Assembly (NCBI GenBank): GCA_949290765.1
Contig: CASETG010000017.1
Location: 1-62,901, forward strand
From: Oxalobacter formigenes
Lineage (GTDB): Bacteria > Pseudomonadota > Gammaproteobacteria > Burkholderiales > Burkholderiaceae_D
Direction: 5' to 3'
Length of the DNA stretch: 62,901 nucleotides
The notes below the pieces were generated by a model that did not search any database, was not told where the DNA came from, and saw nothing but the letters and a program-made list of their open reading frames with translations. Numbering within the stretch: position 1 is the first letter of the stretch; every line of letters begins with the position of its first letter. Positions 1-62,901 of this stretch are shown piece by piece. The translations under genes were made by a program, and so were the position numbers.

Positions 1-24
1 ACATACTGAAACAGGGAGAACAGC

Positions 25-1272
25 TTGAGCCGTATGGGACAACGCCGGGTCGTTATTACCGGACTGGGATGTATTTCGCCTGTAGGCAACAATGTAGCTG
101 ATATGTGGAATGCAGTAACATCGGGTAAATCCGGTATTGGACCCATTACCCGATTCGATGCCTCCGCTTTCAGCACGACCTTTGCCGGCGAGGTGAAAAA
201 TTTCCAGCTGGAAGATTATATTCCAGGCAAAGAATCGCGCCACATGGATACATTCATCCACTATGGGATGGCAGCCGGTATCCAGGCTATCGAGGATAGC
301 GGGTTGGTCGTTACGGAAGAAAATGCAGACCGTATCGGCGTCAATATCGGATCGGGCATCGGTGGCTTGCCCATGATCGAAAGAACGCATGCTGAACTGG
401 AAAAACGCGGTCCGCGCCGTATCAGCCCGTTCTTCGTACCGTCCTCGATCATCAACATGATTTCGGGGTTCCTTTCCATCCGTTACGGATTCAAGGGGCC
501 GAATCTTTCGATCGTCACGGCATGCTCGACCGGCTTGCATTCCATCGGGTTCGCCGCGCGTATTATCGCTTACGGTGATGCGGACGTCATGGTTGCAGGC
601 GGTGCCGAATCGACGGTATCCCCGCTTGGAATCGGCGGCTTCGCCTCGGCACGTGCGCTTTCTTCCAGAAACGATGACCCGGCGACGGCTTCCAGACCGT
701 GGGACCGAGACCGTGACGGTTTTGTTCTCGGCGAAGGTGCGGGTGTCCTCGTTCTCGAGGAATATGAACATGCCAAGGCACGCGGTGCCAAAATCTATGC
801 CGAAATCGTCGGCTTTGGCATGAGTGCCGATGCCAACCATATGACCGCTCCGCTGGAAGACGGCAGTGGCGCAAGCCGTTGTATGAGTGCCGCGATCAAC
901 GACGCGCAAATCAATCCGGACCAGGTCAACTATATCAACGCGCATGGTACTTCCACGCCGTTGGGTGACAAGGCGGAAACGGTAGCGGTCAAACGCTCGC
1001 TGGGCGAACATGCCAAGAAGGTCGTGATGAGTTCATCCAAGTCGATGGTCGGCCACCTGCTGGGTGGCGCAGGCGGGCTGGAATCCGTCATTACGGCACT
1101 GGCTGTTTACAATCAGGTCGCGCCTCCGACAATCAATATTTTCAATCAGGATCCGGAATGTGATCTGGACTATTGCGCCAATACGGCAAGAGATATGCGT
1201 ATCGATTACGCACTGAAAAACTCTTTCGGTTTTGGTGGTACCAATGGTTCGCTGATATTCGGCAGGATTTAA
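25..1272 (+). CDS. fabF: 3-oxoacyl-ACP synthase II
   Basis: [10 protein letters not shown]-terminus, TACSTG catalytic Cys, NAHGTST and GHLLG His motifs, NSFGFGG C-terminus; TTG start with GGGAG RBS. Confidence 0.97.
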
Positions 1273-1289
1273 GACTTCAGGGTTTTGGC

Positions 1290-1330
1290 AAAGCCACATT
1301 CACGGCAAGTGAATGTGGCTTTTGTTTTTT
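1290..1330 (+). terminator. Intrinsic terminator after fabF
   Basis: 14-bp perfect stem AAAGCCACATTCAC / GTGAATGTGGCTTT with GGCAA loop, followed by a T-rich tract. Confidence 0.85.
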
Positions 1331-1343
1331 CCGGTTGCACACA

Positions 1344-1838
1344 ATGTCCGTCGCAGTTTCCGTACAGATAAAACCTTCACGATACCTTGTCATGCTGATG
1401 GCAGCGATGGCGCTCGTTTTTCTTCTGACAGGCGCATTGGTTTTATGCGACGGTCTGGGCGCTTTTATACCGTACGCGAAGCCGGTGCTGGTTTGCGTGT
1501 TCCTGTCGGCAGCCGCAATGCTGTGTTGTGCGCTTTTCAGAATGGGAAAAACGTATACGCTTGATATTTACGGAAACGGACAAATCCGTTTGAAGCAAGA
1601 TAAACGGTATGAGTTCGTGACTTCTGCAAAAAAAAATCCTGAACGGGAAAACGGTATCCTGAAACTGTCGGAACAGTCGACGGTCTGGTCGTGGCTGCTG
1701 GTTTTGTACCTCGAAGCCGAATCAGGCAAGACGACAAGACTCATCGTTTTGCCTGATTCGGTACCGCCTGAGGTATTCAGAAAACTTTATGTCGCATGCA
1801 GGTGGATCGATGCTCATAAAAAATCCGGTTTTTCATGA
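1344..1838 (+). CDS. YgfX/CptA-like inner membrane protein
   Basis: Start moved to ATG 1344 (MSVAVSVQIKPSR); two TM helices; C-terminal LIVLPDSV..FRKLYVACRW motif; located between fabF and rpoE as in related genomes. Confidence 0.7.
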   Translation: MSVAVSVQIKPSRYLVMLMAAMALVFLLTGALVLCDGLGAFIPYAKPVLVCVFLSAAAMLCCALFRMGKTYTLDIYGNGQIRLKQDKRYEFVTSAKKNPERENGILKLSEQSTVWSWLLVLYLEAESGKTTRLIVLPDSVPPEVFRKLYVACRWIDAHKKSGFS

Positions 1839-1901
1839 ACATATTGCACTGATGTAACGCACGACGGTTACGGACAGTTGCATGAAATGAGGTATCCGAT
1901 C

Positions 1902-2504
1902 GTGGCGACTGAACGTGACATAGACAAACAGCTGATCGAGCGTGTCCGGCAAGGTGACAAAATGGCTTTCGATACGCTGGTGACCAAATATGAGCGGAGA
2001 GTGTTCAGGCTGGTCATGCGACTGCTCGGCAACCCGAGTGAAGCCGAAGACGTGGTGCAGGAAACGTTTATCAAGGCTTACCGTGCGTTGCCGCAGTTCA
2101 GGGGCGACTCCGCGTTCTATACCTGGTTGTACCGTATCGGCATCAATACAGCACGTAATTTTCTCGATACACGCGGAAGGCAGGTTCCGTTTTCGGCTGA
2201 TATACGTGCCGAGGATGTTTCTTTCCATGAAGAAGGGGGAAACCTCAGGGATATCGAAACACCGGAATCGGTCCTGGCATCCAAACAGGTGGCGCAGACC
2301 GTCAGCATGGCAATGGACGAATTGCCTGAGGATTTGAGAACGGCATTGTCATTGAGGGAAATCGAGGGGTTGAGTTACGATGAAATCGCCTCGGTCATGG
2401 CTTGTCCGATCGGTACGGTCAGAAGCCGGATTTTCCGTGCGCGTGAATCCATCGCGACAAGATTGCGGCCATTGCTGGGAACATCGGCACATATACGCTG
2501 GTAG
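1902..2504 (+). CDS. rpoE: ECF sigma factor sigma-E
   Basis: DVVQETFIKAYRALPQFRGDSAFYTWLYRIGIN and GLSYDEIASVMACPIGTVRSRIFRARE motifs; GTG start with GAGGT RBS. Confidence 0.95.
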   Translation: MATERDIDKQLIERVRQGDKMAFDTLVTKYERRVFRLVMRLLGNPSEAEDVVQETFIKAYRALPQFRGDSAFYTWLYRIGINTARNFLDTRGRQVPFSADIRAEDVSFHEEGGNLRDIETPESVLASKQVAQTVSMAMDELPEDLRTALSLREIEGLSYDEIASVMACPIGTVRSRIFRARESIATRLRPLLGTSAHIRW

Positions 2505-2686
2505 TCGGGATTCAGGCCGTTGCCGTGCCCGTTTCACGGAGCCATCCTCGCGGCGTGCGTATGTACTTGTGCAGATTGAAACACGAGCATGTACAATGCC
2601 TACAATAAATCCGGTAGGGTGACCTGTTTTGTTCCGGCATGAGGCCGGACAGGTTGTCATGTGGGCGTTTTTCGAGAGTTTGAGTC

Positions 2687-4144
2687 ATGAAAGTACGATA
2701 TTTCCGTTTTTTTCGCAGGTTGATATGCCTTTTTGCAGGTGTTCTGGTATTGTCCATGCCGATGCAGACGGTTTTCGGTGCTTCTGCCGGAATGGTAAAC
2801 GGTTTGCCGGACTTGACGGCGCTGGTTGAAAAAGTGGGGCCTGCCGTCGTCAATATCAGGACGGTGGAAAAAATTCAGGCAAGGCGCAATCCCGTATATG
2901 AAATGGATGAAAATTTCCAGGAATACCTGTTCCGTTTTTTCGGTGTGCCGCGTCCTGACAGTCCGCAGGCACAGCAGCAGCAAAAAGAACAGATACGCCG
3001 CGGGATGGGGTCGGGATTCATCATCACGCCGGATGGATACGTGCTGACCAATCACCATGTCATCGACAATGCTGACGAAGTATTCGTCAGGCTGACGGAT
3101 AATCGTGAATTCAAGGCCAAAGTCGTCGGCTCCGACAAACGGACGGACGTGGCCCTGCTGAAAATCGAAGGAAATAATTTGCCGTATCTGAAAACCGGTA
3201 AATCATCCGCTATCCGTGCCGGCGAATGGGTGCTGGCAATCGGTTCTCCGTTTGCGCTTGAAAATACCGTGACGGCCGGTATCATCTCGGCCAAGGCGAG
3301 AGATACGGGCGATTATTTGCCGCTTATCCAGACGGATGTCGCGGTCAATCCCGGCAATTCCGGCGGCCCCCTCATCAATATGGCCGGTGAGGCAATCGGA
3401 ATCAATTCGCAGATTTACAGCCGTTCCGGCGGATATATGGGGATTTCGTTCGCAGTGCCGATCGACGAAGCGCTTCGCGTATCCGAACAGCTGAAGGCAC
3501 ATGGAAAAGTGACACGCGGTCAAATCGGTGTACAGATCGGTGAACTGAACGAGGAAACAGCCAAGGCGCTGAATCTGCAAAACAGGCAGGGTGCGCTTGT
3601 TGTGCGGGTCGAAGAAGGCTCACCTGCCGGCAAGGCTGGGCTGGAAGCGGGCGATATTATCCTGAAATTCAACGGCCAGACGATAGACAAGATTTCGGAA
3701 TTGCCCAGGCTGGTCGGCGAGACGACGCCCGGCAAGACGGTAGAGCTGTCCGTATGGCGCAAGGGGAAAACCATGACGATGCCGATAACGGTATCGGCCA
3801 TCGAGTCAGACGCTTCTCCTGCCAAACAAAAGAGTGGCGACAGTCGCAATCCTGCGCTTGCATCACAGGTGCTCGGTTTGTCCGTGGCGGATATGACGGC
3901 ATCGCAGAAGAAAAGTTATGGTGTGAAACAGGGGGTTGTGGTCACGGCTGTCGGCAATCCTGCGGCAGCCAGCGGTATCCGGCGCGGGGATATTATCCTG
4001 CGTGTCAACAATACGGATGTTTCAGGCCAGAGCGAATTTCAGCGGCTGGTTTCAGGTCTTGACACGAAAAAGGCTGTCGTGTTGCTTATCCAGAGAAACA
4101 ACATGATTTCCTATGTCACGGTCAAGCCCGAGGGCAATCGGTGA
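2687..4144 (+). CDS. degP: HtrA/DegP (MucD-like) periplasmic serine endoprotease with two PDZ domains
   Basis: Signal peptide; GSGFII, LTNHHV, TDVALLK and GNSGGPL trypsin motifs; two PDZ domains. Confidence 0.92.
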   Translation: MKVRYFRFFRRLICLFAGVLVLSMPMQTVFGASAGMVNGLPDLTALVEKVGPAVVNIRTVEKIQARRNPVYEMDENFQEYLFRFFGVPRPDSPQAQQQQKEQIRRGMGSGFIITPDGYVLTNHHVIDNADEVFVRLTDNREFKAKVVGSDKRTDVALLKIEGNNLPYLKTGKSSAIRAGEWVLAIGSPFALENTVTAGIISAKARDTGDYLPLIQTDVAVNPGNSGGPLINMAGEAIGINSQIYSRSGGYMGISFAVPIDEALRVSEQLKAHGKVTRGQIGVQIGELNEETAKALNLQNRQGALVVRVEEGSPAGKAGLEAGDIILKFNGQTIDKISELPRLVGETTPGKTVELSVWRKGKTMTMPITVSAIESDASPAKQKSGDSRNPALASQVLGLSVADMTASQKKSYGVKQGVVVTAVGNPAAASGIRRGDIILRVNNTDVSGQSEFQRLVSGLDTKKAVVLLIQRNNMISYVTVKPEGNR

Positions 4145-4262
4145 TTGCGGTGCCGGAATGCGCCGGCCGGATATGAGGCCGTTATTTTGCCGGGTATCCG
4201 TGCTAAAATGAAAAGCTAGTCTTTTTTTGGATTTCTATTTCAGATAGTGGAGTTTTGTCAAA

Positions 4263-4688
4263 ATGGCAGTTGAACGTACCTTGTCAATCGTTAAGCCTGA
4301 TGCAGTCGCCAAGAATGTAATCGGCAAGATTTATACCCGTTTTGAAGATGCGGGACTGAAAATCGTCGCAGCTCGCATGGTGCAGCTGTCCCGTCCGGAA
4401 GCGGAAGGCTTTTATGCCGTACACAAAGAACGTCCTTTTTTCAATGATCTGGTCGAATTCATGATTTCCGGCCCTGTTATGGTACAGGTTCTGGAAGGTG
4501 AAAACGCCATCGCGAAAAATCGTGAACTGATGGGCGCTACCGACCCGAAAAAGGCGGAAAAGGGAACCATCCGTGCCGATTTTGCCGATTCGATCGATGC
4601 CAACGCCGTTCATGGCTCGGATGCGCCGGAAACCGCAGCCGTTGAAATCGCCTATTTCTTCCCGTCGATGCAGATTTGCGTCCGTTGA
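4263..4688 (+). CDS. ndk: Nucleoside diphosphate kinase
   Basis: [12 protein letters not shown] start and NAVHGSD catalytic His motif. Confidence 0.98.
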
Positions 4689-4751
4689 TATTGCCATTTC
4701 CTGTGTTCGCCGTGAACAGGGCGAACACAGGACATCGTGTCAGGTATATCC

Positions 4752-5915
4752 ATGAATGAAGCGCGCACAAACCTGTTGGGTTTCAGCCCTGCCGAGCTGA
4801 TAGACTATTGCGGGACGCTGGATGAAAAACCCTTTCGTGCCAAACAGCTTCAGCGCTGGATTCACCAGTTCGGCGTAAGCGACTTCACCGGTATGACCGA
4901 TCTGGCGAAGTCGCTTCGCGGCAAGCTGGAAAAATATGCCGAAATCAGGGCGCCGGCCGTTATCCGCGACCATACATCGGCTGACGGTACCCGGAAATGG
5001 CTACTCGATGTGGGGCAGGGCAATGCCATCGAAACGGTCTATATTCCCGAAGACAACCGCGGAACCCTCTGCGTTTCCACGCAGGCAGGGTGTGCAGTCA
5101 ACTGTCTGTTCTGTTCGACGGGAAAGCAGGGTTTCAGCCGCAATCTGACAGCCGCTGAAATCATCGGTCAGCTGTGGATGGCCGAATTTGCGTTGCGTCG
5201 CGCGAAGAATATGCCGGAAGGCAAGGGAGAACGGCAGATTTCCAATGTCGTGATGATGGGCATGGGGGAACCTCTGTTCAATTTCGATGCGAGTGTCAGT
5301 GCCCTGAGACTGATGCTTGACGACAACGCATATGGTCTGTCCAGACGCCGGGTAACGGTATCGACGAGCGGCGTCGTTCCCATGATCGACAGACTGGCAA
5401 GGGAATGCCCGGTCGCACTGGCCGTTTCGTTGCATGCGACGAACGACCCATTGCGTGACAAGCTGGTGCCGCTCAACCGCAAACATCCCTTGCCGGAACT
5501 GATGGCGGCCTGTCGCCGTTATCTGGAATATGCGCCGCGTGATTTCATTACGTTCGAATATTGCATGCTTGACGGTATCAACGATACGGACGCACATGCG
5601 AAGGAACTGGTGCGGCTGGTTCAGACAGGTCCCGATCCGGTATCATGCAAGCTGAATCTGATTCCGTTCAATTCCATTCCGATGCCCGGACTGAAACGCT
5701 CGAGCGACGAGCGGATTGCTGCTTTTGCGAAGATTCTTCAGGATGCCGGTATCGTGACGACGGTGCGGAAAACACGCGGTGAAGATATCGATGCCGCTTG
5801 CGGATTGCTGGCAGGCGAGATCAAGGATCGGACAAGAGTGAAAGAAAGAATGGCAGAAAGCGGAATGATGCCCGTATCGATTGTTCAAGATTACCGTTTC
5901 CAGAGTAATTGCTGA
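4752..5915 (+). CDS. rlmN: 23S rRNA m2A2503 / tRNA radical SAM methyltransferase
   Basis: CAVNCLFC radical SAM motif, MGMGEP, DIDAACG; follows ndk. Confidence 0.96.
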
Positions 5916-6008
5916 AACGGTGCCGGAAGTATCGCTGTTGTCTATCGGACAACGATATGAACTTTCTCGGGATTGGTGCAAGTGCTTTTTTCTAGGATGG
6001 TGCTTTAA

Positions 6009-7019
6009 ATGGACAACGTACAGAGCGATAAAACAGAAAAGATCTCACAGCAGACCGCCACGGAAGCAGGTGCGGATACCGGCGCCATGCCTGAGGGGGA
6101 CGACAAACAGAAACCGGGTGCCATTCTTGCTGCCAAACGCAAGGCAGATGGCATTGCCGAAGAACAGATTGCATCACGACTCAAAATGACGTTGCGACAG
6201 TTGCGGGCGCTGGAAGCGGATGACTACGATGCCTTGCATGGAATCGCCATTTCACGTGGATTCGTTCGTGCCTATGCTCGCGTCCTGAAAATCGATCCGG
6301 AACCGCTTGTCGCGATGTTCGGTGAAAGCAATCCGTATGCAGCGACACCGGTCAAAACGGTATCGACACGAGCGGGAGAACCTTTCGTGCAGAATCAGGT
6401 TACTTTCCGAAAGAAGGGCAATCTGACCGGCAAAATCGTCATTTTCCTGATTGTCCTGGTGATCGCGGGTATCGTCGCATGGAACATGAAACTGTTCTCG
6501 CCTGATCGGCAGGCGAAAACGGATAAACAGCCTGTTGCATCCGCTCCTGCAGCGACTTCGGTGCAGGAAACGTCGCCGGAAGCGAAGGTGCAGGAGCAGA
6601 AGACGCAGGAAAATACGCAAGCTGTTCCGGAAAAGGGACAGGAAAGCCAGCGGACAAGTGCCGATGGCGGCAATGAAAAAACGGCAGCGCAAACCGCAGC
6701 GGTTGTTCAGCCTTCGGAAAACAGGGGCAATCAGGCGAAATCCGGACAGGTGGCGGCTGTTACTGCAGCCGTATCGAATGCCTCTTCACGGCTGAATATG
6801 AATTTCACGGAAAAGTCATGGGTTCGTGTTCAGGGCCAGGATGGCACCGTGCTGGCTGAATATATGGGGCTGGCGGGTGAACAGCGTTCGCTGGATGTCA
6901 ATGGTCCGGTGACGGTTATCGTGGGCTATGCGCCCGGAGTCAGTATGACGTTCAGGGGGGCACCCGTCGATCTGGCATCGCGTACCGTCAATTCGGTGGC
7001 GCGGGTCAGTCTCAAGTAA
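6009..7019 (+). CDS. rodZ: Cytoskeleton protein RodZ (HTH, TM, DUF4115)
   Basis: N-terminal HTH with RGFVRAYARVL, single TM helix, low-complexity linker, C-terminal beta domain; synteny. Confidence 0.9.
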   Translation: MDNVQSDKTEKISQQTATEAGADTGAMPEGDDKQKPGAILAAKRKADGIAEEQIASRLKMTLRQLRALEADDYDALHGIAISRGFVRAYARVLKIDPEPLVAMFGESNPYAATPVKTVSTRAGEPFVQNQVTFRKKGNLTGKIVIFLIVLVIAGIVAWNMKLFSPDRQAKTDKQPVASAPAATSVQETSPEAKVQEQKTQENTQAVPEKGQESQRTSADGGNEKTAAQTAAVVQPSENRGNQAKSGQVAAVTAAVSNASSRLNMNFTEKSWVRVQGQDGTVLAEYMGLAGEQRSLDVNGPVTVIVGYAPGVSMTFRGAPVDLASRTVNSVARVSLK

Positions 7020-7025
7020 CCGGAT

Positions 7026-8294
7026 ATGGCAATGTGTTCCGAACCGCTGGTCGCCGGTGTGATGCCTAGGCGACAGACGTATGGCGTACAGGTCAGATAC
7101 CGTGACAATATCGTGAATATCGGCCAGGGTGCGCCTGTCGTGGTGCAATCCATGACCAATACCGATACGGCGGATGTGGATGCTACGGTTCGTCAGGTGA
7201 TGGCGCTGGCGGATGCAGGTTCCGAACTAGTGCGCATGACGGTGAATACGCCGGAAGCGGCACAGGCCGTTCCATCGATTCGCGAGCGGCTGGATGCGTC
7301 GGGTTATGATGTGCCGCTGGTCGGAGACTTTCATTACAACGGGCATTTGTTGCTGACGCAATTCACGGAATGTGCGCAGGCGTTGTCCAAATACCGTATC
7401 AATCCGGGTAATGTCGGTCAGGGTGCGAAAAGAGACCTTCATTTCGGGGATATGATCGAAGTGGCTTGCCGCCATGACAGGCCGGTTCGCATCGGTGTGA
7501 ACTGGGGCAGTCTCGACCAGTGGGTGCTGGAGCGACTCATGGATGAGAACGCGCGACGTCCCCGGCCATGGCCGGTTCAGAGTGTGATGTACGAGGCGTT
7601 GATCGCTTCTGCCGTCGAAAGCGCGGACAGGGCCGTGCAATGGGGATTGCCGGCGGATCATATCGTATTGTCATGCAAGGTATCGGGCGTGCAGGATCTG
7701 GTCACGGTTTATCGGGAATTGTCGCGCCGTTGCCGTTATGCGCTGCATCTCGGATTGACAGAGGCAGGTGTGGGCAGCAAGGGAATCGTCGCTTCGGTAG
7801 CGGCATTGTCCGTGTTGTTGCAGGAAGGAATTGGCGATACAATCCGCATTTCGCTGACACCCGGTCCGGGAGAACCGCGGACGAAAGAAGTCGTTGTGGC
7901 ACAGGAACTGCTGCAAACGATGGGGTTGCGCAATTTCATTCCCATGGTGGTATCGTGTCCCGGATGCGGTCGGACATCATCCGATCTTTTCCAGAAACTG
8001 GCCGGCAATACCCAGAATTTCCTGCGAGAACAGATGCCTGACTGGAAACGGCGTTTCCCGGGGGTGGAAACGATGCGTGTGGCGGTGATGGGATGTATCG
8101 TCAACGGCCCGGGTGAATCGCGTCATGCAGATATCGGCATCAGCCTGCCTGGAAGGGGCGAATCGCCTGCCGTTCCCGTGTTCGCAGACGGCAAAAAAAC
8201 GGCGACTTTGCGCGGTGACGATATTGACAGGCAGTTTCAGCAAATGATTGTGGAATATGTGGCATCCCGGTTCGGGAAAAAGCTAACAGATTGA
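7026..8294 (+). CDS. ispG: 4-hydroxy-3-methylbut-2-en-1-yl diphosphate synthase
   Basis: [31 protein letters not shown] and [10 protein letters not shown] motifs. Confidence 0.97.
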
Positions 8295-8312
8295 AGAAAA
8301 ACAGTTAAAAAC

Positions 8313-9677
8313 ATGTCGGAAGAAAACAAGACAAAAAAGGTCAGAAAAATCCTGGGGATCAAGGGAATGAACGATATTCTTCCCGATGAATCGCCGCTTT
8401 GGGAATTGCTGGAAAATACCGTCGAATCGGTGCTGAAAAGTTATGGCTACCAGCGTATCAGGACGCCTATCGTTGAGGAGACGGCGCTTTTTGCTCGCGG
8501 ACTGGGTGCGGTCACCGATATTGTGGAAAAGGAAATGTATTCCTTCGAGGATTCATTGAACGGTGACCAACTGACGTTGCGTCCGGAATGTACCGCAGGT
8601 GTCGTGCGAGCCGTACTGGAACATAATCTGACATACAATGGCCCGAAACGCTTGTGGTATACCGGTCCGATGTTCCGGCACGAGCGTCCGCAGCGTGGTC
8701 GCTATCGCCAGTTTCACCAGATCGGTGCCGAAGCGGTCGGTTTTCCGGGACCGGATATCGATGCCGAACTGATTTTGTTGTGCCGTCGCTTGTGGGACGA
8801 TCTCGGTCTGGACAATATCAGGCTGGAGCTCAATTCGATCGGCAATGCCGAGGAGCGCAACCGTCACCGCAGCGATTTGATTGCCTATTTCGAACAGAAT
8901 CTGGATTTGCTGGATATGGATGCACGGCGCAGGTTGCACAGCAATCCCTTGCGCATTCTGGATACGAAGAATCCGCATATGCAGGATATGGTCAATGCAG
9001 CGCCGAAGCTGCTGGATTATCTGGGACCGGATTCGCTGGCGCATTTCGAGGGCGTGCAGAAGATATTGCAACGCAACAATGTGCCTTTCACGATCAATCC
9101 GAGACTGGTTCGCGGGATGGACTACTACAACCGGACGGTTTTCGAGTGGATCAGCGAGGAACTGGGTGCGCAGGGAACCGTTTGCGGGGGTGGCCGGTAC
9201 GATCCGCTTTTTGAAATGTTCGGTGGTCGTCCCACGCCGTCATGCGGTTTTGCCATGGGTGTCGAACGCCTGATCGAACTGCTCAAGGCCAAGAGCGATA
9301 TGGCGCTGTCCAGCAAGGTCGATGTATTTATCGCCCATCAGGGGGACGAGGCATTGCTGGAAGCCACGGTACTGGCGGAATCGCTGCGCAATACCGGACT
9401 GGATGTCGTCCTCTACTGTACGGCGATGAATTCCGGCGGCAGTTTCAAGGCGCAGATGAAACGTGCGGATGAAAGCGGCGCTGCGTTTGCCATTCTGATC
9501 GGCGAAGATGAAATCAAAAGCGGTCAGGCCAGTGTCAAGGCATTGCGTGCCGGCAAGGATGGCGAGAACCAGTCTGCGGTGCCCTTCGAAAATGTCGCCG
9601 ATTATCTGGTCGAACAGATTGTCGGCGAATGCGAGTGTGGTGACGGGCATTCGTCACATGGTCATTGTATTCATTGA
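8313..9677 (+). CDS. hisS: Histidyl-tRNA synthetase
   Basis: [29 protein letters not shown] and GGRYD motifs. Confidence 0.98.
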
Positions 9678-9688
9678 GTGAGACGAAA

Positions 9689-10336
9689 ATGGCTTACGAT
9701 TTGGAAGAACAGGAACAACTGGAAACCATCAAGGCATGGTGGAAAAAGCATGGCAACTGGATTACCTGGGTGCTGATTATTGCCCTGGGTTGCTATGCGG
9801 CTTATGCCTATTGGGGATATTACCAGCGCAAACAGGCTGCACAGGCTTCGCAGCTGTATTATGAAATGCAAAATGCCGTCATGGCCGATGACAATGAAAG
9901 GGCCTTGCGTGTCGCGAAAGATACGCAGGAAAAATTCGGCAGTACAGCATATGCGCCGATGGTCACGCTCGTCGCAGCCAAAATGGCATATGAAGACAAC
10001 AATACCGATGTGGCCAAGGAGCAGCTCAAATGGGTTGTCGATAATGCCAAACAGGATGGCTACAAGGCGATTGCCCGTATCAGGCTGGCCGGCATATTGC
10101 TTGACGAGAAAGCCTATGACGAAGGCTTGAGCCTGCTGTCGGTCAGTTTCCCTGCAGCTTTCGCCAGTCTGGCGGAAGACAGAAAGGGTGATTTCTATGT
10201 GGCGCAGAACCGGCTTGACGAAGCCAGGGCAGCCTATCGTGCCGCTTTGGAAAAAGCGGACCAGGCCGATCCTGGAAGGCAGCTGATTCAGCTCAAGCTG
10301 GAAGAACTGGGTATTTCACCTGATGCCAAAGGATGA
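9689..10336 (+). CDS. yfgM: YfgM family TPR ancillary SecYEG subunit
   Basis: MAYDLEEQEQLETIKAWW start, one TM helix, TPR-like helices; lies between hisS and bamB. Confidence 0.93.
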   Translation: MAYDLEEQEQLETIKAWWKKHGNWITWVLIIALGCYAAYAYWGYYQRKQAAQASQLYYEMQNAVMADDNERALRVAKDTQEKFGSTAYAPMVTLVAAKMAYEDNNTDVAKEQLKWVVDNAKQDGYKAIARIRLAGILLDEKAYDEGLSLLSVSFPAAFASLAEDRKGDFYVAQNRLDEARAAYRAALEKADQADPGRQLIQLKLEELGISPDAKG

Positions 10337-10340
10337 TTCC

Positions 10341-11498
10341 GTGAAAAAGTTGTTGAGAACGATACTTGTATGGGCAGGCATGGCATTGTCGCTGTCGTTG
10401 GGTGGTTGTGCCATCTATGACTGGTTTTCGGATCCGCCACCGAGAAATCCGCCTGCCGAACTGGTACAGTTTTCACCATCCAGGACACCTCACCGTATCT
10501 GGTCAGTCAATGTCGGGTCGGCGGGGAACTATGTTTTTTCGCCGGCTGTTGTTTTTGACGCGGTTTATGCCGCTGCGGCGGATGGTACTGTGGTTCGTGT
10601 CGATCCTTCAAACGGTGCGGAAGTCTGGCGTCGCGATGTTGATACGGATTTGACGGCAGGTGTCGCCAGCGACGGGACTACGGTGGTTGTCGCCGGCGTG
10701 AAAGGTTCGCTGATTGCACTGGATTCCGGTGGCAACGAAAAGTGGAAAGTCCCTGTCTCGACCGAAATCCTGACAGCGCCGATTATCGCGCATGGACTGG
10801 TGGTCGTACGCAGCATAGACAACAAGATCGCTGCATATGACGTCGATACCGGCGAACGGCGCTGGGTTGTGCCGTACCGTGCGCCTGCGCTGATGTTGCG
10901 TGCCTCGCCGGGTATCGCGACTGTCGGACCGACGGCGATCGTTGCATTGCCGGGCGGACGTATGATTTCGATGATGCTCAATAATGGCGCCATTCGCTGG
11001 GAAATTCCGATCGGCGACCCGAAAGGTGCGACGGAACTGGAACGTATTGCCGATATGTCAGGCACACCGGCCATTTATGGACAGGGCGTTTGCGTAGCGG
11101 CCTATCAGGGACGTATGGGATGCTTTGACGTTGTGTCCGGCTCGACTTTCTGGGTCAAGGGATTCTCGAGCAAGGTCGGCGTCAGTATCGATGAAGAACA
11201 TGTTTATGCCGTCGATACGGACGACAAGGTTTACGCATTTTCCAATTTGCGTGGCCAGAGCGTCTGGCGCAATGACAAGATGACCTACCGGAATCTGACG
11301 ACGCCCGTTCCATACCGCTCGGATGTCGCAGTCGGAGACGGTCAGGGATTTGTTCATTTCCTCTCGCGTTATGACGGTTCGTTCGACGCACGGATAGAAA
11401 CGGATGGCTCGCCCATTCTGGCGACGCCTGTTGTGCTGGGCGAGCGACTGATCGTGCAGACACAGGATGGGTCGTTGCAGGCATTTACCCTGGATTGA
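10341..11498 (+). CDS. bamB: Outer membrane protein assembly lipoprotein BamB
   Basis: Lipobox LGGC, PQQ-like beta-propeller repeats, GATELERIAD motif; GTG start. Confidence 0.93.
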   Translation: MKKLLRTILVWAGMALSLSLGGCAIYDWFSDPPPRNPPAELVQFSPSRTPHRIWSVNVGSAGNYVFSPAVVFDAVYAAAADGTVVRVDPSNGAEVWRRDVDTDLTAGVASDGTTVVVAGVKGSLIALDSGGNEKWKVPVSTEILTAPIIAHGLVVVRSIDNKIAAYDVDTGERRWVVPYRAPALMLRASPGIATVGPTAIVALPGGRMISMMLNNGAIRWEIPIGDPKGATELERIADMSGTPAIYGQGVCVAAYQGRMGCFDVVSGSTFWVKGFSSKVGVSIDEEHVYAVDTDDKVYAFSNLRGQSVWRNDKMTYRNLTTPVPYRSDVAVGDGQGFVHFLSRYDGSFDARIETDGSPILATPVVLGERLIVQTQDGSLQAFTLD

Positions 11499-11501
11499 AA
11501 A

Positions 11502-12839
11502 ATGAAACCTGTTATCGCTTTGGTGGGCCGTCCCAATGTCGGCAAATCCACGCTGTTCAACCGGCTGACGCGCTCGAGGGCAGCGCTGGTCGCCGATTAT
11601 CCAGGTCTGACCCGTGACCGTCACTATGGTGAGGGAAGAATGGGGGACAGGCCTTTTCTGGTTATCGATACCGGCGGCTTCGAGCCGGTCGTCAAGGAAG
11701 GTGTTTTGCAGGAAATGGCAAAACAGACGAAGCAGGCGGTCGCGGAAGCCGATGTCGTGGTCTTCATCGTGGATGGACGCCAGGGTATCACGCCGCATGA
11801 CAAGACCATTACCGATTACCTGCGCAGATGCGGACGTCCCGTCATACTGGCGGTCAACAAGGCCGAGGGAATGAAATATACGGCAGTCGTCGCCGATTTC
11901 TATGAACTGGGGATGGGCGACCCGCTGGTGATTTCGTCCGCGCATGGCGACGGTGTCTATACGCTGCTTGACGAGGCATTGAAAAGAGTGCCTGAAACCG
12001 CGTCTGAACCGGATGATGAGGCGCAAGAGGAACAGTCGTCCATACGGCTGGCGATCGTCGGGCGTCCCAATGTCGGCAAGTCGACCATGATCAATGCGCT
12101 TCTCGGTGAAGAGCGGGTCATCGCTTTCGATTTGCCGGGAACGACGCGCGATGCCATTGAAATTCCTTTCGAACGCGATGGAAAACACTATACGCTGGTC
12201 GATACGGCGGGACTCAGAAAACGCGGGAAAGTTTTTCAGGCGGTCGAGAAATTTTCTGTCGTCAAAACCCTGCAGGCCATCTCGGAAGCGAATGTCGTGT
12301 TGCTGCTTCTCGATGCGCGGCAGGATATCTCCGAGCAGGACGCACATATCGCCGGATTCGTGCTGGAAAGCGGTCGCGCGCTGGTCGTCGGCATCAACAA
12401 GTGGGACGGCCTCTCGCAGGACAAGCGCAAGGAAATCCGTTCGGAAGTCGAACGCAAGCTCCATTTTCTTTCTTTCGCCAGGTTCCATTATGTTTCTGCA
12501 TTGAAGGCGACCGGCATCGCTTCGCTGATGCGTTCTGTCGACGCCGCCTATGCGGCCGCCATGGCGAAATTGCCGACGCCCAGATTGACAAGGGTTCTGG
12601 AAGAAGCGGTCGCTCACCAACAGCCGCCGCGCCGCCAGGGTTCCATCAGGCCAAAATTGCGTTACGCACACCAGGGCGGACAGAATCCGCCGGTAATCGT
12701 GATTCATGGCAACAGTCTGGAAAATATCGGTGACGATTACAGGCGTTATCTGGAAAAGCATTTTCGCGATGCTTTCTCACTGGTGGGTACGCCTTTGCGC
12801 ATAGAATTCCGCTCCGGAAAGAATCCGTTTGCAAAATAA
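11502..12839 (+). CDS. der: Ribosome biogenesis GTPase Der (EngA)
   Basis: Two GRPNVGKS P-loops and a C-terminal KH-like domain. Confidence 0.98.
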
Positions 12840-12983
12840 TCGGCTTCTGCATGGCACAGACCATAATTTCGGGAAGCAAATAGGGTATAGTTGACCTGTT
12901 TCGATGAATGGTTTTATTTGCGGCACAACGGGCCGTATTCAGTCTCCAATATCCAACAACAATTATTATTCATGGAGTCAATA

Positions 12984-13223
12984 ATGAGTGCGAACAAGGG
13001 ACAGATGTTGCAGGATCCTTTTTTGAATATCCTGCGCAAGGAGCGCATTCCTGTTTCCATTTACCTGATAAACGGCATCAAGTTGCAGGGGCAGGTCGAA
13101 TCGTTCGACCAGTATGTCGTCCTGTTGCGCAACAGTGTGACGCAAATGGTTTACAAACATGCCATTTCGACGGTGGTGCCGTCTCGTGCGATCAGTCTGG
13201 GGACGGATGAGGAAAATGCCTGA
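12984..13223 (+). CDS. hfq: RNA chaperone Hfq
   Basis: [26 protein letters not shown]; start moved to ATG with GGAG RBS. Confidence 0.98.
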
Positions 13224-13249
13224 TCTTTCCATGAAAGCGGGTTGCTGAC

Positions 13250-14389
13250 ATGACGAAAGCCATTCTTGTCGGCGTCGATTTCGGAAAAGGCGACCACGCC
13301 GGAAGCCTTGAGGAACTGACACTTCTGGCACGGTCGGCAGGTGCGGAACCCGTCTTTGCCGTGACAGGCAAGCGTTCCAGTCCGGATGCCGCGTTTTATA
13401 TCGGCAGCGGCAAAGTCGACGAAGTGGTGCAAGCCATTCATCTGTATGGTGCCGAACTGGTGATTTTCAATCATGCGCTTTCGCCGGCGCAACAGCGCAA
13501 TCTGGAAAAACGCCTGCATGTCAACGTGGTCGACAGAACCAGCCTGATTCTCGACATTTTCGCGCAACGTGCGAAAAGCCATGAGGGCAAGGTACAGGTG
13601 GAGCTCGCGCAGCTCCAGCACCTGATGACCCGTCTGGTTAGGGGATGGACTCACCTGGAAAGGCAAAAAGGCGGTATCGGCTTGCGCGGACCTGGTGAAA
13701 CGCAGCTTGAAACGGACCGACGCCTGATCGGCGAACGGGTTCGCATGCTCAGGACGCGTCTGTCGAAATTGCAGCGGCAACGGGAGACGCAACGGCGCTC
13801 GCGCAACAGGAACCAGATATTTTCGGTGTCGCTGGTCGGCTATACCAACGCCGGCAAGTCAACGCTGTTCAATACGATGACGAAAGCGGGTACTTACGCC
13901 GCAGACCAGCTTTTCGCGACGCTGGATACGACATCCAGACGTATTTATCTGGAAAATGTCGGCAACGTGGTGATATCCGATACTGTCGGTTTCATCCGCG
14001 AATTGCCGCACCAGCTGGTCGCGGCATTCAGGGCTACGCTGGAAGAAACCATTCATGCCGATCTTTTGCTACACGTGGTGGACGCCGGCAATCCCATGCG
14101 CAATGAGCAGATCGAACAGGTCAATCTTGTACTGGAAGAAATCGGTGCGGACCGGATTCCGCAACTGCTCGTCTGGAACAAGATCGATGTGGCTGGCTTA
14201 AAACCGGGTATCGAGCGGGATGAGTATGGTAAAATCAGACGCGTCTTTGCCAGCGCGAGAACCGGTGAAGGGCTGGATTTGTTGCGAGAAGCCATCGCCG
14301 AGTATGCCAAAGACGAAAAAGACGCCCGTTCAGGTGATATGGATGAAAGAAACAGACCTGACAATCATTCCGATATTGCCAGTATTTGA
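13250..14389 (+). CDS. hflX: GTPase HflX
   Basis: GPGETQLETDRR, GYTNAGKS, DTVGF and NKID motifs. Confidence 0.97.
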   Translation: MTKAILVGVDFGKGDHAGSLEELTLLARSAGAEPVFAVTGKRSSPDAAFYIGSGKVDEVVQAIHLYGAELVIFNHALSPAQQRNLEKRLHVNVVDRTSLILDIFAQRAKSHEGKVQVELAQLQHLMTRLVRGWTHLERQKGGIGLRGPGETQLETDRRLIGERVRMLRTRLSKLQRQRETQRRSRNRNQIFSVSLVGYTNAGKSTLFNTMTKAGTYAADQLFATLDTTSRRIYLENVGNVVISDTVGFIRELPHQLVAAFRATLEETIHADLLLHVVDAGNPMRNEQIEQVNLVLEEIGADRIPQLLVWNKIDVAGLKPGIERDEYGKIRRVFASARTGEGLDLLREAIAEYAKDEKDARSGDMDERNRPDNHSDIASI

Positions 14390-14415
14390 TTTGAACCATT
14401 TCACATAGTGTAAGC

Positions 14416-15666
14416 ATGCAGCCTTCACCATCATCCGATTTGCATAAACCGGAGCCGTTTCGTGACGATCTGTTTGGACATGGGCAGGGATTCGGTGACG
14501 AGAAACCACCTGATGTCGAAAAGATGTGGAAGGATTTCAACCGCAAGTTGAACAATCTTTTCAAATGGAGAAAAAAACGTAACAGGCAAGAAGACAGGGA
14601 GCCGGACGATGATCCTTACAATGACAGGGATGCACGTCCCCGTGCGCTCAAGATCGCTTGTTGCCTGATTCTTTTCATCGCGCTCGTTTTCTGGGCAGGT
14701 ACCGGTTTTTATTCCGTGCAGGAAGGCCAGACGGGTGTGGTCATGACGTTCGGTCGTTTCAGCGGATTTACGTCATCCGGTATCAACTGGCGCATGCCAT
14801 GGCCGATACAAAGCCATGAGGTCGTCAATGTCTCGCAAGTGCGTACCGTCGAGGTCGGGTATCGCAACAATTTGCGCAACAAGCAGCTCAACGAGGCGTT
14901 GATGCTGACGAATGACGAAAATATCGTCGATATCCAGTTTGCCGTCCAGTACAGGCTGAAGAATGCGGCGGACTGGGTGTTCAACAATCGCGACCAGGAA
15001 GATATGGTCAGGCAGGTGGCCGAAGCAGCCATTCGTGAAGTCGTCGGACGCAAGAAGATGGATTTCGTCCTGTATGAAGGACGTGACCAGATCGCGGCGG
15101 AAGCGCAGCAAATCATGCAGCAGATTTTCGACCAGTACCGCTCAGGTGTGATGGTCACGAATGTGACCATGCAGGGTGTGCAGCCGCCCGAACAGGTACA
15201 GGCCGCCTTCGACGACGCAGTCAAGGCAGGGCAGGATCGTGAACGCCTGAAAAACGAGGGGCAGGCCTATGCCAACGATGTGATACCGAAGGCGAAGGGT
15301 GCGGCCGCACGTCTGAAAGAAGAGGCCGAGGCATACCGGCAGAAAGTAATCGCCAATGCCGAAGGCGATGCATCGCGCTTCAAACAGATCGTCGAGGAAT
15401 ACCAGAAAGCGCCGGCTGTCACACGTGACAGAATGTATCTGGAAACGATGCAGCAGATTTTCGCCAATACGACAAAACTCATGATCGACACTCGCGCGGG
15501 AAACAATTTGTTGTATCTGCCGCTGGACAAGCTGGTTTCTCAGACCGGTACGACTGATGCGGGTACGGATACGACGTCTTCCACGGTTTCGGAAAATGCA
15601 CCGTCATCGACCGGTTACAGCGAACGTGAGCGGGCACGCGATGACCGCTCAAGAGGAGGAAGATAA
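14416..15666 (+). CDS. hflK: FtsH protease modulator HflK
   Basis: PPD..MWKDFN N-terminus, TM helix, SPFH domain, AFDDAVKAGQD. Confidence 0.96.
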   Translation: MQPSPSSDLHKPEPFRDDLFGHGQGFGDEKPPDVEKMWKDFNRKLNNLFKWRKKRNRQEDREPDDDPYNDRDARPRALKIACCLILFIALVFWAGTGFYSVQEGQTGVVMTFGRFSGFTSSGINWRMPWPIQSHEVVNVSQVRTVEVGYRNNLRNKQLNEALMLTNDENIVDIQFAVQYRLKNAADWVFNNRDQEDMVRQVAEAAIREVVGRKKMDFVLYEGRDQIAAEAQQIMQQIFDQYRSGVMVTNVTMQGVQPPEQVQAAFDDAVKAGQDRERLKNEGQAYANDVIPKAKGAAARLKEEAEAYRQKVIANAEGDASRFKQIVEEYQKAPAVTRDRMYLETMQQIFANTTKLMIDTRAGNNLLYLPLDKLVSQTGTTDAGTDTTSSTVSENAPSSTGYSERERARDDRSRGGR

Positions 15667-16538
15667 TGAAGTATGTTATCGGCTTTTTCATTTTCGCCGT
15701 CATGGCGCTGACGGTTGGAACAGGTCTTTTCGTGGTGGATCAGCGGCAATACGCCATCGTTTTCGCCATGGGCGAAGTCAAGGAAATCATCGAGGAACCC
15801 GGCCTGTATTTCAAGTTGCCGGCGCCGTTCCAGAACGTGCTGTTTCTTGACAAGCGGATTTTGTCCACCGAAACCCACGAACCGGACAGAATCATCACGG
15901 CGGAAAAGATGAACATTCTGGTCAATTCGTATGTCAAGTGGCGCATTGTCGACCCGAAACTGTTTTATGTCAGTTTCGGCGGGGACGAGCAGCGCACACA
16001 GGACCGGATGGCGCAAATCGTCAAGGCGGCCCTGAACGATGAGATTACGAAACGTACCGTCAGCGAAGTCATTTCCGGCAATCGCGACGAAATGATGGCG
16101 GCAGTGAAGAACAAGATGGCACGCGAGACGGAACACATCGGTGTGGAAATCATCGACGTTCGCCTGAAACGGGTCGATTATGTCGAACAGATCAATCACT
16201 CCGTGTTCGAACGCATGAAATCTGAACGTACCCGTGTGGCCAATGAATTGCGCTCCATCGGGGAAGCCGAGTCGGAAAAGATCCGTGCGGATGCCGACAA
16301 GCAACGGACGGTCATTCTTGCGGAAGCGTTTCGTGATGCGGAAAAAATAAAAGGGGAGGGGGATGCCAGGGCTTCGCGTATTTATGCGAGTGCGTTTGCC
16401 AAAAATCCTGAATTCTATCGTTTTTACCGCAGTCTGGAAGCCTACAAGGAAAGTTTCAAAAACAGGAAAGATATTCTGGTCGTGGACCCGAGTTCCGAAT
16501 TTTTCCGTTACATGAAGCATCCGAAAGGGGCACAATAA
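15666..16538 (+). CDS. hflC: FtsH protease modulator HflC
   Basis: SPFH domain, RMKSER and FYRSLEAY motifs; TAATG overlap with hflK. Confidence 0.96.
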   Translation: MKYVIGFFIFAVMALTVGTGLFVVDQRQYAIVFAMGEVKEIIEEPGLYFKLPAPFQNVLFLDKRILSTETHEPDRIITAEKMNILVNSYVKWRIVDPKLFYVSFGGDEQRTQDRMAQIVKAALNDEITKRTVSEVISGNRDEMMAAVKNKMARETEHIGVEIIDVRLKRVDYVEQINHSVFERMKSERTRVANELRSIGEAESEKIRADADKQRTVILAEAFRDAEKIKGEGDARASRIYASAFAKNPEFYRFYRSLEAYKESFKNRKDILVVDPSSEFFRYMKHPKGAQ

Positions 16539-16600
16539 TCTTTTTTGCGTATAAAGCACCTCTTTGTATTATCATTAAAGTTTTTTGCTGAATGTGAATC

Positions 16601-19074
<2,474 letters not shown>

Positions 19075-19087
19075 TGCGAGCGGGAAT

Positions 19088-19116
19088 AAAAAAGCCGGCA
19101 TTTGCCGGCTTTTTTT
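19088..19116. terminator. Bidirectional intrinsic terminator between purA and pbpG
   Basis: AAAAAAGCCGGCA-TT-TGCCGGCTTTTTT inverted repeat with A and T tails, between convergent genes. Confidence 0.88.
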
Positions 19117-19128
19117 CGGGTAAACAGG

Positions 19129-20265
19129 TCAGACGTTCGGCTCCAGCCGGATGGAATCGGGATGGGTCAGCCAGTTGTGGATACGTTGCGCATCGGCAAT
19201 GCGTGCGCCCTTGCCCTTGGAATCCAGAAAAACCATGACGATAGGACGTCCCTGGATAATGGCTTGCATGACCAGACATTGTCCTGCCTCGGAAATATAA
19301 CCGGTTTTTTGCAGACGGATGTGCCAGTTCGGATTGTGTACCAGTCCGTTGGTATTGCCATAGTGCATTTCGTGCATGCCATCATCGACGGAATAGTATG
19401 TATCGGTCGAATATTGTCTGAGGATCGGATGCTGTGCTGCAGCCATGACGAGTTTCGCCAGATCGCGTGCGCTGGCCATATTGCCGCTGGAAAGTCCGCT
19501 GGAATCAACGTACTGTGAATCCGACATGCCGAGCATTTGCGCCTTGATGTTCATGGCTTCGACGAACGCAGGCAAGCCGCCCGGATAGTTTCGACCAAGC
19601 GCGGCCGCAGCGCGATTTTCCGAGCTCATCAACGCAAGATGCAACAGGTTGCCGCGTGTCATCCGGGTTCCGACCTTCAGGCGCGAGCTGGTGAATTTCT
19701 TCGTATCGACATCGTCTTCCGTGATTTCAAGCACTTCATTCATGTCCTGCATCGATTCGACAACGACCAGACCTGTCATCAGTTTGGTGATAGATGCCAT
19801 CGGCAGGGCGATATTGCCGTTCTTCTCGAACAGGATTTCCAGATTCGATTCATCCAGAACCAGCGCGGCATTGGATTTCAGGGATAATGGGTCGTAGGTG
19901 TTTTTGAGACCTGCCAGGTCACCGAAAGAATATCTTGGAACGACCGGTGCGGCACGTTTGAAGGAGACCTTCCGGTAAGCCATCCGGTTTTTGCCACGCA
20001 AGGCACGTCTGTTCAGCGAAGCCAGTTGTTTTGCGTTGCTGCGGTTGTTCCGGGCGGAGACGATGCGGGCTTTGGTGTTTTTCGGCTGGACGGTATTTTT
20101 ACGCGCCACAGGCGTCTTGCGGTCGCTCTTGCGCTGCGGCGCGGTTTTTGCAGCCGCTTTTCGTGCTGGGGGCTTTGTTGTCTTTTTGGGAGCGGCCAGC
20201 CCGGAGGTGGCAGTGAAAACGCACAAGATGATCAGTGACAATAATCCGCTTATGATTTTGTGCAT
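19129..20265 (-). CDS. pbpG: D-alanyl-D-alanine endopeptidase (PBP7, peptidase S11)
   Basis: SITK, SEN and KTG motifs; signal peptide followed by a K/A/R-rich linker. Confidence 0.9.
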   Translation of the reverse strand: MHKIISGLLSLIILCVFTATSGLAAPKKTTKPPARKAAAKTAPQRKSDRKTPVARKNTVQPKNTKARIVSARNNRSNAKQLASLNRRALRGKNRMAYRKVSFKRAAPVVPRYSFGDLAGLKNTYDPLSLKSNAALVLDESNLEILFEKNGNIALPMASITKLMTGLVVVESMQDMNEVLEITEDDVDTKKFTSSRLKVGTRMTRGNLLHLALMSSENRAAAALGRNYPGGLPAFVEAMNIKAQMLGMSDSQYVDSSGLSSGNMASARDLAKLVMAAAQHPILRQYSTDTYYSVDDGMHEMHYGNTNGLVHNPNWHIRLQKTGYISEAGQCLVMQAIIQGRPIVMVFLDSKGKGARIADAQRIHNWLTHPDSIRLEPNV

Positions 20266-20503
20266 GATAACGCTCCTGTAAACAAGGGCTTCAGTATACC
20301 GAAAAAGTCGGTCTGCAAGAATGCAAAAAATGTAAAAAAACTGAGAAATGGCAAGCAGTTACCGACAAGAGTTGTTTTTTTACATGTAGACCGGTGAAAC
20401 GGTCGGCCAATGGATAACGGTTCGGATGACGGTTTGCGTGAACGCCGCTTTTTACGGATGTCGGATGTTATGATTATGACTTTATGGAAGGGTCTTTTAT
20501 CCG

Positions 20504-23500
20504 GTGCGTTTAACATCGATCAAATTGTCGGGTTTCAAATCGTTCGTCGAGCCAACGGTGATCCGGATCAACGGGCAGCGGATCGGTGTGGTGGGGCCGA
20601 ACGGATGCGGCAAATCGAATATCATCGATGCGGTACGCTGGGTGCTTGGTGAATCGCGGGCATCCGAATTGCGTGGCGAATCGATGAAAGATGTGATTTT
20701 CAACGGAACGACACAACGCAAACCGGCAGGGAGAGCATCTGTCGAACTGGTCTTCGACAATAGCGATGGTCGAGTGGCCGGTCAATGGGGACAGTATAAC
20801 GAGCTGGCTGTCAAGCGCATTCTGACTCGTGAGGGTGGTTCGACCTATTACATCAACAATTTGCCGGTACGTCGCCGTGATGTACAGGATATCTTTCTGG
20901 GAACAGGTCTCGGGCCGAGAGCCTATGCGATTATCGGCCAGGGTATGATCGCACGCATTATCGAGGCCAGACCGGATGAATTGCGTGTTTTTCTGGAAGA
21001 AGCGGCCGGTGTTTCGAAATATCGCGAAAGACGTCGCGAAACGGAAAACAGGCTTTCCGATACTCGTGAGAACCTGAGTCGCGTATCCGATATTTTGCAC
21101 GAACTGGAGCAGAATCTGGACAAATTGCGACTCCAGGCGGATTTGGCGATGCAATACCATAACCTTATGTCGGCTAAAAAACGGCAACAGGAATGGTTGT
21201 GGCTGATGCAAAAACAGGCCGGTGTGCGTGAACAGGCGGAACTGGCGCAGGAAATCGCTCAGGCGCAAACGAAGCTGGAAGCCATGACGACAGAGCTGTT
21301 CAAGCGCGAAGGGGAGCTGGAAAAGATTCGGGAAGCGCATGATGTGGCGAACCGTGATGTGCATGTCGCGCAGGGAGCGCTTTATGAGACCAATGCCGGG
21401 ATCGGCAGTATCGAAGCGCAAATCCGGTATGTGCAGGAAACGAAAAAGCGTTTGCAGACGCAGCTGTTGTCGTACCGTAACCAGAAAGACCAGTGGGCAG
21501 GGCAGATCGTATCGTTTTCTGATGAACTGGCGGTTGTGAAAGAACAGATCTCCGAGGCGAGTCTCAATGAAGAGGCGGCACGTGAATACCTGCTGTCGCG
21601 CGAACAGGAATTGCCTCAGGCTGAGGAGGCTGTCAGCGTGGTGCGTGAGCAAGCGCATGATATTCGTGAGCATATCGTGCAGATACGCCAACAGATAGCC
21701 GTTTCTTCGGCGGAACACAAAAATCTGCATGATGCCGTGCAGGATTGCAAGGTACGACAGGAAAAACTGTTGCATCAGCGAAAACAGATGGTCCGGCCGA
21801 ATCTGGATGAACTGACGGTGTGGCGTGAAGAACTGGCTGAACTGGAATACCGGCTTGAGGAAATGCGTGGGAACATGGAATTGGTCAGGGCACGTATTCC
21901 CGAGCTGGAAAAACAGTACCAGAACAGGCGTGAACAGTTGAATGCGTGTCATGCACGGCGCATGCAGGGACAGGCGCGTCTGGATGCATTGAAACAGTTG
22001 CAGGAAAAAACGCAGTCGGGTGGAAAGTGGCATGAATGGCTGGAAAAACAGGGGCTTGCAGGATTCGCGCCCTTGTGGCAGTCAGTCGATATCGAGGCAG
22101 GCTGGGAAACGGCGCTTGAAGTGGTCCTGGCGGAAAGAATGCGTGCGCTGGAAATTTCATCGCTTGAACGGGCGGCGCCGTTTGCAGATGAAACCATGCC
22201 AGCAAAAGTCTGCTTTTTCTCGGTCACGCAGGAAAACGATGCCGCCAAAGCGAAAGAAAGCGAGTGTGACTTGCCTCTGCTGGCCGGGAAGCTGCGCTGT
22301 GACAAACTGTCGGTTTCGCAGGTGTTGCGGTACTGGCTTTCCAGTGTGTATGCAGCGAACAATCAGGAAGAAGCGTTGCGGCACAGGGATACCTTGCCGG
22401 ATGGCGCTTGCATCGTGGTGCCGGCAGGTCACCTTACGGACAGATACAGTATCAGGTTTTTCGCGGCCGAATCAGAACTGGATGGCGTATTCGCCCGGCA
22501 GCAGGAAATCGGGCGTCTGGAGCGTGCGCAACAGGAACTGGATGCCGTGCTCGTCGATGCCGAACGGCAATGTCGTCATGCCGGGGCGGACATTGAAGAA
22601 GCCAGGGCACAGCTCGGCGAGTTGCAGGATGGGATGGTTTCGCTCAATGAGCGCATACATGACAGCAAGCTGGCTATTCTGAAACGGGAAGAAGCCGCCA
22701 GGTTGTACCATGAGCAATCGGAGCGGTTAGAAGCCGACTTGTCCGAATTGCTGGAATGGATGCATGACAGGGAAGCGTCTTTGTCCGAAGAGGAAAAAAG
22801 GCTTGAAGAACTGGATGCACATCTGGCACAGTGGCAGGAACGTGAAGTCATGATTCGTGACCGGGTGGTCGCCGAAGAAGAAAATCTTGGCCGTTTGCAG
22901 GAAGCGATACGGCAGGCCGAACGCAAGGTGCAGCAAAGCGGGTTCGAGCGTGAATCGCTTGCCAGCAGGATAGCCGAACTTCAGCGCCAAATCGGAGCGG
23001 CGGAAAGTCAGGTAGAAAGGATTGCCGCAGAACTGGGGCAAGGTCAGCTTGAATTGCAGGAACTGGATGACGGGGAGGCACAGGATAATCTTCAGAAACT
23101 CCTGGACAGACGTATCTCGCAGGAAACGTCGTTGACCGAAGCCAGGGCACATCTGGATGAGCTGGCGCAAACGTTGCGGAATTTGCTGGAACAGAGGTTG
23201 CAGCTGGAAAGAAGTTTGCAACCGCAACGGGATAAAATAGTCGCATTGCAGCTCAGGGAGCAGGCGGCGCGGCTCAATATCGGACAATATGAGCAGAAAC
23301 TGGCCGAAGCCGGCGCCGATGCAGGGGAGCTGGCGCGCACGATGCCGCCACATGCGAAAATACAGTCCATGCAGGCAGAGATCGGCCGGTTGTCTGCGGC
23401 GATTGAGAAATTGGGGGCCGTCAATCTGGGGGCGGCTATCGAGCTGGAAGAAGGAGAAAAAAGGCGGCGCTATCTTCAGGAGCAGTTTCAGGACTTGAGC

Positions 23501-24033
23501 GATGCCATCGTGACGCTTGAAGACGCCATCAGACGAATCGACAGGGAAACGCGCACGTTGCTCAAAAATACCTTCGATAAGGTCAATGAGTCGTTCAGGG
23601 CGCTTTTTGCGATGCTGTTCGGTGGCGGGAACGCGCAGTTGCTGATGACGGGAAACGAGATTCTGGATGCAGGCGTACAGATCATGGCGCAGCCGCCCGG
23701 CAAAAAAAATACCACAATTCACCTGTTATCCGGTGGAGAAAAAGCCCTAACCGCGATAGCATTAGTCTTTTCGTTATTTCAGCTGAATCCGGCGCCTTTT
23801 TGTCTGCTTGATGAGGTGGATGCACCGCTGGATGATGCCAATACGGAGCGTTTCGGCAATATGGTGAATACCATGTCGCGTCAGACCCAGTTCCTGTTCA
23901 TCTCGCATAACAGAATCGCTATGGAGATGGCAGAAGAACTGGTCGGTGTGACGATGCAGGAACAGGGCGTCTCAAGGATAGTGACAGTGGATATCCAGGA
24001 TGCGGCGAAATTTTCAAATGAGGTCTTAAAAGC

Positions 24034-24037
<4 letters not shown>
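20504..24037 (+). CDS. smc: Chromosome segregation protein SMC
   Basis: GFKSF, Walker A GPNGCGKS, coiled coils and hinge, LSGGEK signature, LLDEVD Walker B. Confidence 0.97.
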
Positions 24038-28071
<4,034 letters not shown>

Positions 28072-28078
28072 ATATCCT

Positions 28079-28603
28079 ATGGCTGTACGAAAAATTCTGA
28101 AGATGGGGCATTCCCGTTTGTTAAGGGAATCCGAACCGGTTAAGACGTTCGACACACCGGAGCTCCACGATCTGATCGCCGATATGTTCGATACCATGCA
28201 TGCGGCGGATGGTGCGGGACTGGCCGCACCGCAGATCGGTGTACTCAAACGGGTGGTGATTTTCGGTTACGACGAGAATAACCGGTATCCTGATGCACCG
28301 CCGGTTCCCAAGACAGTACTCATCAATCCGGTCATGACGCCATTGACCGATGAATTCGACGAGGGATGGGAAGGATGTCTGTCCGTGCCGGGTATGCGAG
28401 GGGTTGTGCCGCGCTGGAAAAAAATCCGGTATGAGGGATTCGACCAGTTCGGCAACAAAATCAGTCGCGAGGCGGACGGTTTCCATGCACGGGTGGTCCA
28501 GCATGAATGCGATCATCTCGACGGTATTTTGTATCCGATGCGGATGCCCGATCTCGATTTGTTCGGCTTTTCGGAAGCCTTCGACGAAGACGAGGACGAG
28601 TGA
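28079..28603 (+). CDS. def: Peptide deformylase
   Basis: GLAAPQ, EGCLS and QHECDHLDG motifs; start moved to ATG 28079. Confidence 0.96.
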
Positions 28604-28642
28604 TTCCTTGCGGCCCGCGTCAGAAGAAACGGTTTTGCCGGA

Positions 28643-29389
28643 TCAGAACGTTTCGTCCGGACCGAGGTAACGCCACTGGCCGGGCGGGAGATTGCCCAGT
28701 CTGACCTTGCCGATACGTATTCGTTTCAGACCGACGACTTTCAGGCCGACCGCTTCGCACATCCTTCGGATTTGCCGTTTTTTGCCTTCGCGCAGGACGA
28801 AGCGCAACTGATCCTCGTTTTGCCAGTTCACCTTTGCCGGCATGAGCGGCTTGCCGTCGAGTTTCAGACCATGCCGCAAGCGTTCAAGGTCGCTATCGGG
28901 GAGGCGTCCAGGTTTCAGGTAGCGCACGCGAACCAGATATTCCTTGTCGGTAGTGGATTGTTCGCCGATCAGTTGTTTGGCAATACGGCCATCCTGTGTC
29001 AGAACGAGCAGACCTACGGAGTCGATATCGAGCCGTCCTGCCGGTACGAGATGCCGCAACTGTGATGGCCTGAGCTTTTCTTTCGACGGGTCGTCTTTCC
29101 AGTGAGTCGCCTCGGAAATCAGTGAAACGGCCGGTTTGTAACCGTCTTCGGCCTGTCCGCTGACATAGCCGACAGGTTTGTTGAGCAAAATCGTCACTTT
29201 GCCGGCCTGTTCACGGGAAGCTAGTTTGTCGACAGTGATTTTCTGCTCGGGCAGAACCTTGCTGCCCAGCTGCGAGACGATTTTTCCGTCAACCCTGACC
29301 CATCCCTTTTCAATCCATTCATCGGCTTCGCGTCTGGAGCAAAGTCCCAGTTCAGACATGCGTTTCGAGAGGCGGACAGGTTCATTCAT
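28643..29389 (-). CDS. RsuA/RluF-family rRNA pseudouridine synthase
   Basis: S4 domain (SRREAD), GRLD catalytic motif, [10 protein letters not shown]. Confidence 0.92.
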
Positions 29390-29408
29390 CGTTTTGGACC
29401 ATAACATA

Positions 29409-31979
29409 TCAGTCGATTTTCAGAACATCGATCATATCCGTTTCGAACTGGATTTGCGCACGGGGATGCTGGAGCATTTCACTGTCGATCAGGAAAACGT
29501 CCTCGATCCGTTCGCCAAGCGTCATGATTTTCGCCGTATGCAGATTGACCCTGTAGCGACTGAATACCTGCGCGATCGAATAAAGCAACCCGGTCCTGTC
29601 ATTTGCGGTAATGGACAACACAAAGCATTTGCCGCTGGCGTCCGGCCGCAGATCGAGTGTGGGAGAGACCGGGAAAGAACGCGACTTGCGGGACAAGCGG
29701 GGTTTTGATGGCGGCGGCAATTCGTTGGGTGATTTCAGCAGTTCGGTCAGTTCATGTTCGACCAGCGAAATGATGTCCCGGTAGTTTTTTTCGAATCCCT
29801 GACGTGTGACCAGAAAGGTATCGAGCGCATAATCATGAATCGTGGTGTGAATCTTGGCATCCAGAATGCTGAAATTCTTGCGATCGAAATAGCTGCATAT
29901 CCGTGCGAACAGGTCGGCGCGATCGAGCGTATAGACCGTGACCTGCAGTCCTTCGCCTATCGGCGACAGACGGCATTTGACCACCGGTTCCGATGAATTG
30001 GCTCGCCAGTACAACGTCCGTGTTTGCCAGGCGATATCCGATGCGTCATGCCGGAGAAAATAGACGATATCAAGCTGTTTCCAGAAGTCAACGTGTGCGT
30101 TTTCCGGCAAACCGTACAGGCGCAGGGTCGCCAGCGCTTCTTTCTGGCGTTTTTTCAGTTCGTGATCGACAGAGATTTCCTCGCCGCCCAGTACCCGCAA
30201 TGTCAGATGGAACAGGTCTTCAAGCAGTTTGCTTTTCCATGCGTTCCAGATTTGCGGATTGGTTCCGCGAATATCGGCGACCGTGAGCAGATACAGTGCT
30301 GTCAGGTAACGTTCGCTGCCGACGCGTTCGGCAAAATCGCGGATGACGTCAGGGTCGGACAAGTCTTTTTTCTGAGCGACTTGGGACAAGGTCAGATGCT
30401 CGCGAACCAGAAAGACGATCAGTTCGGTGTCGGCCGGACTCAGGCGATGCTGTTTGCAGAACCGTCTGGCGTCCTGCATGCCAAGAAGTGAGTGATCACC
30501 ACCGCGTCCCTTCGCGATATCGTGAAACAGGGCGGCGACATATAACAGCCATGGCTTGTCGAAACTGGTCATCAGCTGGCTGCATAGGGGATTTTCATGC
30601 GCATACTCCGCCAGCGAGAAACGGTGCAGGTTGGCGATCACGGTCAGAATATGCTGGTCGACGGTATATTGATGGAACAGGTCATGCTGCATCTGTCCCA
30701 CGATTTTGCCGAAATTGGGCAGATAGCGTCCCAGTATGCCCAGTTCGTTCATATGTTGCAGGGCACGTGCCGCAAAGCGTGGCGATTTCAGTATGCGCAG
30801 GAAAAAGGACTGGTTTGTCGAATCGTTGCGGAAATTGCGGTCGATATGGATTCGTGCATGCCACATGGCGCGCAGTGTGCGCGCAGTCATGTTCTTGAGA
30901 TCGGAGCGCTGTGAGAGCAAATAAAATACCTCGAGCAACGCGGACGGATGGTCGAGAAACACCTTGTCGTCCGTAATGTCGACATGGTTGTTGACTTCAT
31001 TGAAACGGTCGTTGATCCGCACGGGCAGGCTGGGTTTCGGAAACAGCCGTGCATGCAGGTTTTGCAAGAGAATGAAGTTGAGCTGCGTGACGGTATGCGC
31101 GGCGCGATAGTAACGCTGCATCATGTATTCGCTGGCTGCGCGACGATCCAGAAGCACTCCGTTCTTGCTGAACCGGAAGGTGTCGGCTACCGGCATTTGC
31201 AGATCGAACAGCAATCTGTCTTCACAGCGCTGTGCCTGAATGTGCAGGCGGATCCTGATATCCTTGAAAGCCCGTTCTTTCTTGCGGAGCTGTTGCGCTT
31301 CGGATGGCGTGATCAATCCGCGTTGTGCCAGCTCATTCCATGAATTGCCGAGTTTTGCGGCTTTTGCCGCCCAGAGAATGACTTGCAGATCGCGCAGCCC
31401 GCCAGGACTTTCCTTGCAGTTGGGTTCCAGACTGTATGGCGTATCGCCCAGCTTGACATGGCGTTGTCGTGTTTCCAGCATTTTGGCGATGAAAAACGCC
31501 TGTGCGTTCATCTGTTCGTCATAACGCATTTTCATCCGGCGGAACAGTTGCCTGCTGCCCGTGATGTAACGTGCTTCCAGAAGGCTGGTCTGGATGGTGA
31601 TGTCATGTGCGGATTCTTCCAGACATTCTTCTATCGTCCGGACACTGTGGCCTATCGTAAGACCTAGGGACCAGAAGCACTGGATGAGGGACTCGATTTT
31701 TTGTTGCAATTCAGTGTCGGGTGCCCGGTTCAGCAAAATCAGGACATCGATATCGGAATAGGGATACAGCTCGCCGCGGCCATATCCTCCTACTGCTGCC
31801 AGCACATGCTCGGATGGCAGACCGGTTCGTTGCCAGGCCTCTACCAGAATTTTGTCGACATGTTTGCACAGCGTCTTCAAAAGACGTTGCGGATTGGGTG
31901 CGTCTTTATAGGCGGCGATGGCGGCATTGCGCAGAGCGCCCAGACGTTCTTTCAGTGAATTGTCAGCAGGGTTCGTCAC
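29409..31979 (-). CDS. glnD: [Protein-PII] uridylyltransferase / uridylyl-removing enzyme
   Basis: [17 protein letters not shown] nucleotidyltransferase motif, HD domain, two ACT domains. Confidence 0.97.
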
Positions 31980-32797
31980 TGTGGCTGGTTTTTCTTTTTG
32001 ATGAAATGGGGGGGAGAAGGCATTTCCGGGGAAACCGTCAGCACTTCATAACCTGTTTCTGTGACCAGTACGGTATGCTCCCATTGCGCGGACAAGCTGC
32101 GGTCTTTTGTCCGGATCGTCCAGCCATCCGGCATGGAGCGGATTGCCTTTCCTCCCGCATTGATCATCGGTTCGATCGTGAAAATCATGCCGGGCTTCAT
32201 TTCGTCCATGGTGCCCTGACGACCGTAGTGCAATACCTGTGGCTCTTCATGAAATTCGATGCCGACGCCATGACCGCAAAATTCACGTACGACGCTGTAG
32301 CCTGCGTCTTCCGCATATTGCTGGATGACATATCCGATATCGCCGAAATGCGCGCCCGGTCTGACGGCATCGATACCCAGCCACATGCATTCATAAGTGA
32401 CTTTCGCAAGCCGTTTTGCCATGATGGATGGTTCCCCGGCGAAATACATCCGGCTGGTATCGCCATAATAACCATCCTTGATGACCGTAATGTCGATATT
32501 GAGCACATCGCCTTTTTTCAGCAGTTTGTTGAAGTTGGGGATGCCGTGGCAGACCACATCGTTAAGCGAAATGCAGGTTGCCTTCGGATATGGCGTATAT
32601 CCGGGGGGGCAATAGTTCAGCGGTGCCGGAATGGCATCGTGATCGGTGATGAATTCATGGCAGCGCTTGTCCAGCTCACCCGTACTGACGCCGGGTTTGA
32701 CAAACGGTGCGATGTAGTCGAGTACTTCGGCTGCCAGTTGACTGGCCTTGCGAATGCCTTCGATCTGTTCGGCATTCTTGATGTAAATCTTTGCCAT
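31976..32797 (-). CDS. map: Methionine aminopeptidase type I
   Basis: CHGIP, GHGVG..FHEEP and SAQWEHT motifs. Confidence 0.97.
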   Translation of the reverse strand: MAKIYIKNAEQIEGIRKASQLAAEVLDYIAPFVKPGVSTGELDKRCHEFITDHDAIPAPLNYCPPGYTPYPKATCISLNDVVCHGIPNFNKLLKKGDVLNIDITVIKDGYYGDTSRMYFAGEPSIMAKRLAKVTYECMWLGIDAVRPGAHFGDIGYVIQQYAEDAGYSVVREFCGHGVGIEFHEEPQVLHYGRQGTMDEMKPGMIFTIEPMINAGGKAIRSMPDGWTIRTKDRSLSAQWEHTVLVTETGYEVLTVSPEMPSPPHFIKKKNQPQ

Positions 32798-32906
32798 TGT
32801 GGGTTGCGTATCTGTCAGATAGGAATATGAAGCATTTATTATAAGCCAGGCATCATCGCAGGAAACACAACAGATGCAATAATAGTTATGAAATACACGG
32901 TATTTC

Positions 32907-32915
32907 TGCTATAAT
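32907..32915 (+). promoter_or_regulatory. Extended -10 promoter element for tRNA-Ser
   Basis: TGCTATAAT (TGn plus a perfect -10) about 33 bp upstream of the tRNA. Confidence 0.6.
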
Positions 32916-32947
32916 AATCAATTCAACCTGCTTGTAGTTCAGAATTC

Positions 32948-33038
32948 GGAAAGGTGGCAGAGTGGTCGAATGCGCCGGACTCGAAATCCGGTATACGGTA
33001 ACCCCGTATCGAGGGTTCAAATCCCTCCCTTTCCGCCA
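32948..33038 (+). tRNA. tRNA-Ser (anticodon CGA)
   Basis: Acceptor stem GGAAAGG/CCTTTCC, anticodon arm CCGGA-CTCGAAA-TCCGG, long variable arm, TTCAAAT T-loop, encoded GCCA end. Confidence 0.97.
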
Positions 33039-33043
33039 AATCG

Positions 33044-33066
33044 AACGGCTGGAATGCCGTTTTTTT
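33044..33066 (+). terminator. Intrinsic terminator after tRNA-Ser
   Basis: AACGGC-TGGAAT-GCCGTT followed by a T-run. Confidence 0.7.
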
Positions 33067-33305
33067 CATCCCGTTCCGGTGTTCTTTCCCGTCTTTTTCT
33101 TGTCTTTTTTCGCACGTCAGCGAACCTGAAGGAAAATGACTTTGGCATCATGTCGTTGCTGATACCTGTCGGATATAGGTAGCCGTGGCGTGTGTCAAGG
33201 ACGTGCGGTTTATGCGGGTAAAATAACCGGAAGTCATGTAACGACAAGTATGCCCAAAGGGCGTGCAATCTGTTGAATGCGGCATCAATAAAAGCGCCGC
33301 GGCGT

Positions 33306-33659
33306 TTCTCCACAAAGTTATCCACAGGTTTACGTGGATAACGGAAAAGTCAAGTGCTTGCGAATCAAACCGTTGAAAATCACATACAGATAGTGCGCTT
33401 GACAGAAGAAACAGGATGGATTAAGGCGGGTGAATAGTTGCCCAAGATATGAGCGTTTATGCCAAGTGTATGAATTAAAACGATAAAATCGGGTTGTTCC
33501 ATGACTTTTCCACAGAAAATGTGAAAAAATGAAACGATGCATGTCTGACATGGAAAAGTGGACGATATGTCATGAACGGGTCATGAAAGCGTAAATTTTT
33601 GTGCAAACTCAAGGTGATAGCAGAGAGTTTTCCACCGTTCGGAAAAGATATGCGGATAA
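33306..33659. promoter_or_regulatory. DnaA-box cluster with IHF site (DARS/datA-like)
   Basis: TTCTCCACA 33306, TTATCCACA 33318, reverse TTATCCACG 33333, IHF consensus AATCAAACCGTTG 33363-33375, TTTTCCACA 33506, reverse TTTTTCACA 33520, reverse TTATCCGCA 33651. Confidence 0.75.
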
Positions 33660-33805
33660 GTGGTGATGTGAAGAACAAAGCGCCATACCGGTGGATATGA
33701 CGCTTTGTACATGTTCCGGCGATGACGATGACCGGTGTTGCAAGGTATAAGCTAAAAGCGTGCCTGACGGACTGCTGTGCGTTCAGGCAAACATGTAACG
33801 GACGG

Positions 33806-34162
33806 TCAGACGGTTGTCGCTTCGACGGTTTTGCGAATCGCTTCCAGTTCAGGCGGCAGTTCACCCGCGGAAGTCGCGGAATCTTCCGCAATGGTTTGCC
33901 AGTTCTTCTTGCCGCGCAGCATGTCGAGCTGAATTTCCAGATTGTTCAACAGGTTGGCAAGCTGGAACAGAATGTCTTTCTGGACAGGTTCCTTGAGCAA
34001 TTTTGCAAATTCTTCGTTCCATACCGACAGAAAACCGGTCAGGTCGCTGCGATCAAGCGTACCCTGCATGGCTTCCCAGTTGGCCGCATATTCGGCCAGC
34101 GCTCGTGAAATGCGTTTTTTCACCTGTTCCAGTTTGGTGGAGAGATTGGCGGTGTCGTGCAT
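33806..34162 (-). CDS. Hypothetical alpha-helical protein (118 aa)
   Basis: ATG with AAAGGA RBS and protein-like amphipathic helical composition; no family recognised. Confidence 0.7.
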   Translation of the reverse strand: MHDTANLSTKLEQVKKRISRALAEYAANWEAMQGTLDRSDLTGFLSVWNEEFAKLLKEPVQKDILFQLANLLNNLEIQLDMLRGKKNWQTIAEDSATSAGELPPELEAIRKTVEATTV

Positions 34163-34320
34163 GGATGATCCTTTCCGAATTAAAGTAGGCAGCGGCGTGT
34201 TTGCCGGTACCGCGCGCAGTTTAAATCATTCGCAGGGCCATGGGCAAGATGGTTGCCGTTTGCTCGCGTGGCTGGAAGAACTGGCGTTTGCCGATTGGCC
34301 GGAACACGAAGGATACCGGT

Positions 34321-35013
34321 TCAGTATCCGGTGTGTTCAGGATGTCCGGTTTCCAGCCGTTTCAGGAACAGATTGCGCCAGACAGGTGAAAGCTCGGGAA
34401 GTCGGCTCAGGGTTTCCAGAATGGGGCGTTCCATGGATTTGCCGAAAAGGTAGTGCTGGACAAGGGCGACGGTCCATTCCGGTTGCGGTCGCTCCATGAG
34501 AAAAACGGTATCCCCAGCCTGTGCGAAGCCTTCTTCCAGTACTCTGTAAAACCAGCCGTTGTATGAAAGACGGTGCATTTCACGAGCCATATCATCTCGT
34601 CCGAAACGTTCGTTCATGGTATGGCACGCCTCACGTCCGAAGGAAACCTGTACGATGGCTTTGCCGATACGGAAAACATCGCCGATGCAGACAGTATGCT
34701 CGGTCATGCCGAGCGAGGCGATGTTTTCGCTGAAAGCGCCGGGATTTTGCAAAAGCGATGTGCAGTCGGGGATGAATTTTTTCCAGTAGGGATAATGGTC
34801 GCCTGCATAGTGCAGCAGGGCGTTTTCCGTGTCGTCATAATGTTCTCTGCCATCGGCGCCTTCGATGCCGTGCCGTCCCAGAAATGCATGAGCTTCGATC
34901 GGTTTCTTGACCGAACAGGTCTTTCCCTGTGCATCACGCAGGACATGGCGGCAAAGCAGGGCCGTGATACGGCCGACTGGTAATGGATTCGACGGGGAAA
35001 CAAAGGTATTCAT
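34321..35013 (-). CDS. yiiM: MOSC-domain protein with 3-alpha tail (YiiM-like)
   Basis: GAFSENI, CIGDVFRIG..VQVS..REAC (Moco-ligand Cys), GWFYRVLEEG and ERPQPEWTV motifs; start moved to ATG 35013 with AGGA RBS. Confidence 0.85.
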   Translation of the reverse strand: MNTFVSPSNPLPVGRITALLCRHVLRDAQGKTCSVKKPIEAHAFLGRHGIEGADGREHYDDTENALLHYAGDHYPYWKKFIPDCTSLLQNPGAFSENIASLGMTEHTVCIGDVFRIGKAIVQVSFGREACHTMNERFGRDDMAREMHRLSYNGWFYRVLEEGFAQAGDTVFLMERPQPEWTVALVQHYLFGKSMERPILETLSRLPELSPVWRNLFLKRLETGHPEHTGY

Positions 35014-35068
35014 GATGAAGTTCCTGTTGAAAAAGTATCGTTTCATAGGGATATGTACCGGCAAGGCG

Positions 35069-35875
35069 TCATTTCAGCGAGAAGGTGACCGGTACGATGA
35101 TTTTTGCCGGAGCTGGTGGCGCAGGAAATGGGTTGGCCCGTTCGATGGCTTTTTGCGCCGCTTCATCCAGTGCAGGGTATGTGCTGCTGTTTCTGACACG
35201 CAGCGAGCGGATGCTGCCGTCTTTCATGATGATGAACTCACAGGTAACCGTTCCGGTGATGCCCATTCGCCGTGCCTGTTCGGGATAGACCAGATATTGC
35301 CGGATTCGTCGCACGATATAGTGGTAGTGCTGGCGGACATAGTGTCTGAGCGCGCCGGTATCGTCGCCTGTTCCGTTGCCCTGACCGAAGGCATTGCCTG
35401 AACCGGGCGCGCCTGTTCCCGTACTGGTACCGTTCGTGCCGTCGGATACTTCAGGGCCGTTTTTTGATGTGATGTTTCGGTTGTCGTCATCCGTTGCGGA
35501 ACCGATAGTGGAACGTGATACGGATGTTGCGTGTTGCGATGTGCCTGCCGGTTGCGTGCCTTGTTTTTTGACCTGTTGCGTGGATACGGTTTTTTCAGCA
35601 AGAGGCTGTGAGGAACGGGATGCAGGTTGCCGGCGGGCCGTTTGCATGCGTGAGTCCGGGTGGTTTGCCTGTTTCGCTGTACCGGAGCCCCGGCTTGCAG
35701 CCTGACCGGCCTTTCCATGGAAAGTGCCGGATTGTGCTGTTGATATGGATGAAAAATCGATGGTGACGGTCTGCCTGTCTTGTTGACTGACAGCATACAC
35801 GAGCACGGCCAGCGTACCCGCCGTAATGATGTGGAGTGCAAGGGAGACGGCAAGGCTTTGGATATAACGGTTCAT
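35069..35875 (-). CDS. tonB: Energy transducer TonB
   Basis: TM helix with SLALH (SxxxH), flexible linker, C-terminal YPEQARRMGITG..LDEAA..PFP domain. Confidence 0.9.
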   Translation of the reverse strand: MNRYIQSLAVSLALHIITAGTLAVLVYAVSQQDRQTVTIDFSSISTAQSGTFHGKAGQAASRGSGTAKQANHPDSRMQTARRQPASRSSQPLAEKTVSTQQVKKQGTQPAGTSQHATSVSRSTIGSATDDDNRNITSKNGPEVSDGTNGTSTGTGAPGSGNAFGQGNGTGDDTGALRHYVRQHYHYIVRRIRQYLVYPEQARRMGITGTVTCEFIIMKDGSIRSLRVRNSSTYPALDEAAQKAIERANPFPAPPAPAKIIVPVTFSLK

Positions 35876-36243
35876 TGCCGTGTCTGCACGCTGATATGGT
35901 TGAAACCTTCCTTTTTCAGTGCGTCGATGAGACTGATAAAGGGTTGCAAGGTTACATTACGGTCGGCACTGATCATGATGGCGCTTTCCGGGTTTTTGCC
36001 TGACAGTGCGGTTTTCAGCTCGTCCATGGAAACAGGGATGTCATCCAGACGAATCGTGCCGTCATGTGCCAGTTCCAGCTGCAGGGAAATTTTCGGCAGT
36101 GCCTGTGCGGATGCCGTCTTGGGCAAATCGACGCGTATATTCCCTGTCGTCATGAAGCTGGCTGTCGTGAGAATGATGACGAGGAGCACCAGCATGACAT
36201 CCACCAGCGGGATGATGTTGATTTCAGTGAAGCTGTTTTTCAT
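35872..36243 (-). CDS. exbD: Biopolymer transport protein ExbD
   Basis: EINIIPLVDVMLVLLVI motif and VDLP; start moved to ATG 36243. Confidence 0.92.
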   Translation of the reverse strand: MKNSFTEINIIPLVDVMLVLLVIILTTASFMTTGNIRVDLPKTASAQALPKISLQLELAHDGTIRLDDIPVSMDELKTALSGKNPESAIMISADRNVTLQPFISLIDALKKEGFNHISVQTRQ

Positions 36244-36658
36244 GGCGGATATCCCATTGCAGGAGAATGTTTTTCGCACGCCGTGCGAGCAGGTTGTAAA
36301 GGGTGACGGACAGGATGGCGACAGCAAGGCCGATGGCGGTGGCCTTGAGCGCAAGCGCCAGACCGGTCATGATGGCGCCGGTTTCCATGTGTGCCGAAGT
36401 GCCGATTGCATGAAACGTCATCATGATGCCCAGTACGGTACCGAGCAGGCCGACATAGGGCGTGTTGCCCGCGACGGTGCCGATGATGGACATGTTTTTC
36501 GACAGGCGCAGTTCCAGCAGGTGACGTGACGGATAATCGTTCAGGTCGATGTGCCGGAAAAACAGGATACGCTCTGTCGCCAGGGTGACGACCAGAATGG
36601 ACAGTACGACAAGTACGCCGACGATGCCGTAATCGATCAATGAGACAAGCCAGTTCAT
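36224..36658 (-). CDS. exbB: Short-form ExbB (MotA/TolQ/ExbB family)
   Basis: PYVGLLGTVLGIM and ALKATAIGLAVAI motifs; 144 aa from ATG 36658. Confidence 0.9.
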   Translation of the reverse strand: MNWLVSLIDYGIVGVLVVLSILVVTLATERILFFRHIDLNDYPSRHLLELRLSKNMSIIGTVAGNTPYVGLLGTVLGIMMTFHAIGTSAHMETGAIMTGLALALKATAIGLAVAILSVTLYNLLARRAKNILLQWDIRHEKQLH

Positions 36659-36663
36659 AAGTG

Positions 36664-37428
36664 TTATCCGTTGAAAAAGGAAAGTTTGTGCCAAAGGGAT
36701 GCCGACAGTCCGTACAGGGAACGGATGGCCGGCGGCGTGACGGTTTCCTCTGTCGGTCCGTCTGCCAGAATGCGGCCGTCTTTCATGAGGATGGCGCGGC
36801 CGCCCAGAAAGCGTGCGTGTTCGGGATGATGGGTCGTCAGAATGAAACTCGCCGCATGGTCTCCTGACGATGACGATGCGAGTGAGCGGATGGTTTCCAG
36901 CAGATGATACTGGTTTCCGTAGTCCAGTCCGGCGACCGGTTCGTCCATGATGAAATACTGTCCGCCCTGTGCCAGTGCACGTGCGATCATGACCAGTTGG
37001 CGCTGGCCGCCGCTCAATTCCAGATAGGGACGCTCTGCCAGAGTGGACAGGCGTACCCGCCGCAGCGCATCGTGTGCCATGGCATGGTCGGTATCGGTAA
37101 AGCCGAGCCAGGGCGCACGGGATATCCGTGCCATCAGAACCATATCCAGAACGCGGTAATTGAATACCCCCTGATGGGTTTGCGGGACATAATTCAGGAT
37201 TTTCGCCAGTTCACGCTGACGCATGCGCGTGATATCCCGACCATGGATGAAAATGGCGTTTTTTTCGATGGGCAACAGTCCCAGCATGGCCTTGAGCAGT
37301 GTGGATTTTCCGCTGCCGTTCGGTCCGAGGATATTGACGATTTCGCCGGCTCCGATTGTTGTGGAACAGTCGCTCAGGATGGTACGGTTTTTCCGGTAGG
37401 CAAATGAAAAAGAACGGATTTCGATCAT
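36664..37428 (-). CDS. ABC transporter ATP-binding protein (FecE/BtuD type)
   Basis: GPNGSGKS, LSGGQRQ, MDEP and H-loop; true start ATG 37428 overlaps the permease stop (ATGA). Confidence 0.93.
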   Translation of the reverse strand: MIEIRSFSFAYRKNRTILSDCSTTIGAGEIVNILGPNGSGKSTLLKAMLGLLPIEKNAIFIHGRDITRMRQRELAKILNYVPQTHQGVFNYRVLDMVLMARISRAPWLGFTDTDHAMAHDALRRVRLSTLAERPYLELSGGQRQLVMIARALAQGGQYFIMDEPVAGLDYGNQYHLLETIRSLASSSSGDHAASFILTTHHPEHARFLGGRAILMKDGRILADGPTEETVTPPAIRSLYGLSASLWHKLSFFNG

Positions 37429-38435
37429 CGCCACCCCGTCCGGTTGGTATAAAGCGTCACGGCGAAAACAGGCAGGCTGACCAGTGAGGTATATACCCCG
37501 ATGGGCAACTCCGCCGTGAAAACGGTACGTGCGATACTGTCTGTTATCAGTACGAAAATCGAACCGGTCATGGCAGATGCCGGCAACAGTATCCGGTTGT
37601 CCGGGCCGGTCAGGAAGCGGACGATATGGGGGATGACCAGTCCCACCCACCCGACGATACCTGCCAGCACGACGGTGAAGGCACTGAGCAGGGTCGCGCA
37701 GACGATGATTTTGAGGCGTGCCCAACCGACTGCGATACCCATGGACAGCGCTTCTTCGTCGCCCATGCTGAGGATGTTGACGGTTTTTCCCTGAAGGCAC
37801 AGATAAAGAACCAGCGCGACACACGGCAGGCCGACACAGATGACGGAACCTGTTTCCACACGAGCGAAAGAACCCATCAGCCAGTACGTCAATTCCGGCA
37901 GCTGGGTATCGGTATCGGCCAGAAATTTCATGAAGGCGGTCAGCGAAGTGAAAAGGGATGCGCTGATCATGCCGCCAAGAAGCAGAATCAGAAGCGAGCG
38001 CCAGCGCAGGAAAACGGAAAACAAAAGCGCCAGTCCTACGGCGCAGCAGGCAAATGCGAAAGCGAAAATCTGGGTAGCCAGCAGAGAGGAATCGAACAGG
38101 ACGATACCGATACCGGCGCCGAAAGATGCGCCGGCCAGAACGCCCAGAATACCGGGAGAGACCAGCGGATTCATGAAAACCGACTGGTAGCATGCGCCCG
38201 ATACCGCCAGCGCGGCACCGACCAGTATTGCCGCCATGATGCGTGGAAAACGGATATAAAACAATGTGATATAGCGTTTTTCCTGTGCGTTTGAAAGCGC
38301 TGTGCCGTGCAGAAGTGCATCGGCCAGGTCAAATAGCGCGGATGGCGTCAGGTCATGGAAACGGCCGGTGAACAGCATGGCGGCGGTCATGACGGACAAC
38401 AGGATGGACAGCAGGATAAGCGGGTGTTTTCTCAT
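37425..38435 (-). CDS. FecCD/BtuC-family ABC permease
   Basis: RFPRI, NPLVSPGILG, GDEEALSMG and GWVGLVIPH motifs. Confidence 0.93.
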   Translation of the reverse strand: MRKHPLILLSILLSVMTAAMLFTGRFHDLTPSALFDLADALLHGTALSNAQEKRYITLFYIRFPRIMAAILVGAALAVSGACYQSVFMNPLVSPGILGVLAGASFGAGIGIVLFDSSLLATQIFAFAFACCAVGLALLFSVFLRWRSLLILLLGGMISASLFTSLTAFMKFLADTDTQLPELTYWLMGSFARVETGSVICVGLPCVALVLYLCLQGKTVNILSMGDEEALSMGIAVGWARLKIIVCATLLSAFTVVLAGIVGWVGLVIPHIVRFLTGPDNRILLPASAMTGSIFVLITDSIARTVFTAELPIGVYTSLVSLPVFAVTLYTNRTGWR

Positions 38436-39469
38436 GATTTCAGAATGTCTCTGATTTTTTCGGGTGTTAAGGTTTGCCTGAAGAAGAGCCGGATGAACAT
38501 ATCGGTTTCACGTTTCATGTCGATAGGACAAAGGTCGGGATGCAGGCGGTTCGCCAGCCACTGGATTCCGATGAACCGCATGAAAGAGGCCGGACGATCC
38601 AGCCAGCTGAACGGTTCGTGCGGTACAAAATAAACGCGATCTTCACGGACGGCCCTCAGGGCTTTCCAGCGGGTTTCGCGGAAGAAGCGTTTTTGCAGAC
38701 CCGGATGGTTGACCAGGATGACGTCCGGGTCGTAGTTCATGATTTGTTCGAACGACAGCCGGGTGATGGATTCGCGTTTTGTGCCGGGACATGCATGCAC
38801 ATTTTTGCCACCGGCCAGCCAAATGGCGACAGATCGGGTCGAACCGGCACAGGATGTCGCCAGTCCGTCCGCGTCCTGCGCCATATAGACCCGTACACGG
38901 CGATTTTCGGGAAGCTCGTGGAGCATTGTGCCGACTTTTTCAAGCGATTGCTTTCCATAGTCTGCCAATGCATTGCCGCGTTCGGTCTGGTGGAAAACAA
39001 GTCCGAGTTGCCGGAACATGGCGATATCGTCATGCAGTGAAGTATCGCGTATGGTAATCAGCGGAATGTTCATCTGGCGGAATGCCGTGATGATATCGTC
39101 GCTTTGCGGACGGTCTCCGGTCAGGAGAAAAGCGACATCAAGATTGCTTTTGAGCAGGATTTCGCGGTCGGGAATCATGCCCTTGCCGTACCAGCCGCCC
39201 AGAACGGGCAGTTGCCTGTATTTTTCGGGAATATAGGGTTTTTCATATTCGCGCAGCGGACCGTTCCAACCTGCCAGCAGATCGGGATTGAATACATAGA
39301 GGGCGAAACTCGATGGGAAGGTCGCGCCATATACGCGTGGCAGTTTGTCTGCCGCCAGCGCGAAGGTGCTTTGCAACAGAAAAATAAAAGCCAGGAAAAG
39401 TTTCATTGCAAGTCGTCGCAAAAAAGAAAAAACGCATCGTGAACGGGATTCCCCGCTCACGAAAGGCAT
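38432..39469 (-). CDS. Periplasmic substrate-binding protein, helical-backbone (TroA/BtuF-like)
   Basis: Signal peptide from internal ATG 39406 (start uncertain); LPVLGGWYG, EQIMNYDPDVI and PFSWLDRP motifs. Confidence 0.88.
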   Translation of the reverse strand: MPFVSGESRSRCVFSFLRRLAMKLFLAFIFLLQSTFALAADKLPRVYGATFPSSFALYVFNPDLLAGWNGPLREYEKPYIPEKYRQLPVLGGWYGKGMIPDREILLKSNLDVAFLLTGDRPQSDDIITAFRQMNIPLITIRDTSLHDDIAMFRQLGLVFHQTERGNALADYGKQSLEKVGTMLHELPENRRVRVYMAQDADGLATSCAGSTRSVAIWLAGGKNVHACPGTKRESITRLSFEQIMNYDPDVILVNHPGLQKRFFRETRWKALRAVREDRVYFVPHEPFSWLDRPASFMRFIGIQWLANRLHPDLCPIDMKRETDMFIRLFFRQTLTPEKIRDILKS

Positions 39470-39477
39470 AACGTCCG

Positions 39478-41514
39478 TCAGTATTTGACGGTTGCTCCCG
39501 CAAAGAGCGTCATGCCTGCCTGCGGGTAGCCGTAGGTGTAGTAATAGTTTTTGTCGAACAGGTTTCTGACACCCAGCTCGAAACTGTAATTGTCATCGGG
39601 CTCGTAAACCGCTTTCAGGTTGAAAGTGGCAAAGCCCGGTGAGCTGTCATGGTCATCCTTGCTGGAGCTGGAATAAAAGGAATCGGTGACGTACAGTTCC
39701 GGAATGATGGACATGTGCGCCATGGGCGAAATGACCAGATAAGCCGAACCGCTGTGTTTCGGTGTGAAGGTGATATAGTCCGCCGTATCGCTGCCGCGAG
39801 TGCTCCAGTTCATATAGCTGTATGTCAGGCCTGCCTTGAGGCTGGCGTCCAGCATGTATTCCGCACCCAGTTCGGCACCGAAAATGCGTGCCTTGTCCGC
39901 ATTGGTGAAATACGTGTTTTTCGCACTGTCAGTCGTCGAGATGATCAGGTCGGAAAAGTCGCTGTAAAACAGGCTGGTATTGAGTTTGAGTTTTTCAGTG
40001 ACGTTGCCGCGGTAGCCCAGTTCGTAATGGAGCGCCACTTCCGGTTTCAGATCGGCACTTGTCGGAATACTGGCGTTGTTACGGAAACCCATGAAACGCT
40101 CGCGCATGGTGCCGGTGCGCGATTTGCGGGCAACCGTTGCATACACCTGGTTGTTTTTCATGAAATCGTAAAAAGCACCGACCTGCCAGGTAAACAAATC
40201 GTCCGACATGCCCGAAACATTCATGCGGCTGCCGCTGCCGTCTGACTCATAGGTATTGGCATGTTCAGGATCGACCCATGTATAACTGCCACCGAATACC
40301 AGTGTCAGCGGGTCGGAGACTTTCAGAGTGTATTCCGCACCGACATCCCAATAGTTTTCCCGGATATCATCGCTCATGTATTTGACGTTGGCATCCGTCC
40401 AGCCGTAAGCCTTGTGCGACAGGGTGCGGTAGCCTACAGAGGTCGCCAGCCTGTTCCTGTCGTCGAAAGCGTAATCCAGTTTGAACTGTGCGCCGGCTGT
40501 GTACTGGTCGTACAGCGTATCCCCGCTCAGGTCGCGTACGGAATAGGTTTCATCCGTGTATCCGTATGTCCTGTCCTTGTGCTTGTCGTAATAGGCGATG
40601 AATTTGACATCGGTCTTGTCGTTGACGTGCCAGCTGGCATTCATGTAATAGCGGTCCGTGTCGTAGGTCGGCCAGCGCCATGCGCGCGATTGCGAGCCGC
40701 CGTTGCCGATTCTCGGCGCGTCAGGCGCCGCATTGATGGGTTGTCCGCGTTCATATCGCTGGACGGCATAACCGAACATGACGTCGATGTCACGGGTCGG
40801 CGTGAAACCGACCATCGCATTGAGGCTGCGGTTGCGGTAGTCCGAATTGATCCGCCGGCCCGGGTCCTGATAACGTCCGCCGTCGAAATCGCTTGAAAGA
40901 CGGTAGAAATCCTGACGGTTTTCCACGGCACTGACTTTCGCATAAAACTTTTCCTGCCGTGTACCGAGCGACAGCCCCATCAGGCGTCCCTGATCGTTGG
41001 CGTGACTGTCGAAATAATTGGTGTATTTGGCCTTGAAGTCCAGTTCCTTGACAGGTTTTGCGGTCTTGAGATTGATCGTTCCAGCAAGACCGTTGTTGCT
41101 GCCGAGAAGCGGCGATGAAAATCCTTTCGCGATATCGACCGATTCCAGATCGAACAACAGGGCGTTATCCGCACTCCATTCGTTACGATAGGCAGTCGCT
41201 ACCGGAATATCATCGACATACATACCGATCTGGTAACGGCTGGAACCGCGAATGGTAATGGTGTTTTCGCCACGTCCGGCAGACTCTCCCTGAAAAACGC
41301 CCGGAACACCGCGGACGGCTTCCCACAGGGTATTGGCGGTCTTGCGCTCGAAGTCCGTTTGCGTCAGATAAGTCGTTGTGTCGAAGCGGTCTGTTACCGT
41401 TACATTGTCGAGTTGTACCTCAGGCATATCGGAATCGGCGGCAAAAAGCTGTGATGATCCGGAAAAGAGCAATACGGCCATACAGGCCGGTGTGAAAAGC
41501 GGCTTTTTTTTCAT
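39478..41514 (-). CDS. TonB-dependent outer membrane receptor
   Basis: Signal peptide, TonB box LDNVTVT, plug (VPGV..IRG..VDDIP), LKPE, RNLFDKNY, C-terminal aromatic residue. Confidence 0.95.
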   Translation of the reverse strand: MKKKPLFTPACMAVLLFSGSSQLFAADSDMPEVQLDNVTVTDRFDTTTYLTQTDFERKTANTLWEAVRGVPGVFQGESAGRGENTITIRGSSRYQIGMYVDDIPVATAYRNEWSADNALLFDLESVDIAKGFSSPLLGSNNGLAGTINLKTAKPVKELDFKAKYTNYFDSHANDQGRLMGLSLGTRQEKFYAKVSAVENRQDFYRLSSDFDGGRYQDPGRRINSDYRNRSLNAMVGFTPTRDIDVMFGYAVQRYERGQPINAAPDAPRIGNGGSQSRAWRWPTYDTDRYYMNASWHVNDKTDVKFIAYYDKHKDRTYGYTDETYSVRDLSGDTLYDQYTAGAQFKLDYAFDDRNRLATSVGYRTLSHKAYGWTDANVKYMSDDIRENYWDVGAEYTLKVSDPLTLVFGGSYTWVDPEHANTYESDGSGSRMNVSGMSDDLFTWQVGAFYDFMKNNQVYATVARKSRTGTMRERFMGFRNNASIPTSADLKPEVALHYELGYRGNVTEKLKLNTSLFYSDFSDLIISTTDSAKNTYFTNADKARIFGAELGAEYMLDASLKAGLTYSYMNWSTRGSDTADYITFTPKHSGSAYLVISPMAHMSIIPELYVTDSFYSSSSKDDHDSSPGFATFNLKAVYEPDDNYSFELGVRNLFDKNYYYTYGYPQAGMTLFAGATVKY

Positions 41515-41530
41515 GTTTTGTGTGAATCCT

Positions 41531-42088
41531 TCAGTTGACGGTTGGCGGCATCTTTTCGAGAATTGCCGTTATGTCATGCAAGACAGATGAACAATCCGTA
41601 TCGTCAAGGTCATAGAGATGTGCGAAATCGAGAGACCATCGTGACGCCAGCAGGTGGGCGATACCGCTGCGGATACCGAGAAAGGTCGGGTTTGTCCGTT
41701 CGACCAGGGTAGCGAGCTGTTCGCTCCATCCTCCCCCTTCCAGTTCCCAGCGTCCGATTTCATCGATGAACAGATATTTTTTCGTCATATCGTCTGCCAG
41801 AACATGTCTTCCGGTTTCCAGTGCGGATTCTGAAAAACAGAAAGCACCGTGACATACCCTGTCTGCGACCGGAAAAACCGATGCATTCGCCAGCGGTACG
41901 GCCAGCGGAATACAGCGATGGCTGGCGATGCACAGCAGTTCATATCCGAACGGCTGTCCGTTGCGCATGGCGCGACGGGCGATGATGCCGCCCAGACTGT
42001 CCGTCTGTTTTCGCAACAGATGCAACAACGCTTCGAGCGTGCGGCTTTTTCCGCTTTTGCGGGTACCCGTGATGGCGAAAATCATCAT
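41531..42088 (-). CDS. Small P-loop NTPase (NTPase_1/DUF2478-like)
   Basis: ITGTRKSGKS Walker A and FIDEIGRWELEGGGW Walker B; ATG 42088 with GGAG RBS overlaps the DUF364 stop. Confidence 0.8.
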   Translation of the reverse strand: MMIFAITGTRKSGKSRTLEALLHLLRKQTDSLGGIIARRAMRNGQPFGYELLCIASHRCIPLAVPLANASVFPVADRVCHGAFCFSESALETGRHVLADDMTKKYLFIDEIGRWELEGGGWSEQLATLVERTNPTFLGIRSGIAHLLASRWSLDFAHLYDLDDTDCSSVLHDITAILEKMPPTVN

Positions 42089-42882
42089 GCATCTCCGTCC
42101 GTTACCGGTGGACGTCCGATTTTTTCCAGCCATCGGCGCAGATGACCGCAACTGGCATGACGGCGGACGGCATCGAATACACATGCCTTGTGGCATACCC
42201 GGCTGCTTCCCAGACTGAAACGGCCAAGTGTGCCGGCAAGCGGCGTACTCGGTCCCAGTATGCAAGCCGGGACATGCTTCGGAATATGCGGGAGATAATG
42301 ATGGATGCTTTTGTTGGAAAAAGCGGAACCGGTCAGAATCACTCCGTCGCACAAGGGCATCTGTTCTGCCGCCGCTGCAGGACGCAACGTTTGCGGGATG
42401 CCTTTCAGCTCGAAAATGCGTAGCGACACACCGCAGAGACGGGCCATCCGGACGACAGGAGCAAAGTAACCGACCAGTCCCAGACAGGCACCTTTGGGCA
42501 TATCTGCGACAAAATCCTGATAGTCTGGTGCCGGTACGGTACCGTTAACGTTCAGAATCGAATTGATGGCCGCCAGTGAAATGGCCTGATAGAGCTTATC
42601 GGTTTCAAGGTAAGCGGAAACCAGCTCATGCAGATGCATCTTGCAAACAGAGCGTTCGATGCCTGCCAGATGGCTACGGCTTTCGCACCGGTCTGCATAA
42701 CGCATGGCAATACCGGTACCGAGCGAGCTTTCGACGGCAACCGTTTTTTCACCGATGGCACAATCCGTTATTTCCGCGTCGCCAATGGCGCCAAGCGCTT
42801 CTTCGACGATATGTTGATAGACTGTCGCAACCATAAACTTGACAATCGGGTTTCCAAATGCAAAATAAACCGTTTCTTTCAT
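42085..42882 (-). CDS. DUF364 (Rossmann-like, putative heavy-metal chelation) protein
   Basis: AISLAAINS, LVGYFAP, VILTGSAFSN and LGPSTPL motifs; alternative start ATG 42834. Confidence 0.8.
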   Translation of the reverse strand: MKETVYFAFGNPIVKFMVATVYQHIVEEALGAIGDAEITDCAIGEKTVAVESSLGTGIAMRYADRCESRSHLAGIERSVCKMHLHELVSAYLETDKLYQAISLAAINSILNVNGTVPAPDYQDFVADMPKGACLGLVGYFAPVVRMARLCGVSLRIFELKGIPQTLRPAAAAEQMPLCDGVILTGSAFSNKSIHHYLPHIPKHVPACILGPSTPLAGTLGRFSLGSSRVCHKACVFDAVRRHASCGHLRRWLEKIGRPPVTDGDA

Positions 42883-42977
42883 GCAAAAAAACGGTTCGCT
42901 TGATGCGCTGCTTATGGGAAATCTTGTAGATCGAAAGCCGGAATACAGGAAAAAGGGTGACCTTTGTCAGTGATATC

Positions 42978-43035
42978 TAGCGCTATTCCTTTTTGGAATA
43001 GCGCTATTCTAAAAGGAATATTGCCGCGCTGGCAA
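42978..43035 (-). promoter_or_regulatory. sigma70 promoter overlapped by a palindromic operator
   Basis: Minus strand TTGCCA-N18-TAGAAT (43035-43030 and 43011-43006); inverted repeat TAGCGCTATTCC-TTTTT-GGAATAGCGCTA at 42978-43006. Confidence 0.7.
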
Positions 43036-43222
43036 GGTTTCCTTTTGCCTCGTGTGGCGTTTTTGTATCTGCGGAAAATGTGTTGTGACGGTATTTGTGG
43101 CGGAAAGGGCGGCGCGATGGTACAAGCGTGCCGGAAATGTACATGCTGTTCCGACAGGATGATGTTTCAGGGCCGACAGGCATCAGGGTGTCGGCGCGCA
43201 TGGTTGTCTGTCCCCGCAGACT

Positions 43223-44617
43223 TCAGCTGTTGACGAAAATCACTTCCAGATTCTCTGCTTCCATGCGCAGTCTGAGCCATTGCCTGATTTTCGTCTGGAT
43301 GTCTTTTTTCAACGTTTTCTTGCAGACGACGACAACGGCGGGTATTTCCTGAATACCCAAGCCGTTTTTCTGGCGAGAAACATAGGCGTCTGAAAAAAAC
43401 AACTCGGCGACATCAGGGTACTGGACATAAACTTCGCTGGCGATGCCGGCGTAGCGTTTTTCTTTTTCCGCCCTGGCACGAAGCGTGGCGGATTGTGCTT
43501 CTTCCTGGAGGGCCTTGAGGATTTGTTCTTTTTTCTCGGTTTCCTGCTGGTTATTCGACATCGACAGCATATCCTTTGCCAGCGATGTCTTGATGGCGTT
43601 CAGGTCATCCTGATGGAAACCGGCTTGCTGGAAAACAAGGCGTGTTCCGGAAAGACCGTATCGGGACAGGTTTTTTTCGATTCCGGATAGCGTCGTTTCG
43701 TCTAGTTGTTGCCCGACCAGTACGATATCGATGGTTTTGTCACGGTAGGATGCCTTGTAACTGATCGGAAAGGTTTTCTTGAAAACGAGTTCATGGTTGA
43801 TGAAATTGGTGACGTTTCTGCTGAATATCTGGCTGTGGACGAAATGGACGGCGATGAATACGCTGGGCACGAAGCTGACGAAAACCACGGATAGCAGAAA
43901 CAGTCTGAGTCTGAAACTGCGTTTGTCGTCTATCTTGCGGCGTGAAATCGGCCGGATGAACCAGACGATCAGGATGGATGAAACGGCGATATAGATGCAG
44001 TTGAGCAGGTACAGATACATCGCTCCTAGAAAATAGCCGATATTGCCGTGCACGAATCCGTAGGCCGCGGTACATAATGGCGGCATGAGTGCCGTGGCGA
44101 TGGCGACGCCGGGAATGACGTTCGATTTTTCCTTGCGTGTGACCCCGATGATGCCGGCCAGTCCGCCGAACAGGGCGATCAACAGGTCCCATAATGTCGG
44201 GGACGTTCTGGCAAGCAGTTCGGATTGCGCCGTGTCCAGCGGCGAAATGTAAAAGTACAGTGCGGATGTGATGAAGCTGATAACGGTGGCGATGACCAGG
44301 TTCTTGAGCGCACGGTGAATCAGCCGGAAGTCGTAGATGCCGACGCCGTAGCCGATGCCCATGATCGGTCCCATGAGGGGGGAAATCAGCATGGCGCCGA
44401 TGATGACCGGTGTGGAATTGATATTCAGCCCGATCGAGGCGACCAGTATGGCGCACATCAATGTCCAGAGATAGGTGCCGTTCAGTTCGATGCCATCCCG
44501 GATGTTTTTGTCGATTTCACTGTCGTCTGCCTGATCCATACGCAGACTGAAACGTTTGACCAGTGCGTTTCTGATTCGCTGTGGCCATTGGCCGATATCC
44601 GGGGGGGCTGGATTCAT
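43223..44617 (-). CDS. DUF389 / TIGR00341-family membrane protein
   Basis: VIIGAMLISPLMGPI, ELLARTSPT and IPGVAIATALMPPL motifs; soluble C-terminal domain. Confidence 0.9.
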   Translation of the reverse strand: MNPAPPDIGQWPQRIRNALVKRFSLRMDQADDSEIDKNIRDGIELNGTYLWTLMCAILVASIGLNINSTPVIIGAMLISPLMGPIMGIGYGVGIYDFRLIHRALKNLVIATVISFITSALYFYISPLDTAQSELLARTSPTLWDLLIALFGGLAGIIGVTRKEKSNVIPGVAIATALMPPLCTAAYGFVHGNIGYFLGAMYLYLLNCIYIAVSSILIVWFIRPISRRKIDDKRSFRLRLFLLSVVFVSFVPSVFIAVHFVHSQIFSRNVTNFINHELVFKKTFPISYKASYRDKTIDIVLVGQQLDETTLSGIEKNLSRYGLSGTRLVFQQAGFHQDDLNAIKTSLAKDMLSMSNNQQETEKKEQILKALQEEAQSATLRARAEKEKRYAGIASEVYVQYPDVAELFFSDAYVSRQKNGLGIQEIPAVVVVCKKTLKKDIQTKIRQWLRLRMEAENLEVIFVNS

Positions 44618-44778
44618 GATGTGTTTTCCCGTGAAACCGTTTGACGATGTTTTGTCATAATGGACAAAAAAAGGTCTTTGTGCAAACTGTAAAATCGCCC
44701 GTCATCGCGTGAAATTGACGGACGACAAAGAGCGGTCGGAAAACAGGCGGGGCATACCGTGGAAGAACGGGTGTGAAA

Positions 44779-45711
44779 TCAGGTTTCTTTTTGTGTGGCG
44801 CGTCCTGCTTCCTCGTTTTTGCGCTGTTTCCAGAGTTGCCAGGAATTGATGATGTTTTGCCAGACGACATAGGAACCGGCACCGATGGCGGAGATGGGCG
44901 TCATGTACACGTGAGCCATCCAGATTGCCAGAATGGTGTTTTTCTGTCCCAGCGACTGGCCACCGCTGATGCGTTCCTGATAGCGCGCGCCGATTCGCTT
45001 GCCGATGAAAAATTGCAGGCAGCATACGACCATGGCCGCGAGTGCTATCCATATTTCCGTCATGCCGTCTTCCGGTTCGTTGATCAGGGTGTTGACGGTT
45101 TGCGCCATGACGACGATAAGCGCGACTGCCCAGAGATAGAAGGCGGCTTCGTGGTAACCGATCATCTTCGCATGCAGTTTCGGAAGATAGCGTCTGATGA
45201 TCATGGCGGTGACGAAGGGACAAATCAGTAACGGAAATACCTTTTTCAGGATAATGAGAAACGAGGCGAAAAAGCCGATGTGTTCTCCAAGCGGATGAAT
45301 CAGCGGAAAGAGCAAGGGCGCAGCAATGGCGGTTCCGATATTGCCCAAAAGGGTGTAGCTGGTCAGGCTCGCCGCACTGCCGCCGAGTTTGTCGGTAATG
45401 ACGGCTGCCGCCGTGGCGGTCGGTGCGATGACACAAATGAAGGCGCCCTCGGCCGCGAAAATATTGAAGGGTCTGAGAGACAGATAGACCAGTATCGCGC
45501 CACCGATTTGCACGAGCAACAGCCAGAGGTGAACGGTTCTGAAATGGAGATCGCGGAACGGAACCTTGCAAAAGGTCAGCAAGAGCATCGTGAAGATGAG
45601 CCAGGGTGTGAGAAACGACAGGTGAATGAAAACCGGATAGCCTGCTGCACCGGCTAGCATGGCCAGAGGCAATGCCCAGTTTCGCAGAAAACGCAAGATT
45701 ACGGAGAGCAT
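44779..45711 (-). CDS. Bile acid:Na+ symporter (SBF-like) family transporter
   Basis: About 10 TM helices; PTATAAAVIT..LGG and GQSLGQKNT motifs. Confidence 0.8.
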   Translation of the reverse strand: MLSVILRFLRNWALPLAMLAGAAGYPVFIHLSFLTPWLIFTMLLLTFCKVPFRDLHFRTVHLWLLLVQIGGAILVYLSLRPFNIFAAEGAFICVIAPTATAAAVITDKLGGSAASLTSYTLLGNIGTAIAAPLLFPLIHPLGEHIGFFASFLIILKKVFPLLICPFVTAMIIRRYLPKLHAKMIGYHEAAFYLWAVALIVVMAQTVNTLINEPEDGMTEIWIALAAMVVCCLQFFIGKRIGARYQERISGGQSLGQKNTILAIWMAHVYMTPISAIGAGSYVVWQNIINSWQLWKQRKNEEAGRATQKET

Positions 45712-45999
45712 GGTATTCCGGAAAAACCTGAAATGAAAAACAATACTGTGCCGGCATGAACGGATTTTGACGGCTGCTTCCGGTTCGAATTGCCGAGTGT
45801 CCGGTTCATTTTATACCCGCATGTCCAAGAGGGAAAGGAAAGGGCGGGGCATGTTACGCTGAAAAAGGTGAAGGCGGAGCAGGAAAACAGGGTATATGCC
45901 GCAAGGAAAGAGCGTTTCGAGCGGTATCGACGGAAAATACGCTTGTCCGTCCGGTCATGTACGGGCGCAATGGAAAAGGCGAAAAACGGGGAACTGTTT

Positions 46000-46029
46000 T
46001 TGACAGTCGTATATCGTACAATATACGTT
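46000..46029 (+). promoter_or_regulatory. Putative rhlE promoter with palindrome in the spacer
   Basis: Perfect TTGACA at 46000, TACGTT 18 bp downstream, CGTATATCGTACAATATACG palindrome at 46008-46027. Confidence 0.45.
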
Positions 46030-46110
46030 TCAACAGGCTCGTCGCAAAGCGGTCCGTCCGGGACATGTCATTGCGTTCGGGAGATGTCATTCATTATCAG
46101 GTTGGGATTT

Positions 46111-47526
46111 ATGGCAGATAATCAGCAAAAGGCGGCTGCGGACGCCTCCGGTGTGAAGTTCGTTGATTTCGGACTGTCGCCGGAATTATTGAAGGCGCTC
46201 GATGATCTGGGTTATACCTCGCCGACACCTATCCAGCTCAAGGCGATTCCGCACGTTCTTCAGGGAAAAGATGTCATGGGCGCAGCCCAGACCGGTACCG
46301 GAAAAACGGCGGGGTATTCATTGCCGATGTTGCAGTCGCTGCTGTTTCACGCCAATACCAGCATGTCGCCGGCGCGTCATCCCGTCAGGGCTCTGGTGCT
46401 TGTGCCGACACGTGAGCTGGCCGACCAGGTCTATGAAGACGTCAGAAAGTATGCGAAATATACCAGCCTGCGTGTGGCGGTCGTTTTCGGCGGGGTGGAT
46501 ATGACCTCGCAAACGGGTGTGCTGCGTGCTGGTGCGGAAATCCTGATAGCCACGCCAGGGCGTCTGCTTGACCATGTCCAGCAGAAGAACGTCAATCTGG
46601 GACAGACGCATATTCTTGTGCTTGACGAAGCCGACAGGATGCTGGATATGGGCTTTTTGCCGGATTTGCAGCGTATTGTGAATCTGCTTCCGAAAAAACG
46701 GCAGAATCTTCTTTTCTCGGCAACGTTTTCGAGCGAGATACGGAAGCTGGCGAAAAGCTTTCTGGACAATCCCGTATCGGTCGAGGTGGCGCGCAAGAAC
46801 GCTACGGCAGACAATGTCCGGCAGATCGTTTACCGGGTCGACGAAGCCAGCAAGAACGAGGCGATCGAATTTCTGTTGCGGCAGCATCGTCAGGAACAGG
46901 TACTGGTTTTTTCCAACACCCGTGCCGGTGCATCCCGTCTTGCAAGGCAGCTGGAAAGGAAAGGACGGAAAGCGTCCGCCATTCACGGCGACAAGACGCA
47001 GGCGGAAAGAATGGCGGCGCTGGAAGCCTTCAAGGAAGGCAATATCGAAGTGCTTGTTGCGACGGATGTGGCAGCACGCGGTTTGCATATCGAGGAATTG
47101 CCTTGCGTCATCAATTTCGATTTGCCTTTCGTTGCGGAAGATTATGTGCACCGTATCGGCAGAACCGGGCGTGCCGGTGCAACGGGGCAAGCGATTTCGC
47201 TTTGTTCCGCAAAGGATGAGAAACTGTTGGGAGAAATCGAGAAACTCATCGGAAAAAAATTGCCGCTCGATACGATTCCTGAATTCGAGATCGCCAGGGA
47301 TGAAGTGCGCAAGCCGGAGGTCGCCGGTGCCGGAAAACGTTCCGAACGCAGTCCCTACAAGTCGGTAGGGCTGGAAAAGAAACGGCATGACCCATGGTTC
47401 GACCGACCGTATGTTCCGGAAACGCCGTCCGGGAAAGAAACGGCGAATGCCAAGCCGGATGCGCCGAAAATGGCGAAAAAACCGCTGGCCGCCCTGTTGG
47501 GCGGAATGCCGAAAACAGGAAAATGA
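46111..47526 (+). CDS. rhlE: DEAD-box ATP-dependent RNA helicase (RhlE-like)
   Basis: Q motif, AQTGTGKT, PTRELA, DEAD, SAT and HRIGRTGR motifs; start moved to ATG 46111. Confidence 0.9.
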   Translation: MADNQQKAAADASGVKFVDFGLSPELLKALDDLGYTSPTPIQLKAIPHVLQGKDVMGAAQTGTGKTAGYSLPMLQSLLFHANTSMSPARHPVRALVLVPTRELADQVYEDVRKYAKYTSLRVAVVFGGVDMTSQTGVLRAGAEILIATPGRLLDHVQQKNVNLGQTHILVLDEADRMLDMGFLPDLQRIVNLLPKKRQNLLFSATFSSEIRKLAKSFLDNPVSVEVARKNATADNVRQIVYRVDEASKNEAIEFLLRQHRQEQVLVFSNTRAGASRLARQLERKGRKASAIHGDKTQAERMAALEAFKEGNIEVLVATDVAARGLHIEELPCVINFDLPFVAEDYVHRIGRTGRAGATGQAISLCSAKDEKLLGEIEKLIGKKLPLDTIPEFEIARDEVRKPEVAGAGKRSERSPYKSVGLEKKRHDPWFDRPYVPETPSGKETANAKPDAPKMAKKPLAALLGGMPKTGK

Positions 47527-47587
47527 CAGGGTATCCGTCCGTTTTCCGGACGGCAGACCGTAAATATCCACCTGGGTTGAAATCCGC

Positions 47588-50500
47588 ATGAAGAATACGC
47601 AATTTGTCCATCTTCGCATGCATTCCGAGTATTCCATCGTCGATGGACTGGTGCGCATCGACGATGTGGTTGCCGCCGCTGCGGGAGATGAACAGCCCGC
47701 AATGGCGCTGACCGATCTGTCCAATGTGTTCGGGCTGATCAAGTTCTACAAGGCGGCACGCAAGAAGGGCATCAAGCCGATTGCCGGATGCGATGTCTGG
47801 ATCACCAATGATGTGGACAGGGAAAAGCCCTCGCGTTTGCTGTTGCTGGTCAAGGACAGGGCAGGGTACCTGAATTTGTGTGAGCTGCTTACAAAGGCAT
47901 GGCTGGAAAACCAGTATCGTGGCCGTGCCGAAATCCGTATCGAATGGTTGGAAGAACTGTCGGAACGCCAGAAAGATATGGGGTTGATCGCTTTGTCGGG
48001 AGCGCGGCAGGGCGATATCGGCATGGCGCTGGATTCGTCAGGTATGGACGGAGCCGAAAAGGCGGCAATACGGTGGGCGAAGATTTTTCCGGGGAATTTT
48101 TATATCGAAATCCAGCGTACAGGCCAGCTGGGTATGGAGCAATATCTTCATCGTGCCGTCGAACTGGCGGAAAAGTTGTCGTTGCCTGTGGTGGCGACGC
48201 ACCCGATACAGTTTCTGACGGCGGACCAGTTCCGCGCGCATGAAGCCAGGACCTGCATTTCGGAAGGCGAAGTGCTTTCCAACAAAAAACGTGCGCATCT
48301 TTTCAATGAAAGACAATGTTTCCAGACGCAGCATGATATGGCGGCACTGTTCGCCGACTTGCCGGGTGCGTTGGAAAATGCCGTGGCGATTGCACGCCGT
48401 TGCAATCTGGTACTGGAACTGGGACACCACAAATTGCCGCTGTTTCCGACGCCGGATGGCATGACGCTGGACGAGTTCATGGCCAGCGAGGCAAGACATG
48501 GACTGGAAAAACGTCTGGAAGTGCTGTTTCCAGACGAGGAAGAACGCAAGGCAAGACGGCCTGTCTATGATGAACGTCTGAATTATGAAATCGATACCAT
48601 CGTCAAGATGGGGTTTTCCGGTTACTTTCTGATTGTGGCGGATTTTATCCGGTGGGCGAAGAACAACGGGGTGCCGGTCGGGCCCGGGCGTGGTTCCGGG
48701 GCTGGCTCGCTGGTGGCGTATTGTTTGCTGATCACCAACCTTGACCCGATTGCCTACAATCTGATTTTCGAGCGTTTCCTGAATCCGGAACGCGTGTCGA
48801 TGCCGGACTTCGATGTCGATTTCTGCCAGCACGGGCGTGATAAGGTCATCCAGTATGTGAAAGACAGATACGGCAAGGATGCCGTCTCGCAAATCGCCAC
48901 GTTCGGCACGATGGCAGCCAAGGCGGCAGTCCGTGATGTCGGTCGTGTGCTGGATCTGGGATACAACTTCTGTGACGGTATTTCCAAACTGATTCCGTTC
49001 AAGCCAGGCAAGCAGGTCACGATTGCAGATGCCAAAAAGGAAGAACCGATTCTGGCGGAGCGCGAAAAGTCCGAAGAAGAAGTCAAACAGTTGCTCGGAC
49101 TGGCGGAACAGGTGGAAGGCATTACCCGCAATGTGGGGATGCATGCCGGCGGTGTACTGATTGCACCGGGCAAGCTGACCGATTTCTGTCCGCTTTATAC
49201 CCAGGATGGAGAGTCGGGCGTCGTCTCGCAGTTCGACAAAAAGGATGTCGAGGAAATCGGGCTGGTCAAGTTCGACTTTCTCGGACTGACGACATTGACC
49301 ATTCTCGATCTGGCGATGAGATATATTCATGGTCTGGATTCGGGCATGGCGGATTTCAGCCTCGATACAATTCCGCTGGACGACAAGGATACATTCAGGT
49401 TGCTTACCGATGCGAAAACCGTGGCGGTGTTCCAGCTGGAAAGTCGTGGTATGCAGGGGATGTTGAGGGAGGCGAAACCGGACCGTTTCGAGGACATTAT
49501 CGCGCTGGTGGCATTGTATCGTCCGGGACCGATGGATTTGATTCCGGATTATTGCCGCCGCAAGCATGGCGAGGCTTTCGAATATCCTGATGAACGGACG
49601 AAGGGTATTTTGTCCGAGACGTACGGCATCATGATTTATCAGGAACAGGTCATGCAGATGGCGCAGGTTATCGGCGGCTATACCCTGGGCGGCGCCGATC
49701 TGTTACGCCGCGCGATGGGGAAGAAGGATGCAGCGGAAATGGCACGCCATCGCCAGACTTTCCGTGATGGCGCGGCGAAAAACAATCTGTCGCAGGAAAA
49801 GGCTGACGAGATTTTCGACCTGATGGAAAAATTTGCCGGATACGGTTTCAACAAGTCGCATGCGACTGCGTATGCACTGTTGTCATATCAGACGGCTTAC
49901 CTGAAAAGGCATCATGCAGCCGCATTCATGGCGGCCAACATGTCGCTGGCGATGGATGATACCGACAAGGTGAAAGTGCTGGTGGAAGATTCGGTCAATG
50001 TCTGTGGTCTCGAGATGCTGCCGCCGGACATCAACCAGTCCGATTATTATTTCAAACCGGTCAGGGATGCATCGGCGGAAGGCGGAAAACAGGCGAGACA
50101 GATACGTTATGGTCTGGGGGCGGTCAAGGGCTCCGGAGAAAGTGCGATCGAGGCGATCGTTCAGGCGCGTCAGGAGGGTCCGTTCAAGGACCTGTTCGAT
50201 TTTTGCGTCAGGGTGGACAAGCATCAGGTCAACCGGCGCACGATAGAGTCGCTGATTCGCGCCGGTGCATGCGACTGTTTCGGAGAGGACAGAGCCGTAT
50301 TGCTGGCATCGGTACCGCTGGCACTCGAGGCTGCCGAACAGGCCGAGGCCGCAGCCAACCAGGTCAGCTTGTTCGGGGACGATGATACGGTGCTCAATGC
50401 CGTTGAGTATGTCAGGGTACCGCACTGGACGGACAAATATCGCTTGTCGGAAGAAAAAAACGTGCTGGGTTTTTGCATGTCAGGACACATGTTCGATGCC

Positions 50501-51052
50501 TATGCAGAGGAAGCGCGCAATTTTTGTCAGAACCGTATATCCGAGCTGGACAGCTCGCGGGAACCGAAATGGGTGGCGGGCATGATTGCCGCTGTCCGGA
50601 CACAAATGTCCCAGCGCGGTAAAATGATGATCGTGTCGCTGGATGATGGAACCGCCATGATCGATGTGACGGTCTTTTCGGAATTGCTTGAGGAAAAGCA
50701 ATCCTTGTTCAAGGAAGATGAGTTCGTTGCGGTATTCGGCAAGGTATCGGAAGACCGTTTTTCGGGAGGCTTGCGGATGACGGCCGACGATGCGCTCGAT
50801 ATCGTCGGCGCACGACTTCAGTTCGGCCAGTATCTGTCTTTTGCATTGCAGGAGAAAATCGGTGCGCAGGAACTCAGGGCGCTGTTGCAACCGTATGTCG
50901 CGAAGGAACGCGGTTTTCATCTGATTGCGGAATATACGTCCGGCGGCAATACCTGTCGCTTCGATTTCGGCGATGACTGGCGGATCGTTCCGGATGATGC
51001 GTGCCTGAACAATTTGGCGCAGCGTCTGGGGAAGATGCAAATCGCATATTGA
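47588..51052 (+). CDS. dnaE: DNA polymerase III alpha subunit
   Basis: PHP domain (HLRMHSEYS), GRGSGAGS, PDFDVD, FNKSH and OB fold. Confidence 0.98.
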   Translation: MKNTQFVHLRMHSEYSIVDGLVRIDDVVAAAAGDEQPAMALTDLSNVFGLIKFYKAARKKGIKPIAGCDVWITNDVDREKPSRLLLLVKDRAGYLNLCELLTKAWLENQYRGRAEIRIEWLEELSERQKDMGLIALSGARQGDIGMALDSSGMDGAEKAAIRWAKIFPGNFYIEIQRTGQLGMEQYLHRAVELAEKLSLPVVATHPIQFLTADQFRAHEARTCISEGEVLSNKKRAHLFNERQCFQTQHDMAALFADLPGALENAVAIARRCNLVLELGHHKLPLFPTPDGMTLDEFMASEARHGLEKRLEVLFPDEEERKARRPVYDERLNYEIDTIVKMGFSGYFLIVADFIRWAKNNGVPVGPGRGSGAGSLVAYCLLITNLDPIAYNLIFERFLNPERVSMPDFDVDFCQHGRDKVIQYVKDRYGKDAVSQIATFGTMAAKAAVRDVGRVLDLGYNFCDGISKLIPFKPGKQVTIADAKKEEPILAEREKSEEEVKQLLGLAEQVEGITRNVGMHAGGVLIAPGKLTDFCPLYTQDGESGVVSQFDKKDVEEIGLVKFDFLGLTTLTILDLAMRYIHGLDSGMADFSLDTIPLDDKDTFRLLTDAKTVAVFQLESRGMQGMLREAKPDRFEDIIALVALYRPGPMDLIPDYCRRKHGEAFEYPDERTKGILSETYGIMIYQEQVMQMAQVIGGYTLGGADLLRRAMGKKDAAEMARHRQTFRDGAAKNNLSQEKADEIFDLMEKFAGYGFNKSHATAYALLSYQTAYLKRHHAAAFMAANMSLAMDDTDKVKVLVEDSVNVCGLEMLPPDINQSDYYFKPVRDASAEGGKQARQIRYGLGAVKGSGESAIEAIVQARQEGPFKDLFDFCVRVDKHQVNRRTIESLIRAGACDCFGEDRAVLLASVPLALEAAEQAEAAANQVSLFGDDDTVLNAVEYVRVPHWTDKYRLSEEKNVLGFCMSGHMFDAYAEEARNFCQNRISELDSSREPKWVAGMIAAVRTQMSQRGKMMIVSLDDGTAMIDVTVFSELLEEKQSLFKEDEFVAVFGKVSEDRFSGGLRMTADDALDIVGARLQFGQYLSFALQEKIGAQELRALLQPYVAKERGFHLIAEYTSGGNTCRFDFGDDWRIVPDDACLNNLAQRLGKMQIAY

Positions 51053-51119
51053 ATGCTATGGGCTATCTGAACGGAAAATGAAACGGATGGCGGGAATGGA
51101 TAACGGGTGATGGACCTTC

Positions 51120-52211
51120 ATGAATAGGACGGCAGGACGGATACTGGTCATATCGCCGAACTGGATCGGCGATGCAATCATGGCGCAACCCTTGTTGCAG
51201 TTGCTCAAACAGCAGGATGCGACTGTGCTTGTCGATGTACTGGCGCCGGCATGGGTCGCGCCTGTATGGGAAGCCATGCCGGAGGTCAATCAGGTTTATG
51301 CCACGCAATTCAGACATGGCAAGTTGCAGCTCGGGGAACGGTGGCGTCTGGCGCGTTCGCTCAGGGATATGTCGTATGACAGGGCCTATGTGTTGCCCAA
51401 TACCCTGAAATTCGCATTGATTCCGTGGATGGCGGGTATTCCCGAGCGGATCGGTTATCTGGGCGAGAAACGTTATGGTTTGCTCAACGTCATTCACCAT
51501 GACGACAAGGATTCGCCGCGACCGATGATACCGTTCTATGCGGCGCTGGCCAGCCCGCCTTCCGGTACGGTGCAAGACAGGGAAGCGTATCCGGTTCCGC
51601 ATATGGTTGTCGAAAAGGAAAAAGCCGAACGTGTACTGGAAAAGCTGGGAATGGATACGGGCAAGCGTATTGTCGCGTTCGCACCCGGTGCCGAGTTCGG
51701 TCCTGCCAAACGCTGGCCGGTTCATGGTTTTGCAAGTCTTGCCAGACGGATTCTCGCGGATTTCGGCGATGTCTGTATCGTTCTTCTGGGGTCTCCCAAC
51801 GACAGGCCGGTTTGTGACGAGATTGCGGCACAGGCACCTGGCGTGAAAAATCTGGCAGGCAAAACGACGCTTGCCGAAGCGATTGCGCTGATTTCGCAAA
51901 TAGATGCCATGGTGACGAACGACTCCGGACTGATGCATGTCGCATCGGCTTTTGAAAAGCCGGTCATCGCCATATATGGTTCGACTGATTACCATCATAC
52001 GCCACCGTTTTCCAGATATTCGGAAATCGTGTCGCTGGATTTGCCGTGTGCGCCTTGCCAGAAGAGAGAATGTCCGCTGGGGCATCACGACTGTATGGAA
52101 AAACTGGGGCCCGACAGTGTGTATCGGGCGTTGAAAAAATATCTTGCCGGTTCTGTCACCATTCGGGAGCAGGACAGGCAAACGGCTGGAAATGAAAGAG
52201 GAAAGCCATGA
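51120..52211 (+). CDS. waaF: ADP-heptose:LPS heptosyltransferase II
   Basis: PNWIGDAIM, PGAEFGPAKRWP and NDSGLMHVA motifs. Confidence 0.93.
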   Translation: MNRTAGRILVISPNWIGDAIMAQPLLQLLKQQDATVLVDVLAPAWVAPVWEAMPEVNQVYATQFRHGKLQLGERWRLARSLRDMSYDRAYVLPNTLKFALIPWMAGIPERIGYLGEKRYGLLNVIHHDDKDSPRPMIPFYAALASPPSGTVQDREAYPVPHMVVEKEKAERVLEKLGMDTGKRIVAFAPGAEFGPAKRWPVHGFASLARRILADFGDVCIVLLGSPNDRPVCDEIAAQAPGVKNLAGKTTLAEAIALISQIDAMVTNDSGLMHVASAFEKPVIAIYGSTDYHHTPPFSRYSEIVSLDLPCAPCQKRECPLGHHDCMEKLGPDSVYRALKKYLAGSVTIREQDRQTAGNERGKP

Positions 52212-52972
52212 CACCGATTAGCGGATTGGTGATTACATTGAATGAAGCGCACAATATCGTCGATTGCATTCATTCCATGAAACAGGTTTGCGACGATGTG
52301 GTCGTTGTGGATTCCGGCAGTACGGACGGCACGATCGAGCTGGCGCGCGAGCATGGTGCATTGGTCATCGTGCAAAAACCCTTTCTGGGAGATGGCCCGC
52401 AACGCTCGCTGGGTTTGCCGCATTGCCGTCATCGCTGGGTGCTGAATCTGGATGCGGATGAGCGTCTGGAAGATGATTTCGTCGACTATGTACGGCAAAC
52501 CGATCTGGATTCGCTGGGGGTCGATCTGGTGGAAACGCGGCGCCGGAATTTTCTCGGCAGCCGTTTCACTCCCTATGCCGGGCAATATCCCGATTATGTC
52601 AAGCGTCTGTTCAATCGGGAAAAGGCGGATTTCAAGCCGGTGGTGGCGCATTCCCATATCGAGGCGGCCTCGTCAAAGAAGGTGCCGGTTCATATCACAC
52701 ATTTCTCCTATCGTGATTATCCAGATCTGGTCGCCAAAAGCCGGTATTCGGGATGGCTTGCCAAAGATCTGGCAGAAAGCGGCAAGCCCTTGCATGTCTG
52801 GCAACCGATATTGCATGGTTTGTGGGCGTTCATCCGTCATTACCTCATTCAGGCAGGTTTTCTGGCCGGTCTTGACGGCCTGACGATTTCATTGTGCAAG
52901 GGACTGAGTTCGTATCTCAAATATGCTCATGCCATCGAATTGCGGCGTAGCCGGAAAAAGGAAAGTTCATGA
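52208..52972 (+). CDS. GT2 glycosyltransferase (KdtX/WaaE-like, LPS core)
   Basis: ITLNEA, VDSGSTDGT, LDADE and YPDY..RLF motifs. Confidence 0.88.
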   Translation: MTPISGLVITLNEAHNIVDCIHSMKQVCDDVVVVDSGSTDGTIELAREHGALVIVQKPFLGDGPQRSLGLPHCRHRWVLNLDADERLEDDFVDYVRQTDLDSLGVDLVETRRRNFLGSRFTPYAGQYPDYVKRLFNREKADFKPVVAHSHIEAASSKKVPVHITHFSYRDYPDLVAKSRYSGWLAKDLAESGKPLHVWQPILHGLWAFIRHYLIQAGFLAGLDGLTISLCKGLSSYLKYAHAIELRRSRKKESS

Positions 52973-54045
52973 GTACATTGCCGGGTATCAATCTTGTCTG
53001 GCATTCCATCCGGCCACAGGGTGGCATGGACAGGCATGTACTGGATCTTATCAGCGGATTTTCGTCACGCGGCATTCCGATGCGCGTCATCGCGCGAACC
53101 GTCTCCTGGCCCGGAGAAAAGCCTGACAATGTCGAATTTGTCGTTTTGCCCGACAGGACGCCTTTCCAGCGCTTCAACAACAACCGTTTCGAGCACAAGG
53201 CGTACGAACACATCAGAACTGGATGGCCGGTCATCGGCATTTCGAGAATCACCGGTGGACCGGTCGATTTGTCCATTTCTGGCGGCACTCACCCGGCGCA
53301 TCTGGTGGACAAGGGAAAAGCGAAACCGGGTTATTTCGACAGACAGGTGATCGCCAATGAACGCGCGCTCTATACGAATTCGAGAGCGATCGTGACGCAT
53401 TCCGGAAGGGTTCGCGACGAGATCGTTCGGGATTACCAGATTGATCCGGCGAAAATCCATGTACTGTATCCGCCAATCGATACAACGTTTTTCAATCGTG
53501 GACTGGAAGCCGAACGTGATCGTATCAGGCAATCGCTTGGCATCGGCAAGGGGCAGTTTCTCTTGCTGTTTCCGTCCAACAATCATGAATTGAAAGGTGC
53601 CGATCTGATTCTGGAAGCACTGGAAAAACATGAAGGGGATTTTGTGCTGGCTGTCGCAGGCAAAAAGGAGCTGAAACATCCGCGCGTTCTGAATCTGGGG
53701 TTCAGGCAGGATATGCCTGCGCTGTATACGGCAGCCGATGCGACCATACTGGCCTCGAAATACGAGGCATTCGGTCTGGTCGGACCGGAATCCATTTCAT
53801 GCGGTACGCCGGTACTCTTCGCCGATACGATCGGTGCGACCGAAGTGTTGTCAGAACCGGGCTGCTACCGCTTCAGACGGAATGCTGATGATCTGGAAAG
53901 ATTGCTGACCCGGATGGATGAGCGCTTTCATGAGGGGAGCCTGAGAGTGGAGACACCGTCGGAATGTATCCATTATCCCTATGTGTTCGACGATTATCTT
54001 GACGAATTGGTCAGGCTGATCAGAACGTCGGCTACATCAGAATGA
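52969..54045 (+). CDS. GT4 glycosyltransferase (LPS biosynthesis)
   Basis: GGMDRH N-terminus and EAFGLVGPE (ExFG..E) motif. Confidence 0.88.
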   Translation: MSTLPGINLVWHSIRPQGGMDRHVLDLISGFSSRGIPMRVIARTVSWPGEKPDNVEFVVLPDRTPFQRFNNNRFEHKAYEHIRTGWPVIGISRITGGPVDLSISGGTHPAHLVDKGKAKPGYFDRQVIANERALYTNSRAIVTHSGRVRDEIVRDYQIDPAKIHVLYPPIDTTFFNRGLEAERDRIRQSLGIGKGQFLLLFPSNNHELKGADLILEALEKHEGDFVLAVAGKKELKHPRVLNLGFRQDMPALYTAADATILASKYEAFGLVGPESISCGTPVLFADTIGATEVLSEPGCYRFRRNADDLERLLTRMDERFHEGSLRVETPSECIHYPYVFDDYLDELVRLIRTSATSE

Positions 54046-55495
54046 CATCGTACTGGTTCTGCATGTAGGCCGATTCGACCTGAAGGGAAACCGGTTTGCC
54101 GATCAGATCGCCCAGCGCGGCGAGGTGCTGTGATTCTTCTTCCAGAAAGCGGTCGATGACCGTTTGCGATGCCAGAATCCGGAATTCTTTGGGACTGAAT
54201 TGGCGGGCTTCGCGCACGATGTCCCGCATGATTTCGTAGCAGATCGTTTGCGAGGTCTTGATTTGTCCCTGACCGTGACATACCGGACAGGGCTCGCACA
54301 GGATGTGCGCCAGCGATTCACGCGTTCGCTTGCGGGTCATTTCCACAAGGCCCAGTGCGGAGAAATCGGAGATGGACACTTTGGTACGGTCGTTGGCGAG
54401 GGTTTTCCTGAGTTCATCCATGACGGCGTTACGGTGTTCCTGATTTGTCATGTCGATGAAATCGAGGATGATGATGCCGCCCAGATTACGCAATCGCAGT
54501 TGCCGTGCGATGGCATGTGCCGCTTCCAGATTGGTCTTGAAAATCGTATCGTCGAAAGTGCGGCCGTTGACGAAACCGCCGGTATTGACATCGATGGTCG
54601 TCATGGCTTCCGTCTGGTCGATGATCAGGTAACCGCCGGATTTGAGGTTGACCCGTCTGGACAGGGCCAGCTGGATTTCTTCCTCGACGTTGTAAAGATC
54701 GAAGAGCGGACGGTCGCCTTCGTAGCATGACAGGCGTTCGATGATGTCCGGCATGTAGAGGCGGGCGAACTCATGCAGTTTGAGATATTCGTCGCGGGAA
54801 TCCACCAGAATCCGTGTCGTGTCTTCATGGACACAATCGCGCAGGATGCGTTCGGACAGGGTGAGGTCTTCGTACAACAGCGCCGGCGCAGCCGTGGTAT
54901 AGGCCTTGTCCTTGAGGGATTGCCAGAGCTTTTGCAGGAAAACGGCATCGGCCTCGAGATCTTGGTCAGAAGCGTCTTCGGCCATGGTGCGGATGATGAA
55001 ACCGCCTTTTTCATCATCGGACAGGAGTTGTTGTACCCGGTTTTTCAGCGATTCCCTTTCTTTTTCGTTCTGGATGCGTTGTGAAATGCCGATATGTTTT
55101 TCCTGCGGCAGGTAAACCAGCATGCGACCGGCAATGGAAATCTGGGTGGAAAGCCGCGCGCCCTTGGTGCCAAGCGGATCCTTGATGACGCGTACCATGA
55201 CGGATTGTCCATCTGTCAGCATCCGTTCGATCGGTACCGGTTTGCCGGACGGTGTATCGGCCTGATGGGCTTCCAGTATGTCATCGATATGAAGAAAGGC
55301 GGCGCGCTCCAGACCAATATCGACAAAGGCGGATTGCATGCCCGGCAAAACGCGGACAACGCGACCGAGATAAACGTTTCCGGCCAGTCCGCGGGTTTGC
55401 GAACGTTCGATGTGCAATTCCTGTGTAGCACCTTCGGAAACGATAGCGATTCGCGTTTCCTGTGGTGTGATATTGATGAGGATATCTTCTTTCAT
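54032..55495 (-). CDS. rng: Ribonuclease G
   Basis: S1 domain (GMQSAFVDIG), DVNTG and IILDFIDM motifs. Confidence 0.96.
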   Translation of the reverse strand: MKEDILINITPQETRIAIVSEGATQELHIERSQTRGLAGNVYLGRVVRVLPGMQSAFVDIGLERAAFLHIDDILEAHQADTPSGKPVPIERMLTDGQSVMVRVIKDPLGTKGARLSTQISIAGRMLVYLPQEKHIGISQRIQNEKERESLKNRVQQLLSDDEKGGFIIRTMAEDASDQDLEADAVFLQKLWQSLKDKAYTTAAPALLYEDLTLSERILRDCVHEDTTRILVDSRDEYLKLHEFARLYMPDIIERLSCYEGDRPLFDLYNVEEEIQLALSRRVNLKSGGYLIIDQTEAMTTIDVNTGGFVNGRTFDDTIFKTNLEAAHAIARQLRLRNLGGIIILDFIDMTNQEHRNAVMDELRKTLANDRTKVSISDFSALGLVEMTRKRTRESLAHILCEPCPVCHGQGQIKTSQTICYEIMRDIVREARQFSPKEFRILASQTVIDRFLEEESQHLAALGDLIGKPVSLQVESAYMQNQYDVILM

Positions 55496-56112
55496 GGGAT
55501 AAGCACTCCCGCTTTTCTCAACAGTACAGTCGTTTCATACAGCGGCAGTCCCATGATACCGGAATAGCTGCCCTGTATGCCGGAAATGAATTTGCCCGCC
55601 AGTCCCTGAATGCCGTACCCACCTGCCTTGTCGTATGGCTCGCCTGTTTCGGTATAGGCGGAAATCTGTTCAGGCGTCAGGCTGGCGAAGGTGACGTCGG
55701 AAATCTGTACGGTTTGCCACAGTTGTTCATCGCGAATGACGGCAACAGCGGTCAGTACCTGATGAGTACGTCCGGAGAGGCACGAAAGCATGGCGAACGC
55801 TTCGTCGCGGTTTGCAGGCTTGCCAAGAATTTGTCGGTCGATTGTGACGGTGGTATCGGCCGTCAGGACGGGATATCGCTTTTTGTCTGTCGAGATGAGA
55901 AAACGCCAGGCATATTGGGCTTTTTCACGAGCGAGGCGACTGACGTAATCGAGCGCGTTCTCATCGGGACGGACGGTTTCGTCGATCATGTCGGCATGTA
56001 CCGTATCCTGTGCGGGAACTTCCAGCAGACGGAATTGTACGGCGATCTGGTTGAGCAATTCCTGTCGTCTCGGGCTTTTGGAGGCCAGATAAATCAAGTC
56101 GTCGGTGGCCAT
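55492..56112 (-). CDS. maf: Maf-family nucleoside triphosphate pyrophosphatase (YhdE-like)
   Basis: LASKSPRR, ADT and DKAGGYGIQG motifs. Confidence 0.95.
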   Translation of the reverse strand: MATDDLIYLASKSPRRQELLNQIAVQFRLLEVPAQDTVHADMIDETVRPDENALDYVSRLAREKAQYAWRFLISTDKKRYPVLTADTTVTIDRQILGKPANRDEAFAMLSCLSGRTHQVLTAVAVIRDEQLWQTVQISDVTFASLTPEQISAYTETGEPYDKAGGYGIQGLAGKFISGIQGSYSGIMGLPLYETTVLLRKAGVLIP

Positions 56113-56118
56113 GGCGCA

Positions 56119-56589
56119 TCAACTCCGGTGATAGGGATGGTTTTGCAGGATGGTGGAGGCGCGGTAAAGCTGTTCAGTCAGCAGGACACGTACCATGCCG
56201 TGCGGCAGGGTCAGAGAGGACAGACGAACCAGCATGTCGGCCTGTTTTTTCAACCCGGCATCGAGCCCGTCCGCTCCCCCGATGACGAAAACGATATCCC
56301 GTCCGTCCTGCAGCCAGTTTTTCATATGGGCAGCCATCTGGACGGTTGTCAGATCTTTGCCGCGCTCGTCCAGCGCGATGAGGCGTGCGTTTTTCGGAAT
56401 GGCGGCGCGGATTTTCGTGGCTTCCGATGCCATGACAGTTTCGGCGCTCCGGTTGCCGGCACGTTCGACGGGTTTCAGTTCCTTGATGTTGAAGTGCCAT
56501 TCGGGCGGCATGCGCCTGGCATATTCCGCAAAACCGTTTTCTATCCAGCCGGGCATGCGATGTCCGACAGCGATTACCGTGACCTGCAT
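56119..56589 (-). CDS. rlmH: 23S rRNA pseudouridine1915 N3-methyltransferase
   Basis: IGGADG, LTLPH and EQLYRA..HPYH motifs. Confidence 0.97.
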
Positions 56590-56595
56590 GGGCTG

Positions 56596-57030
56596 TCACC
56601 CGGCCCTGGTTTTGTCGCCCGTTTCGGTACCAGTTTGCGCCTTTCCTGTCTTTTTGCGCGATTTTTCGCCGGATGCGCCAAGAGCCCTGGCGGTATCCAG
56701 GTCGATGGGAGTTTCGCCCCAGATTTCTTCCAGACGGTAATAGTTCCGGATAGGCGGCTGCATGATATGAACGATCAGAGCGCCCAAATCGACAAGCACC
56801 CATTCGCCGGTGTCTTCGCCCTCGATGCTGACGATGTCGCCGCCGGCTTCACGAATCTTGTCTCTTACGGATGCCGCGAGCGCTTTCGTCTGGCGGTTGG
56901 ATGTGCCGGATGCGATGACGATCCGTTCGAAAAGACTGGTCAGTTTTGACGTATCGAACAAGACGATGTCCGATGCCTTGACATCTTCCAGCGCGTCGAT
57001 AACCAGAGCCTGTAATTTTTCAATATCCAT
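56596..57030 (-). CDS. rsfS: Ribosome silencing factor
   Basis: IASGTSNRQ and WVLVDLG..VHIM..YYRLEEIW motifs. Confidence 0.96.
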   Translation of the reverse strand: MDIEKLQALVIDALEDVKASDIVLFDTSKLTSLFERIVIASGTSNRQTKALAASVRDKIREAGGDIVSIEGEDTGEWVLVDLGALIVHIMQPPIRNYYRLEEIWGETPIDLDTARALGASGEKSRKKTGKAQTGTETGDKTRAG

Positions 57031-57683
57031 CAGTTTCTGTACAGATTGTTTTCCTTGATATAGTCCAGAACCGGCGCCGGTACCAGCGCGGTCGGGCTTT
57101 GACGGTTTTGCAATGCCGCCCGGATTTCGGTCGCGGAGACATTGATTTGCAAATCCCGGGCGAGATAGGTCAGGCCGGCCGGCGTCGAAGTGATTTTGTC
57201 GGGGTCTGCGAAACGGCGCGAAAATTCATCGGCGATCGCCTTGGGAATCAGGGTCAGCGAATTGGAAAATCCGGGACGTGCCGAAACGGCGATATTGGTC
57301 AGCTCAAAGAGCTGGCGCCAGTTGTGCCAGGTATCCAGCCGCAACAGCTGGTCGGCTCCCATCAGGAAAATCAGCGAAACATCCGGGCCGACCTCACTGC
57401 GGATGGCCTTGAGCGTATCGATGGTATAGGTCGCACCGGGACGGTCGATTTCCTGGGTGTCGATCGTGATGGAAAGACCGAGTTGCCCGAAAGCGCATTT
57501 GAGCATGGTGACACGCTGTTCGGGAGTCGCTTTCAGCAACGGTTTTTGCCAGGGATTGCCTGCCGGAATGAGCCGCAATTCATCCGTGCCAAAGAGACGG
57601 CAGAAATATTTGCCGAGTTCGACGTGTCCGATATGTACCGGATCGAAGCTGCCGCCTAAAAGAATGATGCATCGTTTTGTCAA
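57030..57683 (-). CDS. nadD: Nicotinate-nucleotide adenylyltransferase
   Basis: GGSFDPVHIGH, MGAD and SATEIR motifs. Confidence 0.95.
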   Translation of the reverse strand: MTKRCIILLGGSFDPVHIGHVELGKYFCRLFGTDELRLIPAGNPWQKPLLKATPEQRVTMLKCAFGQLGLSITIDTQEIDRPGATYTIDTLKAIRSEVGPDVSLIFLMGADQLLRLDTWHNWRQLFELTNIAVSARPGFSNSLTLIPKAIADEFSRRFADPDKITSTPAGLTYLARDLQINVSATEIRAALQNRQSPTALVPAPVLDYIKENNLYRN

Positions 57684-57760
57684 ATCAACTCCGTTTCGGC
57701 TCGGGTCGCCTGCCGGTCCGGTAACGCTTGCCGACAGGCAACGGGTTCACATTCTGGCGT

Positions 57761-59053
57761 TTATGACGCTGATTCCGTCTTGTATGATTTCAGCGCACGC
57801 CACCCAATATCATGTCTGTATTGTACGCCCTCGAAATAAATGGACTCAACTGTATCATAAACATTTTTTTGTGCCATACGCATGGTATCGGCCAAACCGA
57901 CAACACACAGAACCCGTCCACCGGAGGTCAGCAATTTGCCTTCATTGTCCAGCCGGGTTCCCGCATGAAATACGATGCAGTTTTCGGATTCGCCCGGAAT
58001 GCCGGAAATGACGGCACCCTTTTGCGGATTTTCCGGATAACCTGCCGCCGCCATCACGACGCCGAGCGCGACGCGACGGTCCCATTCCAGCTCGATGGTA
58101 TCGAGCGTACCGTTGACGGCATGTTCCAGCACGAAGGCCAGATCGCTTTTGAGGCGCGACATGATCGGCTGTGTTTCAGGATCGCCCATGCGGCAGTTGA
58201 ATTCCAGCGTTTTGGGATTGCCGTCCTTGTCGATCATCAAACCGGCGTACAGAAAACCCGAATAGGGAATGCCGTCCTTGCGCATGCCGTTGACGGTCGG
58301 GATGATGATTTCCCTGAGAATACGTGCGTGCAGCGCCGGTGTGACGATGGGGGCAGGCGAAAAAGCGCCCATGCCACCGGTATTGGGCCCCTCGTCATGG
58401 TCTTTGAGCCGTTTGTGATCCTGACTGGTCGCCAGCGGCAAGACGTTTTTGCCGTCCACCAGCACGATGAAACTGGCTTCCTCGCCTTCCAGAAATTCCT
58501 CGATGACGACTCGCGCACCGGCGTCACCGAAGCGGTTGTCGGAGAGCATCATGTTGACGGCTTCGTGGGCCTGTTGCAACGTCGTGGCGACGATTACGCC
58601 TTTTCCTGCTGCCAGTCCATCGGCCTTGATGACGATGGGGGCGCCCTGTTCATCGATATAGCGGTGCGCCTCGTCAGGATCGGTAAAGGTTCGGTAACGT
58701 GCCGTCGGAATACCATGGCGAGCCATAAAGGATTTCGCGAAGTCCTTGGAACTTTCCAGTTGCGCGGCTTCCCGTGTCGGGCCGAAAATTTTCAGTCCGC
58801 GTTCGCGGAACAGGTTGACGATACCGGCTGCCAGCGGCGCTTCCGGACCGACGACGGTCAGAGTGATACGGTTGGCTGCGGCAAAATCGGCCAGTTCGGC
58901 GGGGTCGGTAATGGCGACGTTTTCGAGCCGCGAATCGAGTGCGGTTCCACCGTTTCCGGGGGCGACATATACCTTTCCTACCCTGACGGATTGTGCCAGT
59001 TTCCATGCCAGTGCATGTTCACGACCACCCGAACCGATAACAAGAATGTTCAT
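57761..59053 (-). CDS. purD: Phosphoribosylamine-glycine ligase
   Basis: MNILVIGSGGREHAL start, KADGLAAGKGV and GPNTGGMG motifs. Confidence 0.98.
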   Translation of the reverse strand: MNILVIGSGGREHALAWKLAQSVRVGKVYVAPGNGGTALDSRLENVAITDPAELADFAAANRITLTVVGPEAPLAAGIVNLFRERGLKIFGPTREAAQLESSKDFAKSFMARHGIPTARYRTFTDPDEAHRYIDEQGAPIVIKADGLAAGKGVIVATTLQQAHEAVNMMLSDNRFGDAGARVVIEEFLEGEEASFIVLVDGKNVLPLATSQDHKRLKDHDEGPNTGGMGAFSPAPIVTPALHARILREIIIPTVNGMRKDGIPYSGFLYAGLMIDKDGNPKTLEFNCRMGDPETQPIMSRLKSDLAFVLEHAVNGTLDTIELEWDRRVALGVVMAAAGYPENPQKGAVISGIPGESENCIVFHAGTRLDNEGKLLTSGGRVLCVVGLADTMRMAQKNVYDTVESIYFEGVQYRHDIGWRALKSYKTESAS

Positions 59054-59110
59054 CAAATCGAAAGCCTTCAAAAATTGGTCTGACATTGTTGGGACGGCAT
59101 TGCGGCCGTC

Positions 59111-59836
59111 TTATTCTTCGATGACTGCGTTCGTATAGACTTCCTGCACATCGTCGAGATTTTCCAGCGCATCCAGAAGTTTCTGCATTTTTTCGGCTTC
59201 GGCGCCGGTAAATTCGGTTTCGGAATTCGGGCGCATGACGATTTCCGCCATTTCCGGTTTGAAACCGGCTTTTTCAAGAGCTTCCTTGACCTGCGCGAAA
59301 TCAGCCGGAGCGCAAATGACTTCGAAACCGCCTTCCTCATCGCTGATGACGTCTTCCGCACCTGCTTCCAGCGCGGCTTCCATCAGGGCGTCTTCATCCG
59401 TTCCGGGTGCGAAAAACAGCTGGCCGCAGTGCTTGAACTGGAAGGAAACGGAGCCTTCCGTTCCCATGTTGCCGCCGAATTTCGAGAAAGCGTGACGGAC
59501 TTCCGATACGGTTCTGACGCGGTTGTCTGTCAGGCAGTCCACGATGATGGCGGCGCCGTTGATGCCGTAGCCTTCATAACGGACTTCTTCATAATTGACG
59601 CCGTCAAGCGTACCGGTGCCGCGTGCGATGGCACGCTGGACGTTTTCCTTCGGCATGTTGGCGGCAGCTGCCTTGTCGGCAGCCAGACGCAGACGGGGAT
59701 TGCTGTTGACGTCACCGCCGCCCATACGTGCGGCAACGGTGATTTCCTTGATCAGTCGCGTCCAAATCTTGCCGCGTTTGGCGTCAGTGGCTGCTTTTTT
59801 GTGTTTGATATTGGCCCATTTGCTATGTCCGGACAT
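59111..59836 (-). CDS. yebC: YebC/PmpR family protein
   Basis: [14 protein letters not shown] start, YEGYG and DDVQEVYTN motifs. Confidence 0.96.
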
Positions 59837-60037
59837 GGTGTTCTTTCCATCAAAGGTTATCTGAATCAATACGGGATTTTACCATACTGGATGAGGCTGA
59901 AAAAATCTCGTTTCCCGCCATTTTTCCGAAATTCGTTCCGGCGGATGGCGCACGACGGGTTTACGGCGCAATTTCCGCTTGTCGCGAGCCCAGGACGGCA
60001 TCCATAATGGTGGCAGGACACATTTCGGAGCAGGAAG

Positions 60038-61051
60038 ATGCAGACAGAACGGCCGGATACGAAATATCGCTTCCCGTGCCTGATCGGCGATGTGGGCGGA
60101 ACCAATGCGCGCTTTGCCATCGAGACCGCGGCAGGGCGTTTCGAGGCGGCAGCGGTATTGCAAAACCGTGATTTTCCGGATTTCGAAAGCGCCTTGCGCC
60201 ATTATCTGCAACGTTCCGAATCGCGTGCGGCCGGTTCGACCTCGGCTCAAAGCGCGGCGATCGCCATCGCCAATCCGCTTGATGGCGATAAAGTGAAAAT
60301 GACCAATTCGGGCTGGGCTTTTTCGATTGAAGCCGTCAGAAAAACTTTCGGTTTCAGGATATTGCGTTTTTTCAACGACTTCACGGCTCTGGCCATGGCC
60401 ATTCCGTTCATGCCGCCGCAGGCGTTGATACAGTGCGGCGGTGATGTGCCGTACAAGGACAAGTCATCCGGCCTGATCGGCCCGGGTACGGGACTGGGGG
60501 TATCGGGACTGGTTCCATGGGGAGAGCATTTCATCCCGCTGGAAGCAGAGGGGGGACATGTTTCGTTTTCGCCGTTTGACGAACTGGAAATGGAAATTTT
60601 TGCGTTGGCGAAAAAACGTTATGACCATGTATCGGCCGAGCGGCTGATTTCCGGCCCCGGTATGGAATGGCTGTACAGGCTTCTGGCTGAAATCGGCGGG
60701 GAAACGGCAGAGCCGCTGACAGCGCCTGAAATCACGGAAATGGCGTTGAAACAGCCCGGTTCGCTGAGTGACAGGACTGTCGAGGTATTTTGCCGGATGC
60801 TGGGAACCGTGGCCGGCAATCTGGCGCTGACGCTCGGTGCACGGGGCGGTATTTATATCGGAGGCGGTATTGTGCCGCGTATCGTGAAACGTTTTGAACA
60901 ATCCGGATTCAGGGAGCGTTTCGAGGCGAAGGGACGTTTTTCGGAATATGTTTCGCGGATTCCTGTTTTCGTGCTGATGGATACTTTTGCGGCATTCAAG
61001 GGGGTTTCTGCGATGATGGAGCGGTGTTTTCAGACGGAACCGTTCATTTGA
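60038..61051 (+). CDS. glk: Glucokinase
   Basis: [33 protein letters not shown] and KGRF motifs. Confidence 0.93.
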
Positions 61052-61964
61052 GTCCCCTAGGAAGCGGAAAAACCAGCGTTTCTTCCATGCCCTGCAATTC
61101 GGAGACGGATTCAGCGCCTTCGCGTTTGAGTCGGGCGATGACTTCCTGCACCAGAATTTCCGGTGCGGATGCGCCGGCGGTGATGCCGATGGTCTCATGT
61201 CCTTTCAGCCAGGCCGAATCGATTTGCGAGGCATTGTCCACCATGTAGGCGGTGGCACCGTTTTTTTCCGCCATTTCGCGCAGCCGGTTGGAATTGGAGC
61301 TGTTCGGGCTGCCAACGACGATGATCAGGCTGGCTTTCCCGGCCAGTTCGCGAACAGCCGTCTGGCGGTTGGTCGTCGCATAACAGATATCCGCTTTTTT
61401 GGGTTCGGCAATGTCGGGAAAACGTTTTTTCAACTCCGAAATGATGGTTGCCGTATCGTCGACGGACAGGGTGGTCTGCGAGACATAGGCCAGTTTTTCA
61501 GGTCGTGTTATTTCCAGTTTGTCGATATCTTCCAGATCGCTTATCAGGTGCATGCCGGTATCCGATTGTCCGAGCGTGCCCTCCACTTCGGGATGTCCCT
61601 TGTGTCCGATTACGATGATGTCTCGCTGGTTTTTGCGTTGTTTGGCGACTTCGACATGCACCTTCGTGACCAGGGGACAGGTGGCATCGAACAGCCTGAA
61701 GCCGCGTTTTTCGGCTTCTTCGCGGATGGCGCGCGATACGCCATGCGCCGAGAAAATCAGGATACTGCCAGGCGGGACTTCGTCGAGTTCCTCGATGAAA
61801 ACGGCGCCTTTTTCGCGAAGCCTGTTGACCACATGGGTGTTGTGGACGATTTCATGACGGACATAAACCGGTTTTCCGAAACGTGCCAGAGCGCGTTCGA
61901 CGGTTTCGATGGCACGTTTGACGCCTGCACAAAAGCCTCGTGGCTGAGCCAGAATGATTTTCAT
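61044..61964 (-). CDS. ispH: 4-hydroxy-3-methylbut-2-enyl diphosphate reductase
   Basis: [22 protein letters not shown] and TAGASAP motifs. Confidence 0.98.
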
Positions 61965-62100
61965 GAGAATCGGTGAACAAGAAGTGACAGGAAAGCCGTT
62001 TTTGTACGGCGTGATAATTTAAACTAGAATTCAGGCCGGATGGTGTGAACCGGTGACTGTTTTTTCTATATTATCAGATAGACCGAGGGGAATTCAGACG

Positions 62101-62775
62101 ATGGCGATAACAGATTGGCCGGCACATGAAAGACCGAGAGAACGTTTGATAAAGGGAGGGCCGGCGCAGCTTTCCGATGCGGAGTTGCTGGCCATTTTTC
62201 TGAGAACGGGCGTCAATGGCAAAAGTGCCGTGGATCTCGGACGGGAAATCATGATGCATTTCGGTTCGCTGTCAGGGTTGTTTGCCGCACGCCTTGAGGA
62301 TTTTTCGGCATTGAGTGGTATCGGTCCCGCAAAATATGCACAGCTTCAGGCCATTATGGAGCTGGCCAGACGCTTGCTGGCCGAAGATATGCAAAAGGGC
62401 GTTGCACTTACGGCATCCGACAAGGTGAAGGATTATCTCAGGCTGTATTTCAGTCGCCAGTCCCATGAATCGTTTGTCGTCCTGTTTCTGGATGTCGGCA
62501 ACAAGTTGATTGCGTGCACGGAAATGTTTCGCGGGACGCTCTCGCATACCAGTGTGTATCCGAGGGAAGTGGTCAAGGCTGCTCTGGCATGCAATGCAGC
62601 CAGTGTCATTTTCGCGCACAATCATCCGTCAGGAACCGCAAAACCGAGCCAGGCCGACAAAACCCTGACCCATTTGCTCAGACAGGCGCTCGGTCTTGTG
62701 GATATCCGGGTGCTGGATCATGTCATTGTCGCAGGCAATGAAACGTTTTCCTTTGCGGAACGTGGCCTGATGTAA
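62101..62775 (+). CDS. radC: RadC/JAB-domain protein (UPF0758)
   Basis: ERPRERL, LSDAELLA and AHNHPSG..PS..D motifs; start moved to ATG 62101. Confidence 0.95.
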   Translation: MAITDWPAHERPRERLIKGGPAQLSDAELLAIFLRTGVNGKSAVDLGREIMMHFGSLSGLFAARLEDFSALSGIGPAKYAQLQAIMELARRLLAEDMQKGVALTASDKVKDYLRLYFSRQSHESFVVLFLDVGNKLIACTEMFRGTLSHTSVYPREVVKAALACNAASVIFAHNHPSGTAKPSQADKTLTHLLRQALGLVDIRVLDHVIVAGNETFSFAERGLM

Positions 62776-62901
62776 TGCTGCCGTTTCTTTACGGAATGAG
62801 CGGCGCGAGTCCGTTTCCGGCGGATGAAAGATAAGCGGGATATGTCGCTTATCCGTCGCGTTCGCCGTATGGTCCGGAGGGCTTGTCCATGTGGAAGCGG
62901 G

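What the first reader, a model, noticed from the sequence alone, without database searches (positions are those of the whole stretch)
34321..43035. Self-contained 10-gene TonB/ABC import operon with DUF364, NTPase and MOSC protein: candidate molybdenum/Moco scavenging system
Seen: ten co-oriented, mostly overlapping or closely spaced genes under one promoter: DUF364, P-loop NTPase, TonB-dependent receptor, binding protein, FecCD permease, ATPase, exbB, exbD, tonB and a YiiM-like MOSC protein. Established: MOSC/YiiM proteins use molybdenum cofactor; type II (FecCD-like) ABC importers can carry molybdate/tungstate (Haemophilus MolABC); DUF364 is a protein of unknown function proposed to chelate metals. 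Free molybdate does not normally need a TonB receptor. Inference: the cargo may be a chelated or pterin-bound form (molybdophore or intact Moco), released or handled by DUF364 and the NTPase and delivered to the co-encoded MOSC enzyme. The operon carries its own energiser and has no siderophore reductase or Fe-sensing ECF genes.
Basis: partly seen in the sequence, partly recalled or inferred. Interest (0 to 1): 0.85.

Follow-up and report, generated by a model that had tools for sequence, protein, structure and literature searches.

The report
Molybdenum-controlled TonB uptake operon
An Oxalobacter-like bacterium carries a ten-gene import operon behind the same DNA switch as its ordinary molybdate-uptake genes, so it likely pumps molybdenum across both membranes, probably bound to a small organic carrier, by an energised outer-membrane route that the papers searched do not describe.

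Summary
The ten genes are real, intact and tightly packed. New here: a 23-bp palindrome (CGCTATTC-N7-GAATAGCG) sits 2 nt after the predicted -10 box. Its only other copy in this genome lies between modA and modE. In the genus, 13 of 18 exact sites are at modA/modE and 3 precede this operon. ModE control is therefore likely; binding is untested. The receptor belongs to a wide family tied to Mo genes, including E. coli prrA-modD. MOSC is missing from one of three carriers' operons and is divergent. The likelier client is formate dehydrogenase. The binding protein lacks MolA's K221/R264, so this works like MolBC-A without being an orthologue. The cargo's form is unknown; ligand-bound Mo is my best guess. 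The scan found the same kind of operon before on other DNA.

The parts
43006..43035 (-). predicted sigma-70 promoter (-35 TTGCCA, 18 nt, -10 TAGAAT)
   Evidence: similar hexamers at the same place in G016 and G018
42981..43003 (.). ModE-type operator, 23-bp palindrome CGCTATTC-N7-GAATAGCG, 2 nt after the -10 box and over the predicted start site
42085..42882 (-). DUF364/DUF4213 protein, 265 aa, no signal peptide seen; putative ligand-processing enzyme
41531..42088 (-). NTPase_1 P-loop protein, 185 aa, Walker A and B motifs present; related to DUF2478
39478..41514 (-). TonB-dependent receptor, 678 aa, member of a Mo-linked family that includes the E. coli treA-ymgE (prrA) receptor
39437..39462 (-). 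intercistronic hairpin with T-run between receptor and binding-protein genes (possible attenuator or mRNA stabiliser)
38432..39406 (-). periplasmic binding protein (Peripla_BP_2, 324 aa from the likely start), 4PAG-like subfamily, not a MolA orthologue
37425..38435 (-). FecCD-type permease; best solved relative is MolB (HI1471)
36664..37428 (-). ABC ATPase
36224..36658 (-). ExbB (short type; 132.8 bits against a TIGR02805 cut-off of 135.35)
35872..36243 (-). ExbD
35069..35875 (-). TonB, additional to other TonB_C matches in the genome
34321..35046 (-). divergent YiiM-like MOSC protein: Cys kept, HGG motif and phosphate-site residues changed; variable member of the operon

Best explanation
This ten-gene operon is likely a molybdenum-starvation uptake system: its promoter carries the same palindrome as modA, so molybdate-bound ModE would shut it off, and when Mo is scarce its own TonB-ExbBD motor, receptor and type II ABC importer would bring Mo (or W), probably held by a small organic ligand, into the cytoplasm. 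There DUF364 and the NTPase would free the metal for the cell's own Moco pathway, whose main client is likely the FdhF-type formate dehydrogenase encoded beside modABC. The divergent MOSC protein is an optional passenger or binder, not the purpose of the system. Shown: gene content, operator sequence and position, family context, and host Moco and FDH genes. Inferred: ModE binding (about 0.9), Mo/W as cargo (about 0.85), a ligand-bound form, and the roles of the cytoplasmic proteins (both weak).
For: Operator: the only other copy in G000 is between modA and modE. A weight matrix trained on 16 modA/modE sites alone scores the modA site 37.7, the window site 33.5 and the next site 13.0; five shuffled genomes peak at 10.2-14.5. 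The exact motif is in 17 of 32 genus genomes, and the reversed control in 0; of 18 sites, 13 are at modA/modE, 3 at this operon and 2 elsewhere. The position just after the -10 box matches modA promoters. Another family uses the same 23-bp form: G170's three sites precede a family receptor, modE/modA and a sulfite dehydrogenase. Family: 8 of 10 strong matches in a draw of 400 Pseudomonadota genomes have a ModE-like box upstream of the unit, and a ninth has modABC-modD in the operon; background is 0.007 per 420 bp. Nine of 20 loci from G448's phylum have modABC, tupA, modE, moeA, fdhD or a TaoR-like gene nearby, or 17 of 20 if FmdE and PF00174-like genes count. The best solved permease is MolB. 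For a bound cargo: molybdate is thought to cross by porins (PMC8264917). The binding protein lacks MolA's K221/R264 (bioRxiv 2026.10.15.759412), and its next characterised structural neighbours bind metal chelates (YiuA, H. pylori CeuE). Family loci keep carrying enzymes (DUF364, NTPase/DUF2478, ModD, SAM methyltransferase, FmdE, 5'-nucleotidase). Client: an FdhF-type enzyme scores 881 bits against a cut-off of 666 beside modABC-modE-fdhD in G018 and is 91% identical in G000.
Against: No binding, expression or transport data exist. The nearest non-genus relatives have no ModE-like box (0 of 7 loci), and several of them show only DUF364 as a Mo hint. Overall only 17 of 34 family loci have the box. 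Two exact genus sites lie beside genes with no Mo link. Three complete genomes of the same family have no 23-bp site. MolA, a structural neighbour, binds free molybdate (PMC4031551). MolA's Z of 25.8 is tied with two uncharacterised proteins and only 2-3 above Fe- and Ni-chelate binders. The receptor fold is generic (best match OprC, 18% identity). No ligand-synthesis genes are in the operon. 29 of 32 genus genomes lack a close match to the binding protein, and the near sister G005 has deleted the operon. Kin in the counts are not independent.
Confidence: 0.47

Rival explanations
1. The regulation is the same but the cargo is free molybdate or tungstate. The receptor concentrates the bare oxyanion across the outer membrane at very low Mo, and the ABC importer is a second MolBC-A-like pump. 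The cytoplasmic proteins buffer or sort Mo from W.
For: H. influenzae MolBC-A transports free molybdate in vivo and molB is repressed 10-fold by molybdate (PMC4031551, passages). The permease is closest to MolB. The receptor family has invariant or near-invariant basic residues (R81, R89, R277, H367, R466, R473). In one genome without the operon, tandem operator-like sites precede a porin.
Against: MolA's K221/R264 are not kept. The cell already has modABC under the same operator. A bare oxyanion gives no evident job to DUF364, the NTPase, or the ModD and methyltransferase genes of related loci.
Confidence: 0.28
2. The system salvages intact molybdenum cofactor or another pterin-bound form released by neighbours, like BtuB-BtuFCD for B12. 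DUF364 and the NTPase remodel it and the MOSC-fold protein holds it.
For: DUF364 has a predicted pocket for flavin- or pterin-like ligands (PMC2954201), and five of its pocket residues are kept here. In other family loci a PF00174-like (sulfite-oxidase-type Mo-binding) protein with an apparent Sec or lipoprotein signal and no twin-arginine motif follows the receptor (signals judged by eye). The HGG-less MOSC clade recurs directly behind a family receptor in G297.
Against: Carriers make their own Moco. No Moco riboswitch or other Rfam family was found at E<=0.5. The operon's MOSC has lost R55, Q115 and S118 equivalents and is absent from G016's operon. These genomes have no PF00174 protein (0 of 5). 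Free Moco is labile (recalled).
Confidence: 0.14
3. The cargo is not Mo/W. It is an Fe, Ni, Co or B12 chelate importer as database labels say, and the operator link is accidental or serves co-regulation with formate dehydrogenase.
For: Sources label relatives 'iron complex outer membrane receptor', and the E. coli cluster is described as possibly mediating iron uptake (PMC1890555, PMC12928451, passages). YiuA and H. pylori Ni-binding CeuE are close structural neighbours.
Against: No Fur-like box: the best match to a recalled consensus has 6-8 of 19 mismatches. No cobalamin riboswitch. No NiFe hydrogenase in 5 of 5 genomes (urease not tested). No siderophore, heme, Cu or B12 receptor model reaches its cut-off. 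Mo genes and ModE-like boxes recur across separate clades of the receptor tree.
Confidence: 0.1

Closest known systems
MolBC-A (HI1470-HI1472) of Haemophilus influenzae, type II ABC molybdate/tungstate importer
   Same: Type II ABC architecture. MolB is the best solved permease match (E 6.7e-55). MolA is the closest binding protein with a known ligand (E 6e-12, Z 25.8). molB is repressed by molybdate, and the system coexists with modABC (PMC4031551).
   Different: The binding protein is in another subfamily (4PAG-like, E 2e-60) without K221/R264. The operon adds a receptor, TonB-ExbBD, DUF364, an NTPase and MOSC, and has no modD. The passages read on MolBC-A do not mention TonB (0 occurrences).
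prrA-modD-yc73-fepC cluster of E. coli (treA-ymgE locus)
   Same: Same receptor family. Binding protein, FecCD permease and ATPase are in one operon behind a ModE-like box.
   Different: Receptors are only about 26% identical. E. coli has ModD and a SAM methyltransferase instead of DUF364, NTPase and MOSC, no TonB-ExbBD of its own, and a 24-bp box. In print it is a proposed iron system.
ModE-ModABC regulon (E. coli paradigm)
   Same: A palindromic operator at the promoter is shared with modA, and a ModE (HTH plus two TOBE domains) gene lies beside that modA site (PMC8264917, PMC11672702 passages).
   Different: The operator is a 23-bp form, against 24 bp at the gammaproteobacterial loci. The regulon member is an energised outer-membrane system.
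BtuB-BtuFCD and H. pylori CeuE-type TonB/type II ABC chelate importers
   Same: Same overall plan: receptor, class III binding protein, FecCD permease, TonB motor.
   Different: No family cut-off is reached, there is no B12 riboswitch or Fur-like box, and the regulation points to Mo.
YiiM (MOSC family, hydroxylaminopurine reductase)
   Same: MOSC plus 3-alpha domain; C120, R117 and N87 equivalents kept.
   Different: R55, Q115 and S118 equivalents are N, F and E, the HGG motif is lost, it scores 105.7 against a cut-off of 294, and it forms a separate clade.

Membership tests
ModE regulon | Operator shared with the modA promoter, in a repressing position | tested here: met
ModE regulon | ModE gene present in carriers | tested here: met
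   HTH plus 2 TOBE domains in G000; best NCBIfam match is ModE but under its cut-off (142.6 vs 369); orthologues beside modA in G016 and G018
ModE regulon | Molybdate-dependent ModE binding and repression | not testable with these tools
   needs EMSA or RT-qPCR
MolBC-A importers | Type II (FecCD/BtuC-fold) permease closest to MolB | tested here: met
   weak as a test, because the Pasteurellaceae relative L053 also has MolB as best solved match
MolBC-A importers | MolA ligand residues K221 and R264 | tested here: not met
   K221 aligns to Ser and R264 to a gap (residues from bioRxiv 2026.10.15.759412, chain offset +21 inferred). Other MolA ligands were not available: Tirado-Lee 2011 is not held.
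MolBC-A importers | Binds and transports free molybdate/tungstate | not testable with these tools
   no ligand data
prrA-type Mo-linked TonB receptor family | Groups with the E. coli treA-ymgE receptor and other Mo-linked receptors, apart from other TonB receptors | tested here: met
   46-row clade with SH-like support 99 in FastTree; gap in profile E-values between 1e-155 and 1e-98 in Pseudomonadota. The profile was built from these relatives.
Siderophore / heme / B12 / Cu TonB receptors | Reaches a curated NCBIfam cut-off | tested here: not met
   best 139.8 against 223.5
Fur or B12-riboswitch regulon | Fur box or cobalamin riboswitch upstream | tested here: not met
   (recalled Fur consensus)
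YiiM (PRK11536) | Equivalog cut-off and Moco phosphate-site residues | tested here: not met
MOSC superfamily | MOSC domain with invariant Cys | tested here: met
DUF364 (PF04016) | Both domains and the conserved interdomain pocket residues | tested here: met
   G37, N83, G129, E148 and T174 equivalents kept; G39, D180 and T182 changed to A, N and S; R42 unclear
Cofactor salvage by auxotrophs | Carrier lacks moaA, moaC or moeA | tested here: not met

The most novel reading that the evidence does not exclude
A widespread TonB-receptor family, present from Oxalobacter-like gut bacteria and sulfate reducers to about 40% of complete E. coli genomes, imports intact molybdenum cofactor or a pterin-bound Mo species from other cells. 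This would be a B12-style salvage route for Moco, with DUF364, NTPase/DUF2478, ModD, methyltransferase, FmdE and the HGG-less MOSC as interchangeable remodelling or carrier modules.
Probability: 0.14. Interest if true: 0.92.

Novelty: new variant of a known kind. Interest (0 to 1): 0.63.

Why it matters
[quoted passage not shown] A Mo-repressed TonB receptor family would be an energised outer-membrane step for Mo/W and implies a cargo worth that cost. It would also re-read the E. coli prrA cluster (2150 of 5426 complete genomes) as Mo rather than iron uptake. It bears on a puzzle in H. influenzae, where a low-affinity importer is expressed when Mo is low and its loss has no effect at low Mo (PMC4031551): the real substrate of such systems may not be free molybdate. 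This operon is a convenient test case because it is self-contained, has its own motor, has a clear operator, and sits in a genus where only one Mo oxidoreductase was found. It also gives DUF364 and the NTPase/DUF2478 slot a testable job.

Tried and rejected
Complex prediction of DUF364 with the NTPase gave no answer (score 0.00 in two runs); it is not evidence either way. The receptor model (pLDDT 86.6) matched many TonB receptors about equally, best OprC at 18% identity, so it gave no cargo. The Atlas search of the NTPase returned only NTPase_1/DUF2478 clusters. phmmer of DUF364 against PDB found nothing; a profile did. Rfam found only a tRNA at gathering score and nothing at E<=0.5 over the operon. 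A general link between YiiM-like proteins and the receptor is rejected: 22 of 400 genomes have MOSC matches at E<=1e-30 and only G297 also has the receptor. Of the 19 whose loci were returned, the 18 other than G297's fall outside the HGG-less clade (HGG was seen in 17 and not parsed in one). G023 has an HGG-less copy at a contig end without receptor or binding protein. My working label 'molA-like' for the Pasteurellaceae and enterobacterial binding proteins was wrong: L053's is also 4PAG-like. Tungsten is not favoured in this genus: no TupA, AOR, xanthine-oxidase-type, nitrogenase or PF00174 match in 5 of 5 genomes, but W is not excluded. Recent transfer is rejected: GC and GC3 are like the flanks. 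The 118-aa ORF at 33806-34162 is not part of the unit: it stays next to DUF389 in genomes lacking the operon. The control set of non-family receptor loci had 1 box-like hit in 67.5 kb, inside a gene, but many of those loci may not include the upstream region. Tirado-Lee 2011 and a ModE-motif survey were not held. RegPrecise-type regulon databases could not be checked and may already list such receptors under ModE. No supplements were read.
Full report
Observation. Five of nine junctions overlap and the others are 5-71 nt. The genome is 72.7% complete. The closest named homologue of the receptor (P0003, 75%) is labelled Oxalobacter vibrioformis, so the host is Oxalobacter-like. Close receptors occur in 2 of 24 genus genomes drawn (G016, G018) and close binding proteins in the same 2 of 31. 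G018 has all ten genes in order. G016 has nine; its only MOSC gene is a canonical YiiM about 12 kb away. G042, G046 and G047 have DUF389 next to the 118-aa ORF with no operon between. G005 (about 89% DNA identity) has deleted it, leaving a broken MOSC end and a 41-bp tonB scrap. The unit is thus a bounded, dispensable module.

The operator. A palindrome, CGCTATTC-N7-GAATAGCG, starts 2 nt after the predicted -10 box. The only other copy in G000 is on contig C64 between modA and a ModE-type gene followed by fdhD. The exact pattern occurs in 17 of 32 genus genomes, always with a 7-nt spacer, and the reversed control in none. Of 18 sites, 13 are at modA/modE, 3 precede this operon and 2 lie beside unrelated genes. 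The modA sites of G016 and G018 differ by one base. A matrix trained on 16 modA/modE sites ranks the window site second in G000 (33.5; modA 37.7; third 13.0; shuffles 10.2-14.5). In five other genomes the form was found in two of another family and in none of three of the same family. G170's three sites precede a family receptor, modE/modA and a sulfite dehydrogenase; G342's one site is at modE/modA. No Fur-like box (recalled consensus) or riboswitch was found. ModE represses Mo uptake genes (PMC8264917, PMC11672702; passages seen). I infer ModE repression.

The receptor family. A 46-row profile matched 11 of 400 Pseudomonadota genomes, 10 of them at E<1e-150. Eight of those 10 have a ModE-like box (recalled pattern, at most one mismatch) upstream of the unit, one has modABC-modD in the operon, and one has neither. 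Over 34 family loci tested, 17 have the box; the 7 nearest non-genus loci have none. Background is 22 hits in 1.37 Mb. In G448's phylum 62 of 401 genomes matched. I fetched 20 (the 17 best other than G448 and 3 from the next tier): 9 have modABC, tupA, modE, moeA, fdhD or a TaoR-like gene nearby, 8 more have FmdE or PF00174-like genes, 2 have only DUF364 and NTPase, and 1 has none (labels by BLAST to Pfam-labelled seeds; L224 and L225 are close kin). The 78 metagenome loci were all compared with my seed set, and 139 picked proteins went to Pfam: modE, modD, modABC-nifQ, moeA and MOSC recur. The enterobacterial form (L157 as query) is in 2150 of 5426 E. coli genomes as binding protein, permease, ATPase, methyltransferase, modD and receptor, with a 24-bp box upstream. 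Its gene set fits the prrA-modD-yc73-fepC cluster, proposed in print to be for iron (PMC1890555, PMC12928451; passages).

Origin. The window's receptor nests among Desulfovibrionales-type and unassigned metagenome sequences (41-47% identity), not with the members from its own order; holding it with those is rejected (p-AU 4e-47, 17 rows, rooted on two deeper members). L122, whose receptor is nearly identical to that of the Desulfovibrionales locus L052, has DUF364-receptor-binding protein-permease-ATPase-exbB-exbD-tonB with a divergent NTPase and no MOSC. An old transfer from that side, then placed under the host's 23-bp operator, is the simplest reading; the direction is inferred. Base composition matches the flanks.

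Cargo. The permease is closest to MolB among solved structures. The binding protein (model pLDDT 89) is closest to the uncharacterised 4PAG (Z 37.0, rmsd 2.5, 309 aligned), then 4hn9, 4ovk and MolA (Z 25.8, rmsd 2.9, 284 aligned), then YiuA and H. pylori CeuE. MolA's K221 and R264 (bioRxiv 2026.10.15.759412, passages) are not kept. It therefore works like MolBC-A but is not filed as a member. MolBC-A is low-affinity, Mo-repressed and dispensable at low Mo (PMC4031551, passages). DUF364 keeps five pocket residues; its structure paper (parts 2-3 of 4 read) proposes work on flavin- or pterin-like chelators and notes Mo/W neighbours, and a methanogen screen places it in a modABC operon with polarity unresolved (10.1101/2024.03.05.583561, passages). 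The NTPase keeps Walker A and B; three beta/gammaproteobacterial loci have a Walker-less DUF2478-like relative right after the receptor. These point, weakly, to an organic-bound cargo that needs unloading.

Client. Carriers make Moco and have modA. PF00384 matches are in 31 of 32 genus genomes; in G018 the strong one is an FdhF-type enzyme beside modABC, with Cys at the position I recall as the Mo ligand; the second, weaker match I take to be NuoG without having tested it. No other Mo/W enzyme family was found in 5 of 5 genomes. The operon's MOSC keeps the Cys but has lost R55, Q115, S118 and the HGG motif (PMC5818509, passages). It forms a clade (SH-aLRT 97) with the G018, G023 and G297 copies, the last directly behind a family receptor. 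It is more likely a specialised binder or a decaying passenger than the target enzyme.

Novelty. Ten full-text searches showed no paper tying a TonB-dependent receptor to ModE or Mo uptake, judged from listings plus passages of twelve papers (PMC11734730, PMC7759655 and PMC3928620 besides those cited). [quoted passage not shown] Subscription papers, supplements and regulon databases were not seen and may bear on this. The scan's own notes report the same kind of operon in E. coli and in several other bacteria; I looked these up after my tests and they are not independent evidence. Verdict: a real, likely ModE-controlled, TonB-energised Mo/W uptake operon; a new variant of a known kind, with the cargo's form open.

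Noticed in passing
L044 1501-1549 and 1632-2675 (G041:C1:239324-239372): Two tandem 23-bp ModE-type sites, one mismatch each, precede a porin gene in a genome where the receptor operon's binding protein was not found; a possible Mo-regulated porin.
   Followed up: partly
L022 about 12550 (G016 receptor) and L074 about 6930 (G016 fdhF): Both genes change frame near codon 63-70; two such breaks in one assembly suggest sequencing indels rather than real loss.
   Followed up: partly
L255 9270-9860 (G005): A near-sister genome has lost the operon and its operator, keeping a broken MOSC 3' end and a 41-bp tonB scrap.
   Followed up: yes
L138 8198-8755, L140 10923-11477, L147 12024-12521, L150 10942-11553, L155 5860-6456: Small PF00174-like proteins with apparent Sec or lipoprotein signals and no twin-arginine motif follow family receptors where no ABC importer is seen; in L236, L240 and L243 tandem versions are fused to a tetrapyrrole-methylase-like domain.
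   Followed up: partly
L033 1501 and L041 1501: Exact operator copies lie beside genes with no evident Mo link (TetR-like and flavodoxin-like; rhodanese-like and NUDIX-like, labels by eye); unexplained.
   Followed up: partly
window 32948-33035: A tRNA gene lies about 0.8 kb beyond the 118-aa ORF; no link to the operon's insertion was seen.
   Followed up: no
window 33806-34162: A 118-aa ORF with no Pfam or NCBIfam match is conserved in 16 of 32 genus genomes.
   Followed up: partly
L073 10773-17370 (G018): The modABC-fdhF cluster also holds a porin, an aldehyde dehydrogenase, a ferredoxin-like subunit and a GltD-like flavo-Fe-S protein, possibly a formate-oxidising electron chain.
   Followed up: no
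window 42998-43020: A partial second operator-like half overlaps the -10 box, making a longer inverted repeat; G016 has similar flanking symmetry.
   Followed up: no
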